A stretch of DNA of 64,000 bases, taken from NCBI GenBank assembly GCA_963662665.2, contig CAXXJS010000031.1, positions 80,583 through 144,582 of the forward strand, read 5' to 3'. The DNA is from Candidatus Latescibacterota bacterium. GTDB taxonomy: Bacteria > Latescibacterota > UBA2968 > GCA-2709665. Each line of letters begins with the position of its first letter. Positions within the stretch are counted from its first letter, which is position 1. Positions 1 through 64,000 of this stretch are shown here, piece by piece. The position numbers were made by a program, and so were the translations under genes. Under the pieces are notes generated by a model. It saw only the letters and a list, made by a program, of their open reading frames with translations, searched no databases and was not told the origin of the DNA.

Positions 1-550
1 TCGCGCAATTGGAAATCGTAACCGGCAGCCCGAACGTGAGATGGTACGCCCGGACCGCCAGGTCGGCCGCCGCCTTGGATGCATTGTACGGCGTACGCGG
101 CTGATAGGGGTCATCCTCGGAAAAGCTCGCTTCCGAATCCAGCGGCAGGTCCCCGTAGACCTCGCAGGTTGAGATATGGTGTACCCTGGGCACGCCGGCA
201 TCGTGCGCAGCCTGCAGGAGACGCTGAGTCCCAAGCACGTTGGTCTCGAAGAAGACGTCGGGATTGACCACCGCGCGGCTGTTGTGCGACTCGGCGGCGA
301 AGTTCACGACATAATCCGGCCGGTGCCGTTCGAAGAGACCTCGAACCAACTCAAAGTCGCCGATATCACCTTGAACAAACTCGTACCTGCCGGCACAGGT
401 TGCGACCACGTCGGCCAGGTTCTCCGGATTACCCGCATACGTGAGCAGATCGTAGTTGATTACGCTGTCGTCCGGGTATCTGGACAGCCAGTACCGGACA
501 AAGTTCGATCCGATGAACCCCGCTCCTCCCGTCACGAATATCCCGCCCAT
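1..550 (-). CDS. rfbB: dTDP-glucose 4,6-dehydratase (RmlB/RfbB), runs off the window edge
   Basis: Not in the ORF track; translated by hand from ATG 550: MGGIFVTGGAGFIGSNFV..YDLLTYAGNPENL..VVNFAAESHN..HHISTCEVYGDLPL..PYNASKAAAD. Has the Rossmann GxxGxxG and the YxxxK motif. Confidence 0.88.
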   Translation of the reverse strand, partial: MGGIFVTGGAGFIGSNFVRYWLSRYPDDSVINYDLLTYAGNPENLADVVATCAGRYEFVQGDIGDFELVRGLFERHRPDYVVNFAAESHNSRAVVNPDVFFETNVLGTQRLLQAAHDAGVPRVHHISTCEVYGDLPLDSEASFSEDDPYQPRTPYNASKAAADLAVRAYHLTFGLPVTISNCA

Positions 551-559
551 AGTGGTCCC

Positions 560-1537
560 CTATAAAAACAAAAACCCCGTTGACGCCAGGTAAGCTCCGT
601 AAATCGCGAGCAGCACGAATCCCTCGATCCGGGTCAGACGGTGGCCCGTGCGCATCATGAAAAGCATCGCAAAAACGATCACCAGCATCGCTGGAAATGA
701 AAAGTGGATTACTTTTTGCGTCACCACGAGTGGATTGACCACGGCGGATGCACCGGCGATCCAGCAGATATTCAGGATATCGGCGCCCAGGATATTCCCG
801 ACCACGATCTCACCGTGTCCTCTCCTGGCGGCCGTCACCCCGGTTGCGATCTCCGGCAAGGACGTGCCGATGGCAATCACCGTAAGCGCAATCACCGCTT
901 CGCTGACGTCCAATGCCTTGGCGATGACCACGGCGGATTCCACGATAAAATGACTGGATATCAGTACCCCGACCAGTCCAACGCAGAACCAGAGCATCAA
1001 TGTCCCGAGAGCTCGTCCCTCAATGGAAGCCTCGATCTCCTTCAGTTCCTCCATCCGATTCCCCTCGGCCTCGGATGAACGACGGCGTGTCACGTAGGTA
1101 AAGACCGTGTATGCCACGAAGAGGAGGAGCAGTACGCCGCCCTCGATCCGATCCAGCGTGCCGTCGAACGCCATCGCGTAAGCCGCCAGATCCACGACAA
1201 TCAGAAAGATCCCTGTCGTCCGCAGCAGGTATGGGTTGATGAGGATCGGGGTGCCCACCACAAGCACACCCAGCGCCAGAGCGACGCCGTCGTCCACAAT
1301 CACCGACCCGATGGCATTGCCCAGCGCCATTTCCGGATGCCCTTCGAGAGCGGCCAGTACGGATACGGCCAGTTCCGGCGAGGTTGTCGCCAGGCTCACC
1401 AGTACGATACCGATCAGCATTTTCGGCACGTTCAGGTATTCGGCAATCCCAACAGCACCGTCCACAAACCACGAAGCGCACTTCGCAAACACCACGAAAC
1501 ACAACGCCAGAACGCCTACCGCAACCGGTATACCCAT
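560..1537 (-). CDS. calcium/sodium antiporter (YrbG/CaCA family)
   Basis: Two alpha-repeats (SLATTSPELAVS..GNAIGS; AIGTSLPEIAT..GNILGADILN) and about 10 TM segments. ATG 1537 chosen; the track starts at 1546. Confidence 0.9.
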   Translation of the reverse strand: MGIPVAVGVLALCFVVFAKCASWFVDGAVGIAEYLNVPKMLIGIVLVSLATTSPELAVSVLAALEGHPEMALGNAIGSVIVDDGVALALGVLVVGTPILINPYLLRTTGIFLIVVDLAAYAMAFDGTLDRIEGGVLLLLFVAYTVFTYVTRRRSSEAEGNRMEELKEIEASIEGRALGTLMLWFCVGLVGVLISSHFIVESAVVIAKALDVSEAVIALTVIAIGTSLPEIATGVTAARRGHGEIVVGNILGADILNICWIAGASAVVNPLVVTQKVIHFSFPAMLVIVFAMLFMMRTGHRLTRIEGFVLLAIYGAYLASTGFLFL

Positions 1538-1624
1538 AAACAACAAGCCTTTGTCAATTCACGTAGCAACTGGACAACGATCCCGTACGGCAGCGTGTCG
1601 GGCCTGACTTCCGAACCCCCCGGC

Positions 1625-3946
1625 TCATCGGCCGGCGACACGCGCCACCCAGATGCTGAATTCGTAGAGCAGCACCAGCGGCAGCGCCATCATCAGCTGG
1701 GAGATCGGATCGGGCGGCGTGAGCAGAGCCGCCAGAACAAAACCGATCACCACCGCATAACGCCGGCCCCACCGCATCCGGTCTGCGGTCAACAGACCGA
1801 TCCGGCTCAGGAAAAAGGCAGCCACCGGAAGTTCGAAGACAACGCCGAAGGCCACCAGCAGTCTCAGAACAAAGCCGGTGTAGTAACCGATATCGAACTG
1901 GGGGTCTACGCCGGTCCCTTCGCCAATCAGGATGAGGAACCGAAACGACAGGGGCACCACGCTGAAATAAGCAAGGGCCCCGCCCAGGACAAAACAGACC
2001 GACGATGAAAAAACAATAAAAGATACGTACCGCCGCTCGGTTGTCAACAGACCCGGAGCGACGAAGATCCACAATTGATACAGGAGAAACGGCAACGCCA
2101 GGATCGCACCGCCTACCAGGGCAATCTGGAATTTGACGAGAAACATCCCCATCGGCTTCAGATAAATAAGCTTGACCGGCGGCTCAACGGGGGCTACGCC
2201 CAACAGCTTCAGGAAGGGGGTCGCTTCCCGCACCGGCAGGACGAGCCACCCCAGAATCGCGTCCGAAAAAATCCCGCAGATGATGGCTCCAACCGTGAGA
2301 GCCGCCAGACCCTTCAATAAGCGCCAGCGGAGTTCCTCCAGGTGATCCAGAAAGGGCATCGCTTTGTCTTCGGCGCCCGAGGACGGTTCAGGCGCGTGTT
2401 CTGCAGACGTGCCGGAGTCGGGGGGCAGAATGGAATGGTCTGCATCCGCCGGGTGCCGGAGGAAGGCCATCGCCACCAGAATCGCGCCCGCAATCAGGCA
2501 CAACTGTGAGAACAGATCCCCGTACCTGGTATAAAACGTCCTTGCGCTCCGTGGCGACACCCCCTTCGTCAACACGGCCGGATGGAATATTCCCGTTGTT
2601 CCCGACTTCCTTCCGTATGGGTCGATGAACGTGGACACACCCGTATTCGCGCAGCGCACCACGGCACGCCGGTTCTCAATGGCGCGAAACACCGCCGACT
2701 CGGCATGCTGATAGGGTCCGGAAGTACGACCGAACCAGCCGTCATTGGTAATGACGACCAGAAACTCTGCGCCCCGGTCCACAAATGACCGGACAAATCC
2801 CGGAAAGACCGAATCGTAGCAGATCAGTGCGGAGAACCGGGCCTCGGGGCCGCTGAATACCGTCCGCGCCTCGCCGGAATCCCAGTTACCCCCCACGAAC
2901 CCGCCGCCCGTGAACCTGATCTTCCGCAGAAAAGGCAGCAACTCCGGGAAGGGCGCCCGTTCGCCGAACGGCACCAGGCGAGTTTTATCGTAGAATCCCG
3001 TGATCCCTTTCCGGGGCACAAACAGAAACGAGGAGTTGTATACCTTTACCGGGTCGCCGGTAACAAGCCGGTACGCGCCCGTATAGAGGTAGATGTCCAG
3101 CGAGTCCACCATCGCCTGCACGCGTTCTCGATGGTGCCTGTACAATTCCCCTTTCATATAGCCGACCGCCGTCTCGGGCCACACCACAAGCTTCGCCCCC
3201 TGCATCGCGGCTTCAACGGTCATTGGCTTCAACTTACCGAAATTGTAATCGAATCCCCGGTATTCCTTGGCAACAGGCGGCATATCCGGCTGGACCACAC
3301 CTACAGGCACGGCCCGGTCGTCCGGATCGTGTTTCAGCGTAAAATACCCGTTTGCCGCCGGTCCCGCAAAGAGGGCCGCCAGCCCGGCGGCCCATGTCCA
3401 GCGGCGCGCTTCGTACCGCCAAAGCATCAGTATGCTCAGATTGACCACCACAATCCAGAATGATACGCCATATACCCCCGTCACGTCCGCATACTGGATC
3501 AGCCACAGATAGCCCGTCTGCGAGTTTCCAAGAACCACCCACGGAAAACCCATATCTCCCAATGAATTGAAATACTCCAACCCGACCCACAGAAAGGGAG
3601 CGCTCCACATGCCCGCGGCGCCGAACCGCCCCACGACGCGGGAATACGTCCACAAGAACAGCCCGCGGAACAGGGACATGTAAAAAACCGCACCGGCCAT
3701 GCCGGGCGGCGTGATCCAGCCGATCCAGTAAAGTGTCGTTCCGTAGAAGAATAACCCCTGAATGAATCCCGCGCCAAAGGCCGCACGGCCGCGAAGGCGT
3801 TCCGCCGAAATCAGCAGCGGGATCAGCGCAATGTAAGACAGGAATCCCAGGGGCAGGGGTGGAAATGCGGCGCCCAGGACAAGGCCCGAAACCGCCGGAA
3901 ACACAACCATCCATTTCCAGTCTGTGCCCTGCCGTAACTCCGTCAT
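1625..3946 (-). CDS. lnt-tatC: apolipoprotein N-acyltransferase (Lnt) fused to twin-arginine translocase subunit TatC
   Basis: One 773-aa ORF. Lnt triad motifs VWPETA, YDKTRLVPFGE, LICYDSVFP, plus ITNDGWFG and RCANTGVS. From 2359 onward, TatC motifs MPFLDHLEELRWRL, YQLWIFVAPGL, FGVVFELP, LTPPDPISQ. Confidence 0.9.
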   Translation of the reverse strand: MTELRQGTDWKWMVVFPAVSGLVLGAAFPPLPLGFLSYIALIPLLISAERLRGRAAFGAGFIQGLFFYGTTLYWIGWITPPGMAGAVFYMSLFRGLFLWTYSRVVGRFGAAGMWSAPFLWVGLEYFNSLGDMGFPWVVLGNSQTGYLWLIQYADVTGVYGVSFWIVVVNLSILMLWRYEARRWTWAAGLAALFAGPAANGYFTLKHDPDDRAVPVGVVQPDMPPVAKEYRGFDYNFGKLKPMTVEAAMQGAKLVVWPETAVGYMKGELYRHHRERVQAMVDSLDIYLYTGAYRLVTGDPVKVYNSSFLFVPRKGITGFYDKTRLVPFGERAPFPELLPFLRKIRFTGGGFVGGNWDSGEARTVFSGPEARFSALICYDSVFPGFVRSFVDRGAEFLVVITNDGWFGRTSGPYQHAESAVFRAIENRRAVVRCANTGVSTFIDPYGRKSGTTGIFHPAVLTKGVSPRSARTFYTRYGDLFSQLCLIAGAILVAMAFLRHPADADHSILPPDSGTSAEHAPEPSSGAEDKAMPFLDHLEELRWRLLKGLAALTVGAIICGIFSDAILGWLVLPVREATPFLKLLGVAPVEPPVKLIYLKPMGMFLVKFQIALVGGAILALPFLLYQLWIFVAPGLLTTERRYVSFIVFSSSVCFVLGGALAYFSVVPLSFRFLILIGEGTGVDPQFDIGYYTGFVLRLLVAFGVVFELPVAAFFLSRIGLLTADRMRWGRRYAVVIGFVLAALLTPPDPISQLMMALPLVLLYEFSIWVARVAGR

Positions 3947-4090
3947 TATTCAGGCACCTCCAAACCCCTCTGCAGGATCCTGTCCGGCCGCGCCGCTGCG
4001 CTTCAGCGTGGGGACAGAAAAACCGGTTGGGCGCAAGCAGTGAGTCCCGCCAACCGGTCTGGTTGAACCCCACCCCGGAAACCGGCTTAG

Positions 4091-4118
4091 AATATAAAAG
4101 AATGAACCTTTTTGTCAA
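4091..4118 (-). promoter_or_regulatory. sigma70-type promoter for lnt-tatC
   Basis: TTGACA (4118-4113), 16-nt spacer, TATATT (4096-4091). Confidence 0.55.
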
Positions 4119-4143
4119 ACCGGTACCACTCCGCCTCACGCGC

Positions 4144-4172
4144 TTGACAAGCCATCTGGAATACGATAATTT
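4144..4172 (+). promoter_or_regulatory. sigma70-type promoter for the bioF-like gene
   Basis: TTGACA 4144-4149, 17-nt spacer, TAATTT 4167-4172; divergent from the lnt-tatC promoter. Confidence 0.5.
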
Positions 4173-4223
4173 TCGTCCACCCTTCGCCTTACCTCAACCG
4201 CAATCACTCATAGTATCCTGACA

Positions 4224-5387
4224 ATGCTTCCCCAACTCGCCACGGAACTGGACAATCTGAAATCACGCGGACTGTACCGCAGCCTCCATCTGCTGGAGGG
4301 CGCGCAGGGCCCCAGAGTCCGCATTAACGGAAGAGAGCGTCTACTCTTCTGCTCCAACAACTATCTCGGGCTTGCAAGCCACCCCGATCTTAAAGAAGAA
4401 GCCGGCTCCGCGCTACGCACATACGGCCTCAGCGCGGCGGCCTCGAGGCTGATTTCAGGCAACATGGAAACGCATCGGAGGCTTGAACACCGGATGGCCG
4501 GCTTCCTGGGAACCGAGGCGGCTCTGTGTTTTCCCACGGGCTACATGGCGAACCTGGGCGCGGTAAGCGCACTTGTGGGCGAAGCCGATGCGATTTTCAG
4601 CGACCATCTGAACCATCGCAGCATCATCGACGCCTGCCGGCTTTCCCGTGCAAAGACCTTTGTCTATCGCCATAGGGACGTCGACCATCTGGAAAACCTG
4701 CTCAGGGCCCAGGTCGACTTCCGGCGACGCCTGATCGTCACCGACGGGTTGTTCAGCATGGACGGCGACCTTGCCCCCCTGTCCGACCTCGCGGACGCCG
4801 CAAACCGGTACAACGCCATACTGATGGTTGACGATGCGCACGGGACCGCAGTCCTCGGCGATTCCGGGCGGGGCACCCACGAACACTTCGGCGTTACGAA
4901 GGGCATCGACGTTCTGACAACCTCCGGCAGCAAGGGGATGGGCGCCTTCGGCGGGTTTGTTGCCGGAACAACGGAACTCGTTGACCTGCTGATCAATCGA
5001 GCCGCTGCCTTTATTTACACCTCGGCACTGCCACCCGATGCCTGCGCGGCAGCCACGGCCGCTTTGCGTCTCATCCAAACCCGGCCGGGTCTGCGAGACA
5101 ACCTGTGGCGAAACGTCCATACCGTTCAAACCGCCCTGAAAGACCTTGACTTCGATCTGATGGGCTCCCAATCCCAGATCATTCCCGTCCTGATCGGCGA
5201 CGCAAAGCGCACGATGGCGATTTCGGACCATCTGTTCGATGAAGGGATCTACCTGAGCGGCATCCGGCCGCCAACCGTACCGGAAGGCCGGAGCCGCCTG
5301 CGCCTCACGCTCATGGCCAACCACAGCGACGAGGATATCACTCGTCTCATTCAAGCGATGGCAGATGTCCGCACGGCATTCTTTTAA
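4224..5387 (+). CDS. bioF: 8-amino-7-oxononanoate synthase (alpha-oxoamine synthase family)
   Basis: FCSNNYLGLA, FPTGYMANLG, DHLNHRSIIDAC, TDGLFSMDGD, VDDAHG, PLP Lys in SGSKGMG, IRPPTVPEG. Confidence 0.85.
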   Translation: MLPQLATELDNLKSRGLYRSLHLLEGAQGPRVRINGRERLLFCSNNYLGLASHPDLKEEAGSALRTYGLSAAASRLISGNMETHRRLEHRMAGFLGTEAALCFPTGYMANLGAVSALVGEADAIFSDHLNHRSIIDACRLSRAKTFVYRHRDVDHLENLLRAQVDFRRRLIVTDGLFSMDGDLAPLSDLADAANRYNAILMVDDAHGTAVLGDSGRGTHEHFGVTKGIDVLTTSGSKGMGAFGGFVAGTTELVDLLINRAAAFIYTSALPPDACAAATAALRLIQTRPGLRDNLWRNVHTVQTALKDLDFDLMGSQSQIIPVLIGDAKRTMAISDHLFDEGIYLSGIRPPTVPEGRSRLRLTLMANHSDEDITRLIQAMADVRTAFF

Positions 5388-6579
5388 AATTATCGCCGGT
5401 TTTTTCGCGCTGCACGTCTTTCAGGCGCCCGTGCACACGGCGACCCTGAACGGCACGGTAAGGGACAGCGCGACCCGCGCGCCGTTACCTTTCGCCACGG
5501 TCATTCTGCCGGAACTCAGGCGCGGGGACCTGACGGACCTCTATGGCCGCTTCACGGTTTCCGACCTTCCCGCGGCCCCCATCCGCGTCCAGGTATCATA
5601 CGTCGGCTATCGGACGGCACTGCGGAAGATTGTCGTTCCCAACGTCGCAATACACCCGCCGGACATCCTGCTTTCCCCGTCTCCAATGACCCTGAAGTCC
5701 CACGTGGACCTGCCGCGTCCCACCCTCACGGTTCTGATTGGAAAAATCGGTCGGAAACGCCGCGAAAACGTGTTCCACACGCGATACTCAAACCTCCGGA
5801 CGCACGGATTCGCATTGGTAGGCACTCAGACCCTTTACGCCGGCGCCCACGCCGGTGCTCGCATCCTGGCACGGATCGACTACGACGGCCGGGGATATTA
5901 CAGGAACCCGGGGGAGGTCGCCCAGATCATAACGGCGTACCGGTCCCGCAACGCGCCGGCGCAGCAATTCGGCATGCATCCAGGCGTCATCGTAAATATC
6001 CGCAGCGGCCGCCTCAACGGCCGCGATTTCGACGTGGGTCCTCTGCCGCTGGAGGGGGACGCCAGTAGGGATTACCGCTATCGTCTGGTCAGTACCGTAC
6101 AGATGGGGGACGTGGCCGTACACAAGATTCACGTCGAACCAGGAAAAAAGAGACGCCCCGGACTTGAGGGCGCCATCTGGATTTCCGCAACCGACTTCTC
6201 GCTCGTGGGCTACGACCTCGTATTGAACAGGAAGGGCCGAGAGTCACTCGGCATCAAGGAACTCCGCACCTACCAGGAAAACGCCCTGTATTACGACCGC
6301 TACTGGCTGCCGGTTTTGCAAACCGTGCGCATTACGACCGACTCCGGCGCCCTGGCCGAACAGACCACGCGTATCGGCGGATATACGCTGAACCCCGCGC
6401 TTCACGACTCCCTGTTCAGCGCGGGCCCGTTTTCCATGCAACCGGATGCGACCCGGCTCGGCGCCGCCTATTGGAAAGCACGCGACGACAGCCTGCAGAC
6501 CGCGAGGCGAAGTGCAGTGCTGAAGCTGCTCGAAACCAACGCCGTTCCGCACGGGTGGAAACGGCTCTTGAATCAGTAG
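5365..6579 (+). CDS. secreted protein with carboxypeptidase-like regulatory domain (DUF5686-like N-terminal half)
   Basis: Signal-like N-terminus; LNGTVRDSATRAPLPFATV..TDLYGRF..VSYVGY; later YRYRL..HKIHVEP..EGAIWI..YWLP. Confidence 0.6.
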   Translation: MSARHSFKIIAGFFALHVFQAPVHTATLNGTVRDSATRAPLPFATVILPELRRGDLTDLYGRFTVSDLPAAPIRVQVSYVGYRTALRKIVVPNVAIHPPDILLSPSPMTLKSHVDLPRPTLTVLIGKIGRKRRENVFHTRYSNLRTHGFALVGTQTLYAGAHAGARILARIDYDGRGYYRNPGEVAQIITAYRSRNAPAQQFGMHPGVIVNIRSGRLNGRDFDVGPLPLEGDASRDYRYRLVSTVQMGDVAVHKIHVEPGKKRRPGLEGAIWISATDFSLVGYDLVLNRKGRESLGIKELRTYQENALYYDRYWLPVLQTVRITTDSGALAEQTTRIGGYTLNPALHDSLFSAGPFSMQPDATRLGAAYWKARDDSLQTARRSAVLKLLETNAVPHGWKRLLNQ

Positions 6580-6710
6580 GGGAGTCTGCCGGATCAACAG
6601 CGCGCGCCAGGAATGCCCGGCATGCACGTTGACTCAATCCCGGTCAGAACACTCGAAGCAAGGGGCATGCCGGCCCGAGAAAGGTGAGATGTTCGAACAA
6701 GGAGAACCCG

Positions 6711-7472
6711 ATGCACCCACAAACGGCTGTCCCTGAAACGCTCAATCGCATTCGCATTGTACTGGCGGGCACAAAAGAGCCCGGGAACATCGGCTCGGTG
6801 GCGCGCGCCATGAAGAATATGGGCCTCTCACGTCTCTACCTTGTGGACCCTCCGGACCATACGTGCGGCGACGCAAGAAAAATGGCGCACGGATCGGGAG
6901 AAGTGCTCTACGGCGCGACGGTATGCGAATCGCTTGAAGAAGCCCTGGCCGGCACGGTCCTTTCGATCGGGACGACCCACCGGACGCGGGAGCATCTGGA
7001 CATCATGTACGGACCGCGCCACGTGGCGGAAAAGCTGGTTTCCCTGCCCGAAGACAACGAAGCCGCCCTGGTATTCGGCCGGGAAGAAAACGGCCTCACC
7101 AACGATGAAATGCGGCTCTGCAGCCTGATCGCCAATATCCCCACGGCCCACAGGTATCCCTCGCTGAACCTTTCCCAGGCCGTCCTCATCTTTGGCTATG
7201 AGCTCTTCCGCGCGGCAGCCACGCCTCGCGAAGTGCCGGAGCTCGACCTGGCGACTTTTGAAGAGATGGAGTCCCTCTACGCCCACGTCGGATCCGCGCT
7301 GGACAAGCTGGGCTTTCCCGCCGACTATATGCCCAAGGCCTTCCCGCGGTCCATCCGGCGCCTCTTCGGGCGCCTGTCCATGGATCGCCGAGACGTTGCC
7401 ACCATGCACAGGATCTTCCGTCAGATCGACAAATTCGTCGCCGTACATAAATCAGACGCGGAATCAGGCTGA
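6711..7472 (+). CDS. trmJ: TrmJ/LasT family SPOUT RNA methyltransferase
   Basis: IRIVL..PGNIGSVARAMKNMGL, ALVFGREENGLTNDE, YPSLNLSQAV. GGAG RBS before ATG 6711. Confidence 0.88.
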   Translation: MHPQTAVPETLNRIRIVLAGTKEPGNIGSVARAMKNMGLSRLYLVDPPDHTCGDARKMAHGSGEVLYGATVCESLEEALAGTVLSIGTTHRTREHLDIMYGPRHVAEKLVSLPEDNEAALVFGREENGLTNDEMRLCSLIANIPTAHRYPSLNLSQAVLIFGYELFRAAATPREVPELDLATFEEMESLYAHVGSALDKLGFPADYMPKAFPRSIRRLFGRLSMDRRDVATMHRIFRQIDKFVAVHKSDAESG

Positions 7473-7624
7473 TCCCGCGCCCCATACGCGCACCGCGCGT
7501 GCTTCATGTCCCAGTCAGGGTCTTCCGTGTCGAACGACGCGTGTCCCGTGGCGATGCCATCCTCGAGAATCCGGCGCACCGTCTCCCAGTTATCCGGTGT
7601 CATCGGCGTGACGATCGGATTCAT
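7421..7624 (-). pseudogene. N-terminal remnant of a phosphinothricin-type GNAT acetyltransferase
   Basis: MNPIVTPMTPDNWETVRRILEDGIATGHASFDTEDPDWD resembles the Pat/YncA N-terminus; the frame then runs into the trmJ 3' end with no GNAT core. Confidence 0.55.
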
Positions 7625-7649
7625 CGGCGTGCTTCCTGTCACGTGAGAA

Positions 7650-8525
7650 TCAAAGGCGGTCGGGGAAGTATCTGAAGAGATGCGTCTGCCATTGCGACAG
7701 GGGGCTCCGGCCGGTCCGTTCGTATAACGCCAGGGAGTCCCGCGCATTCATGGCCTGAGAGCGTCGTAACGGATTGCAGAATTCGAATTCCAGGCCGCCC
7801 CTGGATTCTTCTCTTGCGTACACCTTCAAACAGTTCAGAAGGTCGGGTCGCCGGAGATCGAATGGGACGCACGCGCTTCTCGCCAGGATTCCCTCGTGGA
7901 AGAACCCGGGGACGTCGCGCTCCAGCCCTGCAATCCTCCGTCTGCCGTACTGATACGAAATGCTCAGGAAGACCCGGCCGCCGTCGCGAAGATACTTCCT
8001 GGCGCCGCGAAGCACAGCCCGCCGGTATCCGAATCCGTCATCGTCTTCGCTCGCGTCCGGGTTGGCGATGAGGAAATCCGCACGCCCGCTGAGCGACTCG
8101 AACGAACGCATGTCGCCATCCGCGAACGGTGTGTATGAGTCCGACTGCATGAACGCTACTTTTTCTTCGACGCCGTTCAACCTGGCGTTACGCCGGGCTA
8201 CGGATACGTTTGTTTCGTCGATTTCCAACCCGACAACCCGGTCAACACCGGGTGCGCGCGCGGCCATGACGGACAGGCAGCCTCCGCCGCTTCCCCAGTC
8301 AATGCCGATTCCCTCGAGCAGGTGTTTGTGGCCGCCGATCGCTTCAATGGAGATCATGCTGGCCGGTGTGATTGGCGTGGTACCCGGTGGATGCAGGAGC
8401 CGGATTTCGCCAAGTCCGTGTGTCAGGTCATCTCCCAGCGTCGTCTCATTGCCTTCTTGTAGTGAAACGTCGCCAATACTGGAAGCAGTTCGTTCTTCTC
8501 TCCTGCGATCCGCCATCGCCTTCAT
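7650..8525 (-). CDS. SAM-dependent methyltransferase (HemK/MTS-like)
   Basis: Motif I GIDWGSGGGC, VGLEID..VARRNARLNG, DFLIANP. Confidence 0.75.
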   Translation of the reverse strand: MKAMADRRREERTASSIGDVSLQEGNETTLGDDLTHGLGEIRLLHPPGTTPITPASMISIEAIGGHKHLLEGIGIDWGSGGGCLSVMAARAPGVDRVVGLEIDETNVSVARRNARLNGVEEKVAFMQSDSYTPFADGDMRSFESLSGRADFLIANPDASEDDDGFGYRRAVLRGARKYLRDGGRVFLSISYQYGRRRIAGLERDVPGFFHEGILARSACVPFDLRRPDLLNCLKVYAREESRGGLEFEFCNPLRRSQAMNARDSLALYERTGRSPLSQWQTHLFRYFPDRL

Positions 8526-8563
8526 CCCCGTTCGTATTGTGTGGGTGTTTATACGCGTGATAT

Positions 8564-8947
8564 CTATCCGCAGGTACCGTCGTTTCTGCGGTGGATGCAG
8601 AGCAGGTTACCCCATGGATCCTTGATCCAGGCCATCCGGCAGCTTCCGCTATCGGCCGGCTCCATCACGATTTCAACGTCCATACGGCGGAGTTCGTTCA
8701 CCGCCTCGTCCACGTCGTCCACCGCGAACGCGATCCCCGGTCGTCCCGCTTCCTCGTCCCACCGGACCAGCGCCAGGCTGACGGGACGGGTATCGAACTC
8801 CGTCCACGTGTCCCGGCTTCCGTCGCCCTTGATCCCTCCGTCGTCGATGAAGTCCTGATCGAGCCCCAGCACATTCCGGTAGAAATGAACCGCCTCCCTC
8901 GTATCGGTCACGTGGGAAATCACGAAGTCGATCGCTTTCACTTTCAC
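8564..8947 (-). CDS. VOC/glyoxalase family protein
   Basis: IDFVISHVTD..AVHFYRNVLGL, IAFAVDDVDEAV, WIKDPWGNLL. Confidence 0.88.
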   Translation of the reverse strand: MKVKAIDFVISHVTDTREAVHFYRNVLGLDQDFIDDGGIKGDGSRDTWTEFDTRPVSLALVRWDEEAGRPGIAFAVDDVDEAVNELRRMDVEIVMEPADSGSCRMAWIKDPWGNLLCIHRRNDGTCG

Positions 8948-8998
8948 GCGTCATACCCTCCTCCCGAAACGTCGCGTCTGGCGGCGGTCCGGCATTCC

Positions 8999-9481
8999 TC
9001 AATCCTTCAGTTGCTTCTCCATCACGATCACATCACGCACGAGTCCGCACGGAAGCCTCTCCGGCGGCCGGTCTACTTGTGTATATCCGTTGGCGCGGTA
9101 GAAGCGGGGCGCCGCGACGTTGTATTCCGTATAACACAACCGTGCGGTGTGATGTCCCGCGAGCTGAATCTCCTCCTCGGCCACCTTCAATAGCAGGCTT
9201 CCGATTCCCCGCCTCTGGAAGGACGGATGGACCCAGAGATCGGCGACTTCGTGACCGTCGGTGCTTGTTAGTCCAAGGATTCGTGACTGGATTGTTGCCA
9301 CCGTGACCTTCGGCCAGATTTCCGGGAATCGCTTGCTCTCGGAATCCGCTTCCATCCAATCCCGCACAACCTCCATCGGCGCCAGTTCGCAGTTTCCCGA
9401 AAGCCAGGACCGCTGCGCCAGGTCGGCGAGCGCCGGTACATCCGCCTCAACCGCGCGGCGGGTCTTGAATTCGAGTTTCAT
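8999..9481 (-). CDS. GNAT N-acetyltransferase
   Basis: LWVHPSFQRRGIGSLLL, NVAAPRFYRANGY. ATG 9481 overlaps the upstream TGA (ATGA coupling). Confidence 0.85.
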   Translation of the reverse strand: MKLEFKTRRAVEADVPALADLAQRSWLSGNCELAPMEVVRDWMEADSESKRFPEIWPKVTVATIQSRILGLTSTDGHEVADLWVHPSFQRRGIGSLLLKVAEEEIQLAGHHTARLCYTEYNVAAPRFYRANGYTQVDRPPERLPCGLVRDVIVMEKQLKD

Positions 9482-10203
9482 TGACTTCTCTCCACGGGTG
9501 CCAATGGCTTCATCAGAACCGTCCACGTACCTGGCAAGCCGAGAGCATTGGCGCTCTCCGGACAGACCTTCATCGGCCGTAAATCGAGAATCTCGAAAAA
9601 TCCCGCGAGTATTTCTCTAAGCCTATTCTCGGTATAACCGATGCCCGGAGGCATCTGTCCACGTTCGTATATTTCCCAGTCTTCGACGGGTTGACCGCCG
9701 GTCGTGTCGAAACAGGTCATGCCGAAGAATCCGTTCGGGTTTATAGCCTGTCGAACCAATTCGAGATAGTATGGCCTTCGATGCGGCGGAAGATGATGGA
9801 ACAGACCGGCGTCGTACGCAACGTCGTAATGGTTCTCACGCAATGTTACGTCAAAGACCGACCCGACGATGAAATTGGCGCGAACCCCCTCTTCCTCCGC
9901 AATCAAACGCCCTCTCGCGATCGCGACCCGCGACAGATCGATGGCGTCAACCCTGAAACCTGCCTTCGCCAGATAAATCGCGTTCCGACCGATCCCGCAT
10001 CCCAGATCAATGGCGTTACCCGACCTGAGGCGCCCCTGATTAATGTAACCGACCAGATTCTCATCCGGGACGTTCCTCAGAAAAGGCGGCGTCCGCTTTC
10101 CCTCCGTGTAGAAGGACTCCCATTCTACCAATTCAGACGGGGCGGGGTCGAACAATGCCGAGTCTTCTTCAGTTAGAATCGGTTTTCGTGGGATGTCAGC
10201 CAT
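9478..10203 (-). CDS. class I SAM-dependent methyltransferase
   Basis: AIDLGCGIGRNAIYLA, DAIDLS, YDVAYDAGLFHHL. Likely start ATG 10203. Confidence 0.85.
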   Translation of the reverse strand: MADIPRKPILTEEDSALFDPAPSELVEWESFYTEGKRTPPFLRNVPDENLVGYINQGRLRSGNAIDLGCGIGRNAIYLAKAGFRVDAIDLSRVAIARGRLIAEEEGVRANFIVGSVFDVTLRENHYDVAYDAGLFHHLPPHRRPYYLELVRQAINPNGFFGMTCFDTTGGQPVEDWEIYERGQMPPGIGYTENRLREILAGFFEILDLRPMKVCPESANALGLPGTWTVLMKPLAPVERSQ

Positions 10204-10291
10204 CTGAGGCGCTTCGAATCTGTCGGTCGCACCGGCTCGTGGTAGGCGTCCGGAGACGACGTCGTCAATTTGGACGTTAGACAATCTTCGT

Positions 10292-10678
10292 TTATCCGAT
10301 CTTCAAGACGTGATCGATCAGCCTTTCTGTCAGTTCCTGCCTCGACACTTGTCCCGAAGCAACACCCAGGATAACGGTCTTTTGCTCATCCACTTTCGCC
10401 CTGATTTCATGTCCGTTCAGAGCAAGAAACACTTCCATCGCTGCGTGTCCCGATCTCTCATTCCCGTCGACAAAGGGAAGATTTCGAGTCAGAACGAAAC
10501 AGAGGACGGCGGCTTTCTCGATCAGCGTTGGATAGAGATCCCGCCCGGCAAAAGACATTCGGGGGTGCGCGATGGCAGATTCCAATCTGCCCATGTCACG
10601 CAACCCCGGTGCTCCGCCTGACTGATCAACAATACAACCGTGAAGGTCGATCAGTTCGGCCAGAGTAAGAAATCTCAT
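10292..10678 (-). CDS. Doc/Fic family toxin with degenerate active-site motif
   Basis: GLRDMGRLESAIAHP..LYPTLIEKAA. The motif reads NLPFVDGNERSG instead of NHPFVDGNKR. Confidence 0.85.
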   Translation of the reverse strand: MRFLTLAELIDLHGCIVDQSGGAPGLRDMGRLESAIAHPRMSFAGRDLYPTLIEKAAVLCFVLTRNLPFVDGNERSGHAAMEVFLALNGHEIRAKVDEQKTVILGVASGQVSRQELTERLIDHVLKIG

Positions 10679-10873
10679 TAAGTCAGCCTTCTATATAATT
10701 TCTCATTCTTATTCAATACAGGCGTTACTGAAGCATCGAACTCTGCCCGGGGCCTGTCGAGCAGTTCGTCTTACGCTGCCTTCGCAAGTTCCTCCCGGGG
10801 GGATACCCAGTCGTTTTTCGGTTGCATCCAACTCTTGGTTCTGCGATTCCGTAAGATCAAACGAGAGCTTCAT
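10678..10873 (-). pseudogene. disrupted antitoxin of the Doc module
   Basis: MKLSFDLTESQ..RLGIPP, then a 1-nt frameshift to EELAKAA*DELLDRPRAEFDASVTPVLNKNEKLYRRLT. Its TAA overlaps the Doc ATG (TAATG). Confidence 0.75.
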
Positions 10874-11028
10874 TGGATTACCCTCTTGTTTTTGCATATT
10901 GTCGACTTCCGAAATAAAAACGTACACTTGCGTGGTATCCGCTGTACATCCGAGCCGGAAAGAGCAAGTGCAGAATGCAAGGATCATCCGTGCGACTTCG
11001 TAATCTGAGGTTCGTCGCATCGATGATG

Positions 11029-11358
11029 CTACCTGGCGGGGAAGACACGCACCACCTGACCAGGTCGAATTTTCGAAAGCATTCGTTCGAGTTCCGGCAC
11101 GACCTCAATCAGGTCGCCAAGTGCCTCGCTGGATGAACGCAAGACCGCCACGGCCAGGTCGAAATGTCGAACGGGCTGTTGATAAGGCAGATTGTTGTCC
11201 ATCGTAACCAGAACATCGAAATGTCGTTGAGCAAAACGAAGCAATTCGCCGTTTTTCAGTCCCTTCCAGCCCCGGTACTCCACGGTTTCGACCTCGACTT
11301 CCGAACGAAAGTAGAGCCTTAAGCCTACCGGAATATCCTCATCGAGAAGCACCCGCAT
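11029..11358 (-). CDS. DUF5615 (PIN-like) toxin
   Basis: MRVLLDEDIP..GWKGLKNGELL..FDVLVTMDNNL; overlaps the upstream DUF433 gene. Confidence 0.8.
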   Translation of the reverse strand: MRVLLDEDIPVGLRLYFRSEVEVETVEYRGWKGLKNGELLRFAQRHFDVLVTMDNNLPYQQPVRHFDLAVAVLRSSSEALGDLIEVVPELERMLSKIRPGQVVRVFPAR

Positions 11359-11599
11359 TCTGCATCCTCAAGTAATCCAATCCCTCAGTCGAGAGTTCGA
11401 GATATGATTCGATCTGCCATCGCTGTACTGAAGGAAATTCCTTGAGATACCCCTCGATCGAATACCCCCCCTTAAGATAACACACAAGGCTGTCTACAGG
11501 GACCCTCGTACCTGCGAAAACGAGGTCTCCACTGTGGATTTCAGGATCACGTGAAACAACCTTTTCCAGATCTATCGTGTTTCGCTCTCGATGCGCCAT
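11339..11599 (-). CDS. DUF433 antitoxin
   Basis: VSRDPEIHSGDLVFAGTRVPV..GYSIEGYLKEFPSV. Confidence 0.85.
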   Translation of the reverse strand: MAHRERNTIDLEKVVSRDPEIHSGDLVFAGTRVPVDSLVCYLKGGYSIEGYLKEFPSVQRWQIESYLELSTEGLDYLRMQNAGASR

Positions 11600-11935
11600 C
11601 ACGAAATCTCCGGTTTTAGCCACAATCCGAAAAAAACAGCAACACGGCGACGCGACGAAACCCCCTGAAACGGGGCGTAACGGGCGTCAAAAAGGACGTT
11701 TTTTCAGTTCACGTCCAGTGACCTGGTGTATCCTGGTAATCAGAAGTTAAATCACCTTTATCTACTTGCATTTATTCGGTTTTACTTTCCCGAAGAATTA
11801 CGAATCAAGGTTTGTCATCTCAATCGTGAGTCACGTCTGAATTGCCTTGGAAATATACGGTCCGTGGAATCAAGATACAAGGCCCGAGGACATTTATTCC
11901 AAGTGAATTCGGTTCCTCACTCGAAACACGCGGCA

Positions 11936-12670
11936 CTACCAGTGCGAATCCCCAAGATGCCCCTTCAATTCCAGCCCGAGCGCGCCAGCGATTCTTTCTG
12001 CGAAGGCGCGTACGCCGGGCAACTCGGTATAGTTGTGCGAAAACACGAGGACGTTCACCTTTCGGTGTTTCCCGTACACCAGCAGATAGAGATTCGTCTC
12101 CCCCGTGACGTACAGATCGATATCGTATTGCAACGCGTCCCGTAAAAGTGTGGTATAGATACCCGCACCCGTTACCGTGCCTACCCTGCGCACGGGACGG
12201 TTCGCGTCATGCTCTCTACAGGGCTCCTCTTATAGCAATGCGGTCAGTCTCTCGCGCACCGCGGTCAGTGGTACGGATTCGGGGAGTTCGCCCACCCTTC
12301 CCTCCGCATGCTTCAAAACTGCCACCGGTACACAGCCGATCTCCGACAGCAGTGTTGCAGAGGTCCCGAATTCTGCCAGGTCCAGCGGGAGGTGCGCCCA
12401 CACGTGCGTGAGTCCGTTTTCCTTCAAGAGAGATTGGACCTGCTCCCGCTGCTCGAACATGAAATCCCAGGCATCATGATGAGTGACAATAAGGTCCACG
12501 CCTCGATCGGTTGCCGTACGTATCACATCCGGCGTTATTGTGGTCGAGTACCCCGCCGCCGTCGGATGGTCGCAATAGCCGGCAATCCCCCACTCATCCG
12601 GGTGTGCGTCCAGCAATTCCCTGGTAAACAGACCGTCCATTATTTCCCGAATCATGGTTCTGCCCCTCAC
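11936..12670 (-). pseudogene. Nif3-like (YbgI/GTP cyclohydrolase I type 2-like) protein with an in-frame TAA
   Basis: Track ORFs 12230..12670 and 11936..12193 share one frame, separated only by TAA at 12230-12232. Motifs LIVTHH, WAHLPLD, VTGAG, YVTGE, SHNYTE. Confidence 0.8.
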
Positions 12671-12769
12671 CGTTCCGGTCTATACAGAAAGGCGTGCCGT
12701 CATCGCCAATGGGTCCATGGCGGGAAAATCCACACACTTGTGTGTGTGGATTGTGCCAGGCCCCGTACA

Positions 12770-13657
12770 TCACAGGACCATCCACACGCCCCCCACACAG
12801 AGTACCACGCCCCCCACCAGCCGCAGCGTCAGCTTCTCCTTCAGAAAAACGACCGCCATCAACAGACCCATAACCGGTGAGACTGACGCAAGGGTGGCCA
12901 TCTTGGCGGGTCCGATCCGGCTGATCGCCATCAAGTACAGCATGGAACCCGCGCCAACGCCGACGATGCCGCTGGCGCCCACGACAATCAGCGCCCGCCG
13001 GTCGATATCCCGGATACGCATAACCGGACCCGTCCACGCCCTGGCCAGGAAGAGTACCGCGGCGGTGAGCGGCACGCGGACGCTGTTGGCCTGTATGGAC
13101 GTCAGATTCGCAATCGCCGGTTTGAGCATAACCGTACTCAAACCCCAAAGCAGGCAGGCGAACAGCGCCAGGAACATGCCTAGCGCGAGCCTATCGGGAC
13201 GCTCACCGGAGGGCTGCCGGGCCCGGCTCGAAAGAAAGACCACCCCCACCGTAACCAGACAGATCCCGAGAAAGAACTTCCGGCTGAATGGATTGTCCAG
13301 CAGGGCCCACTCGAAGAAAAACGTGGACAGGGGAAACGTCCCCGACAGCGCCATCGCGCGCGACACGCCGATTTCTTTGATCGCCGCCAGGTACATCGTT
13401 TCGCCCATGGCCATTCCGATCAGCAGCCCGCCCACCAGGAGCGCCCACTCCGTTCCGGTTACGTGCTCGTAACTGGAAAGGGGCGGTCCGAAGGGGAGCA
13501 GCGCCCAGAAAAAGACCGTGGCCACGGCGCACCGGATGCCGTTCATCATCGCCGGCGGGATCGCCTGCGACTGCGTGCGGACCATCAGGCTGTTCAGCGC
13601 CCAGACGAACGAGCACGACAGTCCGAAAACCTCGCCGGCAGAGATCGAGAACTCCAA
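12770..13657 (-). CDS. EamA/DMT family transporter
   Basis: About 10 TM in two repeats; YLAAIKEIGVSRA and YLMAISRIGPAK..VFLKEKLT. Confidence 0.88.
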   Translation of the reverse strand: MEFSISAGEVFGLSCSFVWALNSLMVRTQSQAIPPAMMNGIRCAVATVFFWALLPFGPPLSSYEHVTGTEWALLVGGLLIGMAMGETMYLAAIKEIGVSRAMALSGTFPLSTFFFEWALLDNPFSRKFFLGICLVTVGVVFLSSRARQPSGERPDRLALGMFLALFACLLWGLSTVMLKPAIANLTSIQANSVRVPLTAAVLFLARAWTGPVMRIRDIDRRALIVVGASGIVGVGAGSMLYLMAISRIGPAKMATLASVSPVMGLLMAVVFLKEKLTLRLVGGVVLCVGGVWMVL

Positions 13658-13859
13658 TATGAAGCCCCACGCGCGTTCTGAGGGTCAATACACGATTATT
13701 CGGGGGAGGTGATTTCGAGATTCGATGGCCGGTGACAGCCGTTCGGATGGTATGGTGCAAACGCCTGTCTGGGCCTCCGGTTGACAGGTGGAACCCGCGG
13801 TGAAGCGGCGTTCGCGTCTCTTCACAACATCGGCCGGCCGGTGCGCCTGGCTGCAGCGA

Positions 13860-14267
13860 TCAGACTTCGTACTTTCGGCTGACAATGGGTACGCCGGGCT
13901 CGTTGGCGATAACGTAGAAGACCAGGTCGTCGGTGTCGCTGGCGTTCCGGATCCGGTGCCGGGTGCCGGCCGGCTGCATGAAACAGTCTCCGGCGACGGC
14001 TTCGGTGGACTCCCCTTCGCGATCCACCACGGCCCGGCCGGATACGACAATGAAGAACTCCCACATCCGGTCGTGCGAATGCACGGGACACGGACGCGCG
14101 CCCGGGGGAAGACGGGTCAGTTCCACGTCGAATGGATGCGGCGTTTCCGGGGTGTTTCCCATGGCAACGGAGACATGGCGGCGAAATCGTTCGTAGTTTC
14201 CAGTACTCCACGTCCACTTCTGATGTTCTTCAGGCACGTCGTCCAGATTGATTTTCCATGGGGTCAT
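13860..14267 (-). CDS. cupin domain protein
   Basis: LPPGARPCPVHSH..WEFFIVVSG..AGDCFMQPAGTRHRIRN. Confidence 0.88.
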   Translation of the reverse strand: MTPWKINLDDVPEEHQKWTWSTGNYERFRRHVSVAMGNTPETPHPFDVELTRLPPGARPCPVHSHDRMWEFFIVVSGRAVVDREGESTEAVAGDCFMQPAGTRHRIRNASDTDDLVFYVIANEPGVPIVSRKYEV

Positions 14268-14340
14268 GAGTCGCTTGCCTCCTGCTGTGGTTTATTGTTT
14301 TCAATCGGACTGCTCCGAAAACGTGGATCACCGAGCTTAG

Positions 14341-14663
14341 CAGTCCGTTGAAAAAGTCGCTCTGCAGGCGAGGCATGGTGTCCCGTCCCGGAAATATGTC
14401 ACCATTCATCCGCCGATTCATCCCGTCTGGCGGCGTTGCCTTCGCTCGGTGACCCTGGGCAGGTCGCCTGGCTCAGGCGCCTTGCCAGCCGGGCGACTCG
14501 GCAGTCGAATTTCGGCAATCTATTTCCGCGACAGAACACTGCCATTGTGGTCGAAGACAAGGCGCGCGACCGCGTCGAATCGCGGGATTCGGCAAGGGAG
14601 CGCAACGCAGTAATTCGGCCACAAGGGCCGGACGTAGTCCGGATGGACTTTTTCAACGGGCTG
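14341..14663. mobile_element. MITE copy 1 (323 bp) containing a nested inverted-repeat element
   Basis: TIRs CAGTCCGTTGAAAAAGTC / GACTTTTTCAACGGGCTG (17 of 18 match), flanked on both sides by TTAG; no coding capacity; related copies at 35981 and 50962. Confidence 0.8.
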
Positions 14664-14879
14664 TTAGGGCTGGCGTCGGAAGTTTAAGGAAGACAGCGCT
14701 TCAATATCGTCATTCCGTAATGCCTGGGTTGTTCCTCGACGGCGCGTGAGAAATCTCCCTCGGGGATGGTGTTTATGACGTTGTCTGCTGCGGAGGGTGG
14801 GCCGGTAGCAGATATCTGTCGGACGTATCTACCCGTGGCGACGAGGTAGTGGCATTGCCGATAATATTGAGCCTACTAT

Positions 14880-15056
14880 CTATTCTGGCTGACCAACGTA
14901 TTCGACTCGCTTTGGCGGGAGGGTAGTAAACTCCCTCCCGCTGGTTTTTTCTCGCTCCTTAATGTCTCTATATATGGCAGGCAGATCATAGTTGAACTTC
15001 CTGGCATTCGCTTCCCGTATCTTCCTTACTTCCTCCAGAACCGAATCTCGCCTCAT
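14880..15056 (-). CDS. small antitoxin-like protein (58 aa)
   Basis: MRRDSVLEEVRKIREANARKFNYDLPAIYRDIKEREK..LPPKR resembles small proteins usually paired with PIN toxins; AGGAGG RBS upstream. Confidence 0.6.
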   Translation of the reverse strand: MRRDSVLEEVRKIREANARKFNYDLPAIYRDIKEREKTSGREFTTLPPKRVEYVGQPE

Positions 15057-15265
15057 CACGTCATTCCTCCTGTGGTGCCTGGCCACGGATCTCTGCTGCC
15101 CTGTTAGCCGCTGATGAGTGAACTCAGGATCGAAACATTATCCGGGGCTGTACTCATCGGTCTACAATGTCAATATGCCTGATTCCTCTGCGGAGTTTAG
15201 TCAGTAGTCTCTTCGCAAACCGATTGGACCAACTATCCTGGTGTCAGCCAACTCTTCGGCAGACT

Positions 15266-15688
15266 CTAAGAATCCTCCAACCGCTTCAGGAAATCATCTG
15301 GCGTGAGAATCTCAATCCCACGAAAGGGACTCAACGCCAGCAAATCGGCATCACCACTGATGATATGATCTGCTGATCCACTTACAGCCAGTTCGAGGAA
15401 CTTATCATCTTTTGGATCTCGGCAGATCCTGATTTGGGCGCCAGGTTCGATGAATCTTGCACGCCCGACTAACGCTTGAAGGAATTCGTCCCGATCCTTC
15501 TCGGTCACATATCGCAGAAATTTCTCCCGACTCATCACCGCGGCTATTTCCTCTAATGCCGACAGGGATAGCAACACCTGACCGTTTTGAAGCGCATTCC
15601 GAAACGCTTGACCCGGCTTCGAATGCTCAAGAATGAGCGCACTGACAAGCACATTAGTGTCGAAAACATAGCGTGCATTACTGTTCAT
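15266..15688 (-). CDS. PIN-domain toxin (PIN_3 / TIGR00305 type)
   Basis: VFDTNVLVSAL..CRDPKDDKFLELAVSGSADHIISGDADLL..ILTPDDFL. Confidence 0.9.
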   Translation of the reverse strand: MNSNARYVFDTNVLVSALILEHSKPGQAFRNALQNGQVLLSLSALEEIAAVMSREKFLRYVTEKDRDEFLQALVGRARFIEPGAQIRICRDPKDDKFLELAVSGSADHIISGDADLLALSPFRGIEILTPDDFLKRLEDS

Positions 15689-15905
15689 TCAGGATGGACT
15701 CCAGAATCTCTGGTGTCATTCCTCGTTCTCGTGCCTTGCGGCTGATCTCGCTCATAACCACTTCAAGAGGCTTTTCCGCCCGTCCCACGTCGCTAAGCTT
15801 GAGGCTGAGCAGGGCATTCAACTTGCGTTGTTCTACTTCGTTCGCAGTCTCGTAAGCTTGAGCCGCTTCAGTGCTGACACGAATTCGAATAACTCTTGTT
15901 TCCAT
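15678..15905 (-). CDS. putative antitoxin
   Basis: 75 aa ending ISRKARERGMTPEILESIL; overlaps the PIN gene start; GGAG RBS before ATG 15905. Confidence 0.7.
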   Translation of the reverse strand: METRVIRIRVSTEAAQAYETANEVEQRKLNALLSLKLSDVGRAEKPLEVVMSEISRKARERGMTPEILESILNEQ

Positions 15906-16137
15906 ATCGTTCTCCATTTCAATTTTCAACCAGTCGGATCTCAAAATACACAGTTCAAATTTACCCTTACGCTCACCGATCAACAAGGCAAATTCCGAGT
16001 CAACGAATTTTTCCGGTCCATCCAGCGCCGACTGCAAGAGTCCGGGCAAAGGGCGCGTTTGCACAGACTCACTCAACGTTTTGGGAAATTCGGATTCAAG
16101 AAAACAAGGTGACGTGCCGCAACCAGGTACGTAGGTG

Positions 16138-16893
16138 TCAGCCGGATTTCCCGTCCTTCCGCATCAGGAAGCCCGCGTCCCGCCGATCACGGCGATAGGT
16201 TGAACTGTACAGGATCCTGAAACCCGCCGCGGTCAGTTCCTCTCGATAGCCCTTCAGGCTGCGCGGGCGCCCCATCAGAAATACGCTCTTGCCTGGTACG
16301 TTCTGCCAACCGGTTCCCTGTCGCTTTTGAAGAGGAACGCCGGCAGTGTTGGCGCCCGTTTTCCTGGAGAATTCAGCGAACGAATCCACACGACCTTCAA
16401 AGGCCTCGGGGTCGTGAGACCCGAACAGGATGAAATATCCTCCGCCCCGCATGATCCCCATTACGTTTCTGAGATAGCGCTTCCGGTGAGCGTCGACAAC
16501 CAGCATATGGAAGCAATAGCAGTCGACTACGACGTCGAAGCCCCCGTCGGGCAACGTATCCGGATCCAATGCATCCGCGACCCGGAATCCCGCATCTGCG
16601 CCAACTTCGGCAGACCGCTGTCTCGCGCGTTCAACGGCGGCCTCCGAGACGTCGACACCCAGGTACCGATATCCCATCCCGGCCAGGAAGATCCCGACCG
16701 TGCCGTCTCCGCATCCCAGATCCAGTATCCCGGTTTCCGCTGCCGAATGCGGGATTCTGCGAAGCATTCCCTCAAGAGGCTTGAGATCGCCCTTCTGAGA
16801 TGCGCCTTCGCCAAGGTACGTGAATCCTTCCTCATAGGCGACACGATAGTTGTGATCGTACGCCCTATAGTACGACCTGTCGTCAAACTTCAA
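16138..16893 (-). CDS. class I SAM-dependent methyltransferase
   Basis: ILDLGCGDG, GVDVSEAAV, FDVVVDCYCFHML. TTG 16893 after GGGAG is the likely start. Confidence 0.8.
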   Translation of the reverse strand: MKFDDRSYYRAYDHNYRVAYEEGFTYLGEGASQKGDLKPLEGMLRRIPHSAAETGILDLGCGDGTVGIFLAGMGYRYLGVDVSEAAVERARQRSAEVGADAGFRVADALDPDTLPDGGFDVVVDCYCFHMLVVDAHRKRYLRNVMGIMRGGGYFILFGSHDPEAFEGRVDSFAEFSRKTGANTAGVPLQKRQGTGWQNVPGKSVFLMGRPRSLKGYREELTAAGFRILYSSTYRRDRRDAGFLMRKDGKSG

Positions 16894-16907
16894 TTCAACG
16901 CTCCCAT

Positions 16908-17171
16908 CTAATGCGAATACGACGTGGACACGCTCCTGTTCCCTATGATCGCAGACAGGATTCCGAGGAACAATGCCAGCTTCAGGGATGCGAACCATGA
17001 AATCTCACCCGCGACGAGTCCCTGTTCAACGGCGCCGGGGAAGAGATCGGGAATCGTCCACGCCCAGAGGATCTTGATGAGGAACAGCGCGGCGAAGATG
17101 ACCCCTGCCGCCACGAAGAGAAATCCCTGTAACGCCGCTGCCACGCCTGCCGCAATCCAACCCTTTTTCAT
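16908..17171 (-). CDS. small membrane protein
   Basis: 87 aa, two hydrophobic segments around LWAWTIPDLFPGAV; GGAG RBS. Confidence 0.65.
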   Translation of the reverse strand: MKKGWIAAGVAAALQGFLFVAAGVIFAALFLIKILWAWTIPDLFPGAVEQGLVAGEISWFASLKLALFLGILSAIIGNRSVSTSYSH

Positions 17172-17355
17172 ATTCGTCTCCGTTTTAATTGGCATACGCC
17201 GATAATGGTTGACGAATCCCTTTTCGAAACCGCCCATCCCATCTTCGCGCAACTTCGGCACGAATCAACCGTTGGCAGGTCGATCCTGCCATCTGTTCAT
17301 TCCTTTCAACGTTTGCTCGTCGGTGTCCGCTGATTCCTGCTCTTGTATTATACAC

Positions 17356-17385
17356 AAAAACGACCTCGATCGAGGCCGCTTTTTT
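17356..17385 (-). terminator. intrinsic terminator downstream of the GH106-like gene
   Basis: Minus strand reads GCGGCCTC-GATC-GAGGTCGT-TTTT (8-bp stem with G-U pairs, then a U tract). Confidence 0.6.
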
Positions 17386-17484
17386 CTTTCATTATATGTT
17401 GGATCCGACTGTGGCGATGGGGCCCGACGGCGCGTCATGTTACTCCGCTGACGGAGTCGGTTCCCGCCGCCTAGCGTTACGATC

Positions 17485-20400
17485 CTACGGCTTGACGGGT
17501 TTCAGAGCGTGGGTTCGGGTATCAAATTCGCTGCCGGTGAGCAGCCGGGAAAGTGTGTTGGTCATCCGGACGACAATTCGGTTCCTCGCGGGTTTGAGCC
17601 ATTCGGTTCGACCCGTCCACTTGTATGGCGCCCAGGCTCTTGTCCCGAGGGAGCGGCCGTTTATGGCGACCTCTACAATATCCGAGACGTCTTTGAGTTC
17701 CTCCTCGAGCGAGAATACAAACTGTTCGGTCTCCGGGGGGTCGCTGAACGTCGTATCTTTTGTATACACAACCGTACCCGCATAATAGGGCATTTTCTGC
17801 TCGTCGAGTTCGCCCGGAAAACCACGGTCGACCGGAACGACCATTCGGAGATAGTGGTTGAGCCAGCGCCTGACCCCGAATTTCCCGAAAAGGTAAAAGG
17901 AGTCGACCAGGCCCTGATTGAGATCGTCGAGTTCCACGCGGATGGCCAGGACGTTTCTGCCTGTGGTAACGCGACGCACAACCGCGCAAGTGACGTTGTT
18001 ATGGTCGTATCGGAACGTGGGCCGGAAGGCTTTTCCGGGCAGACGGACTCCGTTCAGGTAGATCTGGTAATTGCCCAGAATGGCGCTGCGGTCCATCACA
18101 AGGGAGAGCTTTGAAGGCACCACGTCGGCGGAGAATGCGGTTCTGAACCAGCAGACCAGGGGAAATTCGATGCCCGGGCCGGCGGTCTGACCCGGCCCGC
18201 CGCTATTGAACGTGAACGGCAGGTTGGAAAGCGTCGGCAGATTCCCGATCTGTTCCACCATCGGTTTGGGGGTGACGGAAGTCCAGCGGTTGTCCCGGTA
18301 ACCCGGTCTGTGCCAGCCCTGCTCGATTCCCTTGTCCTGAGGATCGAGTTGCATCTGGAACCTGTCCATGCGCAGGCAGTTGTCCTCTTCGGGATCGACC
18401 TTCCACCCGCCGTCCGAATCGGGGCGCAAAACCGCCGCCGTTTCCACTTCGGTCCGGGGCTGGGGTTTGTCTTCCGAAGCAACAATAAGGTGGGATTGCA
18501 ACCGTTCAAAGTCGAGGTCCAGCGTGACCCTATCACCTTCCCGGTCCGACATTAATGAGGTCCGCCTGCCGGTTTCCAGGTCCCAACGTTCCATTTTCCG
18601 GCGTTTTGACGGTACCCTGATTGTGATCCGGGAAGCAAAGGCGTTTCGATCGGTATTCGTAAAAAAGAACAGATCTTCCTTTGGCGTTTCTCTCCGCTGC
18701 GCCAGGATCGCCGAACCGTTCTCTTTGTCGGTTTCGACAATCACGTCAGGAGGAAGGATGCGGCGGAGCAAATCGCCGAGCATACGGGCGCCGCGGTTTT
18801 TTTCGACGGACCCACCCGTTCGAATGAAGTAGAGGTCTCCCCTCTGAATGAGATGGACGCCCAGTTCGTGGCCGATATAGTCGCGCCTCATTCTGCCTGG
18901 CTCCATATCGGTAAGCCGGGAAAACGCCTCGACGACCGACGGGCCTTCCTGAATGTCTTCAATTGGCAGCAGGCCGAGACAGATCACTCTGCCGCCGGCG
19001 TTAATAAACTGCCGGATGCGTTCAAACGCGTCTCGCTCAAGGTTTGTGACGGGCGGCAGGATGAGCACGTCGTAGCTGGCGACGTCTGTCTGCAGCCGGT
19101 CACCGGCAATTCGCGCCGTCGCCAACGTTTCCGGGTCCAGGGAGTCGAAATCCCGCTGCATCCGGCAAAGGGATTCTATCAGGTACGCCCAATCCGAGGC
19201 GAGCCTCTGGGTCAGCTTGGCCTCGTCCTCGTCGTAGCCGATATATTCCCATCCGAGGCCGGGGCTGCCCAGGTGCGCCCAGAGACTCGTCACAGGATCG
19301 AGAAGGGCAATATTCGCCCGTCGACGTCCCTGGCTGAGGACGTATGAAAGGCGTCCGGCGTAGTCCGCTAGAAGCCGGAAATGTTTCCAATAGGGATTCT
19401 GATGGAAAATCGAAGGCGGATTGTGATGTTTGCGCAACCCGTCCAGCGTGTAGGACAATCCCCGTGCGTGAAACAGGTTTGCGCCGAGAGCGCCCATCCG
19501 GTCGATCGTCCATTTCATATCCTGAAGCGTGAGAGACCAGCCGGTGTCCTGGAAACAGGTGTTGAAGGCCCGGCCTCCGTCGTGGACGGACACGGAGAAC
19601 CTGGGGTTGCGGCGAAAAGCGGCGGCCTGTGCGTCCCCGTCTCTGAAACCTCCCACCTTTTCGCCTCCGCCGCTCGTACCCGGTATGTGCACGTTGCGCC
19701 TGTGGGCGTTCCTGAAAACAGTGACGTCGGCCGCGTGCAGCACGTTGTGTTTCGCGCACCACTTCTCCAGGACTTTATGGAAGTTGTCTCTAAGCGTCTC
19801 ACTCAGGGTCTGGAAGTAGTCGTATCGAATCCGTGCCGTATTCGGGCCAAAATAGGTCATCAGTGCGGGGAGGCAGTTGAGCAGGTCGTACCGGTTGCGC
19901 TCCTGAAATACCCGGGGCAACGTGGGAGACCAGGGCCATCTGCCCGGAATGGAAGACGCCTCGGTGGTTAAAATGCCCTGGATCACGCCGCCAAACCTGT
20001 CCGGCAACCCACTGGCGTACCGTTCGTGCGTGGTTTCGAGAAAACTGGCGACGGCTTCCGCGTTAAATGGATCGAAATGGATTCCATGAGACTCCGCCGC
20101 ATCGCTCTCCCGCTGTATGAAGACGAGTACTCTCCAGCGTCCGGGCGGCGCCTTCCAGAACAGCCGATGCGTGACGTGCCGGGCGAGGAATCGCTTATTG
20201 TGGTATGCCGCGGCGTCCGTGTGCTCTCTGTAAATCTCGTGACGCTGATTTGCGCCGATATGGTCCCCTATATCGGCCACACTCTCCCAGAGGCAACGGT
20301 CCCGTTTGAGCGGAACTGCGAGCGCGCGCAATACAGTGCCCCACGGCAATTCCATGTCCACCTGCTGCCCGCCCTGAACGGTGATTTCATCAAAGGTGAG

Positions 20401-20724
20401 GTGCTGAGCCCGATACTGCGGGTAACCCAACGAAACCTGGCCGCCGCTGATGCTGTGGGGATGGGGGTATTCGCCCTGCAGCCAGACCTGGAGGCCGCAC
20501 TCCCGGGCGGTTTCCACCGCCAGTCGAACACGATCGAACCAGACTTTGGAGAGGTATGGAATGCGCAGCCCCGGCCCCGCGGAGAGACAGAATCCGCCCA
20601 GACCCTTCTCGCTCATTTCCCGGATCTGGCGCAGGATCTCACTTTCCTCGATGGTGCTGTTCCAGTTCCAGGAAGGCAGAATTCGATACGGCGCCGGTGG
20701 ATTGAGGAATGTGCTGGTGTCCAT
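17485..20724 (-). CDS. large glycoside hydrolase, GH106 (alpha-L-rhamnosidase)-like
   Basis: FLNPPAPYR..WNWN..QIREM..GLGGF..GLRIPYLS; RIRYDY; GWSLTLQDMKW; PPSIFHQNPYW; C-terminal GTRAWAPY. Likely start ATG 20724. Confidence 0.7.
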   Translation of the reverse strand: MDTSTFLNPPAPYRILPSWNWNSTIEESEILRQIREMSEKGLGGFCLSAGPGLRIPYLSKVWFDRVRLAVETARECGLQVWLQGEYPHPHSISGGQVSLGYPQYRAQHLTFDEITVQGGQQVDMELPWGTVLRALAVPLKRDRCLWESVADIGDHIGANQRHEIYREHTDAAAYHNKRFLARHVTHRLFWKAPPGRWRVLVFIQRESDAAESHGIHFDPFNAEAVASFLETTHERYASGLPDRFGGVIQGILTTEASSIPGRWPWSPTLPRVFQERNRYDLLNCLPALMTYFGPNTARIRYDYFQTLSETLRDNFHKVLEKWCAKHNVLHAADVTVFRNAHRRNVHIPGTSGGGEKVGGFRDGDAQAAAFRRNPRFSVSVHDGGRAFNTCFQDTGWSLTLQDMKWTIDRMGALGANLFHARGLSYTLDGLRKHHNPPSIFHQNPYWKHFRLLADYAGRLSYVLSQGRRRANIALLDPVTSLWAHLGSPGLGWEYIGYDEDEAKLTQRLASDWAYLIESLCRMQRDFDSLDPETLATARIAGDRLQTDVASYDVLILPPVTNLERDAFERIRQFINAGGRVICLGLLPIEDIQEGPSVVEAFSRLTDMEPGRMRRDYIGHELGVHLIQRGDLYFIRTGGSVEKNRGARMLGDLLRRILPPDVIVETDKENGSAILAQRRETPKEDLFFFTNTDRNAFASRITIRVPSKRRKMERWDLETGRRTSLMSDREGDRVTLDLDFERLQSHLIVASEDKPQPRTEVETAAVLRPDSDGGWKVDPEEDNCLRMDRFQMQLDPQDKGIEQGWHRPGYRDNRWTSVTPKPMVEQIGNLPTLSNLPFTFNSGGPGQTAGPGIEFPLVCWFRTAFSADVVPSKLSLVMDRSAILGNYQIYLNGVRLPGKAFRPTFRYDHNNVTCAVVRRVTTGRNVLAIRVELDDLNQGLVDSFYLFGKFGVRRWLNHYLRMVVPVDRGFPGELDEQKMPYYAGTVVYTKDTTFSDPPETEQFVFSLEEELKDVSDIVEVAINGRSLGTRAWAPYKWTGRTEWLKPARNRIVVRMTNTLSRLLTGSEFDTRTHALKPVKP

Positions 20725-20795
20725 TATACGGCTGGCCTGTTGCAAATAGGCGCGGCGGATAAAGGCAAGTCGTGCACGCGTGTCGTCACTGGTTG

Positions 20796-21041
20796 CTAAA
20801 CCTGCGCCGCGCAAGTCTCACAGAGATACGTTACCGTTCGGTAACGTTCCGCGAGGCGTGTGAATTTGATCCGGCCCTCTCTTTGCCCGCAACGCTCGCA
20901 GGGGCGCTCGAGGGGAGGTGTCGATCCGGCAGCGGGCAACGCTTCGCAGACCTCACATCGGTAGGCGGTCTGTTTCTCGCCATTCAATACCCGGGTGGAG
21001 ACCCGTGTGGCGGGACGCTTTTCACACGTTTCACAGAGCAC
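20796..21041 (-). CDS. small protein with two McsA-like zinc ribbons (four CxxC)
   Basis: LCETCEKRPATRVSTRVLNGEKQTAYRCEVC..PCERCGQREGRIKFTRLAERYRTVTYLCETC; GTG start 21041. Confidence 0.65.
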   Translation of the reverse strand: MLCETCEKRPATRVSTRVLNGEKQTAYRCEVCEALPAAGSTPPLERPCERCGQREGRIKFTRLAERYRTVTYLCETCAAQV

Positions 21042-21108
21042 CTGAAATAACTTCTCCGAAAGCTGAGGATGCGCGGAATTCGACCCCCTCAATATTTCAA
21101 AAGGATGT

Positions 21109-21136
21109 AATGTACTATTTAATAAGGAAAAGTCAA
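21109..21136 (-). promoter_or_regulatory. sigma70-type promoter for the zinc-ribbon/GH106-like unit
   Basis: TTGACT, 16-nt spacer, TACATT within an AT-rich divergent intergenic region. Confidence 0.45.
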
Positions 21137-21390
21137 GACAAAGCGTAAATTAACAAACATAACTATATGTTATTTATTTTTTTATGGGATATTGTACGCA
21201 AAATGAAAATCGTCCGCACAACAGTTCTTTACGGTGCGGGACCCAGGTCGGTCTTCGCGAGAAACGATTGGAAATGTGACCAATAAGTATTTGTTTTTAA
21301 ACGCAGAGCAGCCAGCTGCACCCGTGTTGTCCGGTCGCCGGTCGGAATTTGTGGTCTCACTCGATTTTTTTTATTATACTTGATATCCAA

Positions 21391-21987
21391 ATGAAAAAAC
21401 GCATTTGCGCGCTTGTGCCGGCTGCCGGTATGTCCACGCGCATGGGGTCTCCCAAACAACTGCTGCCGTTCGGCCGGAAGACGGTGCTTCAAAGCGTGGT
21501 AGATACGCTGCTTGAAGCCAATCTGGACGGTATCCTGGTGGTCCTCGGCCACGAGGCGGATACCGTGCGCGAGAGCCTGGTGGAGCGGCCGCTGATGTTT
21601 CGCGTGAATTCCGATTACCGCGAAGGGATGTTTTCAAGTATCCTGTGCGGGTTTTCCGCGATGGCAGGGTCGTACGACGCCGCGCTGATCGCCCTCGGCG
21701 ATCAGCCGCACATCCGCTCGAACGTGGTCAGGAGAGTGGCGTCGGCGTATCAAAATGACAACAAGGGAATTGTCGTTCCTGTCTACCGGGGCAAACGAGG
21801 GCATCCGGCGCTGGTGGATCTCGGTCGGTATTTTTCAGAAATCCAATCCCTTACAGGAGAACAAGGGCTGAAACCCATAATGCGAGGTCATCCGGACGAC
21901 ACGCTCGAAATCGACGTCGGCGATGAAGGGGTGTTGCGGGATATTGATACGCCGGAGGAATATCAGGCGGAATTGGCAAAGCGCTAG
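21391..21987 (+). CDS. MocA/YgfJ-like NTP transferase (molybdenum cofactor cytidylyltransferase family)
   Basis: ALVPAAGMSTRMGSPKQLL, GMFSSI, LGDQP, GKRGHP, DIDTPEEY. Confidence 0.85.
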   Translation: MKKRICALVPAAGMSTRMGSPKQLLPFGRKTVLQSVVDTLLEANLDGILVVLGHEADTVRESLVERPLMFRVNSDYREGMFSSILCGFSAMAGSYDAALIALGDQPHIRSNVVRRVASAYQNDNKGIVVPVYRGKRGHPALVDLGRYFSEIQSLTGEQGLKPIMRGHPDDTLEIDVGDEGVLRDIDTPEEYQAELAKR

Positions 21988-22018
21988 GGGAGCGGCCTTT
22001 TTCCTGTCCGGTAGCCGT

Positions 22019-22846
22019 TTACGCCGGTGTAAGCTGGGCTCCCCCGTCGACGCGGAGTATCTGGCCGCTCACGAAGCTTGCCAGGGGCGAAACGAAAAAC
22101 TGTACGGCCCGCGCGATCTCGTCCGGATACGCGTATCGGATCAGCGTGGGCCGGTTCATTGCGTTCATAAGTTCCGGGTCGGCCTGTCCCGTGGCAACAA
22201 AACGACCGCTGGGCGAGTCTCCCGGCGCAACCATGTTCACGGTAATGTTGTGTTCCCTGACTTGAGCGGCCAGGCAGCGGGTATAATGGGTCTGGGCGGC
22301 TTTGGCCGTGGCGTAAACGGGACCTCCTCCTGGTTCACCGGTGAAGCTGTCCACGGAGCCGACGTTTACGATTCTGCCTCCCCCGCGTTGAATCATGCCC
22401 GGAACGACCGCGCGGCAGCAATGCAGGGTTGTTGCAAAGTTCCTCTTGAACACGGCTTCGATGTCTTCCAGCGGGATTCCCAGCGTATCGTTGGGCTTCG
22501 GTTTACCTCCCGCGGCGGCAATATCTCCGCCTGCGTTGTTGACCAGAATGTCGATGGGTCCGAGTTCGTTTTCGATCCTTTCAACCGCGGTTTCGACCAG
22601 GGCGGGGTCCGAAACGTCCGCAAAAACAGTGATAACGTCGTTGCCAGTTTTCGCGATTTCCCGGCCCACGTGAGTCGTGGACGGTGCTTCGTTGAATTCC
22701 GCCGCCGTCCGGTCGGAACGTCCGTGCACAACCACCGAAGCGCCGCAACGGGCCAGACGGTTCGCAATCGCCCGGCCCAGGCCACGTGCGGAAGCCGTGA
22801 CCCACGCGACTTTTCCGGCCAGAAGTTCGGGCTGTACGTATTCCAT
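22019..22846 (-). CDS. short-chain dehydrogenase/reductase
   Basis: VTASARGLG, DILVNNAG, IVNVGS, YATAK, VSGQILRVDGG. Confidence 0.9.
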   Translation of the reverse strand: MEYVQPELLAGKVAWVTASARGLGRAIANRLARCGASVVVHGRSDRTAAEFNEAPSTTHVGREIAKTGNDVITVFADVSDPALVETAVERIENELGPIDILVNNAGGDIAAAGGKPKPNDTLGIPLEDIEAVFKRNFATTLHCCRAVVPGMIQRGGGRIVNVGSVDSFTGEPGGGPVYATAKAAQTHYTRCLAAQVREHNITVNMVAPGDSPSGRFVATGQADPELMNAMNRPTLIRYAYPDEIARAVQFFVSPLASFVSGQILRVDGGAQLTPA

Positions 22847-23073
22847 ACGGTCTTGACCTCCATTCGTAATGCCGGTTGTCACAACGCGAATTCAGGATTT
22901 TGAACGCACACGAAGCGCCCGTGCGACCCGGGTCGGAGGGCCCCGGAAAGATACGCCGTCCAGCGGCCACCTGCAAGCCTGGAAGCATCGGCGGCGGCGT
23001 ATCGCCGTGGAGCCGATGCCTTCGCCGCGGGAATATCACAACAGTTGAACGTTTAGCCCGGGAGGATTCGTTT

Positions 23074-24117
23074 ATGGGTAATCGGACCATCGGTTTCGCA
23101 ATGATCGGGTGCGGCGTGGTGGCGGATTATCATATTGGTGCGGTGCAGGAAACAGAAGACGCCGAGCTTGTCGCGGTATACAGTCGCAGCGAAACGCGCG
23201 CCAGAACCACGGGCGAGGCGCACGGCGTGGCCTGGTTTACGGATCACGAAGCGATTCTTTGCCGACCGGACGTGGACGTGGTCTGCATCTGCACCCCCAG
23301 CGGCGTACGCATTCCTATCGTAACGGATGCTGCGGCGGCTGGCAAGCATCTGATCGTGGAAAAACCTCTTGACGTATCCATCGGGAATATGGATCGCATT
23401 ATCCAGGCGGCCGAAGACGCGGGGGTGAAGCTGATGGGCGTCTTCCAGTTGCGGTACGGGGAGGCGGTCAACAGGGCGCGCAACGCGGTTCAATCCGGCG
23501 CTCTCGGCAGGATGGTGCTGGGCGACGCCTATATCAAGTGGTTCCGGCCCCAGGCCTACTACGACGCGGACGATTGGCGCGGCAACTGGAAAATGGAGGG
23601 CGGTGGGGCGCTGATGACCCAGGGCAGCCACACGGTGGATCTGCTCCAGTGGATTATGGGACCGGTAAAGCGCGTCTACGCCAGGATGGGCACGTTGATC
23701 CACGATATCGAAGTGGAGGATACACTCGTTGCCACACTGGAATTCGAGAACGGGGCGCTCGGGGTGGTTGAAGCGTCTTCCGCCGCGTATCCCGGTTTGC
23801 CGGCACGGATGGAATTTTCCGGAGACCGGGGCACTGTGGTAGTGGAAGCTGACCGGATTACCAGGTGGGACGTCGAGGGAGAAAGCGCGCAGGAGACGGC
23901 GGCGGACACAACCGACGTGGCCAGGGCGGCATCAGATTCCAGGACCTTCGGCACAGAAGGACACAAGGCGCAAATTGCGGAAATGGCTCACATTCTGAAT
24001 GAAGGGGGAGAGCCGAATATCGATGGTCCCGAGTCGAAGCGGGCAATTGAAGTCATCCTGGCGATTTACGAATCGGCGAGGACGGACAACCCCGTGGCGC
24101 TGCCGTTAAACGGTTGA
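23074..24117 (+). CDS. Gfo/Idh/MocA family oxidoreductase
   Basis: IGCGVVA, ICTPSG, VEKPL, WRGNWKMEGGGALMTQGSH; GGAGG RBS. Confidence 0.92.
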   Translation: MGNRTIGFAMIGCGVVADYHIGAVQETEDAELVAVYSRSETRARTTGEAHGVAWFTDHEAILCRPDVDVVCICTPSGVRIPIVTDAAAAGKHLIVEKPLDVSIGNMDRIIQAAEDAGVKLMGVFQLRYGEAVNRARNAVQSGALGRMVLGDAYIKWFRPQAYYDADDWRGNWKMEGGGALMTQGSHTVDLLQWIMGPVKRVYARMGTLIHDIEVEDTLVATLEFENGALGVVEASSAAYPGLPARMEFSGDRGTVVVEADRITRWDVEGESAQETAADTTDVARAASDSRTFGTEGHKAQIAEMAHILNEGGEPNIDGPESKRAIEVILAIYESARTDNPVALPLNG

Positions 24118-24147
24118 ATCGGAAATCTTCTTTTTATGGAGTGCTCT

Positions 24148-25137
24148 ATGGAGCCGATCAAGATCGTTGTGACTGACTATATCGAGCCCGACCTGAAGTG
24201 GGAAGAGGAGGAATTAGGGAAATATGGGCATGTCACGTTTGAATATCATCAACTCAAGTTCATGCCGGAGGCGGAACTGGTCGAAAAGATCGGCGACGCC
24301 GATATGATTCTGGTCAATATGGTGAAGATGACCGCCGGCGTAATCGATCAACTGGATGGGTGCAAGCTGATTCTCAGGCACGGTGTCGGATACGACAACG
24401 TGGATGTGACGGCGGCCACGGCAAAGGGTATCAGGGTTGCCTACGAGCCCGACTATTGTTCGGACGAGGTGGCGGAACACGCCATTGCATTGATGTTGGC
24501 CGGCTGGCGCAAGCTGAATGTGGGGCGAAGGATTCTGGAGGCGTCGAGTCGAAACGGGATCTGGGACTTCAACGAGGTATACCCGGTATACTCCATCAAG
24601 GGCAAGACAGTGGGCATTGTCGGTTGCGGCCGAATCGGGAGCCTGACGCTGCGGAAACTGGCCGGATTCGAAGTGAACGTCCTCGTCTGCGATCCGTATC
24701 TTTCCAACGAACGTCAGAAAGAACTGGGCGTGCAGGCGGTTGACCTGGACACGGTTCTGAAAGAAGCGGATATGATCACCATTCACGCGTCGCTCGACGA
24801 GGAGTCGTATCATCTCATCGGAGAAAGGGAACTTCGGGCGATGAAATCGCACGCCTACCTGGTGAACACCGCGCGGGGCGGGCTGGTTGACGCAAACGCG
24901 CTGGCCAGGGCGCTGAGGGGCGGGTGGATCGCCGGCGCAGCCATCGACGTGTACGAGCAGGAGCCACCCGATCCGGACATGGATTTGTTCAATCTGGAAA
25001 ACGCCCTCCTGGCGCCCCATCTGGCGTGGTATTCCGAAGAGGCGAACTGGAGTATGCGCGAGAAGGTAATGGAGGACTTCGTACGGTTCATAGAAGGGAG
25101 ACCGCCGCGGTTCCTGATCAACAAGGAACTGGCGTAG
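24148..25137 (+). CDS. D-isomer-specific 2-hydroxyacid dehydrogenase (CtBP/PGDH-like)
   Basis: RHGVGYDNVD, EVAEHA, GIVGCGRIG, LVNTARGGLVD, DVYEQEP, PHLAWYSEE. Confidence 0.92.
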   Translation: MEPIKIVVTDYIEPDLKWEEEELGKYGHVTFEYHQLKFMPEAELVEKIGDADMILVNMVKMTAGVIDQLDGCKLILRHGVGYDNVDVTAATAKGIRVAYEPDYCSDEVAEHAIALMLAGWRKLNVGRRILEASSRNGIWDFNEVYPVYSIKGKTVGIVGCGRIGSLTLRKLAGFEVNVLVCDPYLSNERQKELGVQAVDLDTVLKEADMITIHASLDEESYHLIGERELRAMKSHAYLVNTARGGLVDANALARALRGGWIAGAAIDVYEQEPPDPDMDLFNLENALLAPHLAWYSEEANWSMREKVMEDFVRFIEGRPPRFLINKELA

Positions 25138-25172
25138 ACAGTTGAGCAGGTTAACCCGTCAGGAGATCTCGT

Positions 25173-26510
25173 ATGGCGCAGGTGGCGAACGCAATCACGT
25201 TGGAAAAGCGGAAGATTCCGGGACCCGGATCCATTGCGTTGCTGGACGTATCCAGGCAATACGAGCCGCCGTGCATGGCCGATCAGGTGCCGGTGGTGTG
25301 GGACCACGGCGAGGGAGTCTGGGTTTGGGACGTGGACGGCAACCGGTTTCTGGATTTCACCTCCGGAGTGCTGGTGACAAACCTGGGCCACTCCCACCCA
25401 CGCCACGTCGAGAGCATCCGGAAACAGGCCGGTCGCCTGATGAACTGTTATTCGTTCCCAACGCCCGAGCGGGTGACGCTTTCGAAACGCCTGACTGACC
25501 TTCTGCCTGAAAACATCGATCAGACTTTCCTGCTGACAACGGGGGCCGAGGCGACCGAGGCGGCGATCCGCATTGCCAAGCGGTTCACGGGCAAACACGA
25601 GGTCCTGTCATTTTACGGAGGATTTCATGGGCGCACGTACGGACCGATGAGCGTAGCCGGAAATATGAAGACGAAACGTGCGTTCGGGCCCCAGTTGCCA
25701 GGCGGAATTCTCGCGCCGTTCCCCTACTTCTACCGGGATTTCTACAATAGCGAAACGGAAGAGGAATGCGCGCATCGGTGCCTGGAAAACCTGGACCGGA
25801 TTATCGACTCCACGTCCACGGGCGACGTGGGCGCCGTGATCACCGAGCCCTACCAGGGAGGGGCGGGTTTTATTTTTCCGCCCGCCGGCTGGTTGAAGGG
25901 GCTTGAAAGGTGGGCGCGGGACCGGGGAATGGTCTTCATTCTGGACGAGGTGCAATCCTCCTTCGGACGTACCGGAAAGTTGTTTGCGATGGAGTGGGAG
26001 GACCTGCATCCGAATATGGTCTGCCTTGGCAAGGGCATCGGCAGCGGGATGCCCGCTTCCGCGCTGGCCGGCGAGAGCCGCATATTCGAGTGCATGGGGG
26101 TCGGCGAGATGTCCAGCACCTGCGGGGGCAATCCGCTGGCCAGCGCCGCGTCGCACGCGGTATTGGACGTGATGGAAGACGAGGGACTGCCGGACAACGC
26201 CCAACGCGTGGGCGATTATATGTTGGCGCGGCTTCGGGTGCTACAGGCGAAACACGATGTCCTGGGCGACGTGCGAGGGCAGGGGCTGGTGATCGGGCTG
26301 GAGTTCGTACTGGACCGCGACGACAAGACACCCGCGCCGGAACTCACCTCCGATCTCCTTCTGAGGGCGGGGGAGTACGGTCTTCTACTCGGCAAGGTAG
26401 GGCTGTACGGAAATGTCGTCCGGATCGCGCCTCCGCTTGTAATAACCGAAGAGGAAGCGGGGATGGGCATAGACATCCTTGCCCGTGTTTTGGAAGAACT
26501 CGGAGGATGA
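25173..26510 (+). CDS. class III PLP-dependent aminotransferase (GabT/ArgD-like)
   Basis: WDVDGNRFLDF, TGAEATE, GFHGRT, EPYQGGAG, DEVQSSFGRTG, LGKGIGSG, RIAPPL. Confidence 0.92.
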   Translation: MAQVANAITLEKRKIPGPGSIALLDVSRQYEPPCMADQVPVVWDHGEGVWVWDVDGNRFLDFTSGVLVTNLGHSHPRHVESIRKQAGRLMNCYSFPTPERVTLSKRLTDLLPENIDQTFLLTTGAEATEAAIRIAKRFTGKHEVLSFYGGFHGRTYGPMSVAGNMKTKRAFGPQLPGGILAPFPYFYRDFYNSETEEECAHRCLENLDRIIDSTSTGDVGAVITEPYQGGAGFIFPPAGWLKGLERWARDRGMVFILDEVQSSFGRTGKLFAMEWEDLHPNMVCLGKGIGSGMPASALAGESRIFECMGVGEMSSTCGGNPLASAASHAVLDVMEDEGLPDNAQRVGDYMLARLRVLQAKHDVLGDVRGQGLVIGLEFVLDRDDKTPAPELTSDLLLRAGEYGLLLGKVGLYGNVVRIAPPLVITEEEAGMGIDILARVLEELGG

Positions 26511-26611
26511 CCGGGCGATTGTCAATCCGGAACCGGTGCGCCGTCAGGCCCCACCGGAAACAGCGGATCCGGTAAGAGCAGACCCAATCATCGGATCCGG
26601 GGAGTACACAC

Positions 26612-27847
26612 TTGGACAACAGGCAATTGAAGGCGGCAATCGAGACACACAAGGAAGATGCGGTCAGGCTGCTCTGCGACCTGATCCGCATCCCGTCGGT
26701 GCGCGGGAACGAAGGAGAGGCGATGCGCCTGCTGCACGCACGTATGGCGGGAGTCGTGGACGACCGGGAACTGGTGCCGGTTGCGGAAACGATTCAGGAG
26801 GACGCCGACTATTCGTTCAAGCTGCCGGATCTCAGCTACGCCGATCGGCCGAATCTAAGGGTGGCAAGAAAGGGTAGCGGAGGCGGACGGTCGCTGATAG
26901 TGAATACCCACCTGGACGTCGTACCGGCCTCATCGGACCAGGACCGGCCGTTTGAGGGCCGCGTGGAAGACGGTATCGTTTTCGGCCGGGGCGCGTGCGA
27001 CTGCAAGGGTCAGGCGGCCATGTTTTACCTCGCGCTTGCCGCCCTCAGAGACACGGAAATCCAACTCAAAGGGGACCTGATCGGGCACCTGGTAATTGAA
27101 GAGGAATGCGGCGGCAACGGAACGCTGGCGTTCGTGCGCGGCGACGACCGGGCCGACGCGGCCCTGGTGCTGGAGCCCTCCGAAATGAAGATCCTGCCGT
27201 CGATCCGCGGCGCCGTATGGTTTACGGTAAACGTGTACGGGCGGGCGGGCCACAGCGGGCAGGCGGGGCGCACGGTAAGCGCACTGAAGGAGGCGATGCG
27301 GGCAATTGAGATTCTGGAGGGATATCACGGGAGGTTGTTGGCGGAATCCAAAGGACACCCGCTATACGATGCGTATGAAAACCCGATGCCCATCACGTTC
27401 GGTACTCTGGAGGCCGGGGACTGGCCGGCGATGGCGCCGAGAAAGGCGACGTTCAAGGGCGTTCTCGGATTCCTGCCGAACCGGAACAAGGAAGAAGTGA
27501 TGCGCGAGATGGAGGGAGCGCTGAAAGCCGAGGGAGGAGACTGGCTCCAGGACCATTTTGATATGGACTTCATGTACCGTCACGACTGCAACGAGGTGCC
27601 CACGGATAATCCCATCGTGACGACTTTGCAACGGGCTTGCCTTGCAAGCGGACAGGCCGCGGAGGTGGCGGCGATGCCCGCGTCGTGCGATGCGTGGTTC
27701 TATTCGAACCTGATCGGCGTCCCCGCCGTGGTAATCGGCGCGGGAACGCTGGGCGTGGCGCACTCCAGCAGGGAACAGATCGCGGTGCGGGACCTTGCCG
27801 CGGGGGCGGAGGTACTCGCGCGGGCAATTGTGGATTGGTGTGGGTAA
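26612..27847 (+). CDS. M20 ArgE/DapE family deacylase
   Basis: NTHLDVVP, GRGACDCKG, EEECGGNG, GRAGHSG, AHSSREQI; TTG start after GGGGAG. Confidence 0.9.
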   Translation: MDNRQLKAAIETHKEDAVRLLCDLIRIPSVRGNEGEAMRLLHARMAGVVDDRELVPVAETIQEDADYSFKLPDLSYADRPNLRVARKGSGGGRSLIVNTHLDVVPASSDQDRPFEGRVEDGIVFGRGACDCKGQAAMFYLALAALRDTEIQLKGDLIGHLVIEEECGGNGTLAFVRGDDRADAALVLEPSEMKILPSIRGAVWFTVNVYGRAGHSGQAGRTVSALKEAMRAIEILEGYHGRLLAESKGHPLYDAYENPMPITFGTLEAGDWPAMAPRKATFKGVLGFLPNRNKEEVMREMEGALKAEGGDWLQDHFDMDFMYRHDCNEVPTDNPIVTTLQRACLASGQAAEVAAMPASCDAWFYSNLIGVPAVVIGAGTLGVAHSSREQIAVRDLAAGAEVLARAIVDWCG

Positions 27848-27910
27848 ACGCACATCGCCAGAAAGCGCGGGCAGGAAGGCGCAGCCGGCCGAAACGGAGA
27901 ATGCGATTCG

Positions 27911-28984
27911 ATGAAAAGCCTAGGGGTTGGGATAATCGGGTTCCACCACCTTCATTCCGTGGATTATCTTCCACACTTCAAAGCCATCGTCCGGACGGAG
28001 GTGAGGGCAGTCGCCGAGGCGGATCCGGTCTGTCTGAAGCAGGTCTGCGGACAGACCGGGCTTGATGGATACGAGGATTACAACGCGCTTTTGGCGCGAG
28101 AGGACATCGGCCTGGTCGTGATCCTGCTCCCGCATTCGGAGTGCCCGGAGGCGGTGGAACGGGCGGCGGCAGCCAATAAGCACGTAATTGTCGAGAAACC
28201 GATGGCGGATACGTCCGAGGGCATCCGGCGCATGATCGCGGCGACGGAAGCGGCGGGCGTGGCGCTGTCTTCACCCTACTGCTGGCGCGCGCATCCGGCC
28301 TCAAGAAAGATCAAGGAACTCGTCGATCGCGGAATGCTGGGGCAGATTGTCGCGCTCGAGGGACGGTGCGCGGCGGGCTCACCGCAGCGGTACCTGGAAA
28401 ACGGGATTTCGCCCTGGCTGAATTCGAGGTCGGTTGCCGGCGGCGGACCGATGCACAATCTGGGTACGCACTGGATCGATATGTTTCGGTGGTTCCTGCA
28501 GGACGAGGTTCAGCAGGTGACCGGCATGGTGAGCCACCTTCAACACCGACTGGATATCGAAGACAACAGCTTCGGCATCGTAAAATTCGGGAACGGTGCA
28601 ATCGCGACACTGGATATCAGCTACTCCGCACCGAAATCCTATCCGGCCGGCAGAGATCTCTTCATTGCCCTTCGAGGTACGCTGGGTACCGCGTCGTGGA
28701 GTCCGGCCTGGGGAGGAACCGCGGACGAAGTCTTTGTGGTGAGCGACCATCCCGATTTCGCGTGCGGACCGCAAACGACGCTGCGGATCGATTCCCAGCC
28801 GGCGGACGGGTACGGCGGCGTTTCCGGACGGGTGTATTTGAGCGAGACGGTGGAGGCCATCCTGGCCGGAAAATCTCCCGGCATCACCGGAGCGGACGGG
28901 CTGAAGGCCGTAGAGGTGGTGGAAGCGATCTATTCCTCCTCGGAAACGGGAAAGGTCAAGACGGTGGGAGGCTGCGGCGCTTGA
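27911..28984 (+). CDS. Gfo/Idh/MocA family oxidoreductase
   Basis: VGIIGFHHLH, HVIVEKPMA, GGGPMHNLGTHWID. Confidence 0.9.
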   Translation: MKSLGVGIIGFHHLHSVDYLPHFKAIVRTEVRAVAEADPVCLKQVCGQTGLDGYEDYNALLAREDIGLVVILLPHSECPEAVERAAAANKHVIVEKPMADTSEGIRRMIAATEAAGVALSSPYCWRAHPASRKIKELVDRGMLGQIVALEGRCAAGSPQRYLENGISPWLNSRSVAGGGPMHNLGTHWIDMFRWFLQDEVQQVTGMVSHLQHRLDIEDNSFGIVKFGNGAIATLDISYSAPKSYPAGRDLFIALRGTLGTASWSPAWGGTADEVFVVSDHPDFACGPQTTLRIDSQPADGYGGVSGRVYLSETVEAILAGKSPGITGADGLKAVEVVEAIYSSSETGKVKTVGGCGA

Positions 28985-29005
28985 ACGCGCCGGACATCAG
29001 TCAGG

Positions 29006-29052
29006 CAAAAAGAACAGCCGGTTTCTGGTCTTACAACCGGCTGTTCTTTTTG
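29006..29052. terminator. bidirectional intrinsic terminator between convergent operons
   Basis: Perfect 18-bp inverted repeat CAAAAAGAACAGCCGGTT / AACCGGCTGTTCTTTTTG with an 11-nt loop. Confidence 0.85.
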
Positions 29053-29111
29053 TTGCTCGACTGACGATTTCCCCGCCAGGTCCGATGCCTTCGCGCCGCG
29101 ACCCCCGGCGT

Positions 29112-30170
29112 CTACCATACGTCCATCATAATCTCCCGTCCGGTCCGGGCGGATTCGTAAATGGCCAGGATCAGGTCCACGGACTTCCGGGCGGACTCGC
29201 CGGGGATGTAGGGGTCCCGGTCTTCCAAGACGGCGCGGGTGATGTCGTTCACGAGCCATCCGTGGCCCGGCGCGACGGCGCTGGCGGCGCCGACGTTACC
29301 GGCGGCAGCGATCTGCCGCGGGGGAAATGCGTCGACGGCGCGGCCGTCTTCCTCGGTGGTGGTGGCCCAGCGGGTGATTTCGGTGCCGCTCATGGTGATG
29401 GTTCCGGATTCGCCGTGAAGTTCCATCCGGGACGCCTCGCCGGGGTTGCAGGACGTGGTGCCGATGAGCGTTCCGAAAGCACCGCTCTTGTATTTGATAG
29501 TAGCGACGGCGGTGTCTTCCACCTCGATGTCGCGCACCTTGTGTTCGGCGCGTGCGAACACGGATTCGACGTCGTCGTCTATCAGCCACAGCAGAAGGTC
29601 CACCCCGTGCACCCCCTGATTCATAAGCGCGCCCCCGCCGTCGTCTTTCCACGTGCCGCGCCAGCCGGCGCTGTTATAGTACGCCTGAGATCGGTAGTTC
29701 TTCATCAGCGCGTCGGCCAGCACCAGTTTCCCCAACTCGCCATTCTTGATGGCGTTCCGTACTCTGTTGGCATTATCGCTGGTTCGACTCTGGAAAATAC
29801 ACCCGAGTTTGACGCCGGCGTTGCGGCAGGCATCGATCATCCGGTTCATTTTCTCACGTGTGACGTCGAGCGGTTTTTCGCACAGGGAATGTACGCCGGC
29901 GTTTGCGGCCGCAATCACGTTGTCCGCGTGCATGCCGGAAGGGGTGCAGATACCGGCAACGTGCACGTCCGGATCCGCGACCAGGTCCTGATAGTTCCGG
30001 TAGAATCTGATGCCGCCGGACTCGGCCGCGAATTGCCTTCCCTTTTCTTCGTTGTAATTGCAGACGGCAACCAGTTCCGCGTCCGGGCAGGCTTCGATGC
30101 CGGACCGGAAGTGACCTGCGATCATGCCGGCGCCAATGATGCCCCAGCCGAGTTTGCTGTTTTCAGCCAT
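29112..30170 (-). CDS. Gfo/Idh/MocA family oxidoreductase
   Basis: IIGAGMIA, CEKPL, WRGTWKDDGGGALMNQGVH. Confidence 0.92.
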   Translation of the reverse strand: MAENSKLGWGIIGAGMIAGHFRSGIEACPDAELVAVCNYNEEKGRQFAAESGGIRFYRNYQDLVADPDVHVAGICTPSGMHADNVIAAANAGVHSLCEKPLDVTREKMNRMIDACRNAGVKLGCIFQSRTSDNANRVRNAIKNGELGKLVLADALMKNYRSQAYYNSAGWRGTWKDDGGGALMNQGVHGVDLLLWLIDDDVESVFARAEHKVRDIEVEDTAVATIKYKSGAFGTLIGTTSCNPGEASRMELHGESGTITMSGTEITRWATTTEEDGRAVDAFPPRQIAAAGNVGAASAVAPGHGWLVNDITRAVLEDRDPYIPGESARKSVDLILAIYESARTGREIMMDVW

Positions 30171-30230
30171 TTTGTAAATCGTTCCTTTTCGAGGTTGGAG
30201 TTCGGCATAAAGCGCCGGCCCCGGACGCGG

Positions 30231-31304
30231 TCAGTCCCCCTGCCGAACCTCGATTTCACTGCCGGTTCGGGCGGACTCGTAAATCGCCAGAATGAGGTCT
30301 ATGGCGTCTCGGGCGGATTCGCCGGTCACGTAAGGGTCGCGTTCTTCCCGGATAGCCCGGATCAGGTCATTAACGAGGAAGACGTGTCCGGCGGAGCCGA
30401 TATCCCCGGGATCGGCCACCGCGCCCTGGATTTCGATTTCTCTCGGCGGCTCATTGTCTTCGGCGCGGCCGTCTTCTTCGGGGGTGTTCGCCCAGCGTGA
30501 GATCGAACTGCCTCTGACCGTGATGGTACCGCGGTCTCCGTGTAACTCGATGCGGCGGGCTTCGCCGGGGTTGCACGAGGTGGTGCCGATGAGCGCCCCG
30601 AACGCGCCGTTCTTGAATTTCAGATTGGCCACGGCGGTGTCTTCCACTTCGATATCGCGTACTTTATTCTCAGCGCGCGCGAAAACGGATTCGACGGGGC
30701 TGCCCATAAGCCAGAGGAGAAGGTCCACGCCGTGAACACCCTGGTTCATCAGTGCGCCGCCGCCGTCCAGCGCCCATGTGCCCCGCCAGCCCGCGCTCCG
30801 GTAATAGGCCTGCGAACGGTAGTCTTTGAGATAGGCGTCGGCCAGTACCATCTCGCCTAGCAGGCCGTCCTGAATGGCTTTGCGGGCCCGGATCATGTCC
30901 GGACTGGTGCGGCTCTGGAAAACACAGCCGAGTTTCACCCCCGCCTCGCGACATGCCTTCGTCATTTCGGTCATGCGGAGGGCGTCGATCTCAAGGGGCT
31001 TCTCGCAAAGCGCGTGCTTTCCGGCCCGCGCGGCCGCGGTGACGCCTTCGTAGTGCAGGCCGGAGGGCGTGCAGACGCTGACGATGTCGACCTGTGGATC
31101 CTCAACAAGCGCTCTGTAGTCTGAATACGTGCGAACGTCGGCAGCGCCGCCTTCCATGCCGTCGAGGAACGACCGGATCTGACCTTCCTCCGTGTCGCAG
31201 ACCGCCACCAGTTCGGCATCGTCGCACGCGTCAATCGCCAGGCGATGGGTCGGCGCGATTACACCGCAGCCAATGATGCCGAAACCGAATTTCCCGTCTG
31301 TCAT
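30231..31304 (-). CDS. Gfo/Idh/MocA family oxidoreductase (paralog of 29112..30170)
   Basis: IIGCGVIA, CEKPL, WRGTWALDGGGALMNQGVH. Confidence 0.92.
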   Translation of the reverse strand: MTDGKFGFGIIGCGVIAPTHRLAIDACDDAELVAVCDTEEGQIRSFLDGMEGGAADVRTYSDYRALVEDPQVDIVSVCTPSGLHYEGVTAAARAGKHALCEKPLEIDALRMTEMTKACREAGVKLGCVFQSRTSPDMIRARKAIQDGLLGEMVLADAYLKDYRSQAYYRSAGWRGTWALDGGGALMNQGVHGVDLLLWLMGSPVESVFARAENKVRDIEVEDTAVANLKFKNGAFGALIGTTSCNPGEARRIELHGDRGTITVRGSSISRWANTPEEDGRAEDNEPPREIEIQGAVADPGDIGSAGHVFLVNDLIRAIREERDPYVTGESARDAIDLILAIYESARTGSEIEVRQGD

Positions 31305-31504
31305 TCGCTGCCTCCGTATGCGGGGAAACCCGGCGGACGCAACGGGAAGTTGCTACACCGAGCCGCGCCGGGAAGATTTCAAGCAGGATGAAATGTAGGA
31401 TATGGCCGTCAGGTTGTCAATTGGCAATTTACGCTTTTCCGAAGTCCAGGGGTGCATATATTAGGTTAGCGTTCGGCGAAACATCCACCATCGGGGGTGC
31501 GGAC

Positions 31505-33019
31505 ATGGAAATAGGGGTACCATCCGGGACGAGAATGCAGAAGATCGGACTGATCGGGGGACCCGTTCTCGCGATCCTGCTGCTTTTGTTCTTCGATCTG
31601 GATCCGGGGCGGCCGGCTGTGACCAGGATGGCTGCCGTGGCCCTGCTGATGGCCGTCTGGTGGATGACGGAAGCGGTTCCGCTTGCCGCTACGGCGCTGC
31701 TCCCCGTGGTCTTGTTTCCCGTGCTTGGGATCATGGACGGCAGGAAGGTCGCGCCCATCTACTTCAACCACGTCATTCTTCTGTTCATCGGTGGCTTTAT
31801 GGTTGCTCTGGCCATGCAGCGCTGGAATCTGCATCGCCGAATCGCGTTGGGAGTGCTCCTGTGGTGCGGTGTTCGCCCGCGGCGGATACTGCTGGGATTC
31901 ATGATTTCCACGGCGTTCTTGTCGATGTGGATCTCAAATACGGCCACCACAATGATGATGGTGCCGATCGTGCTGGCGGTGGTGATGAAGCTGGAGGAAA
32001 GAAACGCGCGGGGACGTCTTGCAACGGGTCTGTTTCTCGGTGTGGCTTACGGTGCGTCCATCGGTGGCGTGGCAACGCTGGTGGGCACGCCGCCGAACCT
32101 CTCGTTCGCCCGGATTCTGAATATTCATTTCCCCGATGCGCCGGAGATTTCGTTTTCAGGCTGGTTTCTCTTCGCATTTCCGATTTCCGTGCTGTTCCTG
32201 ATTGTGGCGTGGCTGTTGCTGAGTTACTTGTATGCCGGCGGCAGGCAGGCGAAGACCTTCGATCAGAGTGTCCTGCGGGATCAGTACAAAGCGCTGGGGC
32301 CGCTCTCGTACGAGGAAGCGGTGGTTCTGGCCGATTTCGTGCTGCTGGCGTTCCTCTGGCTGTTCAGGAACGAGATCCGGATCGGCGACGCGGTGATCCC
32401 GGGGTGGTCGGGGCTGTTCCCGGACGGCGGGTTTCTTAACGACGGAACGGTCGCTATGGGAATGGCGCTTCTGCTTTTTCTGGTCCCCTCGCGGAGCCCT
32501 GCTGCGGATAAACTTCTGGACCGGGAGACGGTTTCGAAGCTGCCGTGGCACATCGTCCTGCTCTTCGGAGGGGGCTTCGCCCTGGCTACCGGGTTCAAGG
32601 ATTCAGGGTTGTCAATGTGGTTCGGGCACGGCCTGGCGTGGCTCGGTGCGCTCCATCCCATGTTGCTTGTGGCTATCCTGTGCCTGACGATTACATTTTT
32701 GACCGAGTTGACGTCGAATACCGCCACGGCGGAGATGTTCCTCCCCATTCTGGCGGCGCTGGGTGTCGCGATACAGGTGGACCCGCTTCTGTTGATGATT
32801 CCGGCCACACTCTCCTGTTCGTTCGCGTTCATGCTGCCGGTGGCCACGCCGCCGAACGCGATCGTGTTTGGAACAGACCGCGTCCGGATGACGGACATGG
32901 TCCGTGTGGGGCTGATATTGAATCTGACGGGGGTCGCGATCATTGCCGGCGCGATCTATACACTGGGTGAGTCCGCTTTGGGTATCGAGTTTGCCCGGTT
33001 ACCGGTCTGGGCCAGGTAA
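31505..33019 (+). CDS. DASS/SLC13 sodium:dicarboxylate or sulfate symporter
   Basis: WWMTEAVP, LSMWISNTAT, VGTPPN, LTELTSNTAT, FMLPVATPPNAIVF. Confidence 0.92.
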   Translation: MEIGVPSGTRMQKIGLIGGPVLAILLLLFFDLDPGRPAVTRMAAVALLMAVWWMTEAVPLAATALLPVVLFPVLGIMDGRKVAPIYFNHVILLFIGGFMVALAMQRWNLHRRIALGVLLWCGVRPRRILLGFMISTAFLSMWISNTATTMMMVPIVLAVVMKLEERNARGRLATGLFLGVAYGASIGGVATLVGTPPNLSFARILNIHFPDAPEISFSGWFLFAFPISVLFLIVAWLLLSYLYAGGRQAKTFDQSVLRDQYKALGPLSYEEAVVLADFVLLAFLWLFRNEIRIGDAVIPGWSGLFPDGGFLNDGTVAMGMALLLFLVPSRSPAADKLLDRETVSKLPWHIVLLFGGGFALATGFKDSGLSMWFGHGLAWLGALHPMLLVAILCLTITFLTELTSNTATAEMFLPILAALGVAIQVDPLLLMIPATLSCSFAFMLPVATPPNAIVFGTDRVRMTDMVRVGLILNLTGVAIIAGAIYTLGESALGIEFARLPVWAR

Positions 33020-33035
33020 ACCGACGAGGAATGCC

Positions 33036-34034
33036 ATGTTCGAAACCATTGGAACGATCAGACTCAAGTCGGGCGAATCGGTGGATGCTGGGGTTGTGAG
33101 AGGGCCGGATCCGGTCTGGGCGGAACGGATTGAGACGCTGCTGGAACACAAGGCCGAGATCTGGCGCTGGGGAAACAGTATGGTCCTGCGGAAGCCATTG
33201 GACGTCGAGGCGTACTTTTATATTCTCCTTCGCGACGGGGTTCCGATTGCCAATATGTCCACGGTCGAAGTGATGGGGGTCGGAATATTCGGACATGTGT
33301 ATACAAGACCGGAGGAGAGGAGGAAGCGGGCGGCGATGGAGCTGATGCGCCTGATGATGGATCATTTCAGAGGAAGGGGCGGCAGGGCTCTTTATCTCGG
33401 GACCGGTTATGACTCGCATCCGTTTCACATCTATCGGGCGCACGGATTTGAAGCGTTGGAGCCGAAAAGTGGCTATATGGATTACTACAAGACTTCAAAG
33501 GAAGTGTTCGAGACGGATTATTTCTCGAAGGGACCCACGGACGTGGCGGAGCTGGACTGGCGGGACTGGCCTGCGTCTACGCCCCTTTTTTCGGGAGATT
33601 TTCCGGGTGTAATGCGCTGTGCGGGCATGCGGATTTTCGGACGTCAGTCTACCGAGAGCCCTCTGTTGCCATTCATTCGAGACGCGGTGGCGCGACGGGC
33701 GGATGCCAGGCCGGCGTGTGTGAAGGTGCTGCGGCGGCGGGGTACGACGGCCGTAGCGGGCCTGGCGATGTGGTCGTTCGACCGTCTCTGGCCCGCAAGC
33801 TGCGTGGTGGATCTATACTGCCATCCGGATTTCTGGGACCGCTCGTGCGACCTGCTGGGCGCATTGCCGCTACCCGAAGCGGAACGGTACCTGGCCTATT
33901 GCGACGCGGGATTCGAACCGAAGGAAATGGCGCTTTCGCAAGCTGGATTCCACCCAACCGCCACGTACAGGCAGCGCGTCTCCGTAGACAGAGCGGGAAC
34001 GGCACACGTCGACGTGACGGTCTGGGAAAAGTGA
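33036..34034 (+). CDS. GNAT-domain protein with C-terminal extension
   Basis: GIFGHVYTRPEERRKRAA..LYLGTG..HIYRAHGF; GAGG RBS before ATG 33036. Confidence 0.7.
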   Translation: MFETIGTIRLKSGESVDAGVVRGPDPVWAERIETLLEHKAEIWRWGNSMVLRKPLDVEAYFYILLRDGVPIANMSTVEVMGVGIFGHVYTRPEERRKRAAMELMRLMMDHFRGRGGRALYLGTGYDSHPFHIYRAHGFEALEPKSGYMDYYKTSKEVFETDYFSKGPTDVAELDWRDWPASTPLFSGDFPGVMRCAGMRIFGRQSTESPLLPFIRDAVARRADARPACVKVLRRRGTTAVAGLAMWSFDRLWPASCVVDLYCHPDFWDRSCDLLGALPLPEAERYLAYCDAGFEPKEMALSQAGFHPTATYRQRVSVDRAGTAHVDVTVWEK

Positions 34035-34128
34035 GTGCGAACCCCTGGGTCAGCGGCGACCGGAGTCAGGTTGCAGGCGAGGTGCCGTTGCCAAAACACG
34101 GGCCGATCCGATGGATCGGCCCGTGTTT

Positions 34129-35892
34129 TCAATCGGCGGCGTTTTCCCTGGCCTGGGGTATACGCCACCCATGGGAGATCTCCTGGGTACGTACCATTCG
34201 CGCATAGAGACCACCCTGGTCCATCAGTTTCGCGTGGGCGCCGGATTCGACAATACGACCGCCGCTGCACACGAGAATCTTGTCCGCGTTGCGCACGGTG
34301 GAAAGCCGGTGGGCGATCACAATCGTGGTACGATGGCGCGTAAGGCGGGCAATGGCTTCCTGGATGAGGATTTCGGTCTCGGCGTCCACCGATGAGGTGG
34401 CTTCGTCCAGGATCAGGACGGGGGCGTCTTTCAGCACGGCGCGGGCGATGGAGAGCCGCTGCTTCTGACCGCCGGAGAGCCGGACGCCCCGCTCCCCGAC
34501 GATCGTGTCGTACCCTTCCGGCAGACCCAGGATGAAGTCTTCCGCGTTGGCCGCGCGGGCCGCTTCCCTGACCTGTCGGTCCGTGGCGTGGGCACGGCCG
34601 AAGAGCAGGTTCTCGCGTACCGTGGCGTGGAAGAGGAAAACATCCTGGAACACGGTAGCGATCTGTGAACGAAGATAGGCCAACGGAAGGGTGCGGACGT
34701 CGTGCCCGCCAATGTATACGCCGCCTCGCTGCGGATCGTAAAAGCGGGGAATCAGATTTGCAACGGTGGTTTTTCCTGCGCCCGTAGGGCCGACAAGGGC
34801 GATAATCTCGCCGGCGTCGGCATTGAAGTCAACCCCGTGAAGCACGGGATTTTCGCGGTCGTATCCGAAGGTGACATTCTGAAAGCGGATGTTCCAGGTC
34901 ATGGATGGAGGCGTCCGGGCTTCGCGGGCGTCATTGATGTCCGATTCTACGGCAAGGATCCCGAAAACACGGTCGGTGCTGGCAGCGGCTTTCTGCAGAA
35001 CGTCGTTAATCGAGGCGAGTTGGAGAAAAGGCTGGTAGATGTGCCCCATGTAGACAATAAAGACAAAGAGGTCCGCAACGGAGATCACACCTTCCAGCGC
35101 CATTTTGCCGCCGCTCCAAATCACCAGAACGATGCCGATTCCCCCCGCGGCCTCGATGATGCCGGCCGGTAGAATGGAGATGCGGTTGGCTGTTACGCTG
35201 CTGTCTCTGAATTTCAGGCTCTGGGCTTCGACAAGGCGGGCGCGTCGGTGTTCCTGGGCGAAGGACTTGATAACCGGGATGCCGGAGAAGCTGTCCTGGA
35301 CAAGCGCGACCAGATCCGCCAGGTGTGAGCGCACGGCGGACCAGAGGGCGCGGACTTTGGAGACGTAGCGGTAGACCAGCAGGGCCGTCAGCGGAATGGG
35401 GATCAGGGTGATGAGCGCGAGTTCGGGGTTCAGGCTGAACAGCACGGCGATCATTGAAACGGGTATGATCGCAGCCAGGGCGGTCTCAGGGATGCCGTGA
35501 GCGACAAAGTCTTCAAGGGCTTCGACGTCGTTGATTGAACGTGCGATAAGGTTGCCGGTCCGCTGCTTGTTGAAAAAGCGATGGGGCAGGTTCTGAAGGT
35601 GTCGATATATCTTCACCATCAGGTCGTGCATCAGGCGATAGGCGGCAATATGAGAAAAGAACCCGTAACCGTATCTGGCCGCGCCCCGAAAGAGGTAGAC
35701 CCCTATAAGAAGCAGGCTGGTCCGAGCCAGATCGGCGGAGTCGGCGCCTTCCGTCAGCCAGCGTATGAGTTCCCTTATGAGCAACGGGGGTAAAAGGTTG
35801 GCGGCGGCAAAAAGGAGCCCGCAGGCGACGGTGAGGGCGACGAGAAGGCGTTTACCCTCCAGGATTCGGTAGAATTGGGCGACAAAACTCAT
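34129..35892 (-). CDS. ABC exporter, fused permease/ATPase (MsbA/MdlB-like)
   Basis: N-terminal TM domain, GPTGAGKT, LSGGQKQR, LILDEATS, IAHRLST. Confidence 0.93.
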   Translation of the reverse strand: MSFVAQFYRILEGKRLLVALTVACGLLFAAANLLPPLLIRELIRWLTEGADSADLARTSLLLIGVYLFRGAARYGYGFFSHIAAYRLMHDLMVKIYRHLQNLPHRFFNKQRTGNLIARSINDVEALEDFVAHGIPETALAAIIPVSMIAVLFSLNPELALITLIPIPLTALLVYRYVSKVRALWSAVRSHLADLVALVQDSFSGIPVIKSFAQEHRRARLVEAQSLKFRDSSVTANRISILPAGIIEAAGGIGIVLVIWSGGKMALEGVISVADLFVFIVYMGHIYQPFLQLASINDVLQKAAASTDRVFGILAVESDINDAREARTPPSMTWNIRFQNVTFGYDRENPVLHGVDFNADAGEIIALVGPTGAGKTTVANLIPRFYDPQRGGVYIGGHDVRTLPLAYLRSQIATVFQDVFLFHATVRENLLFGRAHATDRQVREAARAANAEDFILGLPEGYDTIVGERGVRLSGGQKQRLSIARAVLKDAPVLILDEATSSVDAETEILIQEAIARLTRHRTTIVIAHRLSTVRNADKILVCSGGRIVESGAHAKLMDQGGLYARMVRTQEISHGWRIPQARENAAD

Positions 35893-35980
35893 GGTTGTAT
35901 CTGAAGTCCCGCGGAAAATGCGTTGCAGGGTTCATCCCGGGCCACGGTCGGGTGGTCCGGGTACGCGGCAATTGACCTGA

Positions 35981-36071
35981 CAGCCCGTTGAAAATGTACA
36001 TCCGGGCTTCGTCCGGCCCTTGTGGCCGAATGACTCGGCCTCACCGGCAAAGCGACTTTATCAACAGACTG
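35981..36071. mobile_element. MITE copy 2 (91 bp, inverted relative to copy 1)
   Basis: CAGCCCGTTGAAAATGTACATCCGGGCTTCGTCCGGCCCTTGTGGCCGAAT matches the reverse complement of the copy 1 right end; the element ends GCGACTTTATCAACAGACTG. Confidence 0.75.
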
Positions 36072-36405
36072 TTAAACGTAGGTGTCAGCGGGAGCAATGT
36101 CAACTGTTTTGGCTCGCACAGGTATGCGCACTCGAATTTTCGGTTGTGTAAGAAGGACTTACCGTCTATATTGTAGTCCAGTGTGCCGAAATTTAGCTAA
36201 CTTAATATTAGAATACATTAAATTAAAATATCCGCTTATGTATTTCCTGTCGCGGAATTAATGGATTTCGCAGTGCGGGAACGGGTATTGCGGCTCCCGT
36301 CGGCCAGCTGCCTGGCGGCAGAAACCCGCGATCGCGGCGGCGGCCAATCTATAGGTGTGCCGGTTTGCGCGTGGGTGTCCGCACAGTGATGGAGCGCTGA
36401 ACAAG

Positions 36406-37431
36406 ATGCCGAAGTTTACCATTGATCCTATCCGGAACGAAACCGCGCTGGTCGATCGGATGACCGAACCGGTTCCCGAGGTCGTGGATGCGGTCTCCGG
36501 AATTGACGGCGACGTGTTGATACTGGGCATCGCCGGCAAAATGGGACTGACACTGGGCGAACTCCTGGTGCGTTCGGGGGCCGGCGGGGTCATCGGAGTC
36601 TCCCGGTTTTCCAATCCAGGTGACCGGAATTACCTTGAATCCAGGGGAATACGAACCGTACGGTGCGACCTGATCGACGACGATTCGTTGCGCAGTCTGC
36701 CGGACGTGGACCACATTATCCTGCTTGCCGGCCATAAATTCGGTTCAACCGGGAATGAGCCCCTGACCTGGGCAATGAACGCGCTGCTTCCCGGTAAGGT
36801 GATGCAGCGGTTTCCGGATTCCCGAATCGTCTATGTTTCATCGGGAAACGTCTACCGGTTTGTCTCTCCGGATTCGGGCGGATCCGTAGAATCGTCGCCG
36901 CTGGAACCGATCGGGGAATACGCGCAGTCGCGCCTGGGGGGAGAGCGCCTGGCGGCATACTACGCACAAAGGAACGGAACGCCGCTTGCGATTATCCGAT
37001 TGTTCTACGCAACGGAATTACGCTACGGTGTGTTTCTGGATATCGCCCAGCGGATCTGGAGCGGGCAACCGATCGATCTGACCATGGGATATGTGAACCA
37101 GATCTGGCAGGGCGATGCGAACGCCTATCTTGCGCGTTGCTTTCCGCATTGTGACAGCCCGGCAAGGGTGTTCAATCTTACCGGTAGCGAACTGCTGGAG
37201 ATCCGGGACGTTGCACTGAAACTCGGCACGCTGATGGGTCGGGAGCCGGTTTTCGAGGGCGAGGAGAGTCCAACGGCCCTGTTGGGCAATGCAGGGGCGT
37301 TATTCGACGTCATGGGGCGCCCCCGGGTTTCGTCCGGGGAAATGATGGAGTGGGTGGCCGCGTGGGTGATGCACGGGGGCCCCACCCTGGGCAAGCCGAC
37401 AAAGTACGAAGCGCGGAACGGACAGTTTTAG
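36406..37431 (+). CDS. NAD-dependent epimerase/dehydratase family protein
   Basis: ILGIAGKMG, AGHKFGS, VSSGNVY, GEYAQSRLGGER, RLFYA. Confidence 0.85.
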   Translation: MPKFTIDPIRNETALVDRMTEPVPEVVDAVSGIDGDVLILGIAGKMGLTLGELLVRSGAGGVIGVSRFSNPGDRNYLESRGIRTVRCDLIDDDSLRSLPDVDHIILLAGHKFGSTGNEPLTWAMNALLPGKVMQRFPDSRIVYVSSGNVYRFVSPDSGGSVESSPLEPIGEYAQSRLGGERLAAYYAQRNGTPLAIIRLFYATELRYGVFLDIAQRIWSGQPIDLTMGYVNQIWQGDANAYLARCFPHCDSPARVFNLTGSELLEIRDVALKLGTLMGREPVFEGEESPTALLGNAGALFDVMGRPRVSSGEMMEWVAAWVMHGGPTLGKPTKYEARNGQF

Positions 37432-37491
37432 ATTCATAAAAAGGGACCGCTGCTGGATGGGCGTTCTACATCATCGGGTTGGGAGATTCCG

Positions 37492-38811
37492 GTGACGGGC
37501 GAATTGAAGGCCGGCGTTGCCGAGGTCAATATTACACCGCCAATCGGCGTTTCGCTGTGCGGATTCGGCAACCGGGCGGGGCCGGCCGAAACGGTATACG
37601 ACGATTTGTTCGTGCGCGCTTTGGTACTTGACGACGGTCGGACGCGGCTGGCAATCGTCACGTCGGATCTTATTTCATTTGCGCCCGACCTCGTGACGCG
37701 GATACGGGACCTGGTGGAAAGCGCGGCGGGTATACCGGGTGGGTGCCTTCTGTTGAACGGATCCCACTCGCATTCCGGTCCCACGGTGATGTCGTTTCGT
37801 AGCATGGGCCGGCGAGACCAGGCCTATGAGGACGTGCTTTGCCGGCAGGTCGCAGGCGCCGTTCGCATGGCGGTGGACCGGCTGGACGCCGTTTCTATCC
37901 ATGGCGGCCGCGCTCCGGTCAGGATCGCCCATAACAGGCGCGCGCGTCGTGACGGGCACATGACGATCGGACACAACCCGCAGGGCCCCGAAGCCCCCTG
38001 GGTGGACGTGCTCCGCATCGACAACCGTGCGGGTTCCGCGCTCGGTCTTCTATATACGACGGCGGCCCACCCCGTCAACCTGCGCGGCCTGGCGTTCAGC
38101 GCAGAATTTCCGGGATATGCAGCACGCTTTATCCGGCGCGAATTGGACGGTGGGCTTCCGATGTTTGCGCAGGGATGTTGCGGCGACATCAACTGTACGC
38201 CGATGGACGGCACGTTGCGTACAACGATGCAGCAGGGTGAATTGCTGGGAGCCGCTGCCGTCGCCGCCGCCAGGCGCGCGGAACCACTAAGTTCGAATCG
38301 CCTGGGGTCGGAACGACAGGTAATACATCTCCCCACAAGAATACCTTCGGTGGATGAGGCGCAACGTGCGCTCAACGAGCAGAAAGACCGTGTGAGGCAC
38401 GCCGAAAACGACTCCGAGGCGTCCGACTATCTGACGCTTCAGTACAGGGGACAGATCGCCTGGGCAAAGGACTATCTGGCGGCCGCACAGAACCGTCAGC
38501 CCCGGCCTGAAGCCTTCGAGATTCAGGTCTTGCGGATCGGCGAGACGGCGGTGGTAGCCTACCCGGGCGAGATGTTCGTGGATTACCAACTGGAAATGGA
38601 TCGGTCGTCCCCTTTCGAGAAGACGATCACGCTCGGGTTCAGCAACGGATGCATCGGATACGTGCCGACGGCGGTGGCATTTCCGGAAGGCGGTTACGAG
38701 GTTGACCACGCGTTCCGATACTACGGTACGTTGATGATTACGTCGGCCTGTGAACGAATGATCAAATCCGCAACGCTCGAGTTGCTTGACCGGTTGAAAC
38801 GCAACGGCTGA
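37492..38811 (+). CDS. neutral/alkaline ceramidase-like amidohydrolase
   Basis: KAGVAEVNITPP, DDLFVRALVL, SHSHSGP, AAHP, QGCCGD, PGEMF, GYVPT..EGGYE. Confidence 0.8.
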   Translation: MTGELKAGVAEVNITPPIGVSLCGFGNRAGPAETVYDDLFVRALVLDDGRTRLAIVTSDLISFAPDLVTRIRDLVESAAGIPGGCLLLNGSHSHSGPTVMSFRSMGRRDQAYEDVLCRQVAGAVRMAVDRLDAVSIHGGRAPVRIAHNRRARRDGHMTIGHNPQGPEAPWVDVLRIDNRAGSALGLLYTTAAHPVNLRGLAFSAEFPGYAARFIRRELDGGLPMFAQGCCGDINCTPMDGTLRTTMQQGELLGAAAVAAARRAEPLSSNRLGSERQVIHLPTRIPSVDEAQRALNEQKDRVRHAENDSEASDYLTLQYRGQIAWAKDYLAAAQNRQPRPEAFEIQVLRIGETAVVAYPGEMFVDYQLEMDRSSPFEKTITLGFSNGCIGYVPTAVAFPEGGYEVDHAFRYYGTLMITSACERMIKSATLELLDRLKRNG

Positions 38812-38826
38812 AACGAGGAGGCGTAC

Positions 38827-39792
38827 GTGCGTTCTTTGCTGTTGTGCGGTTTGTTGTGTATCGCGGCCACGCCATCAACGGGCGGCGAAATAAAGAAAGA
38901 GTCGTTCGCCGAAGGGACGAATTCGGCGGCGGAGGCATTTGCGCGGTATCGGCCGAAGCGGATAGGGCTCATCGTGTTGGCGTCGGACCGGGACCCGGCT
39001 CTCGGGCTCCGGTACGCAGGGCGGGTCCTGCTAGGTTTCAGCCGCCAGCTTGAAGGGGACCCGTTCCGGATGCCTGGCAGGTACGAACTCCGGCTCTACG
39101 AAGCGATCCGCTCGGCGCTTCACGCCAGGGGATACGATGTACGACATCAGGGCGGCTGGAACGGATCGCGCCTTGGTGAGGTGATTGACCGGGCTCAGGA
39201 CGTGGACGCGGTGTGTGTGGCGCACTACTATATCAAACGCAGCCACAGAATAGGTAATTTCGACGGCTTCAACTGGTCGTCTCCGTTCGAGGGTATGCAT
39301 CTGAATCTTCGGGCGGCGTTCTTCCACGTAGAGAGCAAGGAATCGCTCTACAGGCTTGAAGCGACCACGCTGGGCACAGAGGAACTCTACGCCAGACTGG
39401 GAGAAATGGTGGCCGAGGAACCACTTTATCCGGACGGTTACGACGAGCATGGAAGTCCCAATGCCTACAAGATTGCAGTGTACGAAACGTCACTTCGAGA
39501 CTTGAAACTGGCCGAGCATCCGGTCCCGATAATTCGCACGGCCAAGGGATCACTCGATATCACGTACGACGGCGGATGGATCCGCAAGGGAAGGGTAAGA
39601 TTAAAGAACGTGATGGGACGGCTCAATATTCCCATCCCTGAGGAAGTTGCCAAACAGAACAGCGTATTGGCGCGGATGCTCGAATACGTTCCCTTTCGCC
39701 CCAGAGACGACGATCGAGAGTATTTCGATCTGCTTGGAGTTGCACAAATCGCCCGTTTGGTTCGACAGAGAATTCCCGCGCAAGGCCCGTAG
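38827..39792 (+). CDS. secreted hypothetical protein
   Basis: GAGGAGG RBS, GTG start, signal-like N-terminus; no family recognised. Confidence 0.65.
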   Translation: MRSLLLCGLLCIAATPSTGGEIKKESFAEGTNSAAEAFARYRPKRIGLIVLASDRDPALGLRYAGRVLLGFSRQLEGDPFRMPGRYELRLYEAIRSALHARGYDVRHQGGWNGSRLGEVIDRAQDVDAVCVAHYYIKRSHRIGNFDGFNWSSPFEGMHLNLRAAFFHVESKESLYRLEATTLGTEELYARLGEMVAEEPLYPDGYDEHGSPNAYKIAVYETSLRDLKLAEHPVPIIRTAKGSLDITYDGGWIRKGRVRLKNVMGRLNIPIPEEVAKQNSVLARMLEYVPFRPRDDDREYFDLLGVAQIARLVRQRIPAQGP

Positions 39793-39897
39793 GAGGATTC
39801 GTGGAACGGTACTGCCACGGGACGCGTCTGCTAAGAGCGTTTGCGGGAAAAACGTCCGGCCGTTCGGTCCCAATTCAGAAGAAATGGATACGAATAC

Positions 39898-40893
39898 ATG
39901 AATAAATTCAAGCAGGCAGAGGTGAAGCTGACGCCGGACATCTCGGGAATAAAGCTGGAAACCGAATTTTTCTCGCTCGTTGTCGCGCCCGAACTGGGCG
40001 GGAAGATAACGTCTCTCGTCAATAAGACGACCGGCCGCGAATTTCTTTCGCGAACCAATATTCCTTACAGAAGCCGGACGTACGCGGACCGCTTCGAGAA
40101 TTACGAACGCGACGGGGCGGACGAGTGTTTTCCAACCGTCGAAGCCTGTCCGTATCCTGTTTTTCCCTGGGATGGTGTGTCGGTACCGGACCATGGAGAG
40201 GTCTGGACGCTTCCATGGCAGTACGAAGTCAAACAGGGGCGCCTTCAGATGTGGGTCAGGGGCGTGCGGTTTCCGTACGTGTTTAAACGTGACATCCGCT
40301 TCGACACATTGGCGCGCGGCGCGAAACCCTATATTCGCCTTTCCTACACTGTCGAGAATGAGAGCCCGTTTGAAATGCCGTTCGTCTATGCTTTCCATCC
40401 ACTTTTCAAAGCGGAAACCCGCGCGCGCATCCTGGTGCCTTCCGGCACGGACGTGGTTTCATACATGAGTACGGAAGACCGCCTGGGGCCGCCAATGACA
40501 CGGCATGTCTGGCCTAAGGTAACGGATCTGACCCTGGACAAGGAATATAACCGATCGTCCATCCGATCCAGCCGTACCAAAGAGGCCGAGAAGCTCTTTT
40601 CCACACGTATGGAGCAGGGCCGCTGCGCGTTGGTCTATCCGAACGGAGAGTTTATCGGTTTTCTGTTTCCGGCCAAAAAGCTCCCGCATCTGGGCTTATG
40701 GATAAATGAGGGCGGCTGGAACAACCTCCACCACGTGGCTCTGGAACCCTCTACGTCGCAGGTCGACCGCCTGGATACAGCGTGGGGGCTGAGGGCCTGC
40801 GGGGTCGTGCCGGCAAACGGCCAATCCGAATGGGATATCAGCCTGATTCTGGGCGAAGGCGACGAACGTCAGGAATTGCTCGGGGAGTTCTGA
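39898..40893 (+). CDS. galactose mutarotase-like / aldose 1-epimerase superfamily protein
   Basis: PELGGKITSL, GADECFPTV, PDHGEVW, YAFHPLF, LGLWINEGGW, ALEP. Confidence 0.75.
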   Translation: MNKFKQAEVKLTPDISGIKLETEFFSLVVAPELGGKITSLVNKTTGREFLSRTNIPYRSRTYADRFENYERDGADECFPTVEACPYPVFPWDGVSVPDHGEVWTLPWQYEVKQGRLQMWVRGVRFPYVFKRDIRFDTLARGAKPYIRLSYTVENESPFEMPFVYAFHPLFKAETRARILVPSGTDVVSYMSTEDRLGPPMTRHVWPKVTDLTLDKEYNRSSIRSSRTKEAEKLFSTRMEQGRCALVYPNGEFIGFLFPAKKLPHLGLWINEGGWNNLHHVALEPSTSQVDRLDTAWGLRACGVVPANGQSEWDISLILGEGDERQELLGEF

Positions 40894-40894
40894 T

Positions 40895-42271
40895 GTGAGA
40901 CTGCTCGCCATAGTGCTTCTTGTCGGATTCATTCCTGCAGTGACTCACGCTCAGTCGCGGCTGGAAGAAATGGTTTTGGTGCAGAGCGGGCTGGAACGGT
41001 TTTACATGAGCCGGCACGAGGTGACCGTCGAACAGATGAAGGCATTCGATGCGGAATATCACCCGGCATACACCTATTTCGATGATGCAAAAATGCCTGC
41101 CACCGCGATCACGTTCACACAGGCGAAAGCATACTGCGAAGCACAGGGTAAACGGCTCCCCACTTCCGACGAATGGGTCGTGGCATGCGGGGGTCTGGAG
41201 GCAACGGCTTACGCGTACGGGAACAACTACGACCCCAACCACGCGCGGGTGGGCCGGAGGAACTGGACCGACGGCCCCAAGGCGGTGATGAGCTTCGACA
41301 AAAACAGGGCAGGGTTGTACGACATGTCCGGGAACGTGTGGGAATGGGTGGACGACGGAGGCGACGAGGGCGGGATGCAGAAAGTATACGGCGGATCCTG
41401 GACGGATGGTCCCAGCATGACCCGGTGCGGTTCCGCGAGACGGGCGAAAGTCGATCTGAAATCGTTGAATTACGGATTCCGGTGCGCCCGCTCGCTGACG
41501 GACGCCGACCGGACCCGCCTGGCCGAGGCCGAGGCGGAGGCGCGTCGCAGAATTCAGGCGCGCGTCCGCAGGGAAGCCGCCCGCCGCAAGGCCGCAATCA
41601 AGGCCGCTGAGACGGCCCGTATTGCCAAAATTGAAGCAAAAGCCAAAACTGCCCGCGCGGCCGAATTAGCCGAAGAACAGGCCCGCGCGGCCGAGAAGGA
41701 GCGGAAAGCGGCGGCTTTTGCGAAGAGAGTCGAGGGCATGCTGAAGGTCGAGACCTCTGCTTACCAGACTTTCTATATTGATCCCCACGAAGTCAACGTC
41801 GAGGCGTTTCAGGCGTTCGACGCATCTTACAGGCCGGATGAATTCTCGGACGCTCCACGGATGCCGGCCACCGGAATCACGCACGAACAGGCGCAGGCCT
41901 ACTGCGGCTCGCTCGGCAAGAGGCTGCCCACGGCGGAAGAATGGGTGGCGGCCTGTGTAGGGGAGGCGGGAAACATCTATTCCTATGGCAAGCGTTACGA
42001 TCCCGGCAGCGGCCGGACCGGCCTGGCGTGGGACGCGGGGGCTGCGGAAGTGGCAAAAGGAGCCCCCAACGTTTACGGCGTCAGGGATATGGTGGGCAAC
42101 GTGTGGGAGTGGGTGGATGGATGGTATGGAAAAAACAGAGAACTACGCGCCATATACGGCGGGTCATGGCTTGACAACGAAAAACGGGCGAAATGTACCG
42201 GCGCGGGTTGGGCAGAACCCCATGAAAGACGGTCCGACGTCGGATTTCGCTGTGCGGTGGGAGTTGAATAG
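40895..42271 (+). CDS. secreted protein with two FGE-sulfatase (SUMF1-like) domains and a coiled-coil linker
   Basis: Each of these occurs twice: HEV, KRLPTxxEW, DMxGNVWEWV, YGGSW, GFRCA. An Ala/Glu/Arg/Lys-rich linker lies between the domains. Confidence 0.85.
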   Translation: MRLLAIVLLVGFIPAVTHAQSRLEEMVLVQSGLERFYMSRHEVTVEQMKAFDAEYHPAYTYFDDAKMPATAITFTQAKAYCEAQGKRLPTSDEWVVACGGLEATAYAYGNNYDPNHARVGRRNWTDGPKAVMSFDKNRAGLYDMSGNVWEWVDDGGDEGGMQKVYGGSWTDGPSMTRCGSARRAKVDLKSLNYGFRCARSLTDADRTRLAEAEAEARRRIQARVRREAARRKAAIKAAETARIAKIEAKAKTARAAELAEEQARAAEKERKAAAFAKRVEGMLKVETSAYQTFYIDPHEVNVEAFQAFDASYRPDEFSDAPRMPATGITHEQAQAYCGSLGKRLPTAEEWVAACVGEAGNIYSYGKRYDPGSGRTGLAWDAGAAEVAKGAPNVYGVRDMVGNVWEWVDGWYGKNRELRAIYGGSWLDNEKRAKCTGAGWAEPHERRSDVGFRCAVGVE

Positions 42272-42273
42272 GG

Positions 42274-43755
42274 ATGTGTAAATCCATTTGCGGGCGCCCG
42301 CGCCCGGTTACTCGATCTGTCTGGATAATTCTGTTCTGTATTGCGGCGTGGAGTTGCGGCGTCAGTCATCAGGAAGTGGAACTGGCCGAAAAAGACGCGT
42401 TGACCACCGTGTTCGGCCTTGTTCACAGCGGCAAACTGGACGGCGCCCTGGTTGCGGAGGCCGTAACGGTACTGAGCGGGCTGGAAAGCGCGGATGCGAA
42501 TTCCGCATTTCTAACATTGCTGGGCCATCCCGATGAAATCGTAGTTCTGCGGGCAGTCGAAGCACTTGGAAAACAGAATGGTCCGGGTGCTGTCAACGCA
42601 CTTGAGGGACTGTTCGAAGAAACGGATAACGCTTTAGTGAAAGTGGAAGTTGCGGCGGCGCTTGATCGTCTGAACCCGGAGTCGATGAGTCCATGGCTGG
42701 CGGAAACACTCGGGGACGGCCAAATGAGCATGGTCCGGTCCAAAGCCGCCGCCGCGCTCGGTCAACTGGGAAACGCGGCAACCGTTCCGGCTCTCCGACG
42801 AGCCTTTGGGGAAGATCCGGATCCGGTTGTCCGATCCGCCGCAGCATTGGCGCTTGCCCGGGTGGGGGATCTGCAGAGTTTGTCCGCGGTTGCCGATACC
42901 CTGTTAAAAACAAAACAGCTTTCCACCTCGCTCGTCATGGTGGAGGCTCTTGAGCAATTCGGCACAGGCGAAGCGATCAACCACCTCGAGACGGTGGCGA
43001 AACAGAAAACGTGGCAACAGTCCCTGCGAATCCGCTGTTTCGAAGCGCTGGGGGGAATGTCGGCAACGTCGATTGGCGCCTATCTCAAGGAGCGTTTGAT
43101 GGAGGAGGGAGACGCTTCGGACCGGGTACTGGCCGCTGAGGGATTGGGGTGGATTCAGGATTCAACGGCCGTGGATCTCCTGCGATCCGCGTTCTTCAGC
43201 CCCGGGAATCAGCCGATCCGGCTCAGCGCGGCGTGGTCCCTGTCAAGACTCGGACACGGAGCCGAGATTTCAGAGGAACTGGAAGACGACTTGAAAAGTG
43301 TACACGCCGGGTTCCGGCGTCGGTCGGCGGAAATTCTGGGGATCATCGGTGATGCAGGACGGATCCCGGCCCTGAAGAATGCGTTCTCGCAAAGCAGGCA
43401 GTTTTCCGTCCATCGGGCGATTGTACAGGCTCTGGGTAATATCGCCGATGCCGAGGCCGTCGCGGTTCTGATGTGGGCATTTCATCAGGATGTGTCGCTG
43501 GAAATCAGAGAAACCATTGTAGAAGCGCTTGGACAGATGACGCTGGGCGTGGCGCACAGGGCGCTGGCGGAGATCCTCGAACAAAGCGAAGAAGTGATCC
43601 TTCAGGCAGCGGCTCTGAGAGGATTGGCACAGTCGCGCGACCTGAAACAGTTGCGGACGCTGCGGTCGTACCTCAATAACCCGGAACCGGGCCTTCGCCT
43701 GGAAGCAGCAAGGGGAATCTTTGAACTGGCCCGCGCCGGAAATCAACCCGGCTGA
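42274..43755 (+). CDS. HEAT-repeat (PBS-lyase type) protein, probable lipoprotein
   Basis: Repeated VRxxAAxALGxxG units; AWSC lipobox-like sequence. Confidence 0.85.
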   Translation: MCKSICGRPRPVTRSVWIILFCIAAWSCGVSHQEVELAEKDALTTVFGLVHSGKLDGALVAEAVTVLSGLESADANSAFLTLLGHPDEIVVLRAVEALGKQNGPGAVNALEGLFEETDNALVKVEVAAALDRLNPESMSPWLAETLGDGQMSMVRSKAAAALGQLGNAATVPALRRAFGEDPDPVVRSAAALALARVGDLQSLSAVADTLLKTKQLSTSLVMVEALEQFGTGEAINHLETVAKQKTWQQSLRIRCFEALGGMSATSIGAYLKERLMEEGDASDRVLAAEGLGWIQDSTAVDLLRSAFFSPGNQPIRLSAAWSLSRLGHGAEISEELEDDLKSVHAGFRRRSAEILGIIGDAGRIPALKNAFSQSRQFSVHRAIVQALGNIADAEAVAVLMWAFHQDVSLEIRETIVEALGQMTLGVAHRALAEILEQSEEVILQAAALRGLAQSRDLKQLRTLRSYLNNPEPGLRLEAARGIFELARAGNQPG

Positions 43756-43802
43756 CTCCGGTGTCAATTATCCACGCATCGTAATGAGAGATTGAACGAC
43801 AG

Positions 43803-44993
43803 ATGAGTATCCGCCGCAAAATCCCGGTCTGGATGTTTTCGGTCGGTATCCTGGTATCGAGCGCATTGTCACAGACCACCAACGACATCGATTTCGACGA
43901 TAACGATGTGATCGATTTCGGGGATTTTGTACTCCTGGCGCGGGCATTCGGCACAGGGGATACGCGGTATGACCTCAACGGTGACGGCTCAGTCGACCTG
44001 CAGGATTTCCTGATCTTCGCACGCCTTTATGACAAAGCCCAACATACGGTAATGCACTCTCATGTAGATGAGGAAGTCGCTGTAGGGACCGTGGATTTCT
44101 ATGCGGTGCCGAGGCTGGGAAGCCAGCCGCACGACGTCGTGGTGGACGTACTGGGCCGCGTCTGGTTCACGCAAACGGGTGCAAACCAGATCGGTCGCCT
44201 CGACCCGTCAACCGAATCATTTGCTGAATACCCGTTGCCGACCCCCGGAGGACGGCCGGACCGGCTTGCCGTTGACGGTCGCGGGGTCGTCTGGTTCACG
44301 GACATCGTTGCGAACGCGATCGGCAGTCTGGATCCTATTTCCGGCGAGATCCGGGTATATAGCGTACCCACGCCGGGCAGCCGACCGAGGGGTCTCGTAT
44401 TCGACCGCAAGGGGTACCTCTGGTTCACGCAGGAATCAGGCAATCAGATCGGCCGATTCGATCCCGACCGCGGCACGTTCGATGAGTATCCTGTTTTCAC
44501 GTCTTCCGCAGGTCTGGACCAGATTCTGATCGATAGTGACGGCGTGCTGGTATTTGTGGAACGCACCGCCGGGAAATTCGGCCGGATGAATCCGGAGACG
44601 AAAGAGATCGTGGAGATCGGGATACCCGTCCAGGATTTGACCATCAGGCAGTTCGTACTGGATGCCGGAGGACAGATCTGGTTTTCCGCGAATTCCTATC
44701 AGTTGCACACGTGGGACCTTCTGGGGACCGGAAATTTCGCGAGCTATATCCTGCCTGAAGACGGGCCCGATCCAACCTCCCTGGCCGTGGACCTGAATGG
44801 GCGTATCTGGTATGCAGGTGATGAATCGCGATACGTCGCGCGATTCGATCCCGAGTCGTCCAGCGTTCGGATTCTTGAGTTGCCGTCTTCGGTCTCGGGC
44901 GTCGGACGGCTGACGGTTGATCGGCTCGGCGGGATCTGGTTTTCCGACCCGTCCGGAAACAGGATCGGAAAGGTCGAGGATATCGGGCCGTGA
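43803..44993 (+). CDS. secreted Vgb-like beta-propeller with N-terminal dockerin/EF-hand-like module
   Basis: DFDDNDVIDFGDF..YDLNGDGSVDLQDF, followed by repeats of VDxxGxVWFT..NxIGRLDP..EYPxPT. Confidence 0.8.
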   Translation: MSIRRKIPVWMFSVGILVSSALSQTTNDIDFDDNDVIDFGDFVLLARAFGTGDTRYDLNGDGSVDLQDFLIFARLYDKAQHTVMHSHVDEEVAVGTVDFYAVPRLGSQPHDVVVDVLGRVWFTQTGANQIGRLDPSTESFAEYPLPTPGGRPDRLAVDGRGVVWFTDIVANAIGSLDPISGEIRVYSVPTPGSRPRGLVFDRKGYLWFTQESGNQIGRFDPDRGTFDEYPVFTSSAGLDQILIDSDGVLVFVERTAGKFGRMNPETKEIVEIGIPVQDLTIRQFVLDAGGQIWFSANSYQLHTWDLLGTGNFASYILPEDGPDPTSLAVDLNGRIWYAGDESRYVARFDPESSSVRILELPSSVSGVGRLTVDRLGGIWFSDPSGNRIGKVEDIGP

Positions 44994-45019
44994 ACCGTCT
45001 GTTTCATCGCTTGCCACAC

Positions 45020-45050
45020 GCGTCTCAGTCTTGTGGACTGAGACGCTTTT
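45020..45050 (+). terminator. intrinsic terminator
   Basis: GCGTCTCAGTC-TTGTG-GACTGAGACGC-TTTT, 11-bp perfect stem. Confidence 0.85.
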
Positions 45051-45084
45051 GTTATGTGCAATGCCGGAAGACAATAAAAAGAAA

Positions 45085-45113
45085 TTGACAGGGATGGGGG
45101 TCTTCGGTACCAT
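45085..45113 (+). promoter_or_regulatory. sigma70-type promoter of the ABC operon
   Basis: TTGACA, 17-nt spacer, TACCAT. Confidence 0.6.
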
Positions 45114-45170
45114 TTCGACCGGGTTTGCGGGAAGGAAACAGGCACCTCAATCGAAGCCGGTGGGCCAGCC

Positions 45171-46733
45171 GTGAAGTTTCGAATTCTACCGTTGATTTGC
45201 TTCTTTACGCTCAATCCCGTCACTCCTTTCGCGATGGATCGGCTGGTATTGATTTCGCCGCATCCGGACGGCGTTCAGAACGAATTCGAGACGGCGTTCA
45301 AATCTCACTACGCCAGGCTGACCGGCCGGCAGATCGTCCTGGAATGGCTCGACGTGGGCGGCGGCACCAGTTCCATTCTGAGATATATCAAATCGGAGTA
45401 CAGGCGTGCGCCGGGTGGAATCGGTATTGATATTTTCTTCGGCGGAGGCATGGATCCGTTTATGGAAATTGCCGATATGGGCCTTTGCTCGACCCATCGC
45501 CTTCCGGTCGATCTACTGAATCGTCTGCCGCGGAAGATCGGCGGCGTGCCGCTCTACGATCCCGACTACCGCTGGTACGGCGCCACCCTGGCGGGCTTCG
45601 GAATTGTGTACAACCGGGCAGTACTCGAGCTCGTGAAACTGCCGATACCGCGAACCTGGGCCGATCTGGGAGATGCGAGGTTGTTTTCGTGGGTGGGGTC
45701 GGGAGATCCCAGAAGCAGTGGCAGCGTACACATGGCCTATGAGTTGATGCTGCAGGCATACGGCTGGGAGCGGGGTTGGGAGGTCATCACGACGCTGGGC
45801 GCGAATGTCCGCAACTTCACGTCCGGGGGCTCTCAGGCGCCCAAGGATGTTGCCGTTGGCGAAGTGGCCTACGGTCTGTCCATCGACTTCTATGCCTGGG
45901 CCCAGGTAAGCCAGGCAGGAGAAGAATACATCGGATTCACGATGCCCGACAATCTGACCATTGTCAATCCCGACGGCGTGGCCATCCTTAAAGGCGCACC
46001 GAACCGCCCGGCGGCGCGGCGATTTGTTGAGTTTGTCATGTCGGATGCGGGCCAGAAACTCTGGTTTCTGAAAAAAGGAGTTTCGGGCGGCCCCGTGGAA
46101 ACGGCATTGAACCGGTTTACGGTATTGCCCGACCTCTATCGGCGGTACAGCGATGAAGCCGCCGTTTCGTTGAACCCGTTCGAGTGGACGTCGGACCTCG
46201 TCTATGACTCAGACAAGGCGTCCGCCCGGTGGCGCGTGTTAAACGATCTGATCGGCGTTATGGTGATCGATTCCCATGAACAGCTGCAGAACGCCTGGAA
46301 AAAGGCGATTGAAGAAGGAACTGCACTCGAGAGTATCGGCCGGCTCTCTGCTGTACCCGTCAGCGAGGAAGCATGCGGTAGGCTGGGCGCCCGCTGGCGG
46401 GACCCGGAACTGCGCAACAAGACCCTGGCGGCCTGGACCGAATTCGCCCGTAAAAAATACGGCGGCGGCGACCCTCCGATTCAGACGCGTCTTTTGAACT
46501 GGCTGACACTCCTGTTTCCCGTGGGCCTTGCGGGGGCCATGGTATTCTACCTTGGAAAGATTTCGCCCCGATCGGTTCGACGATACATCGTACCCGCGGT
46601 ATTCGGCGTTGCTATTCTGCTGAGTGCCCTTGAAATCTCTATTGTTCCAACACCGATTCTGGTGCTGTTGATCATTTCGTGCGCATCAGTCATGTTTTGG
46701 CGGACGTTCCGTCGCGGATGCACCGGTTCCTGA
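45171..46733 (+). CDS. Fe3+/AfuA-type ABC substrate-binding protein with C-terminal membrane segments
   Basis: LVLISPH, DIFFGGG, FGIVYN, DPRSSGS, NPDGVAILKGAPN..FVEFVMS, then a hydrophobic C-terminal tail. Confidence 0.85.
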   Translation: MKFRILPLICFFTLNPVTPFAMDRLVLISPHPDGVQNEFETAFKSHYARLTGRQIVLEWLDVGGGTSSILRYIKSEYRRAPGGIGIDIFFGGGMDPFMEIADMGLCSTHRLPVDLLNRLPRKIGGVPLYDPDYRWYGATLAGFGIVYNRAVLELVKLPIPRTWADLGDARLFSWVGSGDPRSSGSVHMAYELMLQAYGWERGWEVITTLGANVRNFTSGGSQAPKDVAVGEVAYGLSIDFYAWAQVSQAGEEYIGFTMPDNLTIVNPDGVAILKGAPNRPAARRFVEFVMSDAGQKLWFLKKGVSGGPVETALNRFTVLPDLYRRYSDEAAVSLNPFEWTSDLVYDSDKASARWRVLNDLIGVMVIDSHEQLQNAWKKAIEEGTALESIGRLSAVPVSEEACGRLGARWRDPELRNKTLAAWTEFARKKYGGGDPPIQTRLLNWLTLLFPVGLAGAMVFYLGKISPRSVRRYIVPAVFGVAILLSALEISIVPTPILVLLIISCASVMFWRTFRRGCTGS

Positions 46734-46813
46734 GGATGATGGGTCTGGCCCCCCCCGGCGGCGACCGTACTCCAGTGGAATGCCCCGGTAAATTCCAGAC
46801 TTGAGGACAGTCA

Positions 46814-47905
46814 ATGGTTCGTGTTCGCCTGAAGGGTGTCTCCAAACGATTCGGCAGTGTTTTCGCCGTAGAACGCGTCGATCTGGAAATCAAAAAAGGG
46901 GAGTTTTTCTTTCTGCTGGGACCTTCGGGATGCGGTAAAACCACGCTGTTGAGACTGATCGCCGGATTCTACAGACCGGAACGCGGCCGGGTGTTTTTTG
47001 ACGAACGGGACATCACCGACGTACCGCCCGAAAAGCGGAACACGGGACTGGTCTTCCAGAACTATGCGCTTTGGCCGCACATGACGGTCTGGCAAAACGT
47101 GGAATACGGACTTTCCATGCGCAACATTGCGCCCCGGGAACGCACTGAACGGATCCGGTCTGCTTTGGATATGGTGCGAATGGAATCCTACAGGGACAGA
47201 TCGCCCAACCAGCTGTCGGGCGGACAGCAGCAGCGCGTGGCGCTGGCGCGTGCACTGGTAATCGAACCCGACGTGGTATTGCTGGACGAGCCGCTCTCCA
47301 ATCTCGATGCCCGCTTGCGGCTGGAGATGCGGGAACAGATTCAGGCGCTCCATCGAAACCTCGGCGTCACCATGATTTATGTGACCCACGATCAGAAGGA
47401 GGCGCTTGCGATGGCCAGTCGTGTCGCGGTGATGCAAGCTGGGCGGGTGGTGCAGACCGGCGCCCCCCGGACGTTGTATTCGCGGCCCGACAACCGATTT
47501 GTCGCGGATTTCATTGGTGAAATCAATCTGCTTTCGGGAAGGGTTGTTCGACTTGGCGAGAAAATCGGCGTAGAGACAGCCGCGGGGTTGTTCTTTGGAC
47601 GGTCGGGTTACGACGGTATCAGGAAAGACGACCTCGTGTTATGCGCCATTCGGCCCGAGGCCATGGAATTCCTCACGGGGCCGCCCGGCGAAGCAGATCA
47701 TGTCGTTTGCGGAACGATCCGGAACACGATCTATCTTGGCGAGATGGAACAGTATGTTGTTGACCTGCCAGACGGGACGCAGGTGAAACTGGTAGACCAC
47801 CACCCGCTTATTCAGAAAGCGTTCCCGGGCGATCGAGTCAGCATCCGGTTCGCTCAGGACGCGATTTCCATACTTCGGGACGAAGGTGAAAACAGTTCTG
47901 CTTGA
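46814..47905 (+). CDS. ABC ATP-binding protein (FbpC/PotA-like)
   Basis: [41 protein letters not shown]. Confidence 0.93.
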
Positions 47906-49583
47906 TCGTTACGACCTGAACCGGTCCAGGATCCTCTTTCTGGGGGGATTGTTTGCTTTTTTTGTTTTTTTTCTTTTCTATCCCCTCTGGTATGCGTTTG
48001 TACGGGCCCTCTGGGTGAACGGAGAAATCTCGCTCGTGTTCTTCAAGCTGATGGCGGGCAATCCGGTCTATCGGGAAATGATCCTGAACAGTTTCCGCCT
48101 GGGCATGTTCACGACCATTGCAACCACGTTGCTGAGCCTGCCGATCGCATTCTTGCTGGTACGTTATGACTTCAGGGGAAAAAACCTCCTCAACGGTCTG
48201 ATCCTGGTGCCGATGGTCCTGCCGCCTTTCGTAGGCGCGATCGGGATGAAACAGATGTTCGCCCGATTCGGATCCATCAACCTGTTTCTGATCAAACTGG
48301 GAATCGTGGATCAACCGATCGATTGGTTCGGCGGCGGGTTTACGGGTGTGGTCATTCTGCAGGTGTTACACCTTTATCCCATCATGTTCCTGAACGTGGC
48401 CGCGGCGCTGGCTAATGTCGATCCCAGCCTCGAGGAAGCCGCCCGCAATATGGGCGCCAGCGGGTTCCGGCTCTTTCGCACCGTGACGTTTCCGCTGATG
48501 TTGCCTGGATATTTTGCCGGCGCGATCATTGTCTTCATATGGGCGTTTACGGACCTGGGGACACCGCTGATTTTCAACTATCGGCAGGTCGTGATGGTCG
48601 AGATATTCAACGCCATTTCAGACATCAACGAAAATCCCATGGCCTACGCGCTCGTGGTATTCCTGCTATTGCTGACCGTGTTGTTTTTCTATCTGTCCAA
48701 ACTGTTGCTCGGCAACAAACGGTACGAAATGGTGGCGCGTGGTCACGTGGGGTCCGCAACGCGTCGTGCCTCCAACAGGATGACCGCGCTGATCTACGCG
48801 ATTATGGTATCATTGACGGCTATCGCGCTGATTCCTCACATGAGCGTTTTTCTCACCTCGATTTCAGAGCGCTGGTTCATGTCGATCTGGCCCCAGGAAA
48901 TCACAGGCAAGTACTATCCGCTGGTCTATCGGCATCCGATAGCCGGCCCCAGCATTACAATGAGCCTGATGTTGAGTACGTTGAGCACGTTTTGCGACGT
49001 GATCCTTGGGATAGCCATTGCCTATCTGCTTGCCCGCACCCGTGTCCCGTTCCGGGGTGCGCTTGATTCGGTTGCGATGTTACCGCTGGCCCTGCCGGGG
49101 CCGGTGCTGGCCTTCGGATATCTGGCGGGATATTCGGGCACCATTCTGGATGCAAGACACAATCCCGTACCACTGCTTGTTATCGCATACGCGGTCAGAC
49201 GACTGCCATATATGGTCAGGTCGGCCTACGCCGGATTCCAGCAAACGAGTGTGGCCCTTGAGGAAGCCGCCCGGAATATGGGCGCTTCACCCCTTCGGAC
49301 GACCCTGCAGATTACCTTCCCGCTCATCCTGGCCAATCTGGTCGCCGGGGCCATTCTCTGTTTTTCTTTTGCCATGCTTGAAGTCAGCGATAGTCTGATA
49401 CTTGCGTTGAAGGCGCAATATTACCCCATTACAAAAGCCATCTACGCACTGATGGGCAGAATCGCTGATGGTCCATATATTGCCAGCGCAATGGGTATGC
49501 TGGGAATGCTGCTTCTCATGCTCAGCCTCTTTCTGGCCGGAAGGTTCCTGGGCCGCCGAATGGGAGAACTGTTCCGAGCTTAG
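47886..49583 (+). CDS. ABC permease (FbpB-type, two EAA loops)
   Basis: LEEAARNMGAS occurs twice; about 12 TM segments. Confidence 0.92.
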   Translation: MKTVLLDRYDLNRSRILFLGGLFAFFVFFLFYPLWYAFVRALWVNGEISLVFFKLMAGNPVYREMILNSFRLGMFTTIATTLLSLPIAFLLVRYDFRGKNLLNGLILVPMVLPPFVGAIGMKQMFARFGSINLFLIKLGIVDQPIDWFGGGFTGVVILQVLHLYPIMFLNVAAALANVDPSLEEAARNMGASGFRLFRTVTFPLMLPGYFAGAIIVFIWAFTDLGTPLIFNYRQVVMVEIFNAISDINENPMAYALVVFLLLLTVLFFYLSKLLLGNKRYEMVARGHVGSATRRASNRMTALIYAIMVSLTAIALIPHMSVFLTSISERWFMSIWPQEITGKYYPLVYRHPIAGPSITMSLMLSTLSTFCDVILGIAIAYLLARTRVPFRGALDSVAMLPLALPGPVLAFGYLAGYSGTILDARHNPVPLLVIAYAVRRLPYMVRSAYAGFQQTSVALEEAARNMGASPLRTTLQITFPLILANLVAGAILCFSFAMLEVSDSLILALKAQYYPITKAIYALMGRIADGPYIASAMGMLGMLLLMLSLFLAGRFLGRRMGELFRA

Positions 49584-49602
49584 CATACGGAGATTGCCGG
49601 AA

Positions 49603-50538
49603 ATGATCTACGTCGGTCTGGCTGTACTCTTGATTCTCGCAGTTGTCTTCAGTCTGACGCGAGGAAGGAGTCTGAGAATCGAGAGAAATCCTCAGGGAGA
49701 CGAAGCGCTGGCGGCAGAGGTGGCTGATATGGTGACCGAAGGCCGTACGGAACACCTGCCGGCGGTGAGACATCCGAAATTGGGAGGCGTGCTACACGAA
49801 TTGTTGACCCGCATGGGGATCGAGGCGGAACAGGTACTGGTCAGCCGTGGGTATACACGCGACGGCGGCGGAACGGGCGCCCCTGAAGAACAGTCCCGCA
49901 ATCTGAGGGTTCTTGATCCGGCGGAAACCATGATGCAGATTGTCGAGCAGGCGTTGCTGGTGGGAATTCAGGTTGCGCGTGTGGACGACGATTACGCCGG
50001 TGTGGGCGATGACCATCTTGACCTGGAGGCGCTTGCGCGCAAAGCCGAAGCCATTGAAATGGATCTCTTCGGCGCGGGGAAGCGCGATCGTTACGTGTTT
50101 TACGGCAAGGCCGCACTGGTGCTACAGGATATGCTCGAGGATGAAAGAGAAGCCGCTCGCAGGGAGGTCCTTCGAGGGCTGCTGAAGATGGTCGACGGCC
50201 GGATCGAGGCCTTCCAGGAGGAACTGGACAGGTCGATGGCATATATCCCGGAACCGGATACGTTGAGGTGGGGAGACAAGAGAGATCGGCAGTTGTATTA
50301 TTTCAAGATGGGCGTGACGAATTCGCTCAGACGAAGCGGACAGCTGGAGAGCCTGGGGCATCTCTACCGATACAGAGGGGTGAATTACGATGTCCAGGAA
50401 GCATACGATATGGCTGCCGAGGAGTGTCCGCAGCTCTTCGCGGCCGACGTGATCGGCATTGACGGCTTGCTTCAGATGGGGGCAGGTGAGGTCCGGGCGC
50501 TGGCACGGCAGGCCCTGCCGGAAGGCGGGCGGCGTTAA
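49603..50538 (+). CDS. membrane-anchored hypothetical protein
   Basis: N-terminal TM MIYVGLAVLLILAVVFSL and a helical body; GGAG upstream of ATG 49603. Confidence 0.65.
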   Translation: MIYVGLAVLLILAVVFSLTRGRSLRIERNPQGDEALAAEVADMVTEGRTEHLPAVRHPKLGGVLHELLTRMGIEAEQVLVSRGYTRDGGGTGAPEEQSRNLRVLDPAETMMQIVEQALLVGIQVARVDDDYAGVGDDHLDLEALARKAEAIEMDLFGAGKRDRYVFYGKAALVLQDMLEDEREAARREVLRGLLKMVDGRIEAFQEELDRSMAYIPEPDTLRWGDKRDRQLYYFKMGVTNSLRRSGQLESLGHLYRYRGVNYDVQEAYDMAAEECPQLFAADVIGIDGLLQMGAGEVRALARQALPEGGRR

Positions 50539-50564
50539 TCTACTGATTCGAAGATAAACGGGCG

Positions 50565-50595
50565 AAGCCGCCACGCAACGCGTGGCGGCTTTTCT
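50565..50595. terminator. terminator hairpin between convergent genes
   Basis: AAGCCGCCACGC-AAC-GCGTGGCGGCTT-TTCT. Confidence 0.75.
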
Positions 50596-50604
50596 GTTTC
50601 CATT

Positions 50605-50877
50605 CTACTCTTGTGACTTTTCGTAATAGGGCCGGACGCGTTCGATGACTTCCACGTCCAATTTGCATTCGGACACGATTTGCGTGAATTCCTCTGCCGG
50701 CATGCCGAGTTCCTCCAGGAACTTCCGGTCGGCCGGTCACGGGTAGACGTAGTCGCCGATGTTGTTCCGCAGCATGGCCCGGGCTTTGTCCGTAATCCGT
50801 GGCAGCCAGGGGATACCGCCCATGGCAAGCGTTCGCCCGCGTGGACGGAATTCGATGGACTCGTGCATGGTATCCAT
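50605..50877 (-). CDS. DUF5069-like protein with in-frame TGA, predicted selenoprotein (90 aa)
   Basis: AAGGAG RBS; MDTMHESIEFRPRGRTLAMGGIPWLPRITDKARAMLRNNIGDYVYP-TGA-PADRKFLEELGMPAEEFTQIVSECKLDVEVIERVRPYYEKSQE-TAG. TGA at 50739-50737, followed by a SECIS-like hairpin. Confidence 0.8.
50700..50736 (-). promoter_or_regulatory. candidate bacterial SECIS element
   Basis: After UGA: CCGG CCGA ccgga AGTTCC TGGA GGAACT CGG catg CCGG. The apical loop starts 19 nt after UGA and has G in its second position. Confidence 0.65.
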
Positions 50878-50961
50878 CTGGTCGGCTCCTTTCCGAATAG
50901 GGGTTGAATGTTAAAAAGATACGCGCAATCCGGTACAGAAGCAAATGCATATTCCGGTTAG

Positions 50962-51039
50962 CAATCCGTTGAAAAAGTCGCGCCTTGTCTTCGACCACAT
51001 GAGCCGGACGCAGCCCGGATGGACTTTTTCAACGGGCTG
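50962..51039. mobile_element. MITE copy 3 (78 bp)
   Basis: CAATCCGTTGAAAAAGTCGC...CCGGATGGACTTTTTCAACGGGCTG; flanks TTAG and TCAG. Confidence 0.78.
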
Positions 51040-51052
51040 TCAGGGGCTTACT

Positions 51053-51634
51053 TTACTGGCCTCGGCCAACCTTCCGGTAGATGGATAACGAAGTGCCGCC
51101 GTAGGTCTTCCGCATGCGCAATGACAGGCGCCGCGCGGCTGCGGGCAACTCCAGGTCTGCGACGTGTTGAATGAGGATGTGTCCCGACGGAGCAACAAGC
51201 GCGGATCCGCTCAGACGGGTGAGCACCGCGAGGGCGAACGGAACGTCGTTCAGTCGTTGCAGGTAAGGCGGGTCCGCGTATATAACGTCAAAATGCCGTT
51301 GTTCCGACTCAAGCAGCGGCACGAGTCTCTCGACGGGCTGATTCAGCAGGCGGATCTGTTTTTCCAAACCCCAGTCATTCAGCAGCTTTGAAATAAAGCC
51401 GTGCCTGCCGCGATTCGCTTCGTTCAGAAGCACCCTTGCGCCCCGGCTGTACGCCTCGAGTCCGATCTGACCCGAACAGGAAAAGAGGTCGAGAAAATAA
51501 ACGTGCTCAAGGCTGGCGCCCAGAATCGTGAATGCGGCCTCTTTGATCCTTCCCGGCGTTACACGGGCGTCGTCGTGTTTCCCGACGTCAAACGGAATGA
51601 TCCGGCCTTTAAGTTTACCCGTGACGATGCGCAT
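51053..51634 (-). CDS. rsmD: 16S rRNA m2G966 methyltransferase RsmD family
   Basis: MRIVTGKLKGR, IKEAAF, FLDLFSCSGQIGLEAYSRGA, FDVIYADPPY, KTYG. Confidence 0.88.
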   Translation of the reverse strand: MRIVTGKLKGRIIPFDVGKHDDARVTPGRIKEAAFTILGASLEHVYFLDLFSCSGQIGLEAYSRGARVLLNEANRGRHGFISKLLNDWGLEKQIRLLNQPVERLVPLLESEQRHFDVIYADPPYLQRLNDVPFALAVLTRLSGSALVAPSGHILIQHVADLELPAAARRLSLRMRKTYGGTSLSIYRKVGRGQ

Positions 51635-51782
51635 GAGAACAAACAAGCTACTGAAGAGTCGGTCGTCGCCTGCGCCACATGAGATCTGGTGTCGCGCCAC
51701 GGCGGGTTCGATCGAATTCGCGGCAAGTTGAAAAGGTGTTTCCGGGAGAATCAGTCCGACGAATGCGCGACGTGATTCCGCC

Positions 51783-54779
51783 TTAGAATCCCTCCAGCCT
51801 GCTCAGGTCCGCAATGCCGTCCGCAAGAGAGGCAATCCGCTGAACCAGAGCAAGGCGGGCGCGGCGAAGCACGGGATCTTCATCCATCACCAGGACTTCC
51901 TCGAAGAAGCCGTTAATTGGATCGCGCAGGTCGGCCAGCACCCTTTCCAGGGTTTCGATTTTGATTTCCGAACGATCCATGCTGCGGCGGGCGACCCGCC
52001 AATTCTGATCCAAGCTGCGCGAGGAAGGGGCTGGATCCGCGTCCGGATTCAATGGATGGATTTCATCCAGGTTCCGAACAATCCGTTTGCAACGCGCATA
52101 CGCATGAAGCGTTTCCGTCCAGTCTTCCGAACGTACCATGCGATCGAGGCCTTCCACGATGCGGCGGAACCCGAAAGGGGCGTCGCATCCGCCCGCAAGC
52201 GTGGCCTCGACGACGTCGTGGCGAAAACCTTCCTCTTTCAGCTGTACGCCCAGGCGGCGCAGGATGAACTCATGTGCGTCGCTAAGTCGATCGGAATCGA
52301 TTCGGATAGGCAAACCCGTTGCCGCCGCCTCCAGGCCTTTCTTCAGGGAGAAATGACAACGTCTCCCGATGAGTAGTGCCAGAAGGCCCAGCGCGTCCCG
52401 TCGCAGCCCAAAGGGATCGGCTGTAGACCGGGGCTTGATTCCGGCGCAGAACAGGCCGGCCAGGCTGTCCAGCCGGTCGGCTACGGAAACCGCAAATCCA
52501 GATTCGCTCGAAGGCAGTACATCGCCCGGAAACCGGGGGAGATAGTGTTCCTGGATGGCTGCGGCCACTGCGTCGGTCTCGCCGGACGACAGGGCGTAGT
52601 AACGGCCCATTACGCCCTGGAGGGCCGTTATTTCAACCACCATACCGGTTGCCAGGTCGGCTTTGCAGAGACGGGCTGCTCTTTTCGCAGTGTTCGTTCC
52701 ATGTTCCGTTAGACCCAGATCGTTTGCAACAACGGCGAGTAGTCGCTCGATTCGCTGGCTCTTGTCCCTTACGGAACCCAGTTTCTCCTGGTAGGTGAGG
52801 GTATCCAACCTCGGCAGGTAGTCTTCCAGGGGTTTTCGGCCGTCTTCCCTGTAAAAGAAGGCGGCGTCTGCATATCTGGCGCGAACGACGCTCTCGTTCC
52901 CGCGCACGACGGGGCCGGAATCGGCCGGCCGGCCGTTGGATACGGCCACGAACCAGGGCATTAGCCTGCCGGTGTGCGGGTGAACGACAGGGAAGTTGCG
53001 CTGGTATTTCTTGAGTACGGTAACCAGAACCTCCTCCGGTAGTTCAAGATGGGATTCATCGAAACCGCCGCGCAACGCGAAGGGCGCTTCGACCAGGTCG
53101 GTAACTTCGTCGAGTAGATCCGGATCTTTTTGTACGCTTCCGCCCACCAGACGCGCCTGTTCGAGAACCTGTTTCCAGATGGCTTGTCTTCGCCGATCGC
53201 GGTTCACAATCAGGCCTCGTTCTTCCATCTGACGATGGTACCTGCCGGCAGATTCCAGCGGGACGCGTGGGGCGCCATCTGGCCTCGATCCACGGCTGGT
53301 GCGTCCACTCGGGATCCGGGCGAAGTGGAACGGGATAATCTGGTTGCCAAAAAGAGCGACAATCCATCGGAGAGGTCGGGGATAAGCGAATCCATCGGAG
53401 TCCCAGCGCATCGTTTTCGGGAAGTTCAGGCCCGCAATCAGTTTCGGAAGGAGTTGCGTGAGGATTTCCTGCGTTTCGAGTCCGGATTCGTGGCGCCGCG
53501 CGTAGACGTACGCAACGCCTTTGTCGTCTCTCCGGTGTTCCACGGAACCTGGAGGGATTCCCTGCCCGCGACAGAATCCTTCAAGCGCGCGCGTGGGTTT
53601 TCCACCGCCGTCGTATGCAGCCTTGACAGCCGGGCCGCGCACTTCCCGTTCACGGTCCGGCTGACGACCCTCAAGGTCCCTGACGCAGGCGACCAGCCGT
53701 CTTGGTGTGCCCGAAATTTCGACGCCGCCGTATCCAAGCCTCTGTTCCATGAGAAGCGCGGGCAGACGTTTTTCGAGTTGCTCGATGCCGGACCGCACGT
53801 CGTGGGGCGGAAGTTCCTCTGATCCGATTTCCAGCAGAAGGTCGGCCCGCTCCAGGGATTTAAAGTTCCGTTGCGGCTGAGGGACCGCCGCGTCCTCAGT
53901 TTTCTTGATAAGGGGATGGCCGGAAGCTTCGCGCTGGCTGACAAAGCCCTCTGCGACCTGTCTTGCCAGATCGCGGATCCGGGCGAAGTACCGTGCACGT
54001 TCGGTAACGCCAATGGCCCCCCGGGTATCCAGAAGGTTGAAGGTGTGAGAGCACCGCAATACGTAGTCGTGTGCGGGAATGACGAGATTGCGGTCTATTG
54101 CCGCTCTGGCTTCCTCGAGGTAGAGATTGAACATCGTCTGCAGGCGTTCGACGTTTGCGTAATGGAACTCGTAGTTGCAATACTCCACTTCCTGCTGTCT
54201 GAGAATATCCCCGTAGGATACGCGCTCATTCCAGCGGAGTTGCCATACTTCGCGCACGTCCTGTACATACATGGCGATTCGTTCCATACCGTAGGTGATT
54301 TCCACGGACACGGGATCGAGCGACATGCCGCCGGCCTGCTGGAAATACGTGAACTGGGTGATTTCCAGGCCGTCCAGCCAGACCTCCCAGCCCAGGCCCC
54401 ACGCGCCCAGCCCGGGCGATTCCCAGTTGTCTTCCACGAAACGGACGTCGTGTTGCCCACGGATCAGACCCAACGCCTCCAGGCTCTCCAGGTAGAGTTC
54501 CTGGGGGTTGCCTGGTTCGGGTTTGAGAACAACCTGAAACTGCGTGTGCATCTGCATCCGGTTCGGATTCTCGCCGAATCGGCCGTCGTCGGGACGGAAG
54601 CTGGGCTCAACGTAGGCCACGTTCCAGGGCTCGGGTCCGAGTACGCGAAGCGCGGTACCGGGATTCCACGTACCTGCGCCCACCTTTTCGCTTAGCGGCT
54701 GCCAGATGATACACCCGTTATCCGCCCAGAATCGCTGGAGGCGGAGGATAAGATCCTGGAAAGTCGGTGTGGAACTCAC
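51783..54779 (-). CDS. glyQS: glycine-tRNA ligase, fused alpha and beta subunits
   Basis: Alpha: [47 protein letters not shown]. Beta: [35 protein letters not shown]. Single 998-aa ORF. Confidence 0.95.
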
Positions 54780-54903
54780 GAATGGAATCCTTTCGGCGTT
54801 TTCACGGCCTGATCGGCTGGGACCATCGCTTCCGTCTGTCTTGTAATGATAAAGCCCGGACGATGCGCGCGGATTGCGCGAACCGGGCGACTCCCCGGCC
54901 GAA

Positions 54904-56124
54904 TCAAGGTAATCTGTCTCCCTGATCGGCGTTGGAAAATGTCTTTAGGGGCGTCAGGGAAACCCTGGATTTAACGTTCTTCTGAATCTGCTTGATCGCC
55001 CGTTCCACGTTCCTGACCTTTTTCCTGCTGTCGTAGACGGCAACCGTAAGTTCCAATTTGCGGGTCTCGCCGGCTTCGAGCGTGGCAACGCGACCATGAC
55101 TTCGCTCGAACGGTTTGGGATTGGGGTAGTTGGTAGCGGGTTCCAGACCGGTTACGTATCCGTCTTCGGTTGCCGCAGTGTTTTTCCAAAGCGTAAAGCA
55201 GGGCAGTTGTTTGAGCGAATAGTGAAGGCTGGATCCAAGGTCTCCCTTTGCGTTCTTGAGGAGGATCGCCGTCTGCCCGCTGCCCCTTTTTCCCGCCAGT
55301 TCGTAAAAATAGACCTGTTCAACAAATCCTGGCTCCGGCGCCCCGAACCTGTTATAGGCGTCCGCACCTTTCTGCGCCATGGCGTCTCTCGGGGATACGG
55401 ATCGGAGAGGTGCTACGAGGGCGCTGCCCTCTTCCAACAGCGGAGGCCCATAGTTACAATGGTATAACATCTGCAGTTCGGCGGGTCTGTTGTTAAGATT
55501 CGTAATTCTATCCGAAATAGTGAACGTGTTGGCGCCCGGTACCGTGGAAATACAGGTGGTCAACCGCAACGCGGGACCGAACATCATGGTTTCGTCTACA
55601 ACCCCGGTCACGGAGATGCGATGCGGGGGCGCCAGGTCGATGCACACCTCGACGTAGCGTGCGGGAATGTTTGCGATTTTTCCGTGAAGCGGGAGGAAGA
55701 CGTTGGCCTCGTTCCCATTGTTGTCGATGACGACGTCGTTTGTTGGCGCGCCGTTGCTTTCCAGACCGCAGCGAACGATCCATTCGTTGAAACCCTTCAG
55801 CCAGCCGAGGCCTCCCCGGTCGTTGGCGTCGACGTGAGCCGGATGAACCAGGTCGCGTGCCGGGGATTCCCAGCCGAGAGGGATACCCCTGTAGTTGCCT
55901 TTCCAGATGCCCATTCCCCGGGTCGGCACGATGAAGAATGAGAATGCGCCGTTGTCCACTTCGATCAGGTCGACGCCAGCCTGGAGGCCACCCTGAAGGG
56001 TTTTCTTTTCCACGCGCCACGAATGTCCCGTCCCCATGGACAGGGTTTCCTCATCTACATATCCGGACTCCACCCAGAGGGCGCGATCCACGTCGGTCAG
56101 CACGTGACGAAACTTGCCGCCCAT
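54904..56124 (-). CDS. aldose 1-epimerase family protein (DUF4432-like)
   Basis: [52 protein letters not shown]; AAGGAG RBS before ATG 56124. Confidence 0.8.
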
Positions 56125-56463
56125 GTAGAACTCCTTGTATAATAGGAGGTTGTAATGCGAAATTCGCTGCAGATCCAGAAGTCTGAATATACTGTACGCC
56201 CGGCGTTGTGTCAATGGAAGAAGGCCCGTGACTGCCATATAGTGACTGGCGTCCGGGACGATTTCCACTTTGCCGCGAACCCCGGGTTGCGTTGTGTGGA
56301 CGAGCAACCTGGACGGATGCGGTTTCCGCTTCGCGAAAGACATCGGCCGCATGTCTCGAATGATCTGTTCGGCAGGCAGGCCGTTCTGCGGGGCAACGGG
56401 CTGGCCGGCGCACGACGACGGTCGATGTCCGGTTCTCCGGAGTCCTTCGATTTTCTTGTATCC

Positions 56464-56492
56464 TTGACAAAACACGTACGGGTCTTTAGCAT
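56464..56492 (+). promoter_or_regulatory. sigma70-type promoter for the murC-like/ldcA/M48 unit
   Basis: TTGACA, 17-nt spacer, TAGCAT. Confidence 0.6.
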
Positions 56493-56541
56493 GGAATCAG
56501 TACCTACTTTGCGTTTCCGGCGAAAGGTGGAAGGAGAGGAC

Positions 56542-57906
56542 GTGGCGGCCCGAAAAACGGTCTTTTTCTGCGGGATCGGTGGCAGTGGAATGAGCGCGCT
56601 GGCGCAAGTGCTGCGTCATCACGGCCACGCTGTACGCGGTTCCGACCGCAGCCGGGACCAGGGACAGAACCACAGACTCTTCGAGCAGCTCGAGTCGCGA
56701 GGCATCGCGTTGTACCCCCAGGATGGTTCCGGCGTGGACGACGCGGTGGACGAACTGGTGGTATCGGCGGCGGTAGAAGAAGACATCCCCGACGTGCGCG
56801 CCGCGTTGCGCGGGGAGAAACCCGTCCGGAAACGCGCGGAGGTGCTGGCGGAGCTGTTCAACCGGGCGGCGGGGGTCGCCGTTGGCGGCACGAGCGGAAA
56901 AACCACCGTGGCCGGCATGATCGGTCACGTTCTGAGGAGGACGGGCAGAGACCCTACCGTGATTCTGGGAGGTGCGCTCCTGAATGAGTCGCCATCGCTC
57001 ACCGGCAATGCAATCTGCGGCAGTCCGGACCTGTCGGTGATCGAGGCCGATGAGAGCGACGGAACGATTGTCCTGTACGAGCCTTCGATTTCGGTGTTGA
57101 CCAATATTTCGCGGGACCACAAACCGCTCGAGGTTTTGATCGGGATGTTTCGGGAATTCGCGCAAAAAGCCCGTCGGGCCGCGGTAATCAATATGGACTG
57201 CGAGGCATCCGTGGCCCTTGGCGTGGACGGCATCGGATTTGGCGTGGAAAATGACCGGGCGCAGGTCTGCGCCGAGAAGGTCCAACCCCTCGCGGATGGC
57301 GTGGCGTTTGAAATCGAAGGGGTCGGATTTCGCATGTTGATCCCGGGCAGGCACAATATTTCCAATGCAGCGGCAGCCGTGGCCGCCTGCTCTTTATTGG
57401 GCGTCACGACCGGACAATCGGCGGATGCGCTGGCTGACTTTGCGGGTATCCGGCGGCGTCTGCAGGTGCTGGGGACCGCTGGCGGCGTGACTGTGATCGA
57501 CGACTTCGCGCACAATCCCGACAAGATTTCGGCGTCTCTCGCGACACTCAGGGAACAACAGGGGCGGCTGCTGGTTATGTTTCAGCCAACCGGATTCGCT
57601 CCAACGCGGTTTCTCAAGGATGGCTTGATCGCCGCTCTTTCGGATGGGCTGGAAAAGCATGACCTGCTTGCAATGCCGGAGATATTTTATGCGGGTGGCA
57701 CAGCTGTGCGGGATATCTCGTCGGAAGATCTGATTGACGCGATTTGCGAACACGGTATTCGTGCGGCATTTTTCCAGGAGAGAAAAGAGATCGCACGCTG
57801 GTTTTCGGAACAGGCGAGACCCGGCGACCGGGTGGTTATCATGGGAGCGCGCGACGACACACTGACCGATTTCGCCGCCGGGATATTGAAGTCGTTCGCA
57901 ACCTGA
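56542..57906 (+). CDS. UDP-MurNAc ligase, MurC/Mpl family
   Basis: FCGIGGSGMSALA, GSDR, GTSGKTT, IEADESDG, GRHNISNA, GIRRRL, IDDFAHNP; AAGGAG RBS, GTG start. Confidence 0.88.
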   Translation: MAARKTVFFCGIGGSGMSALAQVLRHHGHAVRGSDRSRDQGQNHRLFEQLESRGIALYPQDGSGVDDAVDELVVSAAVEEDIPDVRAALRGEKPVRKRAEVLAELFNRAAGVAVGGTSGKTTVAGMIGHVLRRTGRDPTVILGGALLNESPSLTGNAICGSPDLSVIEADESDGTIVLYEPSISVLTNISRDHKPLEVLIGMFREFAQKARRAAVINMDCEASVALGVDGIGFGVENDRAQVCAEKVQPLADGVAFEIEGVGFRMLIPGRHNISNAAAAVAACSLLGVTTGQSADALADFAGIRRRLQVLGTAGGVTVIDDFAHNPDKISASLATLREQQGRLLVMFQPTGFAPTRFLKDGLIAALSDGLEKHDLLAMPEIFYAGGTAVRDISSEDLIDAICEHGIRAAFFQERKEIARWFSEQARPGDRVVIMGARDDTLTDFAAGILKSFAT

Positions 57907-57963
57907 CGGACCGCGCACGTTTTTCGCCTGCGCGTCGTTTAACCTGCTGTTGGGAGAATTCTT

Positions 57964-58869
57964 CTGTTTGTTCCACCATATATTCAACGCGGCGACCTGA
58001 TCGGGATCGTGTCGCCCTCCGGATCGTTTGAAAGGGAACGTCTGCTTCCGGGGCTGACATACCTGCGGAATCGGGGATACCGGGTACGCGTCGGTTCGGC
58101 GGTCTATGATCGGGACCGGTACCTCGCGGGACACGATCTCGCCAGGGCGACCGATTTGAACGCGATGTTCGACGACCCCGAGGTCCGCGCCATCTTTACG
58201 TCCCGTGGTGGATTCGGGGCCGCGCGCGTGCTGGGGTCTCTTGACTATGTGGCAATCCGGAAATATCCGAAGCCCCTGGTGGGGTTCAGCGACACGACCG
58301 CGCTGCAATTGGGAATTTACAGGCGTACTGAAATGGTGAGCTATACCGGCGTGACGCTGTGCGGGGACGTTACCGAGTCGGGAATGCCGGCACCAACGGA
58401 AACATCGCTGTGGGACGCGCTCACAACGGGGCGCTTTGAGGCGATGGCGGGCGTCATGCCGCTGCGGGGAACTCGCGCGGAAGGAAGGTTGTTGGGCGGC
58501 TGTCTTTCTGTAATCGCGTCGCTCGTTGGGACCGGCCAGTTGCCGGATACCCGCGGTACGCTGCTGTTTCTGGAAGACGTGAACGAGGCCCCGTACCGGG
58601 TGGACCGCATGCTGACCCAACTCCGGATGGCGGGTGTGTTCGAGCGGGCCGCCGGTGTGGTATTCGGTCAGTTCGAAGGTTGCGAGCCGGAACGGGAAGA
58701 GGAGGGCACCGTGGACGACGTTCTCCGTGATTTTTCTACTACAGTTGCCGTTCCTGTCTTCGATGGACTCCCGTACGGACACGGATCCGAACGCCGCGTC
58801 TTGCCAATCGGGCTTCCGGCTGTCGTGGACGGAAGCCGGGGGACGCTGCAGATCGAGACCGATGGATGA
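57964..58869 (+). CDS. ldcA: LD-carboxypeptidase (S66), probable CTG start
   Basis: PPYIQRGDLIGIVSPSG, RGGFGA, GFSDTT (Ser), FLEDVNE (Glu), PYGHG (His). Confidence 0.88.
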   Translation: MFVPPYIQRGDLIGIVSPSGSFERERLLPGLTYLRNRGYRVRVGSAVYDRDRYLAGHDLARATDLNAMFDDPEVRAIFTSRGGFGAARVLGSLDYVAIRKYPKPLVGFSDTTALQLGIYRRTEMVSYTGVTLCGDVTESGMPAPTETSLWDALTTGRFEAMAGVMPLRGTRAEGRLLGGCLSVIASLVGTGQLPDTRGTLLFLEDVNEAPYRVDRMLTQLRMAGVFERAAGVVFGQFEGCEPEREEEGTVDDVLRDFSTTVAVPVFDGLPYGHGSERRVLPIGLPAVVDGSRGTLQIETDG

Positions 58870-58933
58870 TACCTGACGGCTGAATTCGGTTCGTTTTTTT
58901 TTGGACGGAACACTGCGAAAGGTAATACCGGAG

Positions 58934-59788
58934 ATGTCTGGCTTGCGTCGGTTGACGGCTGTATGCATGGTGGGATCAATGGTGTCCTGCGCGGCGGTGG
59001 GCCGTTTCAATATATTGAGTACGGAGCAGGAAGTCGAGATCGGCCGGCAAACGGCGCAAGAGATCGAGCAGGATCTCAAGCTCTACCACGACACCGTCGT
59101 GACGGCGTACATCAACCGGCTTGGCAGGATGCTTGCGCGGCATTCCCGCCGCTCGAATCTGACATACTATTTCAAGGTTGTGGATACGGATGCCGTAAAC
59201 GCTTTCGCCCTTCCCGGCGGCTGGTTGTACGTGAACAGGGGCCTCATCACAACCGCGGAGAACGAGTCGGAACTGGCGGGGGTAATCAGCCACGAAATCG
59301 GCCACGTGGATGGAAAACACGGCGCCCGGGCGATCAGCAGGCAGTTCGGCGCGGCCGTGATTCTGGACGCCACCCTGAGTGGAGAGGACGGGTCCATGAG
59401 GCGCCGTATGCTCAGGCAGGTCGCTGCGATTTCTACCGGTATGGGACAGTTGAAGTACGGGCGAGACGCCGAGCGTGAAGCAGACCGGTTTGCCGTTGGC
59501 GCAACTTACAAATCGGGCATCGATCCGGATGGAACGGCTACGTTTTTCGAAAAGCTGATGGCGATGCAGAAAGACGAGCCGGGACGGTTCGAGAATTTGT
59601 TTTCCACCCATCCACCCAGCCGGGAGCGGGTGGAGAACGTGCGTGCGCAGATCGAGGGTCTGCCCCCTAGAGCAGGCTTGACCAGGGATTCCCACCGGTT
59701 CCAGGCAATAAAAGAGAGAATCCTTGAACGCGAACGGACACGCCGCGGGAATAAAGCGGGTGTGAAGCAAAGACGACGGAGACGATAG
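58934..59788 (+). CDS. M48 family metallopeptidase, probable lipoprotein
   Basis: VNAFALPGG, ELAGVISHEIGH, AEREADR, FSTHPPS; MVSC lipobox-like sequence. Confidence 0.9.
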   Translation: MSGLRRLTAVCMVGSMVSCAAVGRFNILSTEQEVEIGRQTAQEIEQDLKLYHDTVVTAYINRLGRMLARHSRRSNLTYYFKVVDTDAVNAFALPGGWLYVNRGLITTAENESELAGVISHEIGHVDGKHGARAISRQFGAAVILDATLSGEDGSMRRRMLRQVAAISTGMGQLKYGRDAEREADRFAVGATYKSGIDPDGTATFFEKLMAMQKDEPGRFENLFSTHPPSRERVENVRAQIEGLPPRAGLTRDSHRFQAIKERILERERTRRGNKAGVKQRRRRR

Positions 59789-59815
59789 AAAAATGATCCA
59801 CAGCAGGCGCCGGTT

Positions 59816-61096
59816 CTATTGCCGAAGCGCGTCCAGGCATTGAAAGTACGACGGAAAGGTCTTGTTAACGCAGGCCGGATCCCGTATTGCGATACCCGCC
59901 GCTTTCAGGCCGATCAACGCCATGCTCATGGCCATGCGGTGATCGTCGTAGGTGTCGAGTTCGGCCGGGCGCAAGCGCGCGGCGGGATGAACGGTCAGTG
60001 CATCGGGCCGGGCGACGGCGCGAACCCCAAGCCTGGTCAGTTCGGCCACGACAGCGGCGATGCGGTCGGTTTCCTTGATGCGCAGATTTGCGATGTTGCG
60101 CACGGTGACCGGCTCCGAGGCGAACGGTGCGAGTGCACAAAGGGTCTGAACGACGTCCGGCATGGCGTTCATGTCCACGTCGATGCCGGAGAGCCGTTCA
60201 GGGCCGCGGACTTCGATTCCGTCGGGCCGCTTGCTCACGGCGCAGCCCATTCGGCTCAGAACATCCACGAATCCAATGTCGCCCTGTACGGATTCCGGGG
60301 ATAGGTTGCGAACTTTGATCCGGCCGCCGGTCAATGCCGCCGCGGCGAAAAAATAGGATGCGTTGGAAGCGTCGGGCTCGATGGCATACTCAGCAGGCGT
60401 ATAACGCTGCCCCGCTTTCACGCGGAAGACGTTTTCGGGTTCCGCGGCGACGCTTACGCCGAAATCGCGCATGATGCGGGCAGTCATGTCGATGTAGGGT
60501 CTGGATACCAGTGCGCCGGTAACGCGGATCTCGACGTCCTTTCGCGCATAGGGCGCAACCAGAAGGAGAGCCGTGAGATATTGGCTGCTTCTGTCTCCCG
60601 GAATCTGCGTGCGCCCGCCTTCGAGTCCGGACGCACGGACAACAACCGGAGGACAGCCGTTGTCTGAGATGCTGCGGGCGTGAACCCCGAGAGGAAGAAG
60701 GCTGTCGATCAGATCCTGGATCGGGCGTTCTCTCATTCGGGGGACGCCGTCCAGCGTGTAGTTACCGCTGCCCAGGCCGAGATATGCGGTGAGAAACCGG
60801 AACGTAGTACCTGAGTTGCCCACGAAGAGCTTAGCGTTCGAGACGGGAATACGGCCTCCAGCGCCGTCGATGGTGAAGGAATTCTCCCTTCCTGCCTGGA
60901 TGTCCACGCCGAGGGCCGTAAGCGCGCCGGCCATATACCGGGTGTCATCGCTTTGAAGTGCGCCGGTAAGACAACTCCTGCCGTCAGCCAGCGCCGCGAT
61001 CAACAGCGCACGGTTGGTGAAGGACTTGGAGCCGGGCACCGACACGTCGGCATCAACGGGCCGGCGGAACGGCTGGATCTCCATAAGTTCGGACAT
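59816..61096 (-). CDS. aroA: 3-phosphoshikimate 1-carboxyvinyltransferase (EPSP synthase)
   Basis: VPGSKSFTNR, GNSGTTFR, RERP, SSQYLT, EPDAS, LRIKETDR, DDHRMAM, KTFP. Confidence 0.95.
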   Translation of the reverse strand: MSELMEIQPFRRPVDADVSVPGSKSFTNRALLIAALADGRSCLTGALQSDDTRYMAGALTALGVDIQAGRENSFTIDGAGGRIPVSNAKLFVGNSGTTFRFLTAYLGLGSGNYTLDGVPRMRERPIQDLIDSLLPLGVHARSISDNGCPPVVVRASGLEGGRTQIPGDRSSQYLTALLLVAPYARKDVEIRVTGALVSRPYIDMTARIMRDFGVSVAAEPENVFRVKAGQRYTPAEYAIEPDASNASYFFAAAALTGGRIKVRNLSPESVQGDIGFVDVLSRMGCAVSKRPDGIEVRGPERLSGIDVDMNAMPDVVQTLCALAPFASEPVTVRNIANLRIKETDRIAAVVAELTRLGVRAVARPDALTVHPAARLRPAELDTYDDHRMAMSMALIGLKAAGIAIRDPACVNKTFPSYFQCLDALRQ

Positions 61097-61383
61097 AAAA
61101 AAGGATTCCTGAATCAGCGACGGGAGTCGTGGCGCCTCATTCCGGTTTGATTTAAGGTAACGGAAAGGCGTAGGAAGTTCAATTGAAAAACGCCATCGAA
61201 ACGCCGGCGCAACGCACAATAACCGGAAACTTCATGGGCCGGTACCGGCGATTTTTCGAGACGGAAGGTGTCAGTCCCGGTTCGCGCCAGTCCTTTTTAT
61301 CGTGTACGGAATGAACGACCTGTCCGTCGTTCACGCTGTTTTTTCCCGACGGTCTCCGGCCATCCAGCCTGTCAATCTCCCGC

Positions 61384-61412
61384 TTGACATTTGGTTCGAC
61401 CGGAAGTAAGAT
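61384..61412 (+). promoter_or_regulatory. sigma70-type promoter for dnaE
   Basis: TTGACA, 17-nt spacer, TAAGAT. Confidence 0.6.
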
Positions 61413-61566
61413 TATACCACTTTGAGATTTGCATACGCGCCGCGCCACTGACGCCCGCGAGTATAGATTTCTTCCGCTCCCCCTCACATATTCCCCGCTT
61501 TCCCCAGGCGGCATTTTTCATTCCTGAAGAAGACCCGTCCAACCGTCACACCCGGAGAATCTCACG

Positions 61567-64000
61567 GTGGCCGAATTCGTGCATCTCCATAGCCACAGCA
61601 TGTACAGCCTGCTGGACGGCGCTTGCAAAATCGACAATCTGGCGGAAAGGGCAGCCGAGTGGGGTATGCCCGCTGCCGCCATTACCGACCACGGCAATCT
61701 CTTTGGAGCCGTGGATTTTTACAGGGCGATGAAAGAATCGGGCGTCAAGCCAATCATCGGGTGCGAGGTCTATTGTGCGATCGGAAGCCGGTTCGAAAAG
61801 AAACCGGCACGGGGCATCCCAAGCGGGTCAAACCACCTGGTACTGCTGGCGAAAGACACACGCGGGTATTACAACCTGGTAAAACTGGTCTCCGCCGGCT
61901 ACATGGAGGGGTTCTACTATCATCCCAGAATCGACAAGGAACTGTTGCGGGAACATTCGGAGGGTCTGGTCTGCCTGTCGGGATGCCTGAGCGGCGAAGT
62001 ACCTCATCTGATCGAGCGCGAGGGCGTAGCCTCCGCGACGTCCGCGGTGGAGGAATATCTCGAAATATTCGGTGATGACTATTACCTGGAAATCCAGAGA
62101 CATGGCATCGATAGAGAGCCCAGAATCAACGACGGCCTGTTGCGGCTTCATAGTGAAATGGGGGTACCGCTCGTGGCCACGAACGACTCCCACTTTCTGG
62201 GAGCGGACGATCACGAAGCCCACGCCGTTCTCGTGGCTCTGCAGACCGGGAAGACCCTTAACGATCCCGGCCGGATGTGTTATCCGACGGACGTATACTT
62301 CAAGTCAGCCGATGAAATGCACACGCTCTTTGCGGATATGCCGCATGCCGTGGAGCGGACGCTGGAGATAGCCGAAAAGAGCAATATAGAACTCGCGTTC
62401 GGAGACTATCTTCCGCCCGAGTTTCCATTGCCGGCGGAGTTCGAGTCGGCCGACGAATATCTCAAGCATCTCGCCAGGGCGGGTCTCGAAAGACGATTCG
62501 ATTCAATTTCGCCGGACTTGCACAAGCGGCTGGAATTCGAACTGGACCTGATTGTAGGCAAGGGGCTCGCCGGATATTTCCTCATCGTATGGGACTACGT
62601 CAACTACGCAAAAGGGCACGGAATCTCGGTGGGGCCGGGCCGTGGCTCCTGCGCCGGAAGCCTTGCGGCGTATGCGCTCCGGATCACCGACCTGGATCCG
62701 ATAAAGTACAATTTGCTGTTCGAGCGGTTTCTTAACCCCGAACGCGTGAGCCTGCCCGACATCGATATCGATTTTTCAGACAAGAAACGCGACCACGTGA
62801 TTAAATACGTATCCGAAAAGTACGGCCAACGCAATGTCTGCCAGATTATCACGTTCGGAACCCTGAAGGCAAAGGCGGCAATCAGGGACGTGGGCCGCGT
62901 ACATGATATGTCGTTCGGCGAGGTCGACCGGATAGCCAAGCTGGTGCCCAACGACTTGAAGATGACGCTCGACAAGGCGATCCAGCAGGTTCCGGAATTG
63001 AAACAGATGGCCGAAGGCGGTGGGCCGGAGGCGCAACTCATCAGGCATGCGAAGGCGCTGGAAGGACTTGCCCGGCACGCATCCGTACATGCCGCAGCGG
63101 TAATTATCGCACCTGACAATCTGACGAATTTCGTGCCGCTTTATAAAGCCCCGAAAGACGGAAAAGTGACCACCCAGTTCGACGGACCGACCTGTGAGGA
63201 TATCGGGCTTCTGAAAATGGACTTCCTGGGGCTCAAGGAACTCTCGCTTGCCGACGAAACGGTGGATCTGATCAAGAAAAAGGAACCTGCGTTTGACCTG
63301 ACAAGAATCCCTGAAGACGACAAGAAAACCCTGGATCTGTTCGGGCGCGGCGAAACCGTGGGCGTGTTCCAGTTTGAAAGCCCGGGAATGCGCGAATATC
63401 TGGTGCAGCTGAAACCCGATTGCATCGAAGACATCATCGCGATGAACGCCCTCTACCGCCCGGGGCCGATGCAGTATATCCCGAACTTTGTCGCACGCAA
63501 GCACGGAAAGGAAGAGGTGGTCTACGACCATCCGAAAATGGAGCCCATCCTGAAGGATACGTACGGGATCATGGTGTACCAGGAGCAGGTGATGCAGATT
63601 GTGCAGGTCCTGGCCGGCTTCAGCCTCGGCCAGGCCGATATCCTTCGCGACGCAATGGGCAAGAAGAAGCCCGAGGAAATGGCCCGGCAGAAAGACGCAT
63701 TTATCGACGGGTGCAAAACACACGGTGTGGAACTGAAGCTCGCCGGGAAGATCTTCGCAGATATTGAGGTTTTCGCGGGATACGCGTTTCCGAAAGCACA
63801 CGCGGCGGCATATGCGGTGGTTGCTTACCGAAACGCCTACCTCAAGGCGAATTATCCTCAGGAATATATGGCCGCCAGCATGAACGGCGAGATTGGCAAT
63901 ATCGATCGAATGGTGGTTGTGATTGAAGAATGCCGGCGAATGAAGCTGGAGATCCAGCCACCCGACGTGAATACCTCTTACGTGGATTTTGTGGCTGCGG
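61567..64000 (+). CDS. dnaE: DNA polymerase III alpha subunit, runs off the window edge
   Basis: Not in the ORF track. GGAG plus GTG 61567: MAEFVHLHSHSMYSLLDG, AITDHGN, GPGRGS, FERFLNPER..PDIDIDF, KMDFLGL, GVFQFES, LYRPGP, YQEQVM. The same frame holds at the points I checked. Confidence 0.96.
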   Translation, partial: MAEFVHLHSHSMYSLLDGACKIDNLAERAAEWGMPAAAITDHGNLFGAVDFYRAMKESGVKPIIGCEVYCAIGSRFEKKPARGIPSGSNHLVLLAKDTRGYYNLVKLVSAGYMEGFYYHPRIDKELLREHSEGLVCLSGCLSGEVPHLIEREGVASATSAVEEYLEIFGDDYYLEIQRHGIDREPRINDGLLRLHSEMGVPLVATNDSHFLGADDHEAHAVLVALQTGKTLNDPGRMCYPTDVYFKSADEMHTLFADMPHAVERTLEIAEKSNIELAFGDYLPPEFPLPAEFESADEYLKHLARAGLERRFDSISPDLHKRLEFELDLIVGKGLAGYFLIVWDYVNYAKGHGISVGPGRGSCAGSLAAYALRITDLDPIKYNLLFERFLNPERVSLPDIDIDFSDKKRDHVIKYVSEKYGQRNVCQIITFGTLKAKAAIRDVGRVHDMSFGEVDRIAKLVPNDLKMTLDKAIQQVPELKQMAEGGGPEAQLIRHAKALEGLARHASVHAAAVIIAPDNLTNFVPLYKAPKDGKVTTQFDGPTCEDIGLLKMDFLGLKELSLADETVDLIKKKEPAFDLTRIPEDDKKTLDLFGRGETVGVFQFESPGMREYLVQLKPDCIEDIIAMNALYRPGPMQYIPNFVARKHGKEEVVYDHPKMEPILKDTYGIMVYQEQVMQIVQVLAGFSLGQADILRDAMGKKKPEEMARQKDAFIDGCKTHGVELKLAGKIFADIEVFAGYAFPKAHAAAYAVVAYRNAYLKANYPQEYMAASMNGEIGNIDRMVVVIEECRRMKLEIQPPDVNTSYVDFVAA

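What the first reader, a model, noticed from the sequence alone, without database searches (positions are those of the whole stretch)
50605..50877. Hidden candidate selenoprotein: DUF5069-like gene with UGA at the family Cys and a SECIS-like hairpin
Seen: the gene is missing from the ORF track. It has a strong AAGGAG RBS, ATG 50877, an in-frame TGA at codon 47 (YVYP-U-PAD), 43 further sense codons to TAG 50605, and a terminator hairpin just after. Directly 3' of the UGA the RNA folds into a hairpin (AGTTCC/GGAACT upper stem, TGGA loop, CCGG/CCGG base); the loop begins 19 nt after UGA and has G at its second position. Knowledge: that geometry fits the bacterial SECIS model, and from memory DUF5069 proteins read GG..LPR.IDKARA...GEY.Y.CP.D..FL..LG...EEF, which puts the TGA exactly on the conserved Cys. 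Inference: this is a Sec-containing member, implying a redox or catalytic role for that Cys. I do not know DUF5069 as a described selenoprotein family.
Basis: partly seen in the sequence, partly recalled or inferred. Interest (0 to 1): 0.9.

Follow-up and report, generated by a model that had tools for sequence, protein, structure and literature searches.

The report
New selenoprotein family: Sec-containing DUF5069
A small hidden gene in an uncultured Latescibacterota bacterium almost certainly encodes a selenocysteine-containing member of the uncharacterised DUF5069 family, which adds an apparently undescribed selenoprotein family and marks that family's conserved cysteine as its working residue.

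Summary
The minus-strand frame 50877..50605 has an AAGGAG ribosome-binding site, an ATG, one in-frame TGA at codon 47 and a TAG stop. Read through, it gives a 90-aa protein that passes Pfam DUF5069 (49.8 bits against a cut-off of 27).

- **Sec machinery:** the genome carries selA, selB and tRNA-Sec side by side, plus a selD that itself holds a TGA.
- **Conserved TGA:** the same codon is TGA in 50 of 61 related genomes and in 63 of 80 loci from public genomes. The other 17 loci read TGC or TGT.
- **Family cysteine:** the codon aligns with the Cys of the only solved family member, 3omd.
- **Hairpin:** a 6-bp stem with an invariant UGGA loop starts its loop 19 nt after UGA. All 63 Sec forms have it and compensatory changes maintain it. 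No Cys form keeps it intact.
- **Reading beyond the TGA:** the frame stays open and protein-like after the TGA, and TGA is the genome's commonest stop.
- **Prior description:** two full-text searches found no paper naming DUF5069 or PF16798. A 2026 table of 119 prokaryotic selenoprotein families does not list it.

The biochemical function is unknown. The fold is not thioredoxin-like and carries a single Sec at a helix N-cap.

The parts
50886..50891 (-). Shine-Dalgarno sequence AAGGAG, 8 nt before the ATG
   Evidence: Read directly from the sequence.
50605..50877 (-). Coding sequence of the 90-aa Sec-containing DUF5069 protein: ATG at 50877, UGA(Sec) as codon 47, TAG stop at 50607-50605
   Evidence: Translation. 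Pfam DUF5069 at 49.8 bits. Orthologs share the same start, the same TGA codon and a conserved C-terminal half.
50737..50739 (-). In-frame UGA read as selenocysteine (residue 47, motif YP-U-P-x-D)
   Evidence: TGA in 63 of 80 loci and TGC/TGT in 17. It aligns with the Cys of 3omd.
50708..50723 (-). Core of the SECIS element: 6-bp stem (50723-50718 with 50713-50708) and UGGA loop (50717-50714). The loop starts 19 nt after UGA.
   Evidence: RNAalifold predicts the same helix. Synonymous sites are frozen here.
50695..50739 (-). Full local structure from UGA through the lower stems (CCGGC/GCCGG and CCG/CGG), -20.3 kcal/mol
   Evidence: The lower stems are specific to each lineage and are not conserved in position.
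50564..50592 (.). 13-bp G+C-rich hairpin between the convergent genes, probably a bidirectional terminator
   Evidence: It is called terminator-like on the + strand only. The hairpin itself is visible on both strands.
51053..51700 (-). Upstream same-strand neighbour: RsmD-like 16S rRNA methyltransferase (PF03602). This position is conserved in 32 of 80 loci.
51783..54779 (-). Further upstream on the same strand: fused glycyl-tRNA synthetase alpha+beta (998 aa)

Best explanation
The locus is a genuine selenoprotein gene. The mRNA is translated from ATG 50877. At UGA codon 47, the hairpin just downstream acts as a bacterial SECIS element and recruits SelB carrying Sec-tRNA(Sec). Selenocysteine is inserted and translation continues to TAG 50605, giving a 90-residue short-form DUF5069 protein.

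Sec replaces the family's conserved Cys. In the model it sits at the N-cap of the second helix of a small beta-hairpin plus four-helix fold that is not thioredoxin-like. The protein has no second conserved Cys.

The most likely chemistry is therefore a single-selenol nucleophile or redox centre that is recycled by an external thiol or a partner protein. This last step is an inference.

**Shown here:** the gene anatomy, family membership, Sec/Cys pairing, a conserved and covarying hairpin, the Sec machinery, and TGA used as a normal stop elsewhere.

**Inferred:** actual Sec insertion, the redox role, and the substrate.
For: 1. **Sec machinery in the same genome.** selA (560 bits), selB (372 bits) and tRNA-Sec (73.6 bits) lie adjacent on contig C16. 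selD has its own in-frame TGA.
2. **Conserved TGA.**
   - 50 of 61 related genomes have an ortholog with exactly one TGA and 3 have none (my count from the table).
   - 28 of 30 fetched loci have TGA at codon 47 and 2 have TGC.
   - 63 of 80 genome-contig loci have TGA, 12 TGC and 5 TGT.
   - These sets overlap in genomes and are not independent.
3. **U on the family Cys.** It aligns with Cys in 25 of 29 database homologs and in 3omd. Cys fills the column in 110 of 168 domain rows of the 148 representatives aligned.
4. **Hairpin.**
   - 93% of cells are paired, against 82% in shuffles (0 of 500 shuffles reach it).
   - Pair 18-31 is GC in 44 and CG in 17 rows, with 0 unpaired. Pair 17-32 is AU 42, GU 12, GC 3, UA 3.
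   - RNAalifold finds the same helix.
   - The UGGA loop occurs in 63 of 63 Sec forms and 4 of 17 Cys forms. All six pairs form in 61 of 63 Sec forms and 0 of 17 Cys forms.
5. **Constraint at the RNA level.** Third codon positions vary in 35 of 35 downstream codons outside the hairpin, but in only 1 of the 6 hairpin codons.
6. **Translation beyond UGA.** The frame stays open for 41 or more codons in 28 of 28 sequences. The other two frames hold 20 and 43 stops. Variable sites by codon position are 22, 20 and 36 of 41.
7. **TGA is not reassigned.** It ends 1795 of 3314 long open frames in the genome. It is also the terminal stop of the same gene in 19 of 80 loci.
8. **SECIS constraints.** The hairpin meets the published bacterial limits: loop 3-9 nt, stem 4-16 bp, G in the first two loop positions, 16-37 nt spacing, MFE at most -7.5 kcal/mol (passages of PMC13188914).
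9. **Internal comparison.** The genome's own selD has a similar 6-bp stem with a 4-nt GGUC loop beginning 11 nt after its UGA (read from the sequence printed).
10. **Position in the structure.** The AF2 model has pLDDT 89.5 and puts residue 47 directly before helix 48-57.
Against: - No experimental evidence for selenium incorporation exists, and no RNA run was listed.
- The hairpin in the single window sequence is only z = -2.1. The 6-bp core alone is -5.8 kcal/mol.
- One genome with the TGA form (G023, 98% complete) has selA, but no selD above the cut-off was found there.
- Much of the covariation may rest on a few evolutionary events between clades, because related sequences are not independent.
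- For the redox inference:
  - the Cys column is Ser in 29 of 168 domain rows;
  - the position is a helix N-cap, where Ser is also structurally favoured;
  - gene neighbourhoods and domain fusions are heterogeneous and give no consistent functional signal;
  - the fold matches only an uncharacterised structure.
Confidence: 0.88

Rival explanations
1. It is a true selenoprotein, but Sec47 is not a redox catalyst. It might instead bind a metal or small ligand, carry selenium or sulfur as a selenotrisulfide or persulfide-type adduct, or act as a sensor residue of a regulatory module.
For: - DUF5069 domains are fused to very different partners. Of 10 multi-domain representatives, 3 carry Cupin_2. 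There is 1 each with a methyltransferase, an AI-2E transporter, a dienelactone hydrolase and DUF2249. This fits an accessory, sensor or carrier module.
- There is only one conserved Cys/Sec.
- Several invariant Arg/Lys residues (R13, R15, R27, K31, R33) could bind an anion.
- Tandem-domain proteins keep Cys in only one domain.
Against: - No metal-binding partner residues (His or a second Cys) are conserved.
- No metal, sulfur or selenium-handling genes are conserved next to it.
- By general knowledge of selenoproteins, and as the reviews read here state, most Sec residues sit in redox sites.
Confidence: 0.3
2. The UGA is read through or recoded without selenocysteine, for example by near-cognate Trp or Cys insertion, with the hairpin acting as a general readthrough stimulator. 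Alternatively, the 46-residue product that terminates at UGA is the functional one.
For: - Selenium insertion is not shown.
- G023 carries the TGA form without a detectable selD.
- Database gene callers produced a W at this position in P0006, and again in P0031 and P0151.
Against: - The alternative residue in orthologs is always Cys (17 of 17 non-TGA loci). This Sec/Cys pairing is the signature of Sec.
- The hairpin geometry fits the SelB-type SECIS.
- selA, selB and selC are complete in this genome.
- The sequence after the UGA is conserved as protein in every lineage, so a 46-residue product cannot be the whole story.
- The W calls are most simply artefacts of alternative-code gene calling.
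Confidence: 0.05
3. It is a pseudogene or a sequencing error: a DUF5069 gene with a simple nonsense mutation.
For: Taken alone, the window shows only one stop codon inside a family match.
Against: - The TGA is at the same codon in 63 of 80 loci, with identities from 97% down to 42%.
- The downstream frame stays open.
- Contigs of runs from three studies show no difference at the TGA.
Confidence: 0.01

Closest known systems
Pfam PF16798 (DUF5069); solved member PDB 3omd, an uncharacterised protein of Leptospirillum rubarum
   Same: - Sequence match above the Pfam cut-off.
- 3omd aligns over residues 12-81 with E = 2.4e-9.
- The predicted fold superposes on 3omd with a query-normalised TM-score of 0.79 and rmsd 1.7 A.
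- It shares the Y-x-[C/U]-P-x-D motif.
   Different: - It is a short form. 90 residues cover profile positions 4-74 of 133, so the C-terminal part of the model is missing.
- It has Sec in place of Cys.
- No function is known for any family member, and no paper in the searched library names the family.
Computationally predicted bacterial selenoprotein families with a single Sec and no UxxC/CxxU motif, as listed in Table 1 of PMC13188914
   Same: - In-frame UGA, Sec/Cys pairs and a bSECIS hairpin inside the coding region.
- Found in Sec-utilising bacteria.
- Function inferred only from the Sec position.
   Different: - DUF5069/PF16798 is not among the 119 families and subfamilies of that table.
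- The protein matches no NCBIfam model, so it matches none of the NF-numbered selenoprotein models.
- The fold is not thioredoxin-like, whereas that review says most characterised selenoproteins have a thioredoxin-like fold.
E. coli fdhF-type bacterial SECIS / consensus bSECIS model
   Same: - Hairpin directly 3' of the UGA inside the ORF.
- 4-nt apical loop with G-G at positions 2-3, a 6-7 bp upper stem and 19 nt spacing.
- All of these lie within the published limits.
   Different: - The loop sequence UGGA and the stem UUCC/GGAA are specific to this family.
- No Rfam model matches the element.
- Binding to SelB has not been tested.

Membership tests
Pfam DUF5069 (PF16798) | HMM score above the curated gathering cut-off | tested here: met
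   49.8 bits against a cut-off of 27, E = 5e-13, residues 12-82 on profile positions 4-74 of 133. The genome search with the family model also finds the locus with 1 TGA.
Pfam DUF5069 (PF16798) | Same fold as the solved member 3omd | tested here: met
   The AF2 model has pLDDT 89.5. Foldseek gives 3omd_A at E = 3.7e-4, TMq 0.79, rmsd 1.7 A over 79 columns, with no other hit at E <= 0.001.
Pfam DUF5069 (PF16798) | Full-length domain (about 133 profile positions) | tested here: not met
   Only positions 4-74 are covered. The 90-aa form is a conserved short subfamily, shown by 25 full-length database homologs of 81-112 aa.
Bacterial selenoprotein (SelB/SECIS-dependent UGA recoding) | In-frame UGA with conserved coding sequence on both sides | tested here: met
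Bacterial selenoprotein (SelB/SECIS-dependent UGA recoding) | Sec/Cys pair: homologs carry Cys at the aligned position | tested here: met
   17 of 80 loci have TGC/TGT. 25 of 29 database homologs have Cys, as does 3omd.
Bacterial selenoprotein (SelB/SECIS-dependent UGA recoding) | bSECIS hairpin: 3-9 nt loop, 4-16 bp stem, G in the first two loop positions, 16-37 nt from UGA, MFE <= -7.5 kcal/mol | tested here: met
   The criteria come from passages of PMC13188914. Here the loop is UGGA, the stem is 6-7 bp, the spacing is 19 nt and the MFE is -20.3 kcal/mol for 50739-50695. Covariation is. bSECISearch itself was not available.
Bacterial selenoprotein (SelB/SECIS-dependent UGA recoding) | selA, selB, selC and selD present in the genome | tested here: met
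   All four score over their curated cut-offs. One exception exists elsewhere: G023 carries the TGA form, but no selD was found there.
Bacterial selenoprotein (SelB/SECIS-dependent UGA recoding) | Selenium actually incorporated at the UGA | not testable with these tools
   This needs 75Se labelling or mass spectrometry.
Thioredoxin-fold / UxxC-type redox selenoproteins | Thioredoxin-like fold or a UxxC/CxxU motif | tested here: not met
   There is no second conserved Cys. The fold search finds only 3omd.

The most novel reading that the evidence does not exclude
Sec-DUF5069 is a previously undescribed selenoprotein family with a non-thioredoxin fold. It is probably ancestral as a Sec form in the 90-residue subfamily of Latescibacterota, Poribacteria and allied uncultured lineages, many of them labelled as sponge or marine MAGs. 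Its single selenol is the active centre of an unknown chemistry. That would give the first functional handle on the whole DUF5069 family, including its tandem and fused forms.
Probability: 0.7. Interest if true: 0.6.

Novelty: new member of a known kind. Interest (0 to 1): 0.58.

Why it matters
Sec almost always marks the chemically active residue of a protein. This finding therefore turns an anonymous domain family into one with a defined candidate active site, the Y-P-[U/C]-P-x-D motif at a helix N-cap. DUF5069 had 717 representative clusters at E <= 0.001.

The finding also adds a family to the prokaryotic selenoproteome that the 2026 inventory I read does not list. It shows that standard gene calling truncates this gene systematically. 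Nine of the 148 representatives aligned are N-terminal fragments that stop right at the UGA, and 3 more turned up.

The conserved hairpin and the nested Sec-to-Cys reversion (L073 and L075) make a clean natural example of the coupling between SECIS and codon identity.

Tried and rejected
- **NCBIfam:** no match at E <= 1.
- **Rfam:** a scan of 50400-51100 at E <= 10 gave only weak hits on the terminator hairpin and nothing on the SECIS.
- **Fold search against PDB:** only 3omd, so no functional lead.
- **Protein atlas:** With the natural Cys homolog P0002 it returned only DUF5069 clusters at scores of 0.87-0.89, below its own trust level.
- **Gene neighbourhood:** it splits into unrelated conserved contexts and gave no function.
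  - 32 loci have the order GlyQS, RsmD-like gene, then this gene.
  - 28 loci have two unknown ORFs, then this gene, an FNR-like reductase, a GT2 glycosyltransferase and a semialdehyde dehydrogenase.
  - Poribacteria loci have a prephenate dehydratase downstream.
- **Domain fusions:** they are heterogeneous.
- **Sequencing runs:** no RNA holder was listed, so nothing can be said about expression.
- **Contigs of run X8:** they do not cover 50760-51000, which says nothing either way.
- **Pseudogene, sequencing error and TGA reassignment:** all considered and rejected.
- **Complex prediction:** a homodimer or diselenide idea was considered, but no job was sent because nothing in the evidence claims binding.
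- **Supplementary files:** they were closed. Supplementary tables of large selenoproteome surveys could still list this family under a name such as 'hypothetical protein'.

Full report
**Observation.** On the minus strand, an AAGGAG motif (50891-50886) lies 8 nt before ATG 50877. The frame runs 46 sense codons to a TGA (50739-50737) and then 43 more sense codons to TAG (50607-50605). A mechanical ORF list holds only the 46-aa piece 50737..50877. This is why an ordinary gene track would miss or truncate the gene.

Directly after the TGA the RNA can fold into a stem-loop with three parts:
- a lower stem CCGGC/GCCGG;
- a middle stem CCG/CGG;
- an upper stem AGUUCC/GGAACU with loop UGGA.

The MFE is -25 kcal/mol for 66 nt, z = -2.1, and 6 of 200 shuffles fold as well. 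The 45 nt from the UGA fold at -20.3 kcal/mol. Taken alone, this is only modestly unusual.

A 13-bp G+C-rich hairpin follows the stop codon at 50564-50592. The consensus scan rates it terminator-like on the + strand, where the T-run lies, and it sits between two convergent genes.

**What the product is.** Read through, the frame gives 90 residues. The product passes Pfam DUF5069 (PF16798) at 49.8 bits against a cut-off of 27, covering profile positions 4-74 of 133. No NCBIfam model matches.

The only solved relative is PDB 3omd, an uncharacterised 145-residue protein. In the pairwise alignment the UGA position falls on the Cys of its Y-N-C-P-L-D motif.

Among 29 database homologs of similar length:
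- 25 have Cys there;
- 1 has W, most simply a TGA read by a gene caller under another code;
- 3 are N-terminal fragments that end exactly at ...Y-P.

A profile search of 1.84 billion representatives gave 717 proteins at E <= 0.001. I aligned 148 of the 150 listed, leaving out the two already in A1. This gave 168 domain rows, and the U column held:
- Cys in 110 rows;
- Ser in 29 rows, of which 16 are in tandem-domain proteins;
- W in 2 rows;
- a gap in 11 rows, 9 of them fragments that stop right before the column;
- other residues in 16 rows.

The caveat is that the Cys is predominant but not invariant across the wider family.

**Sec machinery and the genetic code.** The window's genome is 4.86 Mb in 66 contigs and 92% complete.
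- selA (560 bits), selB (372 bits) and tRNA-Sec (73.6 bits) lie next to each other on contig C16.
- selD (356 bits) itself contains one in-frame TGA.
- TGA ends 1795 of 3314 stop-to-stop frames of at least 300 codons, so it is the commonest ordinary stop.
- In 19 of 80 orthologous loci the same gene that carries the internal TGA also ends in TGA.

A reassigned code is therefore excluded. The recoding must depend on context.

**Conservation of the TGA.** Three overlapping sets of genomes were examined.
- A search of 61 genomes (own genus, family, order and class) found an ortholog with exactly one TGA in 50. An ortholog without a stop was found in 3 (G022, G034, G059). The other 8 gave only weaker paralog or fragment hits, or nothing (my count).
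- In the 30 loci fetched from that search, 28 have TGA at codon 47 and 2 have TGC.
- A scan of one genome per species found 196 stretches that encode a relative. Of the 80 kept, 63 have TGA, 12 TGC and 5 TGT at the aligned codon. Protein identity to the window runs from 97% down to 42%.

These sets overlap in genomes and are not independent.

The record titles name Latescibacterota, Poribacteria, Handelsmanbacteria and MAGs labelled Gemmatimonadota or Planctomycetota. The window's closest relatives are Latescibacterota MAGs.

A quick maximum-likelihood tree of the 80 proteins, with the U/C column masked, needs at least 6 Sec/Cys changes, 3 of them forced by well-supported branches. The Cys pair L073/L075 is nested deep inside a Sec clade. 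With only 83 columns, many forks are unresolved.

The two Cys-form genomes of that genus still have selA and a TGA-containing selD, so they are Sec users that replaced this one Sec. G059 (86% complete) has the Cys form, and neither selA nor selD was found in it.

One result runs against expectation. G023 (98% complete) has the TGA form and selA, but no selD over the cut-off was found.

**The hairpin as a SECIS element.** I aligned 63 nt from the TGA for 61 distinct Sec-form sequences, and no gaps were needed.
- RNAalifold predicts one helix, columns 17-22 with 27-32.
- For the 7-pair version, 93.0% of cells pair, against 81.9% in column shuffles (0 of 500 reach it) and at most 62% when the partner is slid by 1-3 columns.
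- Pair 18-31 is G-C in 44 rows and C-G in 17, with none unpaired.
- Pair 17-32 is A-U 42, G-U 12, G-C 3, U-A 3, and 1 unpaired.
- Pair 16-33 is A-U 17, C-G 16, and 28 unpaired.

Related sequences share history, so these counts overstate the number of independent events. The G-C to C-G swap separates clades and involves one third-position change coupled to a Leu/Val change.

Across all 80 loci, Sec and Cys forms differ as follows:

| Feature | Sec forms (63) | Cys forms (17) |
|---|---|---|
| Loop is UGGA | 63 | 4 |
| All six pairs form | 61 (the other 2 have five) | 0 |
| Exact 12-mer of stem, loop and stem | 60 | 1 |

In the 28 close Sec orthologs, third codon positions vary in 35 of 35 downstream codons outside the hairpin, but in only 1 of the 6 hairpin codons. 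The constraint is therefore on the RNA, and it relaxes when Cys replaces Sec.

The element meets the published bacterial SECIS limits as given in the Fig. 2 legend of PMC13188914 (passages read): a 3-9 nt loop, a 4-16 bp stem, G in the first two loop positions, 16-37 nt spacing, and an MFE of at most -7.5 kcal/mol. Here the values are a 4-nt loop U-G-G-A, a 6-7 bp stem, 19 nt spacing and -20.3 kcal/mol.

The lower stems differ between lineages and are not conserved in position. In the same genome, selD shows a comparable 6-bp stem with a 4-nt GGUC loop that begins 11 nt after its UGA. I read this from the sequence printed, although the 63-nt MFE there chose another fold.

**Translation beyond the UGA.** In 28 of 28 close orthologs the frame stays open for the 41 codons examined. 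The other two frames hold 20 and 43 stops in total. Variable sites by codon position are 22, 20 and 36 of 41.

The C-terminal half is less conserved than the N-terminal half. Pairwise synonymous and non-synonymous codon differences are 3800 and 4927 downstream, against 6336 and 3450 upstream. Its helices are nevertheless predicted with high confidence.

Contigs of runs from three studies cover 50400-51010 or further with no difference at the TGA. A base-call error is therefore excluded, although one run may be the window's own source.

**Structure and likely mechanism.** AlphaFold2 on the 30-row alignment gives pLDDT 89.5. The model has a beta-hairpin (residues 18-23) and four helices (25-36, 48-57, 61-70, 74-89). 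Residue 47 lies immediately before helix 2.

Foldseek finds only 3omd (TMq 0.79), so this is not a thioredoxin-like or any other known redox fold. The invariant residues in the short subfamily are P12, R13, R15, G20, W24, L25, R27, D30, K31, R33, A34, G41, Y43, Y45 and P46, with U/C47. There is no second conserved Cys.

It is established that Sec normally occupies the reactive site and pairs with catalytic Cys. From that, I infer a single-selenol nucleophile or redox centre at a helix N-terminus, recycled by an external thiol or partner. A ligand-binding, carrier or sensor role is a live rival for four reasons:
- Ser replaces Cys in 17% of the domain rows.
- Tandem proteins, including this genome's own 3-domain paralog at C3:7017-8261, keep Cys in only one domain.
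- Fusions are to unrelated partners.
- Neighbourhoods differ between clades.

**Comparison with what is known.** Full-text searches for 'DUF5069' and 'PF16798' returned 0 papers. 'Selenoprotein' together with 'Latescibacteria' returned 3 papers, and the 2 listed have unrelated titles (listing only).

I read Table 1 of the May 2026 review PMC13188914 in full. It lists 119 families and subfamilies with their domain identifiers, and neither DUF5069 nor PF16798 is there. The passages I read of the deep-Sep paper (PMC12013277) list nine other new families. None of the database names seen for homologs says selenoprotein.

I therefore rate this as a new member of a known kind. The decoding mechanism is textbook. 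The family, and the fact that its fold is not thioredoxin-like, appear to be new.

**Verdict.** Confidence that this is a genuine Sec-encoding gene is about 0.9. Confidence in a redox or nucleophile role for Sec47 is about 0.5. Interest is moderate to high for selenoprotein and DUF specialists.

Noticed in passing
window 50990-51046 (intergenic, between the RsmD-like gene and the DUF5069 gene): A roughly 50-nt repeat with an internal inverted repeat (CAGCCCG...CGGGCUG). blastn-short finds 82 matches across the genome's contigs. Summed contig depth jumps from about 5-8 to 230-780 at 51000-51047 in three runs. It looks like a REP/MITE-like intergenic element.
   Followed up: partly
G000:C3:7017-8261 (outside the window; loci L025-L027): A 437-aa open frame holds three tandem DUF5069 domains. 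Only the middle one keeps the Y-x-C-P-x-D Cys. The outer two have G-D-D-S-G-L-D and A-E-N-S-G-L-D in that place. Similar three-domain proteins recur in relatives and among the representatives.
   Followed up: partly
G000:C40:300099-301019 (locus L014): selD of this genome is itself a selenoprotein gene (one in-frame TGA). A 6-bp stem with a GGUC loop starts 11 nt after its UGA. This is a useful internal comparison for what this organism's SelB may recognise.
   Followed up: partly
G023 (relative, same order): This genome carries the TGA form of the gene and selA. No selD over the cut-off was found, although completeness is 98% in 2 contigs. This is unexplained. selD may lie in a missing or withheld stretch.
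   Followed up: partly
window 51783-54779 (-): Glycyl-tRNA synthetase alpha and beta subunits are fused into one 998-aa frame (PF02091 + PF02092 + DALR), upstream on the same strand as the RsmD-like gene and the selenoprotein gene.
   Followed up: no
proteins P0031, P0151, P0006 (database representatives): These database translations carry W at the Sec position, presumably TGA read as Trp by a gene caller using another code. P0151 has a different downstream peptide (no F-L-E-E). It may mark a second, independent Sec lineage within DUF5069. Its DNA could not be fetched.
   Followed up: no
loci L060, L063, L066, L070, L078 and others: MAGs titled Gemmatimonadota, Gemmatimonadetes or Planctomycetota carry orthologs 88-94% identical to those of Latescibacterota MAGs and group with them in the tree. 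The phylum labels of these records look inconsistent.
   Followed up: no
window 50577-50579: The contig of run X7 differs from the window at three adjacent bases in the loop of the intergenic terminator hairpin. The stem is unchanged.
   Followed up: no
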